A stretch of 43,737 bases of DNA, taken from a virus. Its lineage: Duplodnaviria; Caudoviricetes. Positions within the stretch are counted from its first letter, which is position 1. The number at the start of each line of letters is the position of its first letter. The stretch lies in the IMG/VR virus record IMGVR_UViG_3300034084_000052, positions 1-43,737 of that record; one strand, written 5' to 3'. The translations under genes were made by a program, and so were the position numbers. Under the pieces are notes generated by a model. That model saw only the letters and a program-made list of their open reading frames with translations. It was not told the DNA's origin and did not search any database. Positions 1 through 43,737 of the stretch are shown here, piece by piece.

Positions 1-101
1 CCTCGGGCCGGCAGGGCCTACCCTCAGGGCCTACCCTCGGGCCGGCAGGGCCTACCCTCAGGCCGGCAGGGCCTACCCTCAGGGCCTACCCTCGGGCCGG
101 C
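1..101. repeat. Irregular tandem array of GGGCCTACCCTC interspersed with (G)GGCCGGCA
   Basis: Five exact GGGCCTACCCTC copies at 14-25, 27-38, 48-59, 69-80 and 82-93, plus a partial copy at 1-4. They are separated by a single A or by (G)GGCCGGC(A) (5-13, 39-47, 61-68, 94-101). The array is cut by the window edge. Confidence 0.95.
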
Positions 102-211
102 GGAGCCCGCGGGCCGGTGCTACTGAGACGCAGTCTCAGACCCCCAGACCCCCATCCGAGGCAAAGGGGTCGGGAAGATGCCGTCTTCCAGATCGCGAGC
201 CATTTTTGGAC

Positions 212-240
212 TTGGTACATAAGACCCAGGGATATACACT
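212..240 (+). promoter_or_regulatory. Putative sigma70-type promoter for a leaderless transcript
   Basis: TTGGTA (212-217) - 17 nt - TACACT (235-240). ATG 247 follows 6 nt later with no clear Shine-Dalgarno. Confidence 0.5.
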
Positions 241-246
241 GAAGGC

Positions 247-861
247 ATGACGAACCACACCCTAGACTTCAAGAACCTCCGAATCGAGTTCGAGACGGAC
301 GACGAGGATGACCATCTCGTAACCCCGGACCTCAGATACCACGCCACCCACGTCCTCTTCGACACGAAGAAGAAGGCCCCCTTGTGGTCCCTTATTCTCG
401 GCCACACGAGCTGGCGGAACGTCCTCGTGAAGCCCCGCGACGGGGACGTCACCAACTTCAGGCGGAGCAACCTGATGCTCCCTCTGGAGAGCAACCGTTA
501 CTTCCTCGGCTACACCCCAGAAGTCCCCCAACACCCCGACGCCACCCCGATCTGGTTCCTCGGACAGCGGCACTCGGTCCTCCTCTCTCGGCACCACCGA
601 GAGCTCCTCGAGGGGCACATCGAGAGGCACGGCGGAAAGTTACTCGTCCTGGCCGGCTACGCCGCCCACGGCTACACGAACACGACCCCATCGACCCCCA
701 TGACCTACCTGACGAAGCTCCTCTCAACCCTGGACGAGGTCCCCGAGGGGTACACCTACGCCCTCCTCAACCCGAAGCACCGGTGGGATCTCCGCAGGCA
801 AACGGACGAGGTCCCGGACGGGAATCTGGTCCTGGCCACAGCCCGGAGGTCCCGCCGATGA
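247..861 (+). CDS. Hypothetical protein (204 aa)
   Basis: Long ORF with GC3-rich codons. Its stop overlaps the next start (ATGA at 858-861). No recognisable motif. Confidence 0.75.
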   Translation: MTNHTLDFKNLRIEFETDDEDDHLVTPDLRYHATHVLFDTKKKAPLWSLILGHTSWRNVLVKPRDGDVTNFRRSNLMLPLESNRYFLGYTPEVPQHPDATPIWFLGQRHSVLLSRHHRELLEGHIERHGGKLLVLAGYAAHGYTNTTPSTPMTYLTKLLSTLDEVPEGYTYALLNPKHRWDLRRQTDEVPDGNLVLATARRSRR

Positions 862-1223
862 TGCTCTACCTCCTCGTCGGCGTGTTCGTGTACCTTATTC
901 AGGCCCTGCTGGGGCACGGACACCCCCTCCGGACCACCCAAGACAAGGTCGCCTTCGGTGTCGCCTCGACCCTGTTGTGGCCCCTCTTCCTGTGGTCGAT
1001 CGTGCTCGGGTACCATGTCCCTAGGGTCCACCGACCCCAAGGAGACGGAAATGAAATACCTTCTCGGGATCCTCGGACCTCTATCGGTGGCCCTCATTCT
1101 TCTGGCCTTCTTCCCGCACTGGGCCCTTCCAATCTGGATCTTCGCGGACACCGCCATGCTGACCGCGACCCTCTTCTGGATCAGGAACGTGGGCCTGGGT
1201 CGGGACGAGGATACGGACGATGA
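858..1223 (+). CDS. Small membrane protein (two hydrophobic segments in first ~55 aa; C-terminal half doubtful)
   Basis: MMLYLLVGVFVYLIQALLG...VAFGVASTLLWPLFLWSIVLG. ATGA-coupled to the upstream gene. The tail overlaps the 1051 ORF. Confidence 0.5.
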   Translation: MMLYLLVGVFVYLIQALLGHGHPLRTTQDKVAFGVASTLLWPLFLWSIVLGYHVPRVHRPQGDGNEIPSRDPRTSIGGPHSSGLLPALGPSNLDLRGHRHADRDPLLDQERGPGSGRGYGR

Positions 1224-1251
1224 CGACCTCTCCGGCATCCCCGGCTGCTGA
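1051..1251 (+). CDS. Small two-TM membrane protein with acidic tail
   Basis: GGAG at 1041-1044 before the ATG. MKYLLGILGPLSVALILLAFFPHWALPIWIFADTAMLTATLFWIR...DEDTDDDD. Confidence 0.6.
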   Translation: MKYLLGILGPLSVALILLAFFPHWALPIWIFADTAMLTATLFWIRNVGLGRDEDTDDDDLSGIPGC

Positions 1252-1771
1252 GGACCCCGAGGAACTCAACCTAGCCCCTCCCCGCAAGCACCCCAAGAGC
1301 ATCGGCAAGCTCCCCCCGGAGGTCCGTCCGGAGCGGGATCAGCAGCGGAACTTCGCGAACTTCATGCGGGAATCGGGGTGCGTCGTCCTCTCCATCAATG
1401 ACAAGAGGATCATCGGGACCCCGGACCTCTTTGTGGGTTCCAGGACCATCGGGATGTGGCTCGAGGCCAAGGTCATGCTGCCCGAGATCGCGACGAACCC
1501 CGGACCTCGCTTGAAGAGCGACCTCACCGGCGAGCAGCACTCGACCCTCCTGAAATTGGACCGCAGACCCCTCCCCGCAGGGGTCCTGGTGTTCATGGAG
1601 CACTGGAAGAAGATCTGCGTCGTCCCGGTGCAGCTGTGGCTCGGCGCCAAGGTCCTCCCCCGATCGAGCTGGGACTCCAGGATGGTGCCCCTCGACTCAG
1701 GGGCAGGGATGCCGGAGCTGGTCTGCGCCTACAAGATGTGGGACAACCTCACCCTCAGGGAGGAGAAATGA
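1220..1771 (+). CDS. PD-(D/E)xK nuclease, VRR-NUC/Holliday junction resolvase-like
   Basis: ERDQQ...GTPDLFV...WLEAK...LTGEQ matches the VRR-NUC pattern E..Q / G.PD / E.K / LT..Q. Confidence 0.75.
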   Translation: MTTSPASPAAEDPEELNLAPPRKHPKSIGKLPPEVRPERDQQRNFANFMRESGCVVLSINDKRIIGTPDLFVGSRTIGMWLEAKVMLPEIATNPGPRLKSDLTGEQHSTLLKLDRRPLPAGVLVFMEHWKKICVVPVQLWLGAKVLPRSSWDSRMVPLDSGAGMPELVCAYKMWDNLTLREEK

Positions 1772-2064
1772 TCATCGAGCGCCACGAACCCGTCCAGGTC
1801 GGGATAGTCCGAGCAATATGCGGGGAATGCCAGGAGGAAATGACGAGATGGCCCCACACCCATAACCTCGATCCCCGACGCACCTACCAGTGCCCGAAAT
1901 GTCGCAGAACAGAGGTCTCGGCGTTGATTTACCCCCGTTTGGAGTACTTTTCGGCCGAAATCGACACCGGAAGGACCCCTTCGGGGTCAAAGTGGTGGCC
2001 CAAAGGGGAGGACGGCTTCAGCGACGATGATTCGAGTGGGCCCGTCCCCTTTTCGGCAATTTAG
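1768..2064 (+). CDS. Zinc-ribbon protein
   Basis: GGAGGAG RBS and ATGA overlap with the nuclease stop. Two CxxC pairs: CGEC and CPKC. Confidence 0.65.
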   Translation: MIIERHEPVQVGIVRAICGECQEEMTRWPHTHNLDPRRTYQCPKCRRTEVSALIYPRLEYFSAEIDTGRTPSGSKWWPKGEDGFSDDDSSGPVPFSAI

Positions 2065-2164
2065 AGGCCCCGGTCCTCGTTCGCTGGTGCACCATCGAGA
2101 GGTGCAGCTTCGAGCGGTTCACCTTCTCGAAGCGGATGGAGAGCTGCTGCTTCTTGCCGGCCAT
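2018..2164 (-). CDS. Putative small basic peptide (48 aa)
   Basis: ATG lies 1 nt after the PAS gene stop, behind GGGGGTGA. MAGKKQQLSIRFEKVNRSKLHLSMVHQRTRTG... has GC3-rich codons in its first half. The 3' end overlaps the zinc-ribbon gene convergently. Confidence 0.4.
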   Translation of the reverse strand: MAGKKQQLSIRFEKVNRSKLHLSMVHQRTRTGASKLPKRGRAHSNHRR

Positions 2165-2165
2165 G

Positions 2166-2792
2166 TCACCCCCTGGCCACGAGAGGGCAATTCGGGTGAT
2201 AGGGGACATCAAAAGGCATCTCGCGGGCCACCCCAACCCACTCGGCAACCTTCCCGTCCATCAGGATGGGGAGCGCACGGACCTGGAGCGAGACTCGGGT
2301 ATCGTCGGGGCGCCGAAAGGAAACCGTTTCCGCGAACTCCCGGTGCTGCTCGAGGGCCTCGGACCACCGATCGAGGATGATGTCCCGATTCTCGGGAGCC
2401 AAGGAGTTCACCCACCCGTACCCAAGGATGTCACCAGGGGTCCGCCCCGTGATCCGGTAGAAGGTGCGCGAAGCGCGAAGGTACTCCCCGGTCGCATTGC
2501 ACAGAAAGTACCCGAAGTCGGCGTCCTCGTGGAAGAGGAGCTCCCGTTCAGCGCGGGCCCGCTGCGTCTGCTCGAGGGCCACGACCTTGTCGAGCAAGGA
2601 GGAGCCCCCATTTCGGGTCAGGTGCGTCCGGACGAGGTCCGTCGATTCGGTGATCCCGGTGATCCAGACGGTGAGCCGCTTCAGGCGTCCCTGGACCCAC
2701 TGGAAGACCTTGTAGCCCACCACGGAGGCGGCGCAGACAGCGGAAAGGGCGGTCCAGAAGACCTCGGACCTCAGGAATTGGTCTGCCGGCAT
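2166..2792 (-). CDS. Membrane-anchored PAS-domain protein (TM + NGGSSLLD linker/coiled coil + PAS/PAC)
   Basis: GGAGG RBS before ATG 2792. Hydrophobic segment VFWTALSAVCAASVVGY. PAS hallmarks: GYFLCNATGEYLRASRTFYRITG, DILGYGWVNSLAPENRD, FRRPDDTRVSLQVRALPILMDGKVAEWVGVARE. Confidence 0.85.
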   Translation of the reverse strand: MPADQFLRSEVFWTALSAVCAASVVGYKVFQWVQGRLKRLTVWITGITESTDLVRTHLTRNGGSSLLDKVVALEQTQRARAERELLFHEDADFGYFLCNATGEYLRASRTFYRITGRTPGDILGYGWVNSLAPENRDIILDRWSEALEQHREFAETVSFRRPDDTRVSLQVRALPILMDGKVAEWVGVAREMPFDVPYHPNCPLVARG

Positions 2793-2814
2793 GTCCCCTC
2801 CCAGTTCAGGGAGA

Positions 2815-2823
2815 AGAATAGCA
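2815..2823 (-). promoter_or_regulatory. Putative extended -10 element for the PAS gene
   Basis: TGCTATTCT (TGnTAnnnT) on the minus strand, 22 nt upstream of ATG 2792. Confidence 0.4.
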
Positions 2824-2831
2824 TGAGAATA

Positions 2832-2930
2832 GTGGCCCGAGGACGACGGCACGAGCACTCGACGTTCGGCTGTGGATCCCCCGATCCTTACTCAGTCGAA
2901 ATTCAGTTCTTGATTTCGTCCTCGGACCAC
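2832..2930 (-). other. 15-bp inverted repeat enclosing smaller hairpins (structured RNA or operator candidate)
   Basis: GTGGCCCGAGGACGA (2832-2846) pairs with TCGTCCTCGGACCAC (2916-2930). The single mismatch is a U-G wobble on the minus-strand RNA. Confidence 0.55.
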
Positions 2931-2957
2931 CGACGCGGCGCCTCGACGCCGTGCCTG

Positions 2958-3200
2958 TCAGCCCGGATCTTCGGTGAGGAACCATTTGGTGCCTCGCTTC
3001 TCTCCGAGCCGAACGATCTTGCACTCCTTCTCGAGGTCGAAGATCGCATTCCGGCAGGCGGAATTTGAGACCTTCTTCTCTACCCCGAGCCAGTTCGAGA
3101 TGAAGGGGTACGACAAGCCGGTGCCATGCTTCACGAGCAGCTTCAGGATGAGGGCCTTGGCCCGAGCGATGTCCTTGGGTGTCGCGATCAGGATAGCCAT
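2958..3200 (-). CDS. Small winged-helix DNA-binding protein
   Basis: AGGAGG RBS. Basic 80 aa protein: ILKLLVKHGTGLSYPFISNWLG...CRNAIFDLEKECKIVRLGEKRGTKWFL (helix-turn-helix plus wing pattern). Confidence 0.7.
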   Translation of the reverse strand: MAILIATPKDIARAKALILKLLVKHGTGLSYPFISNWLGVEKKVSNSACRNAIFDLEKECKIVRLGEKRGTKWFLTEDPG

Positions 3201-3231
3201 GCCGCCTCCTACCCCAAATATCGTCGAGTTA

Positions 3232-3261
3232 TCGCCAAAAGTCCAGCCCTTATGCTAACCT
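3232..3261 (+). promoter_or_regulatory. Putative terL promoter (extended -10, leaderless)
   Basis: TCGCCA (3232-3237), then TGCTAACCT (3253-3261), then 6 nt to ATG 3268. No Shine-Dalgarno. Confidence 0.45.
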
Positions 3262-3267
3262 CGGACC

Positions 3268-4794
3268 ATGGACGAAACCCAGCAAGACATCCTCCGGGTC
3301 CGGGAGCGGATGCGGGACGATTTCGACTTCTACGCCGCGAACTGTCTCCGGATTCGGACCAAGGACGGTCAGATGGAGGAGGACCCTGGGACGGGCATCC
3401 GGACGCTCCCCGTGATGCGGATGAATCGGGCCCAGCGCCGCATCCACCAGCTCGCGGAACAGCAGCGGGCACGCACCGGGAGGGTCCGGGCGATCGTCGT
3501 GAAGGGCCGCCAGCAGGGCGGCTCGACCTACGTCCAGGCTCGCTTCTTCTGGCGCCTGACGCACCTCCCGAACAGGCGCGGCTTCATCCTGGCCCACAAG
3601 GATGACTCGACCCAGAACCTCTTCAATATGGCCAAGACGTTCTACGACTTCTGCCCAACACCGGTGCGACCGCACCGGGACAAGTCGAACGCCAAGGAGA
3701 TGGTCTTCGGGAAGCTCCGGACCTCCTACAAGGTCGAGACCGCGGGCGGCTCGGGGGCGGGTCGTTCCGAAACGATTCAGTTCCTGCACATGAGCGAGTG
3801 CGCCTACTTCCCGAACGCCGAGGACACCATCGTGGGCGTCACGCAGGGTGTCCCGAACGCGGACGACACCGAGATCTGGATGGAGTCCACCTCCGCCGGC
3901 CCTATCGGGCTCTTCTACGAGATGGCGATGGCGGCGGAGAGCGGGGAGTCCGAGTACATCGTTATTTTCACACCCTGGTACTTCTCGGACGAGTATGCAG
4001 CCTATCCCGTCCCAGATAACTTTGTTAGAACGCCCGAGGAGGAGGACGTCGCGACCCTGGCCCTGGAGCAGGACGGCGAGATCCTGAATGACGCCCAGTT
4101 GTGGTGGAGGCGCAACAAGATCATCGAGACCCGCGGAGTCCACCGCTTCCGCCGGGAGTTCCCGGCGACCCTGAAGGAGGCCTTTCAGGCGGACGCGATG
4201 GGGGCGCTGTGGAAGACGCCCCACATCTCGGAGCATCGGGTCATGCGGATCCCGGACTCGGATCTCCCGGTCGAGGACCGCCGCTTCGGTTTCACCCGAG
4301 TGGCTGTGTCGGTTGACCCGAGCGGCGGCAAGAAGGCCCGTAATGATGAGCAGGGGATCACGGTCGGAGGACTCGGCTCGGATGGGCACGGCTACGTCCT
4401 GGCGGACCTGAGCGGCAAATACACCCCCGAGGAATGGGCCCGGAAGGCGATCAACGCCTACCACGAGTACCTCGCCGACTGCATCGTCGTGGAGCGCAAC
4501 TTCGGGGGCGACATGGTCAAGTCGATCATCATGTCGATCGACAGCACTGTGAAGGTCAAGGAGGTCGTGGCATCCAGAGGAAAAGAGGTCCGAGCGGAGC
4601 CGGTCGCGTCCCTCTACGAGAGAGGTCTGGTGCACCATGTCGGCCGGCACACCAAGCTCGAAGACGAGATGACGACCTGGGATCCGGTCAAGTCAACCTT
4701 CAGCCCGAACCGACTGGACTCGCTGGTATGGCTGATGACAGAATTGATGCTCGGAGCCAAGGACGTGGTGTATGCTCGTAGGGTGAGGATCTAA
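3268..4794 (+). CDS. terL: Terminase large subunit
   Basis: NRAQ Q-motif, Walker A VKGRQQGGST, Walker B FLHMSECAY, coupling motif MESTS. RNase H-like nuclease domain: VAVSVDPS...VVERNFGG...PNRLDSLVW. Confidence 0.95.
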   Translation: MDETQQDILRVRERMRDDFDFYAANCLRIRTKDGQMEEDPGTGIRTLPVMRMNRAQRRIHQLAEQQRARTGRVRAIVVKGRQQGGSTYVQARFFWRLTHLPNRRGFILAHKDDSTQNLFNMAKTFYDFCPTPVRPHRDKSNAKEMVFGKLRTSYKVETAGGSGAGRSETIQFLHMSECAYFPNAEDTIVGVTQGVPNADDTEIWMESTSAGPIGLFYEMAMAAESGESEYIVIFTPWYFSDEYAAYPVPDNFVRTPEEEDVATLALEQDGEILNDAQLWWRRNKIIETRGVHRFRREFPATLKEAFQADAMGALWKTPHISEHRVMRIPDSDLPVEDRRFGFTRVAVSVDPSGGKKARNDEQGITVGGLGSDGHGYVLADLSGKYTPEEWARKAINAYHEYLADCIVVERNFGGDMVKSIIMSIDSTVKVKEVVASRGKEVRAEPVASLYERGLVHHVGRHTKLEDEMTTWDPVKSTFSPNRLDSLVWLMTELMLGAKDVVYARRVRI

Positions 4795-4806
4795 CCGGGA
4801 GAGGGT

Positions 4807-5154
4807 ATGTCGGCAGCGAGCAGGGACATCTCCATCGAGCAGGGCGCCGACTTCAATTGGGAACTCACCCTGGAGGACGCCACACCCGAGCCTCTGGACC
4901 TCACCGGGTGCAGCCTGTCCGGAATGATTCGAGCCGGCGGTCCCCGAGGCAAGAAGATGGTCGACTTCACCCTGACCCTGAATAATCCGGCCACGGACGG
5001 CAAGATCAACGTCTTCATCCCGGGGGCCGAGACGGCCGCGATGATCGTGGATGACGACCACTCCTACGACATCTTCCTGACGTACCCGGACCTGAGTGTT
5101 CGTCGGGTGGTTGCGGGTGCGGTGACTGTTCTTGCGAGGACGACCTATGCCTGA
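4807..5154 (+). CDS. Fibre collar/adaptor-like protein (T5 LtfC/BppU N-terminal-like)
   Basis: IEQGADF...PLDLTGC...IR...DGKI...YDIFL...RVVAGAVTV pattern, directly upstream of a fibre gene. Confidence 0.6.
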
Positions 5155-8100
5155 GGAACCCCTTACAATCACGGTCGTCGAGCAGGTCACCTCCCTCACC
5201 GTCGTCGAGGAGGTGATCACCATAACCGAGTCCGCTCCCGCGGGCCCGGCGGGACCTGCCGGCATCCGCTGGAGGGGTGCCTGGAGCGTCCTGAACACCT
5301 ATGCCCCCCGGGATGCCGTCGAGCACGCCGGGACGTCCTACATCTACATAGACCCCATCGCGAGCTCGGTGGAACCCCCCTCCGCGGAGTGGGAAGTCCT
5401 GGCCCAGAAAGGCGACGTTGGGGCGATGGGTCCCACTGGAGCGACTGGCGCAACTGGAGCGACTGGCGCAACTGGAGCGACTGGAGCGACTGGAGCGACT
5501 GGCGCAACAGGTGCTACAGGTGCCACGGGCGCAACCCCAGCCACGGCTGCGGACGTACCCTTCGTCCCGGCTGGCAATCTGTCATCCACGACTGTCCAGG
5601 CTGCGCTTGAAGAACTCGACAGCGAGAAGCAGCCGCTCGACACGCAGCTCACCTCTCTGGCGGGGTTGCCCTTCGCGGGGAACGCGGGTGAGTTTATCAG
5701 GGTGAACCCGACGGAGGATGGTTTTGAACTCATCGCTGTCCCCCCGACAACTCCCGGCGGCGCGGACACGAATGTTCAGATCAACGATGCCAACGCGTTC
5801 TACGGTGAGAGCGACTTCACCTACAACAAGACCACGAAAGTCCTGGCGGTGTCGGGCGCGGTTCGTTCGCCGCTCTTCAACACGAACCTTGATGGAACCA
5901 TCGGCCAATCCCTTTGGGCTGGTAGCACCTTCGAGGCGGCTGCTAACTTCGAGCGCACCTTCACAGGCGCACCGGATTATTACGCTGGCGTCATTTCCTA
6001 TGTGAAGATGCAACCCACCGCGCCCCTCTCCTACGCTCGGGCGTTTGCGGGTGATTTTGAAATCCACACGACCACCGGAGAAACTGCGCCGTTTGCTGTG
6101 ATGGTTGGCGTGTACGGTGAATCTCGCCACAAGGCTTCGTTCAATCTCTCCGGCAACTACGGACTAAGCTACAGCTCTAACTCTGCTGGCCCTGCTACGA
6201 CCACCTTGCTCGCGGGTTCGTATGTCACCGCTTCGACCTACGACACCTCCCACGCTGACTCGGCTGTGGGCATGCTCACCTACACTCCGTATTTGGGTAA
6301 CACCTCCACGGTCACGACTGGCTACGGCATCCAAGTCAGGACGATGGCGAAGGCCGCAGGCGCAACCATCGGCACGGTCTATGGCGTCCGCGTGGAAGAT
6401 ACCTCCATTGTTGGCGCCTCCACCCACTACAACATCTACAGCGCAGGCGCGAACTCGATCAACCGATTCGAGGGTGTGATCCAGAACTACCAAGCGGTTG
6501 CCGCTACTTCCGTTGATGGCTTGGTGCTTGCGACAACGACTGTCGCTACGGCTGGGGCCAACAAGCAGAGTCCTCGCGTCCGTTTCCTTGGCTCCGGCGA
6601 AAAGACAGGCGCTCCGTGGGCCGCGCAGGATTGTGAGGCGTGGATCGAGTTGGTGCCGCGCACGGGTCCTGCCACGGCCAACGCGCAGTACGACTTGAAG
6701 ATTCGTGGGCGCATCAGCGGCGGAACGACCTACGATCTGGCTTCGTTCAATCAGGGGTATTTCACAGGTGCTGGCGACGGTGCGATTTACCGATCACTTG
6801 ATCTGGAGGACAACGGAGCAGGTTTGGTAGCGTTCAGGATTCTTCGTTCCGGCGCGGATCGGATGCAGCTCACCAACTATGGCGTCTCTTTCAATCTGGC
6901 GAACTCTGGTGACTACCACTCCACTCTGCGCGTCTACCCCAACGGGATGTACGGCGCCAACCCCGCCATCTTCGGTTCCCCCGGCAGCGCCACTTGGCGT
7001 TTCGGTGGTGATGCCGCGAATCCTCCGGTCCCGCAAATTCAGGGTGTCCAGAACGCCAGCGGAAACAACATCGTGGGGGCGGTGTGGACGCAGATAGCTT
7101 CGCTCGGCACGGGCAACGCAGCCATCACGCACAAGTCCTATGTCTGGAAGGTTCCGGCTCTTGTCGCTTCCGGCTCCGGGCAGCAAACTGCCGTTGAGGG
7201 CATGAGCCTCACGGGTGATGGCGTCCTCGCGCTCCCGCTCAAGGGAATCTCTGCGCTCCAGCGTCCTCGCATCCAGACCGTCTCAAGCTCGGCCACGGTC
7301 ACGCCGGATGCAGACGCGAATGATGTGGTGAATATCACGGCGCAGGCGGTGGACCTCACCATTGCGAACCCCACCTCTGCCGCCAGCTATCGCTGTGATG
7401 TTCAGAAACTCACGATTCGCATCACCGACAACGGAGTGAGCCGCGCCATCACTTGGGGCTCGGAGTATCGGGCCTTCAGCGCTTCGCTACCCACCGCGAC
7501 CACTGCCAACAAGACCACTACGCTTCTCTTCTACCGCAACGATGGTGCATCGAAGTGGGATTTGATGAGCAAGGCCACACAAGACTCGGGGCTCACCACC
7601 ACGGGCACGGGCGACTTGGTCTACGCCACCGGCCCCACGCTGGTGAACCCTCTGTTCTCGCAGAACATCGTCTTCCCACGCACCAGCGGCTACGGCATCA
7701 AGGTGGACACAAGCTCCCCCGCCTTCCCCTGGAAGGATAAGGAAGGCGTTCTGGATTGGGACTCCACAGGAGCCAACGCATTCGGCCTGACCGCCTATCG
7801 CGGCGGCGCGGTGCGGGAGCACAACGGCAGCGTGGGCGACAAGGTCGATGTGAAGTTTCACATCCCGCACGACTACCTGCCCGGGAGCAACATCTACATC
7901 CATGTTCATTGGTCTCACCACGGCACAGCGGTCAGCGGGAGCTTCACGGCGGACTTCGCGTACACCTATGCGAAGGGCCACGCGCAAGCTATCTTCGCCG
8001 CGGAGAAGACGGTGAACATCACCTACGCAACCGTGAACATCGCGACCACGCCGCAGTGGGAGCACATGATCACCGAGGTCCAGCTCACCACTTCGGGCGG

Positions 8101-8290
8101 ATCCGCTACTCAGTGGGACACCAGCTTGATCGAGGTCGATGGTCTTATCCTGGGGTGCCTCACGCTCACGGCAATCCCGACCATCACGGGAGGCGTGGTG
8201 AACGAACCGTTCGTCCATCACATTGATCTTCACTATCAATCCACGGGCATCGGCACCAAGCAGAAGGCCCCCGACTTCTACGCTGCATAG
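5147..8290 (+). CDS. Fibre protein 1 (collagen-like stalk, multi-domain)
   Basis: Ala/Gly/Thr-rich, ~1047 aa. WRGAW...Y...DAV...GTSY CBM-like repeat, 14 Gly-X-Y triplets, [12 protein letters not shown] motif and beta-rich C-terminal domains. Confidence 0.85.
5411..5536 (+). repeat. Collagen Gly-X-Y repeat (11 x Gly-Ala-Thr, 9-bp units)
   Basis: GGA GCG ACT / GGC GCA ACT and variant units at 5438-5536, preceded by GDV GAM GPT. Confidence 0.95.
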
Positions 8291-8299
8291 GAGGCAGAC

Positions 8300-8713
8300 A
8301 TGGCAACCTTCAACAAGTTCAACAGCTTCACGACCCAGCTTGGGCTGAAGAAAATGGACCTCAACGCCGACACGCTCAAGGTCTATCTGACCAACACCGC
8401 GCCAGTCGCTACCGATACCGCGTTCGGAACGCCTGCCGAGATCACAGCGGGCAATGGATACACTGCCGGGGGCGACGATAGCCAGAACGCCTTCAGCGAA
8501 TCCCCTGCTGGTACGGGAGCCCTGACTGGAACGGACATTACATGGACTGCTGCTGGTGGGACCATTGGCCCGTTTCGCTACGCAGTCCTGTACGACGACA
8601 CCAGCGCCACCAAGCATTTGATCGGCTGGTGGGACTATGGCTCCAGCGTCACTCTCCAGGTCGGAGAAACTTTCAAGTCCGACTTCGGCGCCAGCATTCT
8701 CACGCTCACCTAG
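8300..8713 (+). CDS. Virion structural protein (fibre-associated)
   Basis: GGAGG RBS. DTLKVYL...EITAGNGYTAGG...WTAAGGTIGPFRYAVLYDD...LIGWWDYG is a pattern recalled from small phage virion proteins. Confidence 0.7.
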   Translation: MATFNKFNSFTTQLGLKKMDLNADTLKVYLTNTAPVATDTAFGTPAEITAGNGYTAGGDDSQNAFSESPAGTGALTGTDITWTAAGGTIGPFRYAVLYDDTSATKHLIGWWDYGSSVTLQVGETFKSDFGASILTLT

Positions 8714-8723
8714 GAGAAGAACC

Positions 8724-9044
8724 ATGGCAATCACAACCCTTGATGGCGTGGTCGCGGGTATGCGCCCAGCGATGCCAATCGCCAAAGCAGTCACGGCCAC
8801 CTTGGTCGCTGGTCGCCCCGCGTCTCTCTGGTCGTTAGCCGGTTCTCCGGGCGCAACCCCCTACGCTGGCAAAGACACCCTCGCCACCTTCGAGGTCTAC
8901 AAGACCCAGGCCGCTTTCAACAACGGACGGCACCCGAAGTTCGCCAACACGGTCCCCTTCGACTACGTCCCGGGGGGCGGGAACATCAACACGCAGGCCC
9001 TCGAAGCGCTTAAACTTGAATTCCCCGGCTTGGTTGATGCCTAG
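8724..9044 (+). CDS. Hypothetical fibre-cassette protein, possibly chimeric
   Basis: AGGAG RBS. MAITTLDGVVAGMRPAMPIAKAVTATLVAGRPASLWSLAGSPGA... (106 aa). Confidence 0.65.
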   Translation: MAITTLDGVVAGMRPAMPIAKAVTATLVAGRPASLWSLAGSPGATPYAGKDTLATFEVYKTQAAFNNGRHPKFANTVPFDYVPGGGNINTQALEALKLEFPGLVDA

Positions 9045-9076
9045 CCGCCACCGCGCTGACCGCGCACAGGAGATTT

Positions 9077-9409
9077 ATGGTCCTCTCTAACCTCAATGCC
9101 GTGATCAACGACCTGGACGGCAAGCCCGTCATGAACGGCAGCTCCGCGCTCACCTTCCGCGCAGCCATGGTCGCCGCTCTCTCCTTCGAGAAGCCCGCTG
9201 AACAGGGCGGTCGCAGCGAAGTCGGCGGCGAAGATCGGTTCAAGCGCTGGAGCATCGCGAACAAGATCCAGAATGCCGCGGACACCGTGGAGCTGAAGGC
9301 CGAGGAACTGGCACTGGTCAAGGACCAGGTTGGCAAGGCTTTCCTTATGGTGGTGGTCGGTCCTGTCTGGACCCTGATTGAACAGGCCGGCTCAGGAGAA
9401 GTCCAGTGA
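9077..9409 (+). CDS. Phage protein, possible fibre assembly chaperone
   Basis: AGGAG RBS. DLDGKP...EDRFKRWSIANKI...VELKAEELALVK..VGKAF..VVVG, a pattern recalled from genes downstream of fibre genes. Confidence 0.65.
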   Translation: MVLSNLNAVINDLDGKPVMNGSSALTFRAAMVAALSFEKPAEQGGRSEVGGEDRFKRWSIANKIQNAADTVELKAEELALVKDQVGKAFLMVVVGPVWTLIEQAGSGEVQ

Positions 9410-9828
9410 ACCGCGTCACGCGAGGAATGAGAGTCCTCCTGCTTCTGCTCTGCACCACCCTCTCCGCGCAGCAGTCTTCCTGGAGGGGCACCAGCAATAG
9501 CTGGAGCCCCTTCCAGCAGGACAAGGGCCTCCATGTCTTCGCGGGCGCGATGATAGGTTCTGCGGCCTACATAACCGCGGATTGGCTGGGCTACAAGAAG
9601 CCCTGGATCCACGCCCTGTTCTGGGCCGCCCTGGCGGGGTACCTGAAGGAGCGGTACGACAGGCAGCACGGAGGACGACCGGAATACGCGGACGCCCTTT
9701 GGACCGCAGGGGGTGGCCTGGGGGTCAGCTTCCTTATCTACAAGACGAACCCCCCCGACAAGAGTGGCTACGTCAAGGGACCGAAGGCCGAGATCGTTAT
9801 TCCGGACATCGAGCTCCCCGTAGAGTAA
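9406..9828 (+). CDS. YfiM/DUF2279/VanZ-like membrane protein
   Basis: GTGA overlap with the upstream stop. Signal-peptide-like N-terminus. Motifs DKGLHVFAGA, KERYD and DALWTAGG. Confidence 0.7.
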   Translation: MNRVTRGMRVLLLLLCTTLSAQQSSWRGTSNSWSPFQQDKGLHVFAGAMIGSAAYITADWLGYKKPWIHALFWAALAGYLKERYDRQHGGRPEYADALWTAGGGLGVSFLIYKTNPPDKSGYVKGPKAEIVIPDIELPVE

Positions 9829-9921
9829 TCCGGGAGTGAGGTTCTACAGCCATAACCCCGGACCTCGGTGTACCATAGGAAATTGGAGCTTTTCAATGAT
9901 GGGTCGAGGGAGGAACTAAAA

Positions 9922-11394
9922 GTGGCGACCAAGATCGACCCCTCGGTTCCGAGCAGTGCCCACCGCGCCATGTCGCCACAGTGGGACAAGGTCAATGCGC
10001 TCTGCGGAGGCACTGACGCGATGCGTGCCGCCGGCACGGCCTATCTCCCGAAGTGGGGAGAGGAACTCCCGGACCAGTACAAGGGACGGATCTCGCGATC
10101 CTTCCTCTACGAGTTCTTCAAGCACGTCTCGGACAAGATGGCCTCTAAGCCCTTCTCGCAGCCCCTCGAGTGGGACGCGGAGGACGAGTCCCTGCGAGAG
10201 GTGATGTACGAGGACGTTGACCTCCAGGGAAACAACCTGGACGTCTTCGCCTACCGGCTCCTGAAGACCGCCCTCCGAAAGGGGATGGTCGGCGTCCTGG
10301 TGGACTGGTCCGGCACCTCCGAAGAGAAGACCCTCGCGGATCGCCGCGAGAACCACTCCCGACCCTTCTTCCGGCAACTCCAGCCGGACACCGTCCTGGA
10401 GTGCAAGTGCGTTCGCAGGGGTGACGAGGACGTCGTCCTTCGTCTTCGGGTGACGGGCATCGAAACGATGCAGGACCCGGACAACCCCTTCGATGAAATC
10501 CTGTTCGAGACAGTTACTGTCTGGACCCCCGAGACGATCACCGAGTATCGTCGTCAGGTCCCGAAGTCGAACACCAAGACCCGGGACCCCTGGGTGCGAG
10601 CCTCAGAGGTTCCGAATGCCTTGGGCAAGGTGTACTTCCACACCTTCTACGCTGACCGCACCGGGCACATGACCTCGGACCTCCCCCTGAGTGGCGTGAT
10701 CGACAAATCGATCGAGCACTGGCAGAGCGCGAGCAACCAACGAGTCGCCCTCGATGTCGCCCGCTTCCCGATGCTCGGCGCGAAGGGCGTCACCGAGGCC
10801 GAGATCAACAAGGTCGCACTTGGCCCCCTCGCCGTCCTGGCGACCTCGAACCCTCAGTCCGAGTTCTACTACGTCGAGAACGAGGGCAAGGCCCTAGAGG
10901 CCGGCCGCAAGGACCTGGAGGACCTCAAGACCGAGATGGCGGACATGGTCTCGGACCTCTACGCCGTCAGCTCCGCCTCCTCTCGCGCCTCGGCCGCGGA
11001 GGCCGGCAACAAGGCCGCGGAGTCCGCCTCCGTCATCAAGAGCATCTGCCTAGCCTTCTCGGACTTCCTCGAGTCGATCATGTACTCCGCCGCGGAGCTC
11101 CAGGAGTCCCCGGACCCGGAGGCCGTCGTTGGCGAGATCAACATCAACGACGACTACTCGATGGACGCCAACATGGCCAAGGAGATGGAGGCCCTCAGCT
11201 CGGCCCGTCTCCGGGGCGACCTCAGTCAGCAGGAATGGGTCCGGGAGATGCAGCGCCGCCGCACCCTGGATCCGAACGAAGAGTTCAAGGGGGGAGAACC
11301 CCCCCTTCCGGCGACCGCATCCGCGGCGCCGAAACCTCCGGAGCCGGTGGCTCCGGACGAAGAGCCCCCGGAGGGGGCAGGAGGCAGTGAATGA
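9922..11394 (+). CDS. Portal protein (DUF4055/SPP1-like)
   Basis: GGAGG RBS before GTG 9922. GGTDAMRAAGTAYLPK...Y..R, DVDLQGNNL and GVLVD motifs. Pro-rich tail. Sits just before scaffold and capsid genes. Confidence 0.9.
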   Translation: MATKIDPSVPSSAHRAMSPQWDKVNALCGGTDAMRAAGTAYLPKWGEELPDQYKGRISRSFLYEFFKHVSDKMASKPFSQPLEWDAEDESLREVMYEDVDLQGNNLDVFAYRLLKTALRKGMVGVLVDWSGTSEEKTLADRRENHSRPFFRQLQPDTVLECKCVRRGDEDVVLRLRVTGIETMQDPDNPFDEILFETVTVWTPETITEYRRQVPKSNTKTRDPWVRASEVPNALGKVYFHTFYADRTGHMTSDLPLSGVIDKSIEHWQSASNQRVALDVARFPMLGAKGVTEAEINKVALGPLAVLATSNPQSEFYYVENEGKALEAGRKDLEDLKTEMADMVSDLYAVSSASSRASAAEAGNKAAESASVIKSICLAFSDFLESIMYSAAELQESPDPEAVVGEININDDYSMDANMAKEMEALSSARLRGDLSQQEWVREMQRRRTLDPNEEFKGGEPPLPATASAAPKPPEPVAPDEEPPEGAGGSE

Positions 11395-12134
11395 TTTTCA
11401 ATTTCCCTCACCAAGTCGCGTCGATTGACGACGTGCCCGAGATCTTCCGGAACCTGTACGAGGATTCCGGAGCTGGCTTCATCCTGAAGTCAGAGGCCAA
11501 GGAGTCCGTCGACACCTCCGGCCTGAAGTCGGCGCTCGAGAAGGAGCGCGCCCTCCGCAAGGAGGCCACGAAGACCCTCGACGAGTTCCGGAAGCTGGGC
11601 GAATCCCCGGAGGCCGCGAGCACCATCATGGAGGATCTGCGGCAGCAGGCCAACAAGGCCGCGGGCGTGGATCAGAGGACCCTCGACAAGGCGAAGGCCG
11701 AGATCGAGGCCGCCTACAAGGCCAAGGAAGCGACCTGGACGGCCCAGGTCCAGCACATGGAGTCCTCCCTCGCCGACTTCATGGTCTCGGGCGAGGCGGA
11801 GCGCGAGATCGCGGCCCAGAATGGCAACAGCCTCCTCCTGATGCCGCACGTCAAGTCCCAGGTCAAGGTCCTGAAGGACGGCGATAAATATGTTGCGAGA
11901 GTACTTGACAAGGACGGTGATCCGAGGATTAATGGTCGTGGCGAGCCGATGAGGATCGCCGACCTCATCGGGGAGATGAAGTCACACGAGAGCTTCGGTG
12001 CGGCCTTCAAGGTCGAACCCAAAGCAGGTAGCGGGAAGCAGCCTGGAACGGTCGGCAATCAGCCCTCCGGCACCCCTTCCTCCGCCTCCAGCCCCCGCGA
12101 CAAGATCCTTGCAGGACTTGAAAAGAGGGGTTGA
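11391..12134 (+). CDS. Capsid scaffolding protein
   Basis: IDDVPE.FR.LY and GLKSALEKER, long coiled coil, Gly/Ser-rich tail ending DKILAGL. Immediately upstream of the capsid gene. Confidence 0.85.
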   Translation: MIFNFPHQVASIDDVPEIFRNLYEDSGAGFILKSEAKESVDTSGLKSALEKERALRKEATKTLDEFRKLGESPEAASTIMEDLRQQANKAAGVDQRTLDKAKAEIEAAYKAKEATWTAQVQHMESSLADFMVSGEAEREIAAQNGNSLLLMPHVKSQVKVLKDGDKYVARVLDKDGDPRINGRGEPMRIADLIGEMKSHESFGAAFKVEPKAGSGKQPGTVGNQPSGTPSSASSPRDKILAGLEKRG

Positions 12135-12167
12135 TCCAAACCGCAGTCTCCCTAAAGGATCACCACA

Positions 12168-13100
12168 ATGGCTTCCGTTACCCTCGCCGAATCCGCCAAG
12201 CTGTGCCAGGACGAACTCCTCGCCGGCGTCATCGAAACCATCGTCACCGTTGACGAGCTCTTCGACGTCCTGCCCTTCATGGGCATCGACGGCAACGCCC
12301 TCGCCTACAACCGCGAGAACGCTGCCGGCGACGTCCAGGTTGTCGACGTCGGTGACTCCGTCACCGCGAAGGCCGCTGCGACCTTCACCCAGGTCACCTC
12401 GAGCCTGACCACGATCATCGGCGACGCCGAGGTCAACGGCCTGATCCAGGCGACCCGCAGCAACAAGAACGACCAGACCTCCATCCAGATCGCCTCCAAG
12501 GCCAAGTCGATCGCCCGCAAGTTCCAGGACATGCTGATCAACGGCACCGGCGGCAGCGGTCAGTTCTCCGGCATCCTGACCCTGATGGCCTCCGGCCAGA
12601 AGATCTACCAGGACACCGCCGGCGTCACCACGGATGGCGGCCCCCTCAGCTTCGCCAAGCTGGACGAGCTGATCGACCTGATCAAGGACAAGAACAAGCC
12701 TGACGTCCTGGTCATGAACGGCCGCACCCTTCGTTCCTACCGCGCCCTTCTGCGGGCCGCGGGCGGCGCCGGTCTTGCCGAGACGATGGAGCTCCCGCAG
12801 GGTCGTCGGGTCCTCAGCTACGGCGGCATCCCCATCCTCCGTAACGACTGGATCCCCGTGAACCAGACCCGTGGCGCCCTCACCACGGCCACCACCGTCC
12901 TGGCGCTGTGCTTCGACGACGGCTCCGGCAAGGTCGGCATCTCGGGCATGTACCCCGCCACGATGGCCGCCGGCATTGACGTCGCGAACGTCGGCGTCGC
13001 CGAGACGAAGGACGAGGTCATCACCCGCGTCAAGTGGTACACCGGTCTCGCCAACTTCTCCACCCTCGGCGTCGCTGGTCTGCTCGGCGTCAGCAACTAA
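12168..13100 (+). CDS. Major capsid protein (HK97 fold)
   Basis: MASVTLAESAKL..D.L.AGVIETI...VLPF..I.GNALAYNRE...ITRVKWY.G. Very strong codon bias and a downstream terminator. Confidence 0.9.
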   Translation: MASVTLAESAKLCQDELLAGVIETIVTVDELFDVLPFMGIDGNALAYNRENAAGDVQVVDVGDSVTAKAAATFTQVTSSLTTIIGDAEVNGLIQATRSNKNDQTSIQIASKAKSIARKFQDMLINGTGGSGQFSGILTLMASGQKIYQDTAGVTTDGGPLSFAKLDELIDLIKDKNKPDVLVMNGRTLRSYRALLRAAGGAGLAETMELPQGRRVLSYGGIPILRNDWIPVNQTRGALTTATTVLALCFDDGSGKVGISGMYPATMAAGIDVANVGVAETKDEVITRVKWYTGLANFSTLGVAGLLGVSN

Positions 13101-13110
13101 ACCCAACCGA

Positions 13111-13142
13111 GAGCGGGGCCCTCATGGGCCCCGCTCCGTTTT
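13111..13142 (+). terminator. Intrinsic terminator after the capsid gene
   Basis: GAGCGGGGCCC-TCAT-GGGCCCCGCTC, an 11-bp stem followed by CGTTTT. Confidence 0.75.
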
Positions 13143-13156
13143 CCGGAGAGCGCAGC

Positions 13157-13423
13157 ATGAAGATCTACTTCCCCTACCAGACCGCCCCCAAGGGTCCGGG
13201 CCCGTTCAACCAGGACACCCCCGGCTTCATCCATGTCGTGGACGGGGTTGCGAATCTGGATGACCGCAATCCCAATACCCCCGACATGGCCAACCTGCTC
13301 GTCTCGAGTTACGGCGGCTCGCTGGAACCCCTCGAGAAGAAGGCCCCCGTGCGCGTCGTTCCTGAATACGATGTCCCCGAGGTCGAAGCCGAGGAGGCCC
13401 CCAAGGGCCGTTCCCGAAAGTAA
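13157..13423 (+). CDS. Hypothetical head-associated protein
   Basis: GGAG RBS. 88 aa ending in a basic tail (PKGRSRK). Located after the capsid gene. Confidence 0.7.
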   Translation: MKIYFPYQTAPKGPGPFNQDTPGFIHVVDGVANLDDRNPNTPDMANLLVSSYGGSLEPLEKKAPVRVVPEYDVPEVEAEEAPKGRSRK

Positions 13424-13448
13424 CCCCCCTCGTCCACCCTAGGTGCAC

Positions 13449-13477
13449 CGCCCCATCCGTGATAAGCTGATGGGGCG
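13449..13477 (+). promoter_or_regulatory. Inverted repeat enclosing an extended -10-like element
   Basis: CGCCCCATC (13449-13457) / GATGGGGCG (13469-13477), with TGATAAGCT (13460-13468) in the loop. Confidence 0.4.
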
Positions 13478-13498
13478 ATGCTTTAGCTGGAGGCCGCG

Positions 13499-14014
13499 AT
13501 GGCGTTTACCCCGGAGGACGGAACCGGCCTGAGCACGGCCAACAGCTTCTGCGAGGTCGCCTTCGCAGATACCTACTTCGCGGACCGGGGGAACCCGATC
13601 GAGTGGGACGAGCTGGCCGAGACCGAGAAAGAGTTCGCTCTGGTGAAGGCCACAGACTTCGTGAACCTCCGGTTCAACTGGCGCGGCACCAAGGGCACCG
13701 CGGAGCAGGCCCTGGAATGGCCGCGCTCAGGGGCCTACGACGACCTCGGCCGGAGTTACACAGGGGTCCCGGTGGGTCTCCAGAAGGCGGTCTGCGAGTA
13801 CGCCCTCCGGTCCGTGACCTCGGACCTCGCTCCGGATCCCACCTACCAGGACACGAACCAGCTCGTGAGGGAGAAGCTCGAAACGGTTGGCCCGATCACG
13901 GAGCACGTCAAGTACGCGGACGGCATGCCGGCCGAGCCCTTCCGGGCCTACCCCTCTGCGGACGTTCTGCTGACCCCGCTGATCGCGACCAAGCGGTTCT
14001 GGGCACGCGGATGA
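13499..14014 (+). CDS. Head-tail adaptor (DnaT-like family)
   Basis: EDGTGL..ANSF....AD.YF..RG...AL..ATD...W.G.....QALEWPR...E.VGPI. Confidence 0.85.
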   Translation: MAFTPEDGTGLSTANSFCEVAFADTYFADRGNPIEWDELAETEKEFALVKATDFVNLRFNWRGTKGTAEQALEWPRSGAYDDLGRSYTGVPVGLQKAVCEYALRSVTSDLAPDPTYQDTNQLVREKLETVGPITEHVKYADGMPAEPFRAYPSADVLLTPLIATKRFWARG

Positions 14015-14571
14015 CCGCGATCCTCGGCATCCGGACGAATGGGGTGACCTACATCGCCTCGGACAGCCGCTGTTCGATGGACGGCGCAGGGGCGTGGTTC
14101 GATCGCCAGCCGAAGCTCTTCAACATCGGAGCCGGCGTGCTCGGCCTCTCGAACTGGATGCGGATGGCCTACCTGATCTCAAGGAACGCCGAGATCTTCG
14201 ACGGCGCCCGTACCCCCGACACCCTCGCCGTGGCCCTCCGGAAGACGATCGAAGAGGATGGGTGGGTCGCCGCGAACGATCCAGAGGATCAGAGCCATCG
14301 CCCGATCCTGTACCAGACCCAGTTCCTCCTCGCCAGTCCGGAAGGGCTGTACCACTACGACGGCACCCTCACCCCCTCCAGGATCCCGGACGACATCATC
14401 TACGGCATCGGGAGCGGCGCCCCGGCCGCGATGGCCGCGGGCCTCGCGCTGTGGTCCGTCATGCCGAAGGCGGTCGAGAATCCCGCCTGGATGCTCAAGC
14501 AGGCCATCACGGTAGCCTCTAAGTTGGAGCACTCGGTGGGTCTCCCGATCTACAGCGAACAGGTGAAGTGA
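14011..14571 (+). CDS. Ntn-hydrolase, HslV/proteasome beta-subunit-like peptidase
   Basis: Starts M-T-A-I-L-G (Thr1 after Met removal). IASDSR, conserved Lys in QPKLF, QFLLA...LYHYD, YGIGSGAPAAMAA, and helix AITVASKLE.SVG. Overlaps the genes on both sides. Confidence 0.8.
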   Translation: MTAILGIRTNGVTYIASDSRCSMDGAGAWFDRQPKLFNIGAGVLGLSNWMRMAYLISRNAEIFDGARTPDTLAVALRKTIEEDGWVAANDPEDQSHRPILYQTQFLLASPEGLYHYDGTLTPSRIPDDIIYGIGSGAPAAMAAGLALWSVMPKAVENPAWMLKQAITVASKLEHSVGLPIYSEQVK

Positions 14572-14990
14572 TGGCCACCAAGGACTACACCAAGACGATC
14601 GCGACGGCCCTCCGGCTGCTGAACAAGTTCGGCCGATCCGTGACCCTTGTCCGGAGGGGGCTGAACCAGACCGCCGTGGATGGGGCTTCCCCGTGGGTCG
14701 TCGCCGTCCCGACCGCCGTCAACGTCAGCCTGAAGGCCGTCTTCATCGACCCCCGAAACTCGGAGGACAACTACGACTTCGCGATCAAGTCCGAGTACCG
14801 GACGGACCGAGAGCGGGTCGATTACCACGTCCTCATCCCGTCCCTCTACAACGGGACAACGGACATTCAGGTCGAACCGGGGGATCAGATCATCGACATC
14901 GCCCGAGGGCAGACCTACACCGTGATCACTGTCTCGCCCCTGTCCCCCGGCACCCCGACGGTCATGTTCATCCTCCAGGTCCAGCTCTGA
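14571..14990 (+). CDS. Head closure/head-tail joining protein
   Basis: Y....ATA.RLL.KFGRSVTL and P..PG....MF.LQV. Position in the neck module. Alternative GTG start at 14568. Confidence 0.7.
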   Translation: MATKDYTKTIATALRLLNKFGRSVTLVRRGLNQTAVDGASPWVVAVPTAVNVSLKAVFIDPRNSEDNYDFAIKSEYRTDRERVDYHVLIPSLYNGTTDIQVEPGDQIIDIARGQTYTVITVSPLSPGTPTVMFILQVQL

Positions 14991-15403
14991 TGTCGGAGTT
15001 CGAGACGTCCATCGCCCGATGGGTCGCCCAGACCGAGGCCGGCCTGAACCTCGCCGTGCGCGGGGGCGTCGCAGAGATGCACGCCTACATGGTCGGCCGA
15101 GCCCCAGAGGACACGGGCCACCTGGAGAACAACTTCGTCGTCACGATGGACGCCCCAGCCAGCTTCGACGTCCCAGGGGGTGGCACCAAGGAGGGAGCCC
15201 TTTCCGCGCAGCGGGAGCGGATCGCTCGCACCGGTTTCGGTGACATGATCTTCATCACCAACTCCGTCCCCTACACACCCCCCTTCGAGTTCGGCGAGAA
15301 GCTGCCTAAGTTCGGAGGGTCCGCAGCCGGGATGATGCAGGCCTCCGTCTTTCGCTTTACCCCCGGCGCGGAGTATGCTCTACGGAAGGGGTCCTGGGAA
15401 TGA
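14990..15403 (+). CDS. HK97 gp10-like neck/tail completion protein
   Basis: TGATG overlap with the upstream gene. APEDTGHLENNF, IFITNSVPY...EFG and A.GMM motifs. Confidence 0.8.
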   Translation: MSEFETSIARWVAQTEAGLNLAVRGGVAEMHAYMVGRAPEDTGHLENNFVVTMDAPASFDVPGGGTKEGALSAQRERIARTGFGDMIFITNSVPYTPPFEFGEKLPKFGGSAAGMMQASVFRFTPGAEYALRKGSWE

Positions 15404-15813
15404 CGACCACATTCGAGAACATCGAGGCGGCCCTCTACGGGGCGCTCAACAGCGCCCTGACGACGACCCCGATCAGTTGGCCGAACATCCGGTACGAGCC
15501 GGTCTCTGGTCAGAGCTTCGTTGAGGTCTACTTGGAGCACCGAAGCGCCCGCCGGGTCACGGTCGGGGCGAACCCCTGGATGGAGTATCGAGGCTTTCTG
15601 CGCCTCCACGTCGCCGTGCCGGTCCACATGGGCGCCACGCCCGCCGCCGTTATTCAGGACCTCATCAGCTCTGGCTTTGCCCCCGGGTCAACCTGCACCT
15701 CCTCGGGCGTCGTTGTCCGGATCTTGGAGGTCACCCCGGACCGAAACTTCACCCAAAAGACTTGGACCATCTTCCCTATCGAGGTACGATGGGTGTGTGA
15801 GGTCCAAGGGTAA
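15400..15813 (+). CDS. Tail terminator protein
   Basis: PISWPN, G...L.V.VP...GA and W...P..V.W. Lies directly before the tail tube gene. Confidence 0.75.
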   Translation: MTTTFENIEAALYGALNSALTTTPISWPNIRYEPVSGQSFVEVYLEHRSARRVTVGANPWMEYRGFLRLHVAVPVHMGATPAAVIQDLISSGFAPGSTCTSSGVVVRILEVTPDRNFTQKTWTIFPIEVRWVCEVQG

Positions 15814-15834
15814 TTCCTTGCCAGGAGGCTCAAA

Positions 15835-16761
15835 ATGGCGTTCGCAAGTGGTTCCCGAGTTCGATTGGCCTACGGTACCGAGGTTACCTTCGGAGCTGTT
15901 CCGGCGGTCTCCTTCAAGATCCTGAATCACAACTCCGCGTCGCCCAACCTGAAGTTCGCGAGCTTCCGGTCGGACCGGGTGGACTCCTCCCGGAATGTCC
16001 TCGACTACCGCCACGGCATGATCTCGACGGACGCCAGCATTACCGTCGAGATGCAGCACGGCGCCCACGACGATCTGTTCCTTTACGGAATGGGTTCGAC
16101 CTGGGTCGCAGGTGTCGGCGAGGACGAGATCAAGATCGGCACCACCCTCAGCACCTTCAGCCTCGAGCAGGGCTTCCTGGATCTCGCCAAGTACCGCGTC
16201 TTCAAGGGCTGTGCGATCAACGAGATGGAGTTCGAGATCAAGCCTGACGGCCTGTGCATGGCGACCTTCGGGATCATCGGACAGGACGCGAGCGCCTTCC
16301 AGGGTACGACCTTCTCGACCGGCGCCCTGACCACCCTGACCACCGGCTCCGTGCTGGACGCCCTGACCGCAACCATCACGGAGGGTGGCAGCCCGATCGC
16401 GACCGTCACCGGCGCGAAGTTCAAGGTGACGAACGGCCGCTCGACGGTCGGTGTCGTCGGCTCCCGCCTCACCCCCGCCATCTTCGAGGGCACCGCGGAC
16501 GTCACCGGTTCGATCACGGCCCTCTTCGAGACGGACACCCTGTACAACAAGTTCGCGAACGAGACCGAATCGGATCTGATCATTCGCCTGAACGATGTGG
16601 ACGCCGTGAAGTGGATCGAGTTCCGGATCCCGCGCATCGTCTACAGCACCGGCAACATCGAGCCCCCTCGCGAAGGCCCGGTGCCGATCACCTTCGACTT
16701 CCAGGCGATCTACGACGACACCGCGCTGACGGCCTTCTCCATCGCCCGGTACGCCCCCTGA
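15835..16761 (+). CDS. Major tail tube protein
   Basis: AGGAGG RBS. ASGSRVRLAY..E.TFG, FSLEQGF.D...Y..F.GC and V.GSITA.FE...LY.KF..E. High codon bias. Confidence 0.85.
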   Translation: MAFASGSRVRLAYGTEVTFGAVPAVSFKILNHNSASPNLKFASFRSDRVDSSRNVLDYRHGMISTDASITVEMQHGAHDDLFLYGMGSTWVAGVGEDEIKIGTTLSTFSLEQGFLDLAKYRVFKGCAINEMEFEIKPDGLCMATFGIIGQDASAFQGTTFSTGALTTLTTGSVLDALTATITEGGSPIATVTGAKFKVTNGRSTVGVVGSRLTPAIFEGTADVTGSITALFETDTLYNKFANETESDLIIRLNDVDAVKWIEFRIPRIVYSTGNIEPPREGPVPITFDFQAIYDDTALTAFSIARYAP

Positions 16762-16814
16762 CCCTGACGCGGTACGAGAGAGCCAGAGAATGACCCACCC
16801 ACGAACCTAAACCC

Positions 16815-16837
16815 GAGCCCGGCATCTTGCCGGGCTC
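16815..16837 (+). terminator. Hairpin after the tail tube gene (weak terminator or stabiliser)
   Basis: GAGCCCGGCA-TCT-TGCCGGGCTC, a 10-bp stem with a weak U tract. Confidence 0.5.
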
Positions 16838-16858
16838 TGCTATTCCCAGGAGAGCGCA

Positions 16859-17233
16859 ATGGCATTCGACCTCAAGCAGTTCATCGCGAAGGACACTGTG
16901 GAGGTGCAGGTCGTGCACCCCACCGAGGGCCCCACGGACTGGTACATCACCCTCCGAGGGAAGGCCTCCGTCGAATACATGAAGCAGCGAGCCGAGATCT
17001 TCGAGCAGAGTGCCCGTGCCGGCCGGAAGGCGCTCGAGAGCACGAAGCACTACGAGAAGGTCGAGACCCGCCTTCTGGTGGCCTCTGTCCTCGATTGGCG
17101 CGGCCTCGTCGAGGACGGCATCGATGTTCCGTTCTCCCGAGAGAAGGCCAAGGAACTCTTCGAGACCCCCGGCCTCTTCTGGCTCCGCGAGTTCATCGAC
17201 AATCAGATCACGGACGCGAGCCGTTTTTTCTAG
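16859..17233 (+). CDS. Tail assembly chaperone (gpG-like)
   Basis: Between tail tube and tape measure genes. HP..G...I...G, VLDWRGL...G..VPFS.E.A..L, and ends in RFF. Confidence 0.85.
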   Translation: MAFDLKQFIAKDTVEVQVVHPTEGPTDWYITLRGKASVEYMKQRAEIFEQSARAGRKALESTKHYEKVETRLLVASVLDWRGLVEDGIDVPFSREKAKELFETPGLFWLREFIDNQITDASRFF

Positions 17234-17601
17234 ATCTCGTCGCGCCGTTACCGGAGTGGTTTGAACTTCAGGCGCGACTGGACAAACCGGAGCCGACGGG
17301 TGGGACCACACGGGACCACCTGAAGGCGGCCTGGATCAAGACCGGGGTCATGCCCGAGCTCCTGGCTCGGGTCCCGGATCTTCCCCAGGAGATGGCGCAC
17401 CTTCTGAGGTGGCACAGGGAGGCGAGCATCTCCCGGCCCGTCGCGATGACCGCCACGCCCCTGCCCCTGCCGCATGCTGCGTGGTTGGCCTGGATCGAGT
17501 ACACTGGCTTAGAGCCCTCCGGGATGGAGCGGTTGCTGCTTCTGGAAATAGACTCAGCCTACTGCAACTCGTTCGGGAAGGAGGTCATAGGTGGCAACTG
17601 A
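17224..17601 (+). CDS. Tail assembly chaperone gpT-like extension, reached by -1 programmed frameshift
   Basis: Slippery heptamer T TTT TTC (17224-17230) just before TAG. The -1 frame is open to 17601 (TRDHL...PEL...P...W). Confidence 0.8.
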   Translation, partial: FFLDLVAPLPEWFELQARLDKPEPTGGTTRDHLKAAWIKTGVMPELLARVPDLPQEMAHLLRWHREASISRPVAMTATPLPLPHAAWLAWIEYTGLEPSGMERLLLLEIDSAYCNSFGKEVIGGN

Positions 17602-20473
17602 AGTCTCCTCCCTGACCGTCAAGGTCGACACCACTCAGCTATCGACGGCGATCAATAGGGCGAAGAGCACCAAGGGGTCGATGGAGGACCTCGACAAGAC
17701 TATGGAGAAAATCGCGAACGCCCAGATGAAGCTCGCGAACAAGGTCGACAACGCGCTGATCCGCTCCCACCAGCTCCAGGTGTCTCAGGCCCAAAAGGCC
17801 GCCAATTACCTCATCCAGACGGAAGTGAATAAGGAGAAGGCCATTCTCCGAGCCCGAAAGGCGGAAGAGGCCCGGCTCCAGGCGATCGAGCGAGCGGCCG
17901 CTCGGGAGATCGCAGCGGCCCAGCGGGTTGCAGCGGCGACCGAGAGGGAGTCCGCCCGGATTCAGCGAGCAAAGGACCGCGAAGCGGCCGCGTCGAGGCG
18001 AGCCGCGCAGCAGGCCGCCTCCTCCGGCGGAAGCGGTGGGGACGGCATCCGGGCTCGTCTGGGGGGCATGAGCAACATGGGCCCCGTCTCGGCCGGGGCG
18101 CTGTTCTCGGTCCCCTCGAACATCGCCATTCCCCTCGCAGCGATTGCCGCGGGCGTGACCGCCTTCACGGCCCTCGGCGCCGCGATCACGAGCGTCGGGG
18201 AGAAGATCATCAAGGTCTCGATGGACTTCGAACGGATCCGGAACATCCTCGCGGTGGGCGCCGGCTTCGGACAGGTCGGGGCCGAGATGGAGTACATCCG
18301 ATCCGTCGCGGACAAGATGGGCCTGAACTTCCTCTCCGCGGCCGACGGGTACGTCAAGCTCAGTGCCGCGGCCAAGGGGACGAGGTTGGAGGGTCAGGGC
18401 GTCAAGGCCGTCTTCGAGGCGATCTCGAAGGTGGGCGCGGTGATGCGCTTCTCCACAGGTGACATGAGCCTGTCCCTGCTCGCCCTCCAGCAGATGATCT
18501 CGAAGGGCAAGGTCTCCGCGGAAGAGCTGCGGCGCCAGTTGGCGCAGCGCATCCCCGGCGGCATGAAGATCGCTGCGGACGCTATGGGCATGACCACGGA
18601 CGCCTTCCAGAAGGCCCTGAAGGCCGGCGCAGTTTACTCGGACGTCTTCTTGCCGAAGTTCGCTGCCCAGCTCGAGAAGGTCTTCGGGGCCGGAGCGGAA
18701 GAGGCGGCGAACTCGCTCCAGGCCAACTTCAATCGGCTCGAGACCGCGGTCCAGTCCTTCTGGCTTTCGATGGACAACTTCGGTCTGAATCAGGGACTGA
18801 AGAACGCGATCAAGGGTATCGCTTCGGGGATCAACGAGATCTCCGAAGCAATAGGGAAGCTGGCCCTGACCGAGGGTGCGGATCAGCTCCGTGCGTCCGT
18901 GGAGACTCTCGGGACCGCGATAGGCATGCTGGCCAAGGACTTCGGGAAGTTCATCGGGCAGCAGATCACTCCCGCCGAGGCGATTGTCGTGACCCTGGCG
19001 ACAGGGGTCTACGCCCTCGCGGCAGCCTTCGCGGCAGCCGGAAGCGCCGCCGAAATGGCCTTCCACGGCGTCTCCGCCCTAGGTCTGGCCCTCGCCGGCG
19101 TGGCTGCGGCCCAATCGCAAAACTGGGATATGGCCGGGAAGTTCCTGACCGCTGCGAAGGAGTCCGGGAACAAGGCCTCCGAGGCATACGCGAATGTCGG
19201 GACCAGACTCAAGGAGATCAAGTCCAACTACGATGGACTGATGTCGGCGATGCAGCAGAGGCGGAACTTCGTCGGGCCCATGCCCCAGACGGGAATCCCG
19301 CAGGGACAAGGTGAGGAGGACCGCGAGGTCGCCGCAGGCAAGCGAACCGGAGTGGGAGCATTCATCCAGCAAATGAAGGAGAAGATCGCCGCCCTTCAGG
19401 AGGGTGCCCAGGCGGAGGCCGAGGTTCATCTGGCCAGCCTGAAGGGCACGGCCGCAGAGAAGAAGCTCGCCGACGAGCTCATCGACAAGCTGTACCAACT
19501 CAAGGCCGCGAAGCTCTCGGAGAAGGCCGCCCAGGACGAGAAGGCCGTTTCGGACGCGGCAGGCATCCGGCACTTGAACAAGCTGGTCGCGACCCAGGAC
19601 GAGTTTAAGCGGGCGATGGACAAGGAGGAGAACGGAGTCCTGAAGCTGATGGAGCTCCGGAAAGAGGGTCAGAGGATGGTGGACACCGAGCAGATCTCGA
19701 AGGAGCAGCTCGAGAAGACTATGGCCCGTCTCGCCCTCACCTACGACAAGACCGCTGCCGCTGCCGCCCGCCACCAGACCGAGATCGAAAAGGCGGTCAA
19801 TGCAGCCAACGCTCGGCACAGTGAACTCGAGGGCTACCGGAAGGAGATCGCGCTCCTCCAGGAGGGTCTGTCCAACGGCACCGCGAAGGACACCCAGGCG
19901 ATCTATGCCCGCATCCTGGAACTGAAGCGGAAGGTGAGCCCCGTGCTGGACGGCCTCGCCAACATCTTCGAACAGATCGGGGATCGCATCACGGATTCGC
20001 TGGTCGAGATGGCCTTCACCGGGAAGGCCTCCTTCGGCGATCTGGTCCAGTTCATGCTCAAGGAGATTGCGAAGCTGCTCCTGTATCAGAACATCATCAA
20101 GCCACTACTGAGCATGGGCGGTTCCGGTGGAGGTTGGATGGGCACCCTGGCTACCGTTCTAGGTGGGGCGGCCTCGAGTTCGGGTTCCGGCGGCGGCACG
20201 ACGAGCTGGGGCGATCCGGGGGGTAGTGGGGCGGGAAATTGGGGAAGCCTCAGCGGATCGTCCCCGGCTCCTTCCGCGGGCGGCTTCGTCGCCCCTGTCT
20301 CTCCCGGCGCAACCAACATCGAGGTCAAGATCGAGTCCTCCGGGAAGGCCTCCTCGAGCGTCCAGTCTCAGGGCGGAGTCGAGATCGCGCAGCAGTTAAA
20401 GTCCGCCATCGACCAGCGGATCATCGAGATGTCCCGCCCCGGTGGCGTGATCCACAAGGTGGTATATGGCTGA
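17591..20473 (+). CDS. Tape measure protein
   Basis: 960 aa, Ala-rich and helical. Tape-measure motif ALQQMISKGKVSAEELRRQLAQRIPG. Lambda-type C-terminus TGKASFGDL...RPGG. Confidence 0.95.
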   Translation: MATEVSSLTVKVDTTQLSTAINRAKSTKGSMEDLDKTMEKIANAQMKLANKVDNALIRSHQLQVSQAQKAANYLIQTEVNKEKAILRARKAEEARLQAIERAAAREIAAAQRVAAATERESARIQRAKDREAAASRRAAQQAASSGGSGGDGIRARLGGMSNMGPVSAGALFSVPSNIAIPLAAIAAGVTAFTALGAAITSVGEKIIKVSMDFERIRNILAVGAGFGQVGAEMEYIRSVADKMGLNFLSAADGYVKLSAAAKGTRLEGQGVKAVFEAISKVGAVMRFSTGDMSLSLLALQQMISKGKVSAEELRRQLAQRIPGGMKIAADAMGMTTDAFQKALKAGAVYSDVFLPKFAAQLEKVFGAGAEEAANSLQANFNRLETAVQSFWLSMDNFGLNQGLKNAIKGIASGINEISEAIGKLALTEGADQLRASVETLGTAIGMLAKDFGKFIGQQITPAEAIVVTLATGVYALAAAFAAAGSAAEMAFHGVSALGLALAGVAAAQSQNWDMAGKFLTAAKESGNKASEAYANVGTRLKEIKSNYDGLMSAMQQRRNFVGPMPQTGIPQGQGEEDREVAAGKRTGVGAFIQQMKEKIAALQEGAQAEAEVHLASLKGTAAEKKLADELIDKLYQLKAAKLSEKAAQDEKAVSDAAGIRHLNKLVATQDEFKRAMDKEENGVLKLMELRKEGQRMVDTEQISKEQLEKTMARLALTYDKTAAAAARHQTEIEKAVNAANARHSELEGYRKEIALLQEGLSNGTAKDTQAIYARILELKRKVSPVLDGLANIFEQIGDRITDSLVEMAFTGKASFGDLVQFMLKEIAKLLLYQNIIKPLLSMGGSGGGWMGTLATVLGGAASSSGSGGGTTSWGDPGGSGAGNWGSLSGSSPAPSAGGFVAPVSPGATNIEVKIESSGKASSSVQSQGGVEIAQQLKSAIDQRIIEMSRPGGVIHKVVYG

Positions 20474-20807
20474 TTTCGAATGGCAACCCGACTACAAGGC
20501 CGCCGACACCACGACGACGCCGAGGGTGATGATCGCCAAGTTCGGCGACAACTACGAGGAACGGCGAGCGAGCGGCATCAACTCCTTGCCGCGGGTGTGG
20601 AACCTGACCTTCACCAACACCAATTCTGAGATCGATGACATAGAAGATTTCCTCGTCGGGAAGGGAGGCGTCACGAAGTTCACCTTCACACCTCCCCGCT
20701 CCGTGACAGATGCCACGGTCGTTTGCTCGGACCCCTGGAAGAAGAGCGAGATAGAATACAACGTCAGTACCCTCACCGTCGTTTTCCGTGAAGTGTTCGA
20801 GGCCTAG
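20466..20807 (+). CDS. Minor tail protein gpM-like (distal tail)
   Basis: F.WQPD...PRV..AKFGDNYEER...GIN...WNLTF...F.FTPP...FREVF. Confidence 0.9.
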   Translation: MADFEWQPDYKAADTTTTPRVMIAKFGDNYEERRASGINSLPRVWNLTFTNTNSEIDDIEDFLVGKGGVTKFTFTPPRSVTDATVVCSDPWKKSEIEYNVSTLTVVFREVFEA

Positions 20808-20809
20808 AC

Positions 20810-23470
20810 ATGCCCGTAACCATCCTCACCCGCACAGCCAAGGGCTCTCCGCTCACCATCGCGGAGCAGGACGCGAACCTGACGAACCTGAAGAACGCGG
20901 TCGACGCCTTTGCTGCAGGCGCGGCGGATGCTTCGTACCTCGTCCTCGGCACCCATGCGGGTCTCACCGACGAACGTGTCCTCACCGCAGGCTCGGGCAT
21001 CTCCTTCGTGGACACGGGCGCGGGGGGCACCCTCACGATCTCGGCCACCGGCGGAGCACCTGCGGCCTCCGCGGTCACGGTCACCCCCGCCGGCAATATC
21101 GCCGCGACGGACGTGCAGGCGGCCCTCCAGGAGTTGGACACAGAGAAGATCCCGACCTCCGCAGCGACCGTCTTCGGTCTGTCCCTCCTGGACGACGCCG
21201 ACGCTTCCGCAGGCCGGACCACGCTGGGCCTTGGGACCGCTGCCGTAGCTGCAACAGGGGACTTCGACGCGGCAGGCGCCGCTGCTGCCGCTCAGGCGGC
21301 CTCTCAGCCCCTCGACACACAACTCACGAGCCTCGCCGGTCTAACCTACACCGGGAACACCCTCAAGGTCGTGAGGGTGAACGCCGGCGAGACCGGCTTC
21401 GAGTTGGCCACCCCTGGCGCAGCCGCGACCGCCGCCGCGGACGTGACCTTTACCCCCGCCGGCAACATCGCCGCGACGAACGTGCAGGCGGCCCTCCAGG
21501 AGCTGGACACCGAGAAGCAGCCCCTCGACACGCAGCTCACGAGCCTCGCTGCCCTCGCCTATGCCGGCAACACGTTGAAGGTCGTGCGTGTCAACGCCGG
21601 TGAAACTGACTTCGAGCTCGCGACCATATCCGGTGGTGCTGGTTCCTCTGGCGCTGCCGGGTTGATCCAGTATTCGGATGGTGCTGCCGGCTTCGCGGCG
21701 GAGGCTGGCTTCAGCTACGATGCGGCGACCAACCAGTTCACGGCTCCGGGCATGACCCTCACGGAGGACTTTATCCTCAGCGGGTCCATCAACGCCACGA
21801 TCTCGGCAGGCACGGACAACTGGGCTCCCACGGGCCACGCTACCGCCACAGTCATCCGGACCAACCCGGACTACCACGACTGGTACATCTCGGGGCTCAC
21901 GGCTGGTGTGGCGGGGCAGATCAAGATCATCGAGAATGTTTCGACCGCCTACGATTTCCGAATCCTCGACGAGAGTACCGCAAGCACGGCTGCCAACCGT
22001 TTCAAGCTGCCGAAGCGTGTCAACGGTGCACAGTCCATCGGATGGATCTCCCTGACCACGCATGAGGCTGCGATCTTCATCTACGACGGAACCGACTCCC
22101 GTTGGCGGCTGATCGCTGTCACGGGGCAGATGGGCTCCAGCCACTATGTTGAGAGCATCGGCACAGGCAACTTCACCGTCCAACCCCGGCACTACGGCAA
22201 GATCCTCGAGCACGGCGGCTCGGGGACGATTACCCTCGGCGCGAACACGATTGGCCTAGGTAAGTGGATCACGATCAAGACCGACCAGAACGCCACCGAT
22301 CCCACCATCGTCTCCACCAGCGGTGGAACAATGGAGCCCGTCACGGCGGACGGTCTGACAGGTCGGGTGTACCGAGTGATGCCGGGTCAGTGTGTCACAT
22401 TCTACAACGACAACACCTACTGGCAGCCTATGGGGGAGAACAACAAGCGCATCGAGCGAAAGACGATGCTGCTCTCGCCCTCTGCGCTGAGCGCGGACAC
22501 GAACTCGTGGAACCCGACTGGCATCCTGTATAGCAACTACATCCGCATCAGCAACACCGCCGCTGTCAAACTCACCGGGCTCGATGCCAACGATGGTGCG
22601 GCCGGGCGCTACAACCGCATCTATGTCCTGGAGAATGTCAGCGCGAACGCTCTGACCATCACGCATGACGATGCCAACTCCAGCGCGGGTCATCGGTTCC
22701 AGAACCCGGGTGGGCAGAACATCGTCCTCGCGCAGCACGAGTCAGCTTGCTACGCCTACGGCGGGAGCGGTGCTGGTCTTGCCGCATGGGTTCTTCAGTG
22801 GACCACCAGCAAGTGCCTTGACGGGCTCTTCTCCCAGAAGACGGTCAGCTATACCACGACCGCCCTGGACTTCGGCGGCATCGTGGAGGTCAATGCTGCG
22901 GGTGCGACCACCATGACCCTGATGACGGCGGTGGGCTACGCCGGGAAGTCTGTGACTTTCAAAAACATCGGGGCGGGCCTCGTCTCAATGGCCTCAACCT
23001 CCTCGCAGACGATCGACGGTGCCGCGGCTACGGGCTTCACGATCCCCCAGTGGTCCTCCAAGACGTTCTACTCGGACGGCGCGAACTGGAGGATGGTGTC
23101 GAATGGATTCGTCCGCACCCCGCTCCGCTGGTATTGGGAGCCCGCGCTCACGACCTCGGACAAGCAGCCTATCTACTACATCGAGGCCCCCGGTACTTTG
23201 AAGAACATCCGGTGGTATAGGGACGACGCCACGAGTGTCAGTGGCACGACGGTCCTGCTCCTCAAGAAGAACGGCTCCACCCTCTACACCTTGACCATCG
23301 AGACGGCCGCGGCCCAGGGCACTTGGTCCACGACCTGGAACGGCACAAGCCGAGCTGGGCTGACGGATGCCCTCGTCGCGGGAGACAGGCTCGAGATGAC
23401 GGTCTCCACCGGGAACACAACGATGAAGAACCTCACCGTGCAACTCGACATCGAGCAGGCGGTGTACTGA
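20810..23470 (+). CDS. Fibre protein 2
   Basis: R..KGSPLT..E.DAN..NL N-terminal anchor, duplicated VQAALQELDTEK modules and repeated beta-rich domains. 886 aa. Confidence 0.85.
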   Translation: MPVTILTRTAKGSPLTIAEQDANLTNLKNAVDAFAAGAADASYLVLGTHAGLTDERVLTAGSGISFVDTGAGGTLTISATGGAPAASAVTVTPAGNIAATDVQAALQELDTEKIPTSAATVFGLSLLDDADASAGRTTLGLGTAAVAATGDFDAAGAAAAAQAASQPLDTQLTSLAGLTYTGNTLKVVRVNAGETGFELATPGAAATAAADVTFTPAGNIAATNVQAALQELDTEKQPLDTQLTSLAALAYAGNTLKVVRVNAGETDFELATISGGAGSSGAAGLIQYSDGAAGFAAEAGFSYDAATNQFTAPGMTLTEDFILSGSINATISAGTDNWAPTGHATATVIRTNPDYHDWYISGLTAGVAGQIKIIENVSTAYDFRILDESTASTAANRFKLPKRVNGAQSIGWISLTTHEAAIFIYDGTDSRWRLIAVTGQMGSSHYVESIGTGNFTVQPRHYGKILEHGGSGTITLGANTIGLGKWITIKTDQNATDPTIVSTSGGTMEPVTADGLTGRVYRVMPGQCVTFYNDNTYWQPMGENNKRIERKTMLLSPSALSADTNSWNPTGILYSNYIRISNTAAVKLTGLDANDGAAGRYNRIYVLENVSANALTITHDDANSSAGHRFQNPGGQNIVLAQHESACYAYGGSGAGLAAWVLQWTTSKCLDGLFSQKTVSYTTTALDFGGIVEVNAAGATTMTLMTAVGYAGKSVTFKNIGAGLVSMASTSSQTIDGAAATGFTIPQWSSKTFYSDGANWRMVSNGFVRTPLRWYWEPALTTSDKQPIYYIEAPGTLKNIRWYRDDATSVSGTTVLLLKKNGSTLYTLTIETAAAQGTWSTTWNGTSRAGLTDALVAGDRLEMTVSTGNTTMKNLTVQLDIEQAVY
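21083..21625 (+). repeat. Internal duplications within fibre 2
   Basis: A 66-bp block at 21083-21148 repeats at 21452-21517, and a 108-bp block at 21305-21412 repeats at 21518-21625. The encoded peptides are near-identical. Confidence 0.9.
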
Positions 23471-24009
23471 TGGCGATTGAGGTCCGTAAACCCACCAACA
23501 GCGTTGCTGCGGTCGCTCCGACGAATAGCGGCACTTGGGACAACCTGGACCTCGCGAATGTCTACGACACCACGACAGCCGGGGACACCAGTACCTACGG
23601 GACGGTGGGGATCAGTGTCGCCCCGGGCGGGGCGATGTCGGAGGGCGTTTGGAGGTACGACACATTCCAGGCCGCGACGAAAACTTACACCGACTGTAAC
23701 CTCAAAATGCGGGTCGAGACGACCCTGGAGAATGGGGGGGCGAGTTCCTACATCATCATCCAGGCATTCAATGGACTCTCGACCCTCGGAACCCTCACCT
23801 CGAACCCCAGCGGAGCGACGACATATACCCTGTCCCTCGGGACCGAGATCCCCGCAGACCTGCGCGTCCGCATCGACATCGGGAACGACAACTCGATGGG
23901 GGGTGGGACAGTAACGGAGGGCGTTAGCATCTCGGACATCTGGGTCGAAGGGACGTACACTGAGTCAACGTCGGGGACCAAGAAGTCCGCGGCAGGAAGC
24001 AGCCACTAG
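23470..24009 (+). CDS. Fibre-associated virion protein (beta-rich)
   Basis: TGATG overlap with fibre 2. Thr/Ser/Gly-rich, ending ISDIWVEGTYT. Confidence 0.7.
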   Translation: MAIEVRKPTNSVAAVAPTNSGTWDNLDLANVYDTTTAGDTSTYGTVGISVAPGGAMSEGVWRYDTFQAATKTYTDCNLKMRVETTLENGGASSYIIIQAFNGLSTLGTLTSNPSGATTYTLSLGTEIPADLRVRIDIGNDNSMGGGTVTEGVSISDIWVEGTYTESTSGTKKSAAGSSH

Positions 24010-24018
24010 GAGAACAGC

Positions 24019-24363
24019 ATGGCCATCGAAAACGCCCCCGAGCAGATCGCCCTGAACCTCAAGAAGGAGGTCGCTGCCACGTCCGTGGTCCTCGGACGCT
24101 TGGTCCAGAAGAACCCCGAGACGGGCGCGATTGAGGTGATCTACCCCGTGACGATCAATTACGGATTCGTCACCTACGAACTCGACGCCGAGGGCAACAA
24201 GACGGACGTCTATGGGGCCGGCGACATGGGGTCCTTCCGGTTGCCCCCGGAGGAACTTCAGGCCTTGTGGATGATCCCCGTGACCCTCGAGGATGGGACC
24301 CAGACGGTTCTCGCGGAGGTCATCGCGAACGCGACGGATGCCGCGATTCAGAGCAGGCTCTAA
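24019..24363 (+). CDS. Hypothetical protein (possible fibre chaperone)
   Basis: AGGAG RBS, 114 aa, good codon bias. Confidence 0.7.
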   Translation: MAIENAPEQIALNLKKEVAATSVVLGRLVQKNPETGAIEVIYPVTINYGFVTYELDAEGNKTDVYGAGDMGSFRLPPEELQALWMIPVTLEDGTQTVLAEVIANATDAAIQSRL

Positions 24364-24372
24364 GGAGAGACG

Positions 24373-25113
24373 ATGGCTGGCGGAACTGGGAACCTCGGCG
24401 GGTTCGAGAGCGACTACGGAGCTCCAGGCTACGGCCTCGCCGGGTACAACACGGACAGCCCCCTCGACGGGACCGCACGGGAACTGAGCGGGGACGCCAT
24501 CATCGTCCTCTTCGTTCTGGACGCCACCAACTACGACGGCGGACAGATCTACCGATTCACCCCGATGACGAACGAGCTCAAGGCCCCCATCATCTGGCAG
24601 GGGGAGACCTACACACCCTTCCCCTGCGAGGCGGACGGCTTCGAGTTCGCCGGGGACGGCTCCATTCCTCGACCGAAGTTCGCCTTCTCAAACATCCAGG
24701 GCCTGCTCTCCCCGGTGATGGAAGCGATGGACGACTTCCAGGGCTCCAAGGTCACCCGCAAGCGAACCGAGGCCCGGTACCTCGACGCCGCCAACTTCGC
24801 CCTCGGGAACCCGAACGCGAACCCAGATGCGGCTTGGCCCGACGACGTCTACTACGTCGAACGGAAGACCCGGGAGACCCGAGACGTAATCGAGCTCGAA
24901 TTGTCCGCAGGAGGCGACTTCCAGGGGGCACAGATCCCCAAGAGGGTCTGCGCCGCGAACACCTGCCCTTGGGCATATAAGAGCGCAGAATGCACCTATG
25001 TGGGGGGTCTTCCGACCTGCGACAAGACCCTCACGGACTGCAAGACCCATTTCGGGGCCAACAACCCTCTGCCCTTTGGGGGCTTCCCTGGAGTTGGACG
25101 TTTCCGGAGGTAG
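24373..25113 (+). CDS. Minor tail protein gpL-like
   Basis: I.WQG..Y..FP..A.GFE, VTRKRT.ARYLDA.NF..GNP.A, and the Fe-S cysteine motif C.W.Y...EC.Y...C.K....C..HFG....LPFGGFPG. Confidence 0.95.
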   Translation: MAGGTGNLGGFESDYGAPGYGLAGYNTDSPLDGTARELSGDAIIVLFVLDATNYDGGQIYRFTPMTNELKAPIIWQGETYTPFPCEADGFEFAGDGSIPRPKFAFSNIQGLLSPVMEAMDDFQGSKVTRKRTEARYLDAANFALGNPNANPDAAWPDDVYYVERKTRETRDVIELELSAGGDFQGAQIPKRVCAANTCPWAYKSAECTYVGGLPTCDKTLTDCKTHFGANNPLPFGGFPGVGRFRR

Positions 25114-25117
25114 AGAG

Positions 25118-25843
25118 ATGGTGAACCCCGAGATCGTAGGACAGGCCCTTGAGCATGCCGCCAGAGAGTTCCCAAGGGAGTCCTGCGGGCTCCTGGTGGA
25201 CGTCAATGACGGGATCCGGTACAGGCCCTGCCGGAACCTTGCCCCTCCGGGTGCGGCCAAGGACGCCTTCCACATCGACCCCAAGGATTACATCCGGGCC
25301 GAGGAGGAGGGGGAGGTCGTCGCGATCGTGCACTCGCACCCCTACGTTTCCCCGGAGCCCTCCCTCCCGGATCTCGTCGCGATCGAACAGACCAGGGTGC
25401 CCTGGTTGATCGTGAACCCGAAACTCGGGACCCACACCTGGACGGAACCCTCGGGATTCCATGCCCCCTACGAGGGCAGGCCTTTCGTGCACGGACTCAC
25501 GGACTGCTACTCTCTCGTTAAGGACTATTACGAGAGGGAGTTGGGTGTGCTCCTTCCGCCCGTAACCCGTGAGGATGACTGGTGGCATAAGGGCGGAGAC
25601 CTGTACCGGAGCCTCTACGCCTCCGCCGGCTTCGAGAGAGTCACGGGCGCAGACCTCGAGCGATACGACCTCCTCGTCATGATGCTCGGCAACACGCCCG
25701 TCCCCAATCACGGCGCGGTCTACCTCGGGGAGGGACGAATCCTGCACCATGTCCAGGGAAGACTGTCCGCGATCGACGTGTATGGTGGATACTGGAAGAA
25801 GATCCATGTCGAGACGTATCGGCACAAGGCGGTGATGCGATGA
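25118..25843 (+). CDS. Tail tip assembly protein gpK-like (JAB/MPN + NlpC/P60)
   Basis: HA....P.ESCG, VHSHP....PS..D, GRPF.HG..DCYSL..DYY and PNHGAVYLG...ILHH. Confidence 0.95.
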   Translation: MVNPEIVGQALEHAAREFPRESCGLLVDVNDGIRYRPCRNLAPPGAAKDAFHIDPKDYIRAEEEGEVVAIVHSHPYVSPEPSLPDLVAIEQTRVPWLIVNPKLGTHTWTEPSGFHAPYEGRPFVHGLTDCYSLVKDYYERELGVLLPPVTREDDWWHKGGDLYRSLYASAGFERVTGADLERYDLLVMMLGNTPVPNHGAVYLGEGRILHHVQGRLSAIDVYGGYWKKIHVETYRHKAVMR

Positions 25844-26571
25844 TGACCACACTACACCTAGGGGGCTTCCTTGGGGAGAGGTATGGCCGAAAGCATCGCC
25901 TCGAGGTCGACCGCATCCAGGACGTGGTCCGAGGGCTCGCCTGCCAGATCCCAGGGTTCCGGAAGGATGTCCTGGACTACCGCCCCGGGTTCCATCTCAT
26001 CGTCGGGGACCGGGACCTAGGTCCGGGGCAGCTCGGGATGCGCCCGGCGCACGAGGATGTTTACCTCGTCCCTGCCATCATGGGCGGGGGCGGCAACACC
26101 CCCTGGCTCCAAATCATCATCGGCGCAGCACTGATCTACTTCACGGCCGGCGCAGCCTCCCCCGCGGTCGCCGCGGCGACAGGGACGAGCATGTCCGCGG
26201 CCGCGGGCATGGGGCTATCCGCGGGCATGATCGGGGCGATCAGTTCGGTGGGGTATGCGATGGTGCTGGGGGGCATCTCCCAGATGCTCTACCAGCCTGC
26301 GACCGCGGCTGCTCCGGGGGAACGACCCGAGAATCAGCCCTCCTACGTCTTCAATGGCGCAGTCAATGCGGAGGCCCAGGGGCATCCCATCCCGCTCCTC
26401 TACGGACAGCTCCGGGTTGGTTCCATCGTCGTCTCGGCGGGCATCGAGACGGTCCAGATGACGAGCGTCTCTGGTGGTGGCGGCGGTGGCGGCGGAGGTG
26501 TCGGTGACTGGGACAACTGGAATGATGATGGCGGCGGCGGATGGATCACCACGAATCAGGTCGTCGTCTAA
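25840..26571 (+). CDS. Tail assembly protein gpI-like
   Basis: L.G.LG.RYGR.H, L....PGF, QIIIGAALI and SY.F.G..N..AQG.PIP.LYG...VGS.V.SAGI. Confidence 0.92.
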   Translation: MMTTLHLGGFLGERYGRKHRLEVDRIQDVVRGLACQIPGFRKDVLDYRPGFHLIVGDRDLGPGQLGMRPAHEDVYLVPAIMGGGGNTPWLQIIIGAALIYFTAGAASPAVAAATGTSMSAAAGMGLSAGMIGAISSVGYAMVLGGISQMLYQPATAAAPGERPENQPSYVFNGAVNAEAQGHPIPLLYGQLRVGSIVVSAGIETVQMTSVSGGGGGGGGGVGDWDNWNDDGGGGWITTNQVVV

Positions 26572-26583
26572 TAGGAGAGAGCG

Positions 26584-29500
26584 ATGAGCGAGCCCATCAA
26601 GGGAGCAGGCGGCAAGGGCGGCGGCGGTGGAGCTCGCTCCCCGATCGAGGTCCCCGATTCCCTGCGCTCGACCCAGGTCGCAAGGGTCATCGACGTCATT
26701 TCGGAGGGCGTAATCTACGGCTTCCCTGAGTCGGGACCCGTCAATCCGAGCTACGGGGATCCGTCGGACCCGCTCTACGAGGGCGATCTCTCCTCGAAGT
26801 ATATCTACCTCAACGACACCCCCATGATGAACGAGGACGGCTCCTTCAACTTCTCGGACATCTCCTACAACCTCCGCTTCGGGACGCAGGATCAGCCGCA
26901 TGTTGGCGGCTTCCCTGGGTCCGAGAACGTGATCACGGTCGGCGCCGAGTTGAAGGCCGGATCGCCGGGACCCTACGTCCGAACGATCTCCGACGCGAAC
27001 GTCGACGCGGTCATCGTCACGATGGAGTTCCCGCGCCTCACCCTCCAGAGCGCCCAGGGCGACTTGACCGGGTCCTACGTCCAACTCCTGTTCGAGATGC
27101 AGCCCGACGGGGAGGCGTACCAGGAGATCGCGGCGGGCGGGGACGCGAAGGTCGCAGGTAAGAGCGTGGGCTCGTACACCCGCTCCTGGTACATCCCGCT
27201 GACAGGCTCCGCACCCTGGAACATCCGAGTCACCCGGGTCACGGCCGATTCTGTGGATGTCCTCACGAACAACAAGTCCTACGTCCAGAGCATCACCGAG
27301 GTCATTGAGACGAAGTTGAGGTACCCGAACACGGCCTACGCCGCCATTCGGGCTGACGCGAAGCAGTTCGGCTCGATCCCGAGCCGAAGCTACCTCCTCA
27401 AGGGCATCAAGATCCGGGTCCCTTCCAACTATGACCCTGACACCCGCGTCTACACCGGGCTCTGGGACGGAACCTTCCAGCTCGCCTGGAGCAACAACCC
27501 GGCCTGGATCTGGTACGACCTGCTGACGACCGACCGGTACGGCCTGGGCTCCCTCATCGAGCAGGAGATGGTCGACAAGTTCACCTGCTACGAGATCGGC
27601 AAGTACTGCGACGAAATGGTCGACGACGGGTACGGGGGCACGGAACCTCGCTTCACCTGCAACCTGTACCTGATGACCCAAGAGGACGCCTATAAGGTCC
27701 TCGCCAACATCGCCTCCGTCTTTCGAGGGATGACGTACTGGTCCGCGGGGGCTTTCACGCTCGTCGCGGATCAGCCCCGGGACCCTGTCGCGATCTTCAC
27801 GAATGCGAATGTCGTGGAGCCCGGCTTCGAGTACCAGGGTTCCTACCGCAAGACGCGCCACAACGCGATCCAGGTCTCCTGGAACAATCCGCAGGACAAC
27901 TACAAGCTGGACTGGGTCTATGTTGAGGATCCGGCCTCCATTTCCCAGATCGGGCTTCGCTCCACCGAGATCTCGGGGCTCGGCTGCACCTCCCGTCGAC
28001 AGGCCATGTTCGCGGCCCGCGCTGTGCTATTCACGGAGCGATACGAGTCGAGCGTGATCAGCTTCACCACCGGCATGGAGGGCGCGTCCCGGCGCCCTGG
28101 CGACATCATCGAGATCCACGACAACCTCCGCGGAGGCTCAGAGCTGGGCGGGCGTCTCGCCGCGGGCAGTACCTCGAGCACCCTCGTCCTGGATCGCCCA
28201 ATCACCTTCTCACCTGGGGCAGAGATCCTTATCCAGCTCTCTGACGGATTCATCCAGAGCCAGCCCCTCTCGACAGGGTCCGGCACCAACACCGTCACGG
28301 TCTCCACGGCCTTCGCAGAGACCCCCTCGGCGAACACCACCTACATCATCCGGAACCCCGGCGTCGTGAACCTGTACCGGGTGGTCTCAGTGGTCGAGTC
28401 GAAGCCGAATGAGTACGCCATCTCGGCACTGAAGCACGACCCCGACAAGTACGCCTACATCGAGGATGGGATCTCTCTCGTCGACGACGGCCCGAACACG
28501 AACTCGAGCAACATCCCGACGAACCTGATCGTGCGCGAGGACATCCGAACGATGCCGACGGGCGAGATCCATTCCGTGATCACCGCGGACTGGACCCCTG
28601 TCCAGAACGCCGCGAATTATCCGCTCCAATGGAAGAAGGACTTCGGGAACTGGGTCGAGGTCCCGCTCCTCTCGACCGCGAACTACGAGATCCCGGAAGC
28701 GGCCGTGATCGGCTCGACCTACACGGTGCGGGTGGCCTCGGTCGTCGATGGGCGGACGAGCCGGTACGCCTACGGCTCCATCGTCGCGGACGGCAAGACC
28801 GAAGCCCCCGCGGACGTCACCGGGTTCACCGCGGAGCCCGGACTCTACTCCGCGGAGCTGTCCTGGACCGCGAACACCGAACCGGATGTCGTCGGGTACG
28901 AGATCCGGTACGGCGCGACGTGGGGCGCAGCGACGCTCGTCGTGTCCGATTACCTCGGGACGACGTTCACTTGGCAGAAGCAGCCCGCGGATGACTATGA
29001 CCTGCTGATCAAGGCCAAGAACTCGAGCGGCGTCTACAGCGTCACTGCGGCGGCCGTGACCCTCTCGGTGAGCCCTGCGGATGACTTCATCACGCCCTCA
29101 GAGAAGCGGAACTGGAAGGCGACCTACGACATCATCTGGCTCGAAAAGCCTGACCTCGACGCCCAGGCCCTGGCGGTAGGCGTCTCGAGCGTCGCCTACG
29201 ATACCTCGATCACGAACCTGGACACTTACCTCGGGACCCTCACCGGAGCTCAGGGGTGGACGGGTGGAGCCACCGACGACTGGACCAGCTACACGGACGT
29301 CTACTACCTCGGGGACGCGACGCCCCCTACCACAGGGCTCGAGTTCGTCTCGATGTTCCAGGCGGTCACCGTGGCCCGCAATGCCCTCATCGCTGCGATC
29401 ATCGCCGCGACGGGGGATCCTTTCAACCCCACGGATACCTTCCGGCCCGCCCTGATGTGGGACTTCGGGGACGGGAGCGATGGAGGCTTCACGATCTCTG

Positions 29501-31908
29501 GGGGCTCCTCCGCGGACTCCGCCTCACCCCTCGCGAAGGTCTCCCGGAAGTTGACGTGGTCCTCGACCACGATGACCGCCCTCAGCCCGGACTTCTCGAA
29601 CTACAGCTTCACGGGGAAGGAAACTCGTGTGGTCCTGGCTCGGGTTAGGTACAACTCCGGGACCTGGGTCGGCAAGTGCCACTTCAAGGGACTGAGCCCT
29701 TCCGTGACCACCGGCACCACCGACAAGTGGGCCCAGATCACGGCCCCGCCCGTTGGTCAGTGGACCGACATCGCGTGGGACATGGCGCTCCTAGAGGATT
29801 CGAGTACCAGCTACATCGCGAACACCCGGATCGATCAGATCCTGCTGGACCTCGTCTCGAGCGCAGGAGATGTCGAGATCGACCACGTCAGCATCGGCAC
29901 CTACGGCGCGGGCTCGAAGATGGACCGCGACAACGCGCTCTACCAAGGGATCCTGGACGCCCTGGCCACGGGGAACGTCGCCCTGCTCGGCAGCACGGTG
30001 ATCTCGAACGGCGGGAACCTGATCCCGAACCCGAAGAGCGAGCTGACCTCGACCACCCTGCCCGCAGGGTCCTACGGACTCGTGAGCCTGGACAGCACCG
30101 GCATCGGCTACAACAGCTCGACCGGGTGCCGCAAGGTCCTGGCCGGCGTGACCTCCCAGATCACGGCCCGCACCGAGTGCAAACCGAACGAGGTCTACTA
30201 CGTTTCGGCCCAGGCCAAGGTCAGCGGCGCAGCGACCGCGTCCCTCCAGGTCGAGACCTTCGACAAGGACGGCGTGAGCCAGGGGAACGTGACGATGGCG
30301 GCCGGCTACGCCACGACCTCGACGAGCTACACCTTGATCTACGGCCAAGCGACCATCCCTGCGAACGCGGTGGCCTTCTGCGTGAAGCTAAACTGCACGG
30401 CCGGCACGCACGCCCTCTTCGATGACCTCGGCTGCTTGCGCTGTGCCGATGCCGCGCTCCTCGTGAACGGCTCCGTCACGGCCCTCGTCATCGCCGCCAG
30501 CGCGATCCAGACGTATCACCTTAGCGTCGGCCCGAACTACCAGTTCACGGCGACCGCGGGCGGCTCTCCGCTCCTCATGAACAACGACGGCTCCTTCAGC
30601 GCGAACACCGTCAACGGGGCCGTCGAGAACAGCGTCGATGCTGCGTCCTACATGGATGCGCTGCGCCTGTATCCGGCGGCGAGGTCCAAGACCTACGAGG
30701 CGAACTTCACGAGCGCCGGGGGGCAGGACCGAGGCTTCCTGATCAACATGAGCAGCGCCTTCGGGACCGTCACTACCGGGCTCAGGATTCTGCACAGCGG
30801 CTCCGCGATCACCGTGAAGCCGGTGACAGGCACCCGGACCTACGGCGCCACGATCACCCCCACCACCACCCCCGCATCCGTTCCCGCTGCGGGCACCGGG
30901 AAGCTGACCGCGATCTGGTCCGGGGAATCCGGCACGAGCGCCACCCGGCGCCTGATCATCAAGTGCGATGGCGTCGAGGTGCAGACCTACTCGGACGCCG
31001 CTATCGCCGCGGTGTCCGCGGGGGACGACGGACAGCAGTCCGGCTACGCCGGGATCCTCCTCGGGACCCACGCGACCCGCCCCGGGGACGTGAAGGCCTG
31101 GGGTATCGCCCTGGGGATCGGCTCGGTCACCATCCAGGATGGCACCGTGACCGCGGATTCTTTGATCGCCGACTTCGCCATCGTGAACACGATCCGTTCG
31201 AGCAACTACGTCGTTGGGAACGGTGGCGCGAGCGCAACCGGATTCAAGGTCAGCGGAACGGCCTTCAACGTGACCCTCAAAGGGCACGCCTCTCCGACCT
31301 CTCTCCAGGCCGAGTTCGGGGACGATGTCGCGATCGCTGGGTACCGAGCCCTGACCCTTGCGGATCGAGCGATGTTCGCTCACAACCGGCTGAGTAACTC
31401 AGCATTCGCCTACAGCCTCTCCCCCTGGGGAACGAACGGGACGGAGCCCCCTATCTGGTCCAGCGAGACCAAGACCTCGGGCACGGGGTCCGCGGAACAG
31501 TCGGCCTCGGGCACCGTCCTAGCGACCCCTGTCGAATCCACCGGGAGCATCATCCAGCCCTTCACGGTGCCGCCGCTGGAGGCCAGCGAGGTCGTGCTCC
31601 TGACGATGCAGACCGGAAGGTACAGCAGCTCGGGCGCGAACGCCAGCTACGACGGCTACGTCAAGGCCTACCTCCTGAACACCGCCACCGGGGTGGAGTC
31701 GTTACTCGCCACCTACACCTACACCACCTGGACCACTGCCGAAGCCCTTGCCTGGACCTCCCGATCCGAGGACATCAGCACCGAGATCGGGACGGCCGGC
31801 GGGGATTTCGTGCTCCGGATCGAGATGTACGCCTACGCAATCCGGACGGGTGGCGCAGGAACCAAGACCGCGTCCATCTACGTGGATGAGGTCTCCATTG
31901 AAATCTAG
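26584..31908 (+). CDS. Central tail fibre/tip attachment protein gpJ-like
   Basis: I.GAGGKGGGG, DVISEG.I.G, YPNTA, VPSNYDP..R.Y.G.WDGTF..AWSNNPAW and EPRFTCN. FN3-like domains and a long C-terminal extension. 1774 aa. Confidence 0.95.
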   Translation: MSEPIKGAGGKGGGGGARSPIEVPDSLRSTQVARVIDVISEGVIYGFPESGPVNPSYGDPSDPLYEGDLSSKYIYLNDTPMMNEDGSFNFSDISYNLRFGTQDQPHVGGFPGSENVITVGAELKAGSPGPYVRTISDANVDAVIVTMEFPRLTLQSAQGDLTGSYVQLLFEMQPDGEAYQEIAAGGDAKVAGKSVGSYTRSWYIPLTGSAPWNIRVTRVTADSVDVLTNNKSYVQSITEVIETKLRYPNTAYAAIRADAKQFGSIPSRSYLLKGIKIRVPSNYDPDTRVYTGLWDGTFQLAWSNNPAWIWYDLLTTDRYGLGSLIEQEMVDKFTCYEIGKYCDEMVDDGYGGTEPRFTCNLYLMTQEDAYKVLANIASVFRGMTYWSAGAFTLVADQPRDPVAIFTNANVVEPGFEYQGSYRKTRHNAIQVSWNNPQDNYKLDWVYVEDPASISQIGLRSTEISGLGCTSRRQAMFAARAVLFTERYESSVISFTTGMEGASRRPGDIIEIHDNLRGGSELGGRLAAGSTSSTLVLDRPITFSPGAEILIQLSDGFIQSQPLSTGSGTNTVTVSTAFAETPSANTTYIIRNPGVVNLYRVVSVVESKPNEYAISALKHDPDKYAYIEDGISLVDDGPNTNSSNIPTNLIVREDIRTMPTGEIHSVITADWTPVQNAANYPLQWKKDFGNWVEVPLLSTANYEIPEAAVIGSTYTVRVASVVDGRTSRYAYGSIVADGKTEAPADVTGFTAEPGLYSAELSWTANTEPDVVGYEIRYGATWGAATLVVSDYLGTTFTWQKQPADDYDLLIKAKNSSGVYSVTAAAVTLSVSPADDFITPSEKRNWKATYDIIWLEKPDLDAQALAVGVSSVAYDTSITNLDTYLGTLTGAQGWTGGATDDWTSYTDVYYLGDATPPTTGLEFVSMFQAVTVARNALIAAIIAATGDPFNPTDTFRPALMWDFGDGSDGGFTISGGSSADSASPLAKVSRKLTWSSTTMTALSPDFSNYSFTGKETRVVLARVRYNSGTWVGKCHFKGLSPSVTTGTTDKWAQITAPPVGQWTDIAWDMALLEDSSTSYIANTRIDQILLDLVSSAGDVEIDHVSIGTYGAGSKMDRDNALYQGILDALATGNVALLGSTVISNGGNLIPNPKSELTSTTLPAGSYGLVSLDSTGIGYNSSTGCRKVLAGVTSQITARTECKPNEVYYVSAQAKVSGAATASLQVETFDKDGVSQGNVTMAAGYATTSTSYTLIYGQATIPANAVAFCVKLNCTAGTHALFDDLGCLRCADAALLVNGSVTALVIAASAIQTYHLSVGPNYQFTATAGGSPLLMNNDGSFSANTVNGAVENSVDAASYMDALRLYPAARSKTYEANFTSAGGQDRGFLINMSSAFGTVTTGLRILHSGSAITVKPVTGTRTYGATITPTTTPASVPAAGTGKLTAIWSGESGTSATRRLIIKCDGVEVQTYSDAAIAAVSAGDDGQQSGYAGILLGTHATRPGDVKAWGIALGIGSVTIQDGTVTADSLIADFAIVNTIRSSNYVVGNGGASATGFKVSGTAFNVTLKGHASPTSLQAEFGDDVAIAGYRALTLADRAMFAHNRLSNSAFAYSLSPWGTNGTEPPIWSSETKTSGTGSAEQSASGTVLATPVESTGSIIQPFTVPPLEASEVVLLTMQTGRYSSSGANASYDGYVKAYLLNTATGVESLLATYTYTTWTTAEALAWTSRSEDISTEIGTAGGDFVLRIEMYAYAIRTGGAGTKTASIYVDEVSIEI

Positions 31909-31921
31909 CCCAGAGAGCACC

Positions 31922-32713
31922 GTGTCCAATCCATCCCCCCTTCGCTCCGCCCTGCTCGTCCTGCTCTCGGTCCTAGGAACTTGGGCCTGGATGGCCCGCC
32001 AGCAGGCGAAACAGGTCGCGGCCCTCCAAGATACCCTCCGGGCCGAGTTCAAGCTCCTAGGCCCCTCAGCGCAAGCCCAGGGGCACCTCCTGGACTACAC
32101 CGAGCTGGCCAAGAAGGTGAAGGAGACGATGGGCCCCGAGCTGGCGGCCGAGATCCGGAAGCAGGGGGGTCGGGTGGTCGCCTCGGTTCAGGGCACGGCC
32201 CTCGTCCCGGGGTCAGAGGTCTCGCAGCATTCGGACCCCCCTGACCTCCCGAATGGGGGCTTCGACACCACCGTCGTGCAGGGCCGCCCTTCGGGTCTCC
32301 CTCCCTTGACCGAAGCTCGGTTGCGGTACGTCCCAAACCTCGGACTGACGACAAATTGGATCAACTACTCGGAACAATACAAGCTCAACTTCGCGACGTG
32401 GCGCACCGACAAGGACGGGATGCGGGCCGGAGCATCCCTCTCCCGGGAGGTCTTCGACCCCGAAGGGAAGTCCCTGGGCACGGAGCAGATCCCCCTGACC
32501 GGGGCCGAGGCCTTCTTCCCGGGGTCCGAGGTTCGGAGGGTTGAGTCCTTCCCGAAGTATGGGATTGGTCTAGGTATTGGACGTGACGAACTCGGCAGAA
32601 CGAGGCCCAACCTCATCTTCGAGAAGCACCTGACCCGAAATTGGTCGATAATGACTGGGTACGTAAACGGCAGCAGCCTGATCCTAGGCAAATACACTTG
32701 GGGGCGAAATTGA
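31922..32713 (+). CDS. Membrane-anchored protein with beta-strand C-terminus (spanin-like candidate)
   Basis: GTG 31922. N-terminal TM ALLVLLSVLGTWAWM, then a coiled segment. C-terminal amphipathic strands KYGIGLGIG, NWSIMTGYV and LILGKYTW. Confidence 0.65.
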   Translation: MSNPSPLRSALLVLLSVLGTWAWMARQQAKQVAALQDTLRAEFKLLGPSAQAQGHLLDYTELAKKVKETMGPELAAEIRKQGGRVVASVQGTALVPGSEVSQHSDPPDLPNGGFDTTVVQGRPSGLPPLTEARLRYVPNLGLTTNWINYSEQYKLNFATWRTDKDGMRAGASLSREVFDPEGKSLGTEQIPLTGAEAFFPGSEVRRVESFPKYGIGLGIGRDELGRTRPNLIFEKHLTRNWSIMTGYVNGSSLILGKYTWGRN

Positions 32714-33165
32714 GCACTCTGACGATCACGATGGACAAAGGGGCCTTCCTGACGGAAGTCCAGAAATACGTTAATCTCTCGCCCGTCTTCGCGGAGTGGA
32801 AGGACGTCCAGTCCCTGGACTGGCCCAGTGCCCTCGTCCCGCCCAAGCTCTGGAAGACCCTTCCCGAGATCATCCAGTTCATCGGCGCCGTCTGCGCCGC
32901 AGTCGAGCTGGCCAAGATCGAGGTCATCAAGAAGGAGGACCCCGACGGCACGAAGGGCGCCAAGTTCGACCGGGAGTTGGCCCTCCGCACCGCGGTCACG
33001 ATCTTCGCCGCGGGTGTCCGGTTTGGGGGCGTCTGGGGATGGCTCCCGGGGCGCATCTGGTTCCCGATCATGAACCTCCTGATCTCGATCTATGTTTCCC
33101 AGCGTCCCGCCGACTGGGCCGCGCTTGCGGTCAAGATCCTCCGCATCGCGCTGGTGACGGTGTGA
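32710..33165 (+). CDS. Hypothetical lysis-cassette protein (amphipathic/hydrophobic)
   Basis: TTGA overlap start (alternative ATG 32731). The stop overlaps the endolysin start. Confidence 0.65.
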   Translation: MSTLTITMDKGAFLTEVQKYVNLSPVFAEWKDVQSLDWPSALVPPKLWKTLPEIIQFIGAVCAAVELAKIEVIKKEDPDGTKGAKFDRELALRTAVTIFAAGVRFGGVWGWLPGRIWFPIMNLLISIYVSQRPADWAALAVKILRIALVTV

Positions 33166-33692
33166 CGTCGCGACTGGACAGGGCTCTGGACTTCACCCTC
33201 GAGCACGAGGGCGGATGGTCGGACAGGAAGAACGACAAGGGGGGCAAGACGAACTGGGGGATCACCCTGGCGGTCCTGAAGGGCCTCGGCCGGGATGTGG
33301 ACCTGGATGGGGATGTGGATGCGGACGACCTCCGGGCCTTGCCGAAGGAGGAGGCTCGAGCCATCTACGAGAACCTGTACTGGTTCGGGGACCCTTTCCT
33401 GGACGACGCCGTCGCGATCAAGCACTTCGACATCGGCGTGCACGCCGGCCCCGGCACCGCGAACAAGATCCTTCAGCGGGCCATCAACAACTTCTGGGGG
33501 AGGCCCCTCCTCGCCGAGGACGGTCATCTGGGTCCGAAGACCCTGGCCGCGGCCAATGCGCTCCCCCCGAAGGACATGCTCCAGGCCCTTTGTGCGGAGC
33601 AACTCGGCCACTACCTCAACATCATCCGGCTGGACCCCACCCAGATCGAGTTCCAGAACGGCTGGATCAAGCGGGCCAAGCGGAAGCCCTGA
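33162..33692 (+). CDS. Endolysin, glycoside hydrolase family 108 with C-terminal peptidoglycan-binding region
   Basis: TLEHEGGWSD...DKGGKTNWGIT, EF-hand-like DVDLDGDVDADD, IY...YW, DGHLGPKTL and F..GW..R. Confidence 0.92.
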   Translation: MTSRLDRALDFTLEHEGGWSDRKNDKGGKTNWGITLAVLKGLGRDVDLDGDVDADDLRALPKEEARAIYENLYWFGDPFLDDAVAIKHFDIGVHAGPGTANKILQRAINNFWGRPLLAEDGHLGPKTLAAANALPPKDMLQALCAEQLGHYLNIIRLDPTQIEFQNGWIKRAKRKP

Positions 33693-33722
33693 GGAGGGTA
33701 CACTACCTCAGGGGGGATCGAG

Positions 33723-33929
33723 ATGTTGACCGGACACGGCAAGATCTATTGCCCGGCGTGCCTCAGGCTCCTGACCTGCCACCTGTGCGATCATATGGGG
33801 GACCGAGGAGACCACTCGGCCCTCTATGTCCACGACGAGGTGCCGCATGACGGGGAAACTATGGCTTGCCTGGATCGGATCCGTCCTGCTTGGGTTCCTC
33901 GTAGGGTATCTGGTATCAGTGAAGTATGA
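33723..33929 (+). CDS. Possible Cys/His-rich small protein
   Basis: G-rich RBS, CPAC and CHLC motifs. Overlaps the holin candidate by 83 nt. Confidence 0.4.
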   Translation: MLTGHGKIYCPACLRLLTCHLCDHMGDRGDHSALYVHDEVPHDGETMACLDRIRPAWVPRRVSGISEV

Positions 33930-34191
33930 AAAACTCGGCTTCACCCTTTTCGGGGACAACGGCGTCTTTCGGGGCAAGCGGAACGAGGGCTCCTACACCC
34001 GGGTGATTCCGTTTCTGCTCATCGTGGTCGCGGTCCTGATCTGGGTCGCCGGGGTCTACGTCCCAGACATCGCGGCCTACGCCACCTCCATGATCGACAA
34101 GATCATCGAGCTCGCGAAGTGGACCTTCGGCCTCGGTAAGGGGTCCGAGGAAATCAGTGGCATTGGAAAGCCGGCCAAGGCCGAGGAATGA
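33847..34191 (+). CDS. Holin candidate (two TM segments)
   Basis: GAGGT RBS. TM segments LWLAWIGSVLLGFLVGYLVSV and VIPFLLIVVAVLIWVAGVYV. Downstream of the endolysin. Confidence 0.65.
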   Translation: MTGKLWLAWIGSVLLGFLVGYLVSVKYEKLGFTLFGDNGVFRGKRNEGSYTRVIPFLLIVVAVLIWVAGVYVPDIAAYATSMIDKIIELAKWTFGLGKGSEEISGIGKPAKAEE

Positions 34192-34550
34192 AACCCCTCC
34201 GGGTCGTTTCTCTGGGGGTGGCCCTCGGACTGTTCCTTTCGACCTGCTGGGGGAATGTCCAGGACGCTCGAGGGGAGCGGGACCTCTGGGAGGAGCGGGC
34301 CCAACTGTCCGAGTTTCTCGAGGAACGGTCCAGACAAAAGGTTGCGACCCTCACCCGGAGGTGTGGGTCGCATCAACGGACAATAGCTGTCCAACGGCAC
34401 AACATCGAGGTCTTGCTCGGACTGGCCGCCGCCCTCCGGGATCTCCGAAGGGGGGAAGTTCCGAAGCCGAAGGAGCCGGAGGAGGTTCCTCGGTTCGAGT
34501 ATCCTCGCTTTTCGATCGTCAGCGGTTCAGCGCCAACTGAGCACCCATGA
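34188..34550 (+). CDS. Spanin-like protein (signal/TM + coiled coil, near-lipobox LSTC)
   Basis: ATGA overlap. MKPLRVVSLGVALGLFLSTC followed by a charged helical region. Last gene of the lysis cassette. Confidence 0.55.
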   Translation: MKPLRVVSLGVALGLFLSTCWGNVQDARGERDLWEERAQLSEFLEERSRQKVATLTRRCGSHQRTIAVQRHNIEVLLGLAAALRDLRRGEVPKPKEPEEVPRFEYPRFSIVSGSAPTEHP

Positions 34551-35148
34551 CGACCCAGTCGCGGTTACCGTGGGCGTCCTCGGCGACACCGGGGGCGGGA
34601 TCGAATCGGACCTGATAGCTCGGCGCACACCCGGACAGCGTAGTCTCCCGGATCACGGTCCCGGTGTTCCCGACCATGAACCAGTTCTGATTCAGGGCCG
34701 TGTAGTCGGAGGGAACGATCACGACCCGATCCCCCGGGGAGAAGCGTGGGCTCGGCGCTACGAGGTGGCGTCGGTCAACGATGTCGTCCTCGGAAGGAGC
34801 GGGGTCCGAGGGCTTCTCGAACTGCGCCTGGAACTCTTCCTGGTCGATCGCCAGGAACAGGAGCAGGTAGTTGATGACGTCCATCACCCGGCCCGCGATG
34901 GGCTCCTCGGTCTTGGGCCAGTTCCCGGCGACCCGCTCCCGGATGTACCGCTCGATCGAATCGAGGTGCTTCCCCATGTAGACGGAGTGGACGACGTAGG
35001 GAGAGACCCCCAGCTTCTTGGCGTTATTCCGGAAGTTGGTCGTGACCTCCTGCGCGTTCGAGTACTCGTCCCCCTTTCCGGTGAGGATGCGCTCCGCCTC
35101 GGTCAGGGTCGGGTGCACGATCTGGCTCAGAAATTCGGCTCTGTTCAT
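34519..35148 (-). CDS. Nucleotide-modification-associated (DUF1599/Nmad-like, all-alpha) protein with SH3-like C-terminus
   Basis: L..KG.EY......NF, Y..KH.D.I and E.I..R..D.INY.LL motifs. C-terminal FSPGDRVVIV...G..GTV...Y.V.FD. Confidence 0.65.
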   Translation of the reverse strand: MNRAEFLSQIVHPTLTEAERILTGKGDEYSNAQEVTTNFRNNAKKLGVSPYVVHSVYMGKHLDSIERYIRERVAGNWPKTEEPIAGRVMDVINYLLLFLAIDQEEFQAQFEKPSDPAPSEDDIVDRRHLVAPSPRFSPGDRVVIVPSDYTALNQNWFMVGNTGTVIRETTLSGCAPSYQVRFDPAPGVAEDAHGNRDWVVMGAQLALNR

Positions 35149-35501
35149 TTGAAGACCTCCTCGTTGGGGTTGAATCCGTTCTGGACTGCTCGTTCAATTG
35201 CCTTGATGCGGCGGTAATCATCTTCCGCCCGGAACACGGGGTGGTCCATCCCCCAGGGTGCCCCGAGGACCTCATCCGCGGCCTGCTGGGCCCACGCCGG
35301 CCAGGAGGAGCGGAGGGGCCACTGGTACTCGGCCCGTGCCCGGGAGAGCCCGTACCAACGGGCCTCGGCTCTCCGATCGAGCCACCACAGCAGTCCCCCG
35401 AAGATCAGGATGCTTCCGGCGAAAACGAGCCAGGAGAGCAACTCCGACTGAGGGGAGGCCGGTCCCTCACTTCCTGGAAACTTCCCACCAGCTATTTCCA
35501 T
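35145..35501 (-). CDS. Small membrane protein
   Basis: TM segment LLSWLVFAGSILIFGGLLWWL. The stop overlaps the next start, and the start overlaps the polymerase end. Confidence 0.6.
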   Translation of the reverse strand: MEIAGGKFPGSEGPASPQSELLSWLVFAGSILIFGGLLWWLDRRAEARWYGLSRARAEYQWPLRSSWPAWAQQAADEVLGAPWGMDHPVFRAEDDYRRIKAIERAVQNGFNPNEEVFK

Positions 35502-37320
35502 GCTTCCACTCCGAACAGATGGGGACCCTCAGTCCCAGGGTGTTTTCCTCGTACTGTTTCTTCAGCGCAGGGATGGCGTCGGGGGATCCGGACAGTTCGT
35601 CCGAGTCGTGGATCGTGAGCATCATCCGACTCCCCGTTTCCTTCGAGGTTCGTCGAAGCTCGACCAGCTTGACCTTCATGAGCTCCGCGGCCCCACCCTG
35701 GAAGACCAGGGGGCCGGCCTTATGCGTCTTCTGCCCCCCCGGGAAACGACAGCGGCGTCCAAGGATCGTCCGGACGTACCCTCGGTCCTTGGCCACCTTG
35801 GAGATCGCCTTCAGCAAAGGCTTCAGCTCCGGGAGGGCCCCGTGATACCGCTCGAAGAGAAGCTGGGCCTCGGACCCGCCTTTCTTGAACTCGATGAACT
35901 CCCCCTCCCTCGAAGTAAAGGATTCGAGCGTAAAAGGCATCCCCATCTCCTCGGCGAGCCGCCCCTCAGACATCCCGAAGGCCAGCCCGAGGTTGATGGT
36001 CTTAGCGCAGGCTCTGGACGTGGGGGTGGGGTTCCGGGGCAGCCCGGTGATCTCGGCGACCTTGGTGTGGAAGTCCAGGAGGGGATTCTCGGCGTAGGCC
36101 TTAACCAGCAGGGGGTCATTCATGAAGTGAACCACGAAACGGAAATCGATCTGGCTGAAGTCCCCGGAGAGCCACTTCGCGCCCTCGTCCGGAAGGAAGC
36201 AGGCCCGGACGATCTCGCACGCCTTCTGATTCCGGACGCTGATCTGCTGGAGGTTGGGCTCATTCGAGGAGAGCCGGCCGGAGCTCGTTCCGTACATGGC
36301 CCCGGTGTCGCTGTCGCTCTTGGTCTGGTTGTAGTTCGTGTGGACCCGTCCGTTGTGGGCGTTCCCGAGGACGTGGCCCAGAAGGAAGGTGTCCCGGATC
36401 TTCGTGAGATTCCGGCACTCGAGGATCAGGGCCGCGGCGGGGTGGGAGGCTCGACGGAGGCAGTTCGCATCGATCGAGGCGGCCTTCCCAGACTCGGTGG
36501 GGTTCGTGAGGGTCCCATCGTTCAGGCGCCACCACCCGGAGGCCTCCTTCACCGGGTTGAAGAGGAACTGCATACTCTTCGGGCTCAGGATCCCCACAGG
36601 GAAGCCGGCCGCCGCGTTCAGTCGGCGTTGCAGAGAATCGATCTCAGCGGTCAACTTCGGGACGGCCCTCTCCGCCAAGCCCAGGTCCACCCGAACGCCC
36701 CCGTGCTCCATCTCGGTCAGGACCGGGAGAAGGTCCATCTCCAGCTTCCGAACCCGGAGCAGGTCCTGACGCTCGAGCTCCGCCAACTGGATCGGGAGGA
36801 TCTGCGCCACCAGCTTCGTATCCTGCATAGCATAAGATTCGACGAGGGGCCGCAACTCTGGCATTTCCAGGGCCTTGCCCATGTTCGGCATCTGGGCCTT
36901 GCGGGTCGGTTTACCTCCGAAGATCTCGGAGAACTTCTGGTACAGGGTGTTGTCCTTTCCCTCCCCGACGTACCGCTGGCCGATGTCCTCGAGCGAGTAG
37001 CTGAGGAGGTGCTCATTCAGGAGCGCGGCATAGACCATAGAGTCGTGGATCTCGAGCTGGAAGAGCTCGTCGGTGGTCAGGACGCCCAGCGCGATCAGGT
37101 GGTGGAAATCGAACTTGATGTTGTGGTTCCCGATCCGTCCGTGGTTCAGGATCATGTCCCGCAGCTTGCGCCGGGAGGACTCATTCCGGAGGTCCAGGAC
37201 CCCCGAGGCGTGCGGCAACGTCCAGGCCGCCAGTACATTCTGAGACCCCGTCCACCAATTGAGGGATGGGGTCTCCAAGTCCACGATCAGGATTTCATTC
37301 AAGCGCAACTCCGGGGTCAC
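35467..37320 (-). CDS. DNA polymerase family A with 3'-5' exonuclease (non-canonical active-site residues)
   Basis: Exo motifs DLET, NHNIKFD and YAMQD. SGRLSSNEPNLQQI, motif A DFSQIDFR, motif B RACAKTINLGLAFG, motif C IHDS. GTG 37320 preferred as start because it follows the upstream stop at 37322. Confidence 0.95.
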   Translation of the reverse strand: MTPELRLNEILIVDLETPSLNWWTGSQNVLAAWTLPHASGVLDLRNESSRRKLRDMILNHGRIGNHNIKFDFHHLIALGVLTTDELFQLEIHDSMVYAALLNEHLLSYSLEDIGQRYVGEGKDNTLYQKFSEIFGGKPTRKAQMPNMGKALEMPELRPLVESYAMQDTKLVAQILPIQLAELERQDLLRVRKLEMDLLPVLTEMEHGGVRVDLGLAERAVPKLTAEIDSLQRRLNAAAGFPVGILSPKSMQFLFNPVKEASGWWRLNDGTLTNPTESGKAASIDANCLRRASHPAAALILECRNLTKIRDTFLLGHVLGNAHNGRVHTNYNQTKSDSDTGAMYGTSSGRLSSNEPNLQQISVRNQKACEIVRACFLPDEGAKWLSGDFSQIDFRFVVHFMNDPLLVKAYAENPLLDFHTKVAEITGLPRNPTPTSRACAKTINLGLAFGMSEGRLAEEMGMPFTLESFTSREGEFIEFKKGGSEAQLLFERYHGALPELKPLLKAISKVAKDRGYVRTILGRRCRFPGGQKTHKAGPLVFQGGAAELMKVKLVELRRTSKETGSRMMLTIHDSDELSGSPDAIPALKKQYEENTLGLRVPICSEWKHGNSWWEVSRK

Positions 37321-37321
37321 C

Positions 37322-37678
37322 TTAGAAGGTAGGCCTCCGGGCGATTCGCGCAAGGGATTGCCACGTCCCGGGGAGGTCAACCGCCCTCCGGAACGTTTCG
37401 GACAGGGCCAGGGCGTGCTGCGTGAAGTCCTCGAGGGTCAGGGCCTGATGCAGCGAGGCCTCGGCAAGACCCCAGAGGAGCAGCTTCTCCGGGGTCAGCC
37501 TCGGGTTCTCGAGCATCTTGGTGAGGGCTTCGCGTCCCTTCGGTCGGGTCATGCCGAGAAATTCGGCCAGAGGTCCGAGGCCCTTGGCGAGGTCGATGTT
37601 CTCCGGTCGGGCGTAGAGCTGGAGGAGACACCTGTAGGCCTCGTATCCGGTCATCGGACCCTCGGGCTCGGGGTTCAT
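37322..37678 (-). CDS. Hypothetical protein
   Basis: GGAGG RBS and ATGA overlap with the exonuclease stop. 118 aa, helical. Confidence 0.65.
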   Translation of the reverse strand: MNPEPEGPMTGYEAYRCLLQLYARPENIDLAKGLGPLAEFLGMTRPKGREALTKMLENPRLTPEKLLLWGLAEASLHQALTLEDFTQHALALSETFRRAVDLPGTWQSLARIARRPTF

Positions 37679-38427
37679 CGCTGGGCCTCCTCCAGGGCCC
37701 ATAGTACCGAGGAGCGAAGGTCCTCGTCCAGGTCCTCCATCTTGTTCAGCATCCACTTGAGGTAGCTGGGATCCTCCCGAGCCATGTCGAGGATCAGCTT
37801 GCCCCGATGCTTCCCGAAACGGAACTTGGTGATCCGGACGGGGCGCAAGATCCAGGGGATGATCTTGTCCACGGTCAGGTTGTCGGGATCCTTGGAGAGC
37901 GCCATCACGGCCTTCAGTTCGTGGGCCAGATTCGCGGCCGTCACGAGGGCATCCGGGAGGGCCGAGTGGGTCATCTGCTTCCCGCCCCCGTGCACCTTCA
38001 GCTTCCAGTAGTACCTGAGGTACTGGTTCTTGTGCTGGTCGAGTTCAGGCCACAGGTGCTGGGCCAGCCGGAGGGTGTCAATCACGGGGGTCTTCGGGTC
38101 CGGCTTCAGGAAGGCCATGTCGAAGGGCGCGTTGTGCGCGACCAGGACGTCGAACGGGCGGGTCGCGTACATGGCCGTTAGGACCTTCGCGATCGGCGGA
38201 GCCTCAGCCACGTCCTCGTCCACGAGGTGGTGCACCGCGGAGGCATCCGGAGGGATGGGGGTCCCCTCGGGGTTCACGAGGTCCTCGAAGGTGTCCAGGA
38301 CGTTCCCTTCCCAGTCGACCCAGACTGCGCCGATCTGGATGATCTTGTCGACCTCCGCATCCCGACCCGTCGTCTCGACGTCGACCACGAGGTACTTCGC
38401 GTCCCGGATATGAATAGGTGTCTGCAT
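37675..38427 (-). CDS. DEDDh 3'-5' exonuclease, exodeoxyribonuclease X-like
   Basis: VVDVETTG, IPP.ASAVH, LVAHNAPFD, IDTL.LA..LWP and HSALPDA. C-terminal F.FGKHRG...YLKW.L. Confidence 0.9.
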   Translation of the reverse strand: MQTPIHIRDAKYLVVDVETTGRDAEVDKIIQIGAVWVDWEGNVLDTFEDLVNPEGTPIPPDASAVHHLVDEDVAEAPPIAKVLTAMYATRPFDVLVAHNAPFDMAFLKPDPKTPVIDTLRLAQHLWPELDQHKNQYLRYYWKLKVHGGGKQMTHSALPDALVTAANLAHELKAVMALSKDPDNLTVDKIIPWILRPVRITKFRFGKHRGKLILDMAREDPSYLKWMLNKMEDLDEDLRSSVLWALEEAQR

Positions 38428-38442
38428 CAATGCTCCAAAGAC

Positions 38443-38464
38443 AAGGCCCCCTTGCGGGGGCCTT
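38443..38464 (-). terminator. Intrinsic terminator-like hairpin after the SSB-like gene
   Basis: Minus strand AAGGCCCCC-GCAA-GGGGGCCTT followed by GTCTTT (GNRA loop). Confidence 0.6.
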
Positions 38465-38483
38465 TGGTTGGGGTTCGTCTCGA

Positions 38484-39269
38484 TCAGATCTCGGCTTCGA
38501 GGTTCTGGTTGGCCCGCTCCGGAGCAGACGCCGTGGCGTCCGTCTCCTCGAAGCCGGCCTTGGCGATGCCGGCCAGGGTGTCCTGGTACAGCTTGAAGGC
38601 CGCCTTGGCAACCTTCTCAGGGGTGAAGCCCGCCGGGGAGATCGCGAAGTTGAAGTAGGGGCCCTTCTCGTTCTTCTCGGCGACGACGGACAGCTTCCAG
38701 ACCCCGCCGAAGCGAGGGTAGCCCTTCTCGATCAGGTACGAATCGATGAGGGAGTTCATCTTGCGGCTGACCTTCAGCTTGGTGCTGACCATCACGAGGG
38801 CGACCTCGCCCAGGGATTCCTTCGTGACCGGATCCAGGGCGATGCCGTAGTGCACCGACTGGGCCACGATCTCGCAGTCGTCCTTGTCCTTCTGGGCGTC
38901 CAGGAGGGCCGTGGCCTTCGCCTCGGTCATCTCGATGCCCCGGAATCCGCCGCCCTTGATGCGCTTGCGGAAGACGCCGTACTCCACCCGGAAGAAGGCA
39001 TCCACGAAGAGAATCGTTTCGTGGGTGGTCCCCAGGACGGTGTGGAAGATGTCGCCGGCGCGAGCCGACTCGACGAACTTGGCGTCACCCTTCGTGACCT
39101 CCGGGGACAGCCCCTGGAGCAGGGTGAGCCGAGCGAGGACCTTGTCCTCGGTGCGGACGTTCTCGGACCCGATGGCGCCGTAGGCGGCAAGGTACGAGGG
39201 AACCTCCATTGTGGTTGCGACGCCACTCGCCTCGACGGTGGCAACTGCGGTGTTCGAATGCTTGGCCAT
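38484..39269 (-). CDS. Putative ssDNA-binding protein
   Basis: GGAGG RBS. GSENV..ED....RL.LLQ.LSPEV, ST.LK.SRK.N and N.KG.YF. Acidic C-terminal tail, located in the replication module. Confidence 0.65.
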   Translation of the reverse strand: MAKHSNTAVATVEASGVATTMEVPSYLAAYGAIGSENVRTEDKVLARLTLLQGLSPEVTKGDAKFVESARAGDIFHTVLGTTHETILFVDAFFRVEYGVFRKRIKGGGFRGIEMTEAKATALLDAQKDKDDCEIVAQSVHYGIALDPVTKESLGEVALVMVSTKLKVSRKMNSLIDSYLIEKGYPRFGGVWKLSVVAEKNEKGPYFNFAISPAGFTPEKVAKAAFKLYQDTLAGIAKAGFEETDATASAPERANQNLEAEI

Positions 39270-39369
39270 GCTTGGCCTCCGTTGTTGGGCATTGGGGGCG
39301 AAAAGAAGGTGACCCGAGCCAAGGGGCACCTCGCCGTGTATTCCGAAGGTAAGCCCTTCGGGGACTTCG

Positions 39370-39894
39370 TCAAGACTTGAGAACGGCCTTCTGGAACTGC
39401 CGCACCTTGATGAAGGGGGGCGGCTCGGTCATGTTGCCCAGGCAGTCGTTCTTCACCCAGGCCTTCAGGGTCTGGGGAGGGATATGCTCCTGGACCATCG
39501 AGCCGTGCCCGTGGTCCTTGAACCACAGCATCGCCATCGGACGGTCCCCGGCCGCCATCGTGACCTGGAGCTCACCCCGGAGGTGCACCAGCTTGCCTGA
39601 GGTCAGCTTGAAGTTCTTCATGCCCTCGGCCTCGAGCTTCGCCGGGATGGCGTACTCCTCGAGGTACTTGCGCTCCTCTTTGAGTTCCTTGACCCGATCC
39701 TCGAGCTCACCGATCTTGGCGGCGAGATCCTCGAGGGAACCCCCCAGTCCGCCCAGACCTTCGGAGGAGTACTTATCCTTGAAGATCAGGAAGCTGTCGG
39801 GCTGGTCCGTCGGGGTGGCGGGGGCGCCCCCGTCCATCTGATTCAGGGCCGCCTGCTGGCCGGCGTAGTCGTCGATGCTCAGATCCTGGCTCAT
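39370..39894 (-). CDS. Coiled-coil replication-module protein (Gam-like family candidate)
   Basis: Coiled coil followed by IP...E..G...F.L..G and W....GHG......I.PQTLKAWVK. Confidence 0.65.
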   Translation of the reverse strand: MSQDLSIDDYAGQQAALNQMDGGAPATPTDQPDSFLIFKDKYSSEGLGGLGGSLEDLAAKIGELEDRVKELKEERKYLEEYAIPAKLEAEGMKNFKLTSGKLVHLRGELQVTMAAGDRPMAMLWFKDHGHGSMVQEHIPPQTLKAWVKNDCLGNMTEPPPFIKVRQFQKAVLKS

Positions 39895-40241
39895 TCTTCT
39901 CTCTCCGGAACGGTCCACTTGATCTGATCAAGGGTCACCGTCAAAGGGTAGTAGCGGGACCGAATCCGGTTCCACTTCAGTACCTGGATTTTGGTGTGCC
40001 CCAAGCGGTACAGGGCGGTGAAGGCGAGCCCTATGTTGATGGGGTCGCCGATCGGTAATAGGAAGTCTAGGCTCGGATTGAAGTCCGTCAAGGCCGCCCT
40101 GACGCCGGCGTAGCTGCTCGGGCTTCCGGTGTAGTCCATGTAGGAGATCCCAGGGAGCAGCTTCCCGTGGTCCGAGGCCTTCGAGAGGTCGTGATTCGTT
40201 GACTGGGTTGGGAAGACTCTAGGTTCCACGGCGCTCTCCAT
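39891..40241 (-). CDS. Hypothetical protein (alpha/beta)
   Basis: RVF..Q, D.S.A...G.L, L.DF....DFLL.IGDP and VLKW.R....Y.P. Preceded by promoter-like elements. Confidence 0.7.
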   Translation of the reverse strand: MESAVEPRVFPTQSTNHDLSKASDHGKLLPGISYMDYTGSPSSYAGVRAALTDFNPSLDFLLPIGDPINIGLAFTALYRLGHTKIQVLKWNRIRSRYYPLTVTLDQIKWTVPEREE

Positions 40242-40247
40242 GCGTGA

Positions 40248-40261
40248 ACCCTAGGATACCA
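40248..40261 (-). promoter_or_regulatory. Putative -10 elements (TGGTATCCT and TAGGGT), leaderless start
   Basis: Minus strand TGGTATCCTAGGGT-tcacgc-ATG. TAGGGT lies 6 nt before ATG 40241 with no Shine-Dalgarno. Confidence 0.4.
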
Positions 40262-40262
40262 G

Positions 40263-40538
40263 CTACCACGCCCCGTCTAGCTCCATTTCGCGCAGCACCT
40301 CTCCCGCATCCAGGCGTTCCCGCCACACACAGAAGTCGCCGTCCTGGACGAACGTGACGTAGCGGTACTTCTCACCCTTCCGGATCGCGCTGTGCCACCG
40401 GAGGTCCTGGAAGAGTTCCCGCACCGCCTCGGGGCAGGACTCGGGAGGGATCTCCCCGGACTCTCGGATGGTCCGGGTGGCGTCGCAGGGGTAGTCCTCT
40501 CGGGCAACCCGGATTTCGTTCGTCAGGATGCGACTCAT
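40263..40538 (-). CDS. Hypothetical protein
   Basis: GAGG RBS and ATGA overlap. AR.DY.CD...I.KGEKY pattern. Confidence 0.65.
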   Translation of the reverse strand: MSRILTNEIRVAREDYPCDATRTIRESGEIPPESCPEAVRELFQDLRWHSAIRKGEKYRYVTFVQDGDFCVWRERLDAGEVLREMELDGAW

Positions 40539-40717
40539 TCCTCGCCCTTCTCCCCGGAGTCCATCAACACCGAGACGAACTCGAAGGCCCAGCCCCGGAT
40601 GCAGAAAAAGGTTTCCTCGGGGTCCTCGGCATTGTCGATCGAGACCGAGAGGGCCCCGAAGGTGACGAACCAGAGGAGGATCAGGGCCACCTGGACAAAG
40701 TAAAAGGTCAGTTTCAT
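40535..40717 (-). CDS. Small membrane protein
   Basis: GGAGG RBS, ATGA overlaps on both sides, hydrophobic N-terminus. Confidence 0.6.
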   Translation of the reverse strand: MKLTFYFVQVALILLWFVTFGALSVSIDNAEDPEETFFCIRGWAFEFVSVLMDSGEKGEE

Positions 40718-42489
40718 CTCGTCGCCTCCTCGATTTCGTCATTCAGAGTTGCAACATAATCCCTGCGAGCCTTCAGCGCCCGGAAAACTTTTGAGTCGAC
40801 CCATTCCTTGCCCTTCGCGGGCATCTCCATCAGGAGGTCGATGTAGACGACGGTCTTGGTCTGGCCCACCCGGTGGGCCCGATCCTCGGACTGGATGCGG
40901 GTCTCGAGGGACCAGGAGTTGCTGAAGTAGACCATCGTCTCCGCGGCCGTGAGGGTGATCCCGATCCCGCCCGACTCCTGCTGACCTACGAAGAAGCGGC
41001 ACCTCGGATCTTCCTGGAAGCGTTTCCGGGCGAGGGTGCGGGTCTCGTTGTCGATCCCGCCGTGGAACTCCACGACGGAGCCGGGGTAGACCTTCTCGAG
41101 GGCGGCACGCACCGCCTCGATCTCGGGCCGAAAGCGGCACCAGATAATGATCTTTCCGGGGCAGTCCTCGGCGATCTGGAGAACCTCCTCGACCTTCGGG
41201 TTCGGGCCGGAGATCGGCTCCGCCTGGGCCTTCTCGAGGCGTTGCTCGAGCTGTGCAACAGCGGCCTCCCAGGCAACAGGGTCCTCGAAGCAGAACTCGG
41301 GCATGCCCTCGTCCTGGTGCCCCAGCACGGATGCAAGTTCGCGGTCCGCGGTCGCGAAGCCGCCCGTGATCTGCTGGAGGCGCAGGTCCCGGACGACCGC
41401 GATGGTGTAGGTTACGACCTGCCCAGGGGCCACGATCGCGGCGCCGCTCGTGCGGAGGTCGTTGTAGAGTCGCAGCATCTCGTCCGAAGGGGCGACCCGA
41501 CGGGTCTGATACACCTTGGGGGGAAGGTCCAGGCACTTATCCTTCGTGGCCATATGGACGAAGTCCGAGATCAGGTCCACGAACTGGTCCTCGTTCTTCG
41601 AGGACACGATCTGTTTCGCCTCGAAGCCCCCCATCACACAGAACTTGTTCCGGAAGGTGAAGAAGTTCATCCCGGCCAAGATGTCCGGGGAGAGGATCGC
41701 GAACTGACTCCAGGCATCCTGGAGCCCTTTCGTGATCGCGGTCCCGGTCAAGATTCGGCGGCGCTTCGCGAGCGGGCTCAGGCGCAACAGAGCCTTCGTG
41801 CGGGTCGCGTTGTGGGTCTTGAAGCGGCTGCTCTCGTCCACACCGAGGGAGGTGGCCTGCTTCGTCAGGAAGGCCTCCAGGACGTCCTGGCCGCTCTTGT
41901 GGCTGATAGACTCGCAGGCGATGATCAGGACCTTCAGGACGCCCTCCTGGGGGGCCTGCTTGATCCACAGGAGGGTCTTGGTCCGGTTCTCCGGGGAGTA
42001 GACCCAGCACTCCACCGGGAGCGGGCAATGCTTCTCGAACTCGTCGACCCAGTTGCTCTTGATCGAGTTCGGGCAGACGATCGCCACGGCCTGGATGACC
42101 TTGTCCGAGAAGGCCTGGGCGGAGTCGTCGATCAGGGCCTTGGATTTTCCCAACCCCGGGTCGTGGAAGAGGGCGTAGTTCCGCATCGAGAGCATCCGGG
42201 CCAAGGCCGCGGACTGGTGCTCCAAAGGTGTCGTCTTCGGGAAGAGTTCCATCCCTCGGAGAGGAAAGCGAGGCTCGCCGGCGCGAAGCCGACGGACCTC
42301 CGTGATCGCGTCAGGGGATAGCGCGGCGTTGATCCCGAACAGGTACTCGGCAACCATCTGGGTGCGGGGCGCGGTCCAGGCCTGGACCTTGTCGTTGTAG
42401 GCGCGGTGCGGTATCCCTCGGAGCAGCTCGATGTCCGAGGGCGTTCCGAGGCAGATGAAGTAGTTGCCGCGTATCTCTGCGGTAACCAT
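40714..42489 (-). CDS. SNF2-family (superfamily 2) helicase
   Basis: PLEHQ, DPGLGKSK, VCPNS, VDESSRFK, ILTGT, KIIIWCRF, GGIGITLTAA and QSEDRAHRVGQ. Confidence 0.95.
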   Translation of the reverse strand: MVTAEIRGNYFICLGTPSDIELLRGIPHRAYNDKVQAWTAPRTQMVAEYLFGINAALSPDAITEVRRLRAGEPRFPLRGMELFPKTTPLEHQSAALARMLSMRNYALFHDPGLGKSKALIDDSAQAFSDKVIQAVAIVCPNSIKSNWVDEFEKHCPLPVECWVYSPENRTKTLLWIKQAPQEGVLKVLIIACESISHKSGQDVLEAFLTKQATSLGVDESSRFKTHNATRTKALLRLSPLAKRRRILTGTAITKGLQDAWSQFAILSPDILAGMNFFTFRNKFCVMGGFEAKQIVSSKNEDQFVDLISDFVHMATKDKCLDLPPKVYQTRRVAPSDEMLRLYNDLRTSGAAIVAPGQVVTYTIAVVRDLRLQQITGGFATADRELASVLGHQDEGMPEFCFEDPVAWEAAVAQLEQRLEKAQAEPISGPNPKVEEVLQIAEDCPGKIIIWCRFRPEIEAVRAALEKVYPGSVVEFHGGIDNETRTLARKRFQEDPRCRFFVGQQESGGIGITLTAAETMVYFSNSWSLETRIQSEDRAHRVGQTKTVVYIDLLMEMPAKGKEWVDSKVFRALKARRDYVATLNDEIEEATR

Positions 42490-42666
42490 CTACGAGGCCG
42501 TCGCGGGTTTGGGTAACCAGCACACGGAGCGGGGACCGAGGACACCTTCCGGACCGACAACCTTCGCGGTAAAGAAGTACCCCCTCCCGTCCTTGTCCTC
42601 TGCGACTCGCTGGATGTCTGCAAAGCCTGCGTTTTGGATCCAGTCGACCTTGATCGCTTCTGACAT
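42490..42666 (-). CDS. Hypothetical protein (58 aa)
   Basis: GGAGGAG RBS before ATG 42666. The stop abuts the helicase start. Confidence 0.6.
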   Translation of the reverse strand: MSEAIKVDWIQNAGFADIQRVAEDKDGRGYFFTAKVVGPEGVLGPRSVCWLPKPATAS

Positions 42667-42668
42667 GT

Positions 42669-43214
42669 TCACTCCTCCCGAGTGTCGGACTCATACGATG
42701 ACCGAATCTTTTCTGAACTTCCAGTCTGTTCAATCGAGTCCAGGTATGATTCATCCCCGAGTTCGATGTAGGTGTTGAGGCTGTAGGTTCTCCAGGCGAA
42801 CGCCTCGAGCCCTTTGGCCAAAAGTTCCCTCGGAATTGACGCCGGGAAGGTGTAGTGATAGGGGTTCCAGCAGGCCGCATTCCCGCAGTCCGCGCGGAGC
42901 CCTCTCCACCAGACCTGCGGGAGGGACTTCGGATCGGTCTCGAGCACCATTCCCAGGGCGAGGCACCCGTGCGTGAGGAGGTTCGGCCCATTGTCCGGGG
43001 TTCCGTCGTCCTTCAGGAACGGTCCAGGGTTGAAGACCGTCGCGCATCGGGGGGTGATGCCGTGCGTGTCGTACCTTCCGCGCATGTTCCAGCACCCCGT
43101 CAGTGGGTCGATCGAGGTTCTCCGGGTGGCACTGATTCGGATTCTCTTGAACCGTTTTGCCCGCTCTACCTCTACCTCCCTGGGGGTCAACCTCGTGCCG
43201 TACTCGATCGCCAT
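42669..43214 (-). CDS. HNH/His-Cys-box endonuclease-like protein, possibly degenerate
   Basis: GGAG RBS. TGCW.. and C.N..C.NP.H motifs. Confidence 0.6.
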   Translation of the reverse strand: MAIEYGTRLTPREVEVERAKRFKRIRISATRRTSIDPLTGCWNMRGRYDTHGITPRCATVFNPGPFLKDDGTPDNGPNLLTHGCLALGMVLETDPKSLPQVWWRGLRADCGNAACWNPYHYTFPASIPRELLAKGLEAFAWRTYSLNTYIELGDESYLDSIEQTGSSEKIRSSYESDTREE

Positions 43215-43219
43215 CGGCA

Positions 43220-43729
43220 CTACTCCGAGGTGTGTGATTTCGGGCGCGCCCGAACGTGATTCAGGAACTCCCGGAGTTGCCCCATGTGGTAGGCCTCGTG
43301 AAGCATCTTCGAGGGGAACCAACCGTCCAGGGTGGCCCAATTGATATGGACCTCGATCTTGGCTATGTACTCGAGGTCCTCCTCCTGGAGCTCCCCCCTG
43401 GCATCCATCGCGGACAGCAGTTCGAGCAGGCTCTCCCGTTCGTTCAGGAGCCACTGACGCGAGTCGTAGGCCGGGTTGAAGGGCTTCAACATCTGGGAGC
43501 TCAGGTACGCCCCAAAGTCGATCCGTTCGCCGTTCACGACGATGATCTTGCCCTCCCCCGGCTCGGGGACCTTGACCGTGAGTCCTGGTGTCGAGGGGTT
43601 GTATCCCAGGATCTGGAGCGCCAGCCGAACCCCCTGGTGCTCGATCCCGAGGTTCTTGTTCGCCGCGTCCGTGAGGTCCCGGAAGAACTCGGCGGGAGAG
43701 TTGTAGCGTAGACCGAGAGGGATTCTCAT
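43220..43729 (-). CDS. Hypothetical protein, possibly the C-terminal part of a gene starting outside the window
   Basis: The frame stays open from the window end (no in-frame stop upstream of ATG 43729). Good codon bias. Confidence 0.6.
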   Translation of the reverse strand: MRIPLGLRYNSPAEFFRDLTDAANKNLGIEHQGVRLALQILGYNPSTPGLTVKVPEPGEGKIIVVNGERIDFGAYLSSQMLKPFNPAYDSRQWLLNERESLLELLSAMDARGELQEEDLEYIAKIEVHINWATLDGWFPSKMLHEAYHMGQLREFLNHVRARPKSHTSE

Positions 43730-43737
43730 CTCGGGGC

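Follow-up and report, generated by a model that had tools for sequence, protein, structure and literature searches.

Introduction

The time of lysis sets the burst size and the fitness of a phage, and it is usually regarded as a clock inherent in the holin, lysis inhibition in T4 being the textbook exception. In that system, made up of the holin T and the antiholins RI and RIII, a lysis protein with one transmembrane (TM) segment carries a globular domain, and a signal sets the time of lysis through this domain; the domain of T is periplasmic and GAF-like, and is read through RI on superinfection. Another signal-related phage protein is VqmA of vibriophage VP882, a soluble PAS-HTH transcription factor that serves a lysis-lysogeny switch. 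In the mycobacteriophages Girr and NBJ, LysF1b is a holin-like protein with one TM segment in the N-out/C-in orientation that matches DUF2746, and its loss leads to severe lysis defects (PMC13056207). A preprint gives the same role to gp30 (LysA2b) of D29, encoded at a distance from the lysins, and shows that it activates a protein with two TM segments (bioRxiv 10.64898/2026.08.27.747656).

Here we analyse P0001, a protein of 208 aa encoded in what we call the window, the whole 43.7-kb stretch of DNA studied, which comes from a tailed phage with 63% GC. P0001 belongs to a phage family of TM-NGGSS-PAS proteins for which we gathered 174 sequences (partly redundant) and 44 clusters with viral context. 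In the literature searched, to which subscription journals mostly did not belong, there is no description of a phage TM-PAS lysis protein or of the NGGSS motif, and what is new here is the definition of the family, a controlled link between it and DUF2746/LysF1b, an argument from the register of its parts and a count of its neighbourhoods. We hypothesize that P0001 is a lysis-timing regulator in which a cytoplasmic PAS domain gates a hinge and is tuned to a cue from the host cytoplasm, a reading that we find quite possible and put forward tentatively.

The gene and the phage

The window holds genes for terminase, portal, capsid, tail tube, tape measure, a lambda-like tail tip, DNA polymerase A and a helicase. 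An identical protein is also recorded on a contig of 61.7 kb, so that the window is probably partial, and all seven of the runs listed are sediment metagenomes, of which three could be where this DNA came from. The P0001 gene lies on the minus strand at 2166..2792, and directly 5' of its ATG at 2792 stands the Shine-Dalgarno-like sequence GGGAGGGG (2795..2802, minus strand). An ORF on the plus strand overlaps it, but the GC content by codon position is 0.65/0.46/0.84 in the P0001 gene, resembling the terminase, lysin and polymerase genes of the window, against 0.75/0.48/0.66 in the overlapping ORF, and because of this pattern we take the minus frame to be the real gene. Contigs from other sediment runs span the gene and bridge its two ends, so its placement is not an assembly artefact.

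Upstream and in the same orientation lies an ORF of 80 aa (2958..3200, minus strand) with a strong ribosome-binding site, which looks winged-helix-like by eye, has no match among the Pfam and PHROG profiles and is probably co-transcribed with the P0001 gene. It sits between that gene and the one for the terminase large subunit (3268..4794, plus strand; a profile match), which diverges from this unit, and a small terminase could not be recognised where one usually lies. Around the P0001 gene we found no sigma-70 promoter, and the sole terminator-like match there is at chance level.

The P0001 gene is thus near the terminase instead of in the lysis cassette of the window, and about 30 kb separate it from the endolysin, which is on the opposite strand (GH108 and PG_binding_3; 33162..33692, plus strand). 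In the same distant region a protein with two TM segments (33826..34191, plus strand) is a candidate partner of P0001; in L164, a contig from a related phage, its homologue (33%, E 2e-10) is found three genes past the PAS gene. A search for close relatives of this 2-TM protein came back empty. L164 shares with the window a polA at 42% and a homologue of the ORF at 9406 at 51%, and it sits in a Holophagaceae bin, a hint of an acidobacterial host for the window phage, with the caveat that bins can misplace phage contigs. We take the type of lysin to point to a Gram-negative host.

Some features of the window deserve mention in their own right. The make-up of its lysis region (31748-34550, plus strand) is unusual: the GH108 lysin is the sole firm family match, accompanied by a protein with a signal anchor whose C-terminus is beta-rich, a membrane protein of 143 aa, a Cys/His-rich ORF of 68 aa, the 2-TM protein, for which DUF2644-like clusters are a lead only, and a TM-coiled-coil protein. 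The ORF at 31748-32713 was considered as a relative of the L164 ORF at 4024-4626 and rejected, as there is no detectable relationship. The ORFs at 9406-9828 of the window and 6990-7373 of L164 belong to one family of membrane proteins with signal peptides (51% identity, at differing positions), which has a weak match to DUF3943. At the start of the window (1-110) there is a GC-rich tandem repeat of 21 bp, with 2.9 copies at 25-86 and additional incomplete copies right where the contig begins, ahead of the ORF at 247-861.

Architecture and predicted topology

P0001 is matched above the curated Pfam cut-offs by PAS_3 (residues 105-189, E 8e-10, 39.3 bits against a cut-off of 25.6) and also by PAS_9, PAS_4 and PAS, and Pfam finds no output domain in it. 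The AlphaFold2 model, built on an alignment of 46 sequences, has a mean pLDDT of 93, with 97-98 in the PAS domain, and consists of a helix (10-58), a loop at NGGSS (59-65), a second helix (66-89) and the PAS strands (94-191). Foldseek places this model with the PAS domains of LOV proteins and NifL (E 1e-8, rmsd about 2 Å). The preliminary description had read from the sequence the motif NGGSSLLDKV, here residues 61-70, and a complete PAS domain without an output domain, and had expected PAS_3 and PAS_4 in the C-terminal part; all of this was borne out, as was the PAS fold whose absence would have refuted it. It had also seen one N-terminal TM helix, which holds in so far as a single helix is predicted, at residues 11-29 (2706..2762, minus strand) within the helix 10-58, but this is a weak TM segment, its best Kyte-Doolittle window reaching 1.5. 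The median of the family is 1.77 and 1.5 is reached by 129 of 170 members, so that a weak TM segment is typical of the family.

The net charge around the TM segment is -1 before and +3 after it, and 162 of the 170 members likewise carry more positive net charge behind it than ahead of it. On hydropathy and charge, this bias predicts an N-out/C-in topology in which the hinge, the helix and the PAS domain would all be cytoplasmic. The hinge with its helix cap, NGGSSLLD (residues 61-68; 2589..2612, minus strand), is a loop and helix start in the model, with N61, G63 and D68 in 100% and S65 in 97% of the 174 sequences. It leads into a linker helix of 24 residues (66-89; 2526..2597, minus strand), modelled by AlphaFold2 and of fixed length from the hinge to the PAS domain (residues 94-191; 2220..2513, minus strand).

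T4 T is comparable in that one TM segment carries a globular domain, which is periplasmic and GAF-like in T and a predicted cytoplasmic PAS domain in P0001; a T-like holin, that of Proteus phage phiP4-3, appeared weakly (E 0.04) in the fold search with P0001. With VqmA it shares that both are phage PAS proteins, although VqmA binds DNA and P0001 is membrane-anchored and has no DNA-binding domain.

Extent of the family

Among the best 150 phmmer matches, 47 proteins of at most 260 aa match into the N-terminal region, nearly all with an NGG.S-like motif, and the remaining ones are long PAS proteins covered in the PAS domain only. A profile search gave 106 proteins, PAS-less TM-NGGSS proteins among them, and the ESM Atlas neighbours of P0001 form six clusters of 187-229 aa (score 0.97-0.99). 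With a DNA pattern of fixed spacing we found 81 loci in IMG/VR, 70 of which hold a member and fall into 44 clusters at 60% identity, and 39 loci in genomes, 9 with a member; the remaining matches, 11 of the 81 viral and 30 of the 39 genomic ones, were left out as non-members, and alignment A2 excludes two N-truncated matches, P0097 and P0106. No close relatives turned up in IMG/VR with P0001 and A1 as queries, P0002, the sole 50% relative of P0001, was not found in the metagenome contigs searched for it, and no full-length member came out of tblastn searches of cultured phages with P0001 and P0059. Uncultured phages do have database entries under the name 'PAS domain'.

A phage-associated TM-NGGSS-PAS family therefore exists, and the case that the preliminary description had set against its own reading, fragments of host kinases without such a family, is excluded at the sequence level. 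P0001 could still be thought of as a piece of a host histidine kinase that the phage captured, or as a gene in decay without phage function, as its best phmmer matches are long bacterial multi-PAS proteins. These matches however cover the PAS domain only, whereas the family is full-length at about 200 aa, its ESM Atlas neighbours are 99-100% viral, the codon use of the gene is native to the phage and, as weak evidence, no longer fusion was found; the family largely refutes this explanation, which we regard as highly improbable.

The PAS domain and the probable direction of a signal

Two Trp, one Arg and several Gly are retained among members that are about 25-30% identical, with W127 in 99%, W143 in 95% and R151 in 83% of the 174 sequences. 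The motif of LOV photoreceptors, GxNCRFLQ with its flavin-bonding Cys, is absent, and P0001 reads GYGWVNSL in its place. LOV photoreceptors are described with a flavin-bonding Cys, heme-binding PAS domains with an invariant His ligand, and FAD-binding ones of the NifL/MmoS/Aer type with an F-helix Trp and at least a His or an Asn, the Trp being the main determinant and true clusters keeping at least two of the three residues (PMC10468136). The main text of that source does not contain the word 'virus' and has 'phage' in one reference only (PMC10468136). No column of the 174 sequences has at least 25% His, as a heme-type ligand would give. W143 aligns to the F-helix Trp of 3ewk, which we take to be MmoS, and the His and Asn of 3ewk face E and F in the family consensus, which leaves the family with one of the three FAD residues. 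Redox sensing by the PAS domain is therefore possible but not supported by these residues, and our leading guesses for the cue are a hydrophobic ligand of small size, or a flavin that the conserved F-helix Trp would hold.

The incomplete signatures also suit another explanation, that P0001 is a LysF1b-like regulator with a ligand-free PAS domain, which would be a dimerisation cap or a protein-binding surface and would give the trigger a fixed threshold. The lack of the LOV Cys motif and of a conserved His, the single FAD residue out of three and the fact that PAS-less versions are common all agree with it, and the whole of the evidence from lysis context that is given below fits it equally well. 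The conservation of Trp, Trp, Arg and Gly together with the fixed linker is rather what one would expect of a signalling unit, and we consider a ligand-free domain unlikely.

If the PAS domain does signal, as in our preferred reading of a gated lysis regulator, the direction can be argued from its position. The DIT output motif occurs in 0 of the 174 family members, as compared with 243 of the 374 PAS domains that the long bacterial matches contain, the tail beyond the last PAS strand has a median of 10 aa (174 sequences), and no longer fused forms of the family were found, the latter being weak evidence. Since nothing follows the PAS domain, a signal can only travel back towards the hinge. 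The spacing from the hinge to GxxW is 63 residues in 138 of the 174 sequences (partly redundant), and the distance from the TM segment to the hinge varies (SD 11). The DNA pattern of fixed spacing itself selects for 63 residues, and the claim therefore rests also on the protein matches that were not so selected, where the spacing is exactly 63 in 69 of 81 with the motif pair detected. From this we infer that the PAS domain is kept in register with the hinge and not with the membrane, and that it would signal towards the N-terminus.

Probable remote relationship to LysF1b, and the PAS-less proteins

That NGGSS is a signature of DUF2746, as the preliminary description had it, did not hold. The aligned DUF2746 proteins, D29 gp30 and eight relatives, read V-x-N-x-H-x-x-N-[LM]-R-D, and because the motifs differ the statement was inexact. 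The DUF2746 match foreseen for the N-terminal part did not appear either: the Pfam model (PF10874) gives no match to residues 1-84 or 1-100 of P0001, nor to 8 PAS-bearing members, while the positive control, D29 gp30, scores 26.4 bits and the best NGGSS protein, a PAS-less one, stays below the cut-off of 23 with 16.9 bits (E 0.009).

What remains is a remote link between profiles. In pairwise HHalign comparisons, with E-values that are likewise pairwise, the DUF2746/LysA2b-type proteins align with the PAS family at 83.5% over 34 columns and with the PAS-less proteins at 94% over 72 columns, in register over the motif Q-[VL]-...-L-R-D. The scores are 36.7-44.7, as against at most 27.2 for 80 column shuffles and no more than 20.4 for 55 other clusters of small membrane proteins, many of which are single sequences and hence weak controls, and from which the top 'control', L104, was excluded as a family member. 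Judged from these alignments, the scaffold is probably a remote homologue of DUF2746/LysF1b and not a member of that family. The supplement of the LysF1b report lists 20 LysF1b-like phams, and NGGSS-type proteins may be among them (PMC13056207).

The PAS-less TM-NGGSS proteins are closer, matching the N-terminus of the family at 99% in HHalign. They also match PHROG 9869, as do 5 of 7 PAS-bearing members tested, whereas P0001 has no PHROG match, 9869 included. At 30 of 34 PAS-less loci, which are redundant and were found by motif, a CHAP or peptidase-like gene lies within two genes (10 with CHAP adjoining, 18 with a peptidase-like gene, one of these being VanY at E 0.009, and 2 with a weak CHAP within two genes), and at the other four none was called; rows at offset 0 were ignored in this count, as the label VanY_L019 there marked the NGGSS protein itself. 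The PAS-less gp40 of Thermobifida phage P1312 overlaps an amidase gene. Such small phage proteins (PHROG 9869-like, P1312 gp40) share with P0001 the scaffold of TM segment, hinge and helix, and differ in that they have no PAS domain and stand beside a lysin far more regularly. The earlier idea of a scaffold of lysis regions is thus right for the PAS-less relatives, which are mostly beside lysins, but not for the window gene, 30 kb away.

The likeness to LysF1b/LysA2b lies in the single N-terminal TM segment with a predicted N-out/C-in orientation, the helical tail in the cytoplasm, the remote match in register at the L-R-D helix start and the 2-TM protein near the lysin. The D29 gene also stands outside the lysis cassette (bioRxiv 10.64898/2026.08.27.747656). 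The differences are that LysF1b/LysA2b has an N-x-H-x-x-N motif and a charged C-terminal tail where P0001, which the Pfam model does not match, has NGGSS and a PAS domain. LysF1b function has been shown in Gram-positive hosts only, and the host of P0001 is probably Gram-negative; the link would extend this newly described class beyond the Actinobacteria.

Gene neighbourhoods

The neighbourhoods of homologues, which had been proposed as a check, speak in part for a lysis role. Neighbouring genes came from a rough gene caller that missed some, and holin or spanin look-alikes seen by eye (L039, L049, L061, L063, L067, L081, L104, L107) were left out. With a baseline that assumes 50-100 genes per genome, a muralytic enzyme called by HMM is the direct neighbour of the PAS gene in 5 of the 44 viral clusters, where 0.9-1.8 were expected (p 0.002-0.03), but lies within three genes in only 7 of 44, which is not clearly above the assumed baseline (p 0.015-0.27). 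These neighbours are of four types, lysozyme, M15, CHAP and SLT. Three further clusters of the 44 have a spanin match only and no lysin, and a lysin lies within three genes at 3 of 9 loci in genome bins, two of these being weak matches. Most family members are not beside a recognisable lysin.

In a tree of 62 of the 174 sequences, made by a quick search and with long branches, P0001 and P0002 group with L164, L066 and L154, the support of the clade staying under 95 (SH-aLRT 93). In each of these three, the only members of the clade with context, the PAS gene stands directly ahead of an endolysin, and in L164 it overlaps the start of a GH19 lysin by 8 nt. As L164 holds the PAS gene, the lysin and the homologue of the 2-TM protein together, a single cassette there unites what the window keeps at a distance of 30 kb; this layout is seen in the one related phage where it is visible. 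Over the whole tree, members with lysis context do not group together more than in shuffles, of which 159 out of 500 were as low. A relative by its terminase, L165 (53%; record 80% complete), has no family member, and the PAS gene may therefore be optional.

Terminase or portal genes are found within five genes of the PAS gene in 16 of the 44 clusters, six of which are one clade, and in many others no lysis gene stands close by. This raises the possibility that P0001 has no role in lysis and is an accessory or late membrane protein that acts on host signalling, such as a decoy that pairs with host sensor kinases by way of its PAS domain and helix, or that tethers packaging or assembly to the membrane. 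The divergence of the P0001 unit from the terminase in the window, the resemblance of the PAS domain to those of bacterial kinases and the receiver-like gene directly after the PAS gene in L133 point the same way, and other members are near genes for helicase, PhoH, HAD, Dps or GroEL. The scaffold is however shared with small proteins adjacent to lysins and with DUF2746, the nearest relatives overlap or abut endolysins, and none of 107 long PAS proteins from bacteria contains the NGGSS motif. Moreover, lysis genes commonly adjoin packaging genes, as they do in L070, which weakens the argument from the terminase. We therefore find a role outside lysis rather doubtful. In L109 (972-5607) a member stands between a tail fibre gene and T7-type genes for the small and large terminase, a slot that we take to be the position of the holin in T7.

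In the six members of one clade (L053, L060, L076, L087, L091 and L097) the PAS gene follows a PHROG 3497 gene and lies between terminase and portal, and there is outer-membrane cargo nearby, with collagen/YadA-anchor or PagL-like genes. In the Acidobacteria bin L133 (5731-7366) a stand-alone receiver-like gene (E 1.6e-4) comes directly after the PAS gene and an SLT/lysozyme-like gene comes next, possibly a small relay inside a lysis cassette; the receiver-like gene has no homologue in the other family loci.

Proposed role

The reading of P0001 as a lysis regulator draws on the scaffold match, the topology, the function of the relatives, the adjacency to muralytic genes, the context of the clade, the register and the absence of DIT. 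Against lysis timing stand the separation of 30 kb, the few lysin neighbours, the terminase context and the lack of a complete cofactor signature, and furthermore the shortness of the DUF2746 match (34 columns), the lack of a Pfam match to DUF2746 or of any PHROG match, and L165 without a member.

P0001 would accumulate late in infection in the inner membrane as a helical oligomer and, like LysF1b/LysA2b, either trigger lysis itself or activate a 2-TM partner, for which the ORF at 33826-34191 is the candidate. A signal from the PAS domain would run up the helix 66-89 to the invariant NGGSS hinge and shift the oligomer, or its contact with the partner, and thereby the time of lysis. In this lineage the gene would have moved out of the lysis cassette, and would work in trans as lysA2b of D29 does. 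It is possible, though we hold this wider claim with less confidence, that the same applies to a widespread family of tailed phages, in which a cytoplasmic PAS domain on a LysF1b-type trigger reads a metabolite or the redox state at the membrane without transcription and shifts lysis through a backward signal from PAS to NGGSS, from any position in the genome. A sensor fused to a scaffold related to lysis triggers would, if true, time lysis directly to the physiology of the host. As lysF1b complements D29 without lysA2b, chimeras and PAS deletions could be scored in a laboratory host.

A protein of cultured Cellulophaga phages recalls this architecture. The 240-aa gp108 of phi19:1 was tried as a member and rejected, as it lacks NGGSS and its sequence does not match the family. 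Where its tail module ends, phi19:1 has three small membrane genes and this protein with a TM segment, a helix and a globular part (gp105-gp108, L178:45167-46925), and a lysozyme follows five genes on. A phi19:1 protein that is tied to gp108 by its length only, through a BFVD match, matches the P0001 model by fold (E 2e-6), and may show the same architecture built on a different scaffold; for phi18:3 there is a fold match similar to that of phi19:1.

Follow-up and report, generated by a model that had tools for sequence, protein, structure and literature searches.

A phiVC8-type phage DNA polymerase with proline in place of a conserved DpoZ glycine, from a lineage that may have given up 2-aminoadenine

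Introduction

The DNA polymerase DpoZ of phage phiVC8 prefers dZTP to dATP by one to two orders of magnitude, yet at the dATP concentrations found in cells it does insert adenine, and DatZ supplies the rest of adenine exclusion (PMC8599892). That study names Leu455, Phe459 and Gly548 as characteristic of the DpoZ clade, describes three insertions together with Arg161 and Met165 of helix E2, excludes Ser583 from the signature, and finds no single determinant of the preference for 2-aminoadenine (Z). Polymerases of this type, among them those of PMBT28 and SH-Ab 15497 and the structure 7PBK, correspond to PolA cluster 18 of PMC10201439, where they are given as belonging to ZTGC-DNA phages, and to the 'DpoZ-2' group of PMC12884076, according to which polymerases align with PurZ groups. 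New DpoZs have also been validated from Z-enriched contigs (metaGPA preprint 10.1101/2025.10.22.683976). The sister group is formed by the phiJL001-like polymerases (cluster 11, including those of YuA/M6-type Pseudomonas phages), which carry Leu762 in E. coli numbering. The loss of purZ was raised as one option for phiJL001 (PMC8599892), and PMC11946847 mentions, for the phiJL001/YuA-type group, fold similarity to DpoZ only. Our literature search, which covered main texts, turned up no account of purZ being lost within the DpoZ clade itself. Relatives that keep the DpoZ fold but apparently gave up Z would provide the missing comparison, and they single out Gly548.

Results

The window, by which we mean the whole 43,737-base stretch of DNA analysed, is a linear, 78% complete record of a long-tailed phage in which plus-strand terminase, portal, capsid, tail and lysis genes converge with a minus-strand replication module. 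The latter includes, at 35467..37320 on the minus strand, a family A DNA polymerase with 3'-5' exonuclease, 617 amino acids long from a GTG codon (637 from an alternative upstream TTG), which is likely the replicase of this phage. The four motifs on which the original prediction was built, DFSQIDFR, KTINLGLAFG, HKAGPLVFQG and HDS, are all present in the translation exactly as described. By alignment, Asp392 (codon 36145..36147, minus strand) is the equivalent of E. coli E710, Leu444 and Phe448 of motif B (35977..35991, minus strand) are those of F762 and Y766, Pro537 (35710..35712, minus strand, as computed from the ORF start) is that of N845 and Ser573 that of E883. The respective phiVC8 counterparts are Glu401, Leu455, Phe459, Gly548 and Ser583, the numbering of the last four agreeing with PMC8599892. 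Catalytic residues D387 and H571-D572 and exonuclease residues D14, E16, D71 and D167 are intact. The gene shows no letter difference from contigs of four public sediment runs, three of which may be the source of the same DNA, making an assembly error an unlikely origin for the unusual residues.

The proposed kinship with phiVC8 DpoZ was borne out by several approaches. The best PDB match of the polymerase is 7PBK (328 bits versus 154 for Taq), its structure model (pLDDT 89.5) matches the same entry in Foldseek at E 8e-42 and TM 0.83 (versus E 2e-27 for Klenow), and its best matches in cultured phages are those of PMBT28-like and SH-Ab 15497-like phages (about 39% identity) and phiVC8 (34%). 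In trees, it groups with phiVC8, PMBT28 and SH-Ab 15497, apart from the phiJL001-like PolA proteins, with a support of 100/100. Shared with the phiVC8-like enzymes at this 34-39% identity are the fold, all three insertions (palm, helix O and fingers tip), the helix E2 arginine and methionine (R140 and M144 in the window), the leucine and phenylalanine of motif B, an intact proofreading domain and an upstream helicase-gp33-gp34 module. The window differs from them in having proline for Gly548 and aspartate for Glu710, and in carrying no purZ-mazZ-datZ behind the polymerase. The motif B pair and the loss of Asn845, given in the original prediction as a DpoZ signature, do match the published one, and among the clade traits given in PMC8599892 only Gly548 of motif 6 is missing. 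The suggested relationship to YuA/M6-like polymerases found no support, as sampled members of the phiJL001/YuA type (about 30% identity) keep Glu710, Tyr766, Asn845 and Glu883, have no insertion in helix O and form an outgroup to the clade.

A survey of 120 homologous proteins separated the common substitutions from the rare one. Position 710 is aspartate in 81 of these, position 766 is phenylalanine in 115 and position 883 is serine in 16, while position 845 is occupied by glycine (97), alanine (19), proline (3) or serine (1). Removal of identical last 200 residues from polymerases scoring at least 300 bits left 62 close loci: 52 purZ-positive, three purZ-less with at least 5 kb of downstream sequence and seven too short, in one of which (L030) purZ lies across the circular join. 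Position 845 is glycine in all 52 purZ-positive close loci, alanine in the three purZ-less ones and proline in the window. Asp710 (28 of 52) and Ser883 (5 of 52) are common and sporadic, respectively, among purZ-positive loci, which rules out both as variant markers. HDS, previously taken for part of the DpoZ signature, is further discounted by the exclusion of S583 in the literature and by the HDE of PMBT28 and SH-Ab 15497; E710D, on which our literature search found no paper among those listed, likewise fails to mark a distinct variant. Only the rare Pro845 remains distinctive. Phe766 is found in all 52 purZ-positive close loci versus one of 116 distant purZ-less loci.

The 52-locus count overstates independence because several loci are near-copies, and a Fisher p of 3e-6 for the association of residue 845 with purZ was rejected because its rows are not independent. 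The correlation amounts to two tree-supported events, perhaps three, rather than 56 independent cases. Left out of it are 31 counts of 'Pro845' in distant purZ-less loci that stem from pairwise alignments below 300 bits, the sampled outgroup rows having asparagine. On a 136-row tree, all 19 rows of the subclade of the window have alanine or proline at 845. We also note a distant group of purZ-linked polymerases (33 loci, including L050, L051, L053 and L374) with Gln762 in 20, Thr766 in 20 and Asn845 mostly kept, and long intein-like insertions within motif A and pre-motif A of P0051 and P0071.

The direction of change was read from a 34-row tree. The window falls in a clade of Ala/Pro845 polymerases (support 90/97) that is nested among the purZ-positive L009, L005 and L010 in the arrangement (L009,(L005,L010),Ala/Pro clade) at 100/100, and it is this nesting inside a purZ-positive clade that makes the direction one of loss. 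A second Ala845 branch, made up of L174 and L084, is placed close to phiVC8 and PMBT28. Two changes of the purZ-positive state are needed on this tree, and monophyly of the purZ-positive loci, a group named after earlier trees had been seen, is rejected with a p-AU of 3e-55. Within the branch of the window, P0026 combines Glu710 and Tyr766 with Pro845; P0022, with Ala845, adjoins the purZ-positive L010; and no further member of the branch was found in IMG/VR among the matches listed.

Among the Z-less relatives is G006 (L174; L459/L460), a 37,168-base genome, complete with terminal repeats, that belongs to another branch than the window and whose polymerase has Ala845 and Tyr766. Its gene order is SH-Ab-like with the Z cluster absent: purZ, mazZ and datZ were all missing in searches whose positive controls matched, and the 15 ORFs scanned contain no modification gene save that of a C5 cytosine methyltransferase. 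G006 is a cleaner candidate for reversion than the window. A single Holophagaceae MAG contains both L258 and L467, contigs of matching GC between which one PcrA-like helicase gene is divided. Their join is inferred, with no overlap and with the gap inside that gene; the gap excepted, the pair covers everything between primase and lysis genes, helicases and polymerase included, and contains no purZ, mazZ or datZ, and no modification gene was seen in the ORFs scanned. The polymerase of L048 (9797-11713), a record 27% complete, is of DpoZ type with Phe766 and Pro845, and no Z gene was found in its 21.7 kb; it may represent a third case of Z loss. In L018, a gene of DUF550 type lies 1.2 kb upstream of the polymerase. 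The binning of L258 and L467 (G007) in a Holophagaceae MAG is a weak hint that the clade may infect Acidobacteriota, and the L048 polymerase adjoins genes that on inspection by eye look like those of ThyA and of a ribonucleotide reductase with two subunits.

The Z genes come after the polymerase in PMBT28, Bm1, phiVC8 and SH-Ab 15497. For 51 of the 52 purZ-positive close loci, purZ lies at -1 to +2344 bases relative to the end of the polymerase, the exception being L032, where it lies 10.4 kb upstream. The corresponding slot of the window, 34519..35466 on the minus strand, is fully sequenced, measures about 950 bases and is closed by convergent lysis genes, including an endolysin (32796-33692, plus strand) and a last plus-strand ORF at 34188-34550. 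It is full, holding a small ORF without family assignment and with one hydrophobic segment (35145..35501, minus strand; 118 amino acids as listed, the true start probably being later), which overlaps both neighbours, and a 209-residue ORF at 34519..35148 on the minus strand. In agreement with the original prediction, neither purZ nor datZ was found within the 43.7 kb, nor was mazZ, using Pfam searches and custom profiles whose positive controls matched; the Pfam search with PF04447 was run without a positive control.

Upstream of the polymerase, all on the minus strand, are a DEDDh exonuclease with an ExoX-like C-terminus (37675..38430), Pam3 gp34-, gp33- and gp32-like genes (38484..40241) that are conserved upstream of DpoZ-clade polymerases, and an SNF2-type helicase (40714..42489). 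No primase was seen in the record, which stops 1.25 kb upstream of the helicase. Between helicase and record end, an ORF at 42669-43208 (minus strand) has a Cys/His pattern that looks by eye like that of an HNH-type nuclease, and the ORF has no Pfam or PHROG match. At the opposite end, positions 1-101 consist of an array of 21-base repeats, probably collapsed given that its depth is four to five times the local one, with a 1,687-base contig adjoining on the left; the array is possibly an origin or packaging region.

The nearest purZ-positive branches, the uncultured L005 (G011, complete, 48 kb), L010/L011 and L009, have in common with the window Asp710, Leu762, Phe766, ExoX and a DUF1599-like gene, but unlike it they retain Gly845, and their polymerases are followed by purZ, the DUF1599-like gene, mazZ and datZ. 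The divergent PurZ proteins of L005 (12838-13947) and L011 (1563-2645) have the motif GSCGKG and are 36-40% identical to those of the phiVC8/PMBT28 type. In the window, the DUF1599-like gene is the 209-residue ORF, which overlaps its neighbours and whose first 108 residues resemble DUF1599/Nmad1 proteins, MazG-like all-alpha putative nucleotide pyrophosphatases. This resemblance comes from two Atlas clusters, one with 13% DUF1599, matched at a feature score of 0.94, and one with 63% DUF1599, matched by its predicted structure at a TM of 0.66; none of 16 aligned members has a Pfam match (PF07659 included), and profiles found no PDB relative. Its homologues, 19 rows with some duplicates, all come from purZ-positive loci, in L005 and L011 from directly after purZ, and one weak match is in the purZ-less L419. 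The gene is likely a leftover of the Z cluster.

Coupling of such a gene to the polymerase could also be read as a sign that Z was exchanged for another modified base, with the genes responsible in the unseen part of the genome, Pro537, Asp392 and Ser573 adapting the pocket and the DUF1599-like protein removing the canonical dNTP. We regard this as improbable: no base-modification gene was found when 56 ORFs of the window were scanned with PHROGs and 29 with Pfam, nor, save the C5 methyltransferase, in the scanned ORFs of G006 or L467/L258, and Asp710 and Ser883 occur in plain purZ-positive phages as well.

The polymerase itself is a mosaic, its exonuclease domain being 60% identical to P0007 versus 39-43% to P0004-6, and its palm and fingers 48% versus 60-61%, which suggests a domain swap in its history, as judged from these identities. 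The reversal might be taken to indicate that a phage that never had Z acquired the polymerase sideways from a Z phage and re-tuned the enzyme, no genome having reverted, and PMC12884076 does argue that Z machinery often moves horizontally. All the upstream genes (helicase, gp32-34, ExoX) and, downstream, the DUF1599-like gene stand, however, in the order of L005. This is consistent with a module passed on by descent that lost three genes, and it leaves sideways acquisition very improbable. For the enzyme, acquisition and abandonment of Z make identical predictions.

PurZ proteins offered a further view of the Ala/Pro845 polymerases. As 120 of 788 PurZ matches were listed, absence from the list is moderate evidence only. 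A contig of equal size bearing a PurZ was present among the matches listed for six of eight Gly-type control polymerases versus two of 13 Ala/Pro-type ones. The first of these two pairs joins PurZ P0201 to the basal Ala845 polymerase P0055, both from the same source and on contigs of 38,679 bases (chance about 0.0008), and the two appear linked. P0201 is changed at 12 of 13 pocket sites, defined as the contacts of PurZ with dGMP, ATP and aspartate listed in PMC8342488, while none of the others among 123 aligned sequences is changed at more than one; it departs from 21 of 86 conserved columns (median 1) and has an end branch of 1.01 (median 0.27). No close relative was found among its 29 matches. 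This PurZ may be decaying or repurposed, the case for degeneracy resting on the 12 sites together; its full-length open frame of 366 codons, despite the lost pocket residues, could mean a new role and would then speak for the exchange of Z for another base. The second pair, the intact PurZ P0242 and the Ala845 polymerase P0024, both on 9,886-base contigs (chance about 0.04 over the set), comes from different sources, and among the PurZ proteins P0242 is on a distant branch.

The proteins of the window recur on a 61,700-base contig, so that about 18 kb are unseen, which counts against abandonment of Z. Two Logan contigs extend 6.5 kb beyond the right end of the window, on the helicase side, where L032 has its Z cluster; the exact pattern from this end was found in no IMG/VR record. 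A phage with a true Z genome, whose purZ-mazZ-datZ moved into the unseen part, for example between primase and helicase, and whose proline came without loss of Z preference, would account for the retained Leu762, Phe766, three insertions and helix E2 residues, for the purZ-positive surroundings of the DUF1599-like homologues in all 19 rows and for the equal-sized contigs of P0024 and P0242. It would also follow the precedent of L032 and L085, where the Z cluster is upstream of the helicase with purZ 4.4 kb before it, a region of which the window covers just 1.25 kb. We consider this alternative unlikely, though well ahead of the other two, on several grounds: L032 has Gly845, the primase-to-helicase slot of L258/L467 is also without Z genes, no PurZ among the matches listed is on a contig of 61,700, 20,244 or 20,218 bases (those of the phage of the window), and the PurZ of the basal Ala845 member is degenerate.

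Avoidance of restriction sites, tried as a sign of unprotected DNA, did not separate the window from purZ-positive phages. The observed/expected ratio of A-containing palindromes in the window (0.75) is inside the range of 33 purZ-positive loci (0.61-1.05), and on a panel of 13 sites listed in a figure legend in preprint 10.1101/2023.10.17.562781, on the restriction of dZ DNA, the window scores 0.83 versus a purZ-positive median of 0.85 (34 loci). L018 (0.48) and L258 (0.41) fall below the purZ-positive range for A-containing palindromes; the purZ-positive L005 and L021 avoid these palindromes too.

Discussion

From the clade placement, the preserved catalytic residues, a downstream slot free of Z genes and the division at position 845 between glycine, where purZ is present, and alanine or proline, where purZ was not found, we conclude that the polymerase is probably the DpoZ-derived replicase of a phage lineage that abandoned Z and would now copy ordinary adenine DNA. 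The modified DNA initially suggested by its active-site residues is probably the reverse of what they indicate, the lone rare change, proline at 845, going with absence of the Z cluster. Since it has proline at the place of Gly548 and no visible Z cluster, the enzyme ought not to be classified among functional DpoZs.

A plausible route to this state can be proposed. A phage losing datZ and purZ could still replicate, because DpoZ inserts adenine at cellular dATP levels. Selection would then relax the preference for Z, the first recurring change being at motif 6, from Gly548 to alanine or proline, and Tyr766 would return later in some branches, as in P0026 of this clade and the L174 group. The window enzyme would be an intermediate, with Phe766, Leu762 and the three insertions kept as inherited features and the DUF1599-like gene behind it as a remnant of the cluster. 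Asn845 of Klenow helps recognise matched base pairs, and its replacement by alanine lowers fidelity (reviewed in PMC10520511); glycine at this position may shape the minor-groove side, where Z has its extra amino group. Besides the unseen 18 kb, retention of Phe766, the pairing of P0024 with P0242, the DUF550-type gene of L018 and the Ala845 of P0022 all speak against abandonment. In addition, PMC8599892 reports Gly548 in one non-Z phage and its absence from Wayne-type DpoZ, and doubts that any single residue explains specificity. As Gly548 is thus neither sufficient nor universal, our proposal on its role is limited to this clade.

A wider conclusion, which we put forward tentatively as falling somewhat short of probable, is that Z genomes may be reversible. 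At least two branches of the phiVC8-DpoZ clade would have lost purZ-mazZ-datZ and gone back to adenine, in both cases with replacement of Gly548, which is invariant elsewhere, and a basal member would still have a decaying PurZ. Gly548 would be a main switch for Z over A, and the window enzyme a revertant midway, with Pro548 in place and Phe766 not restored. A DpoZ-like polymerase alone is in any case insufficient to call a genome 'Z'. If the reversion is true, the switch from A to Z can be undone in evolution, and the changed glycine would point to a residue that tunes the preference for Z.
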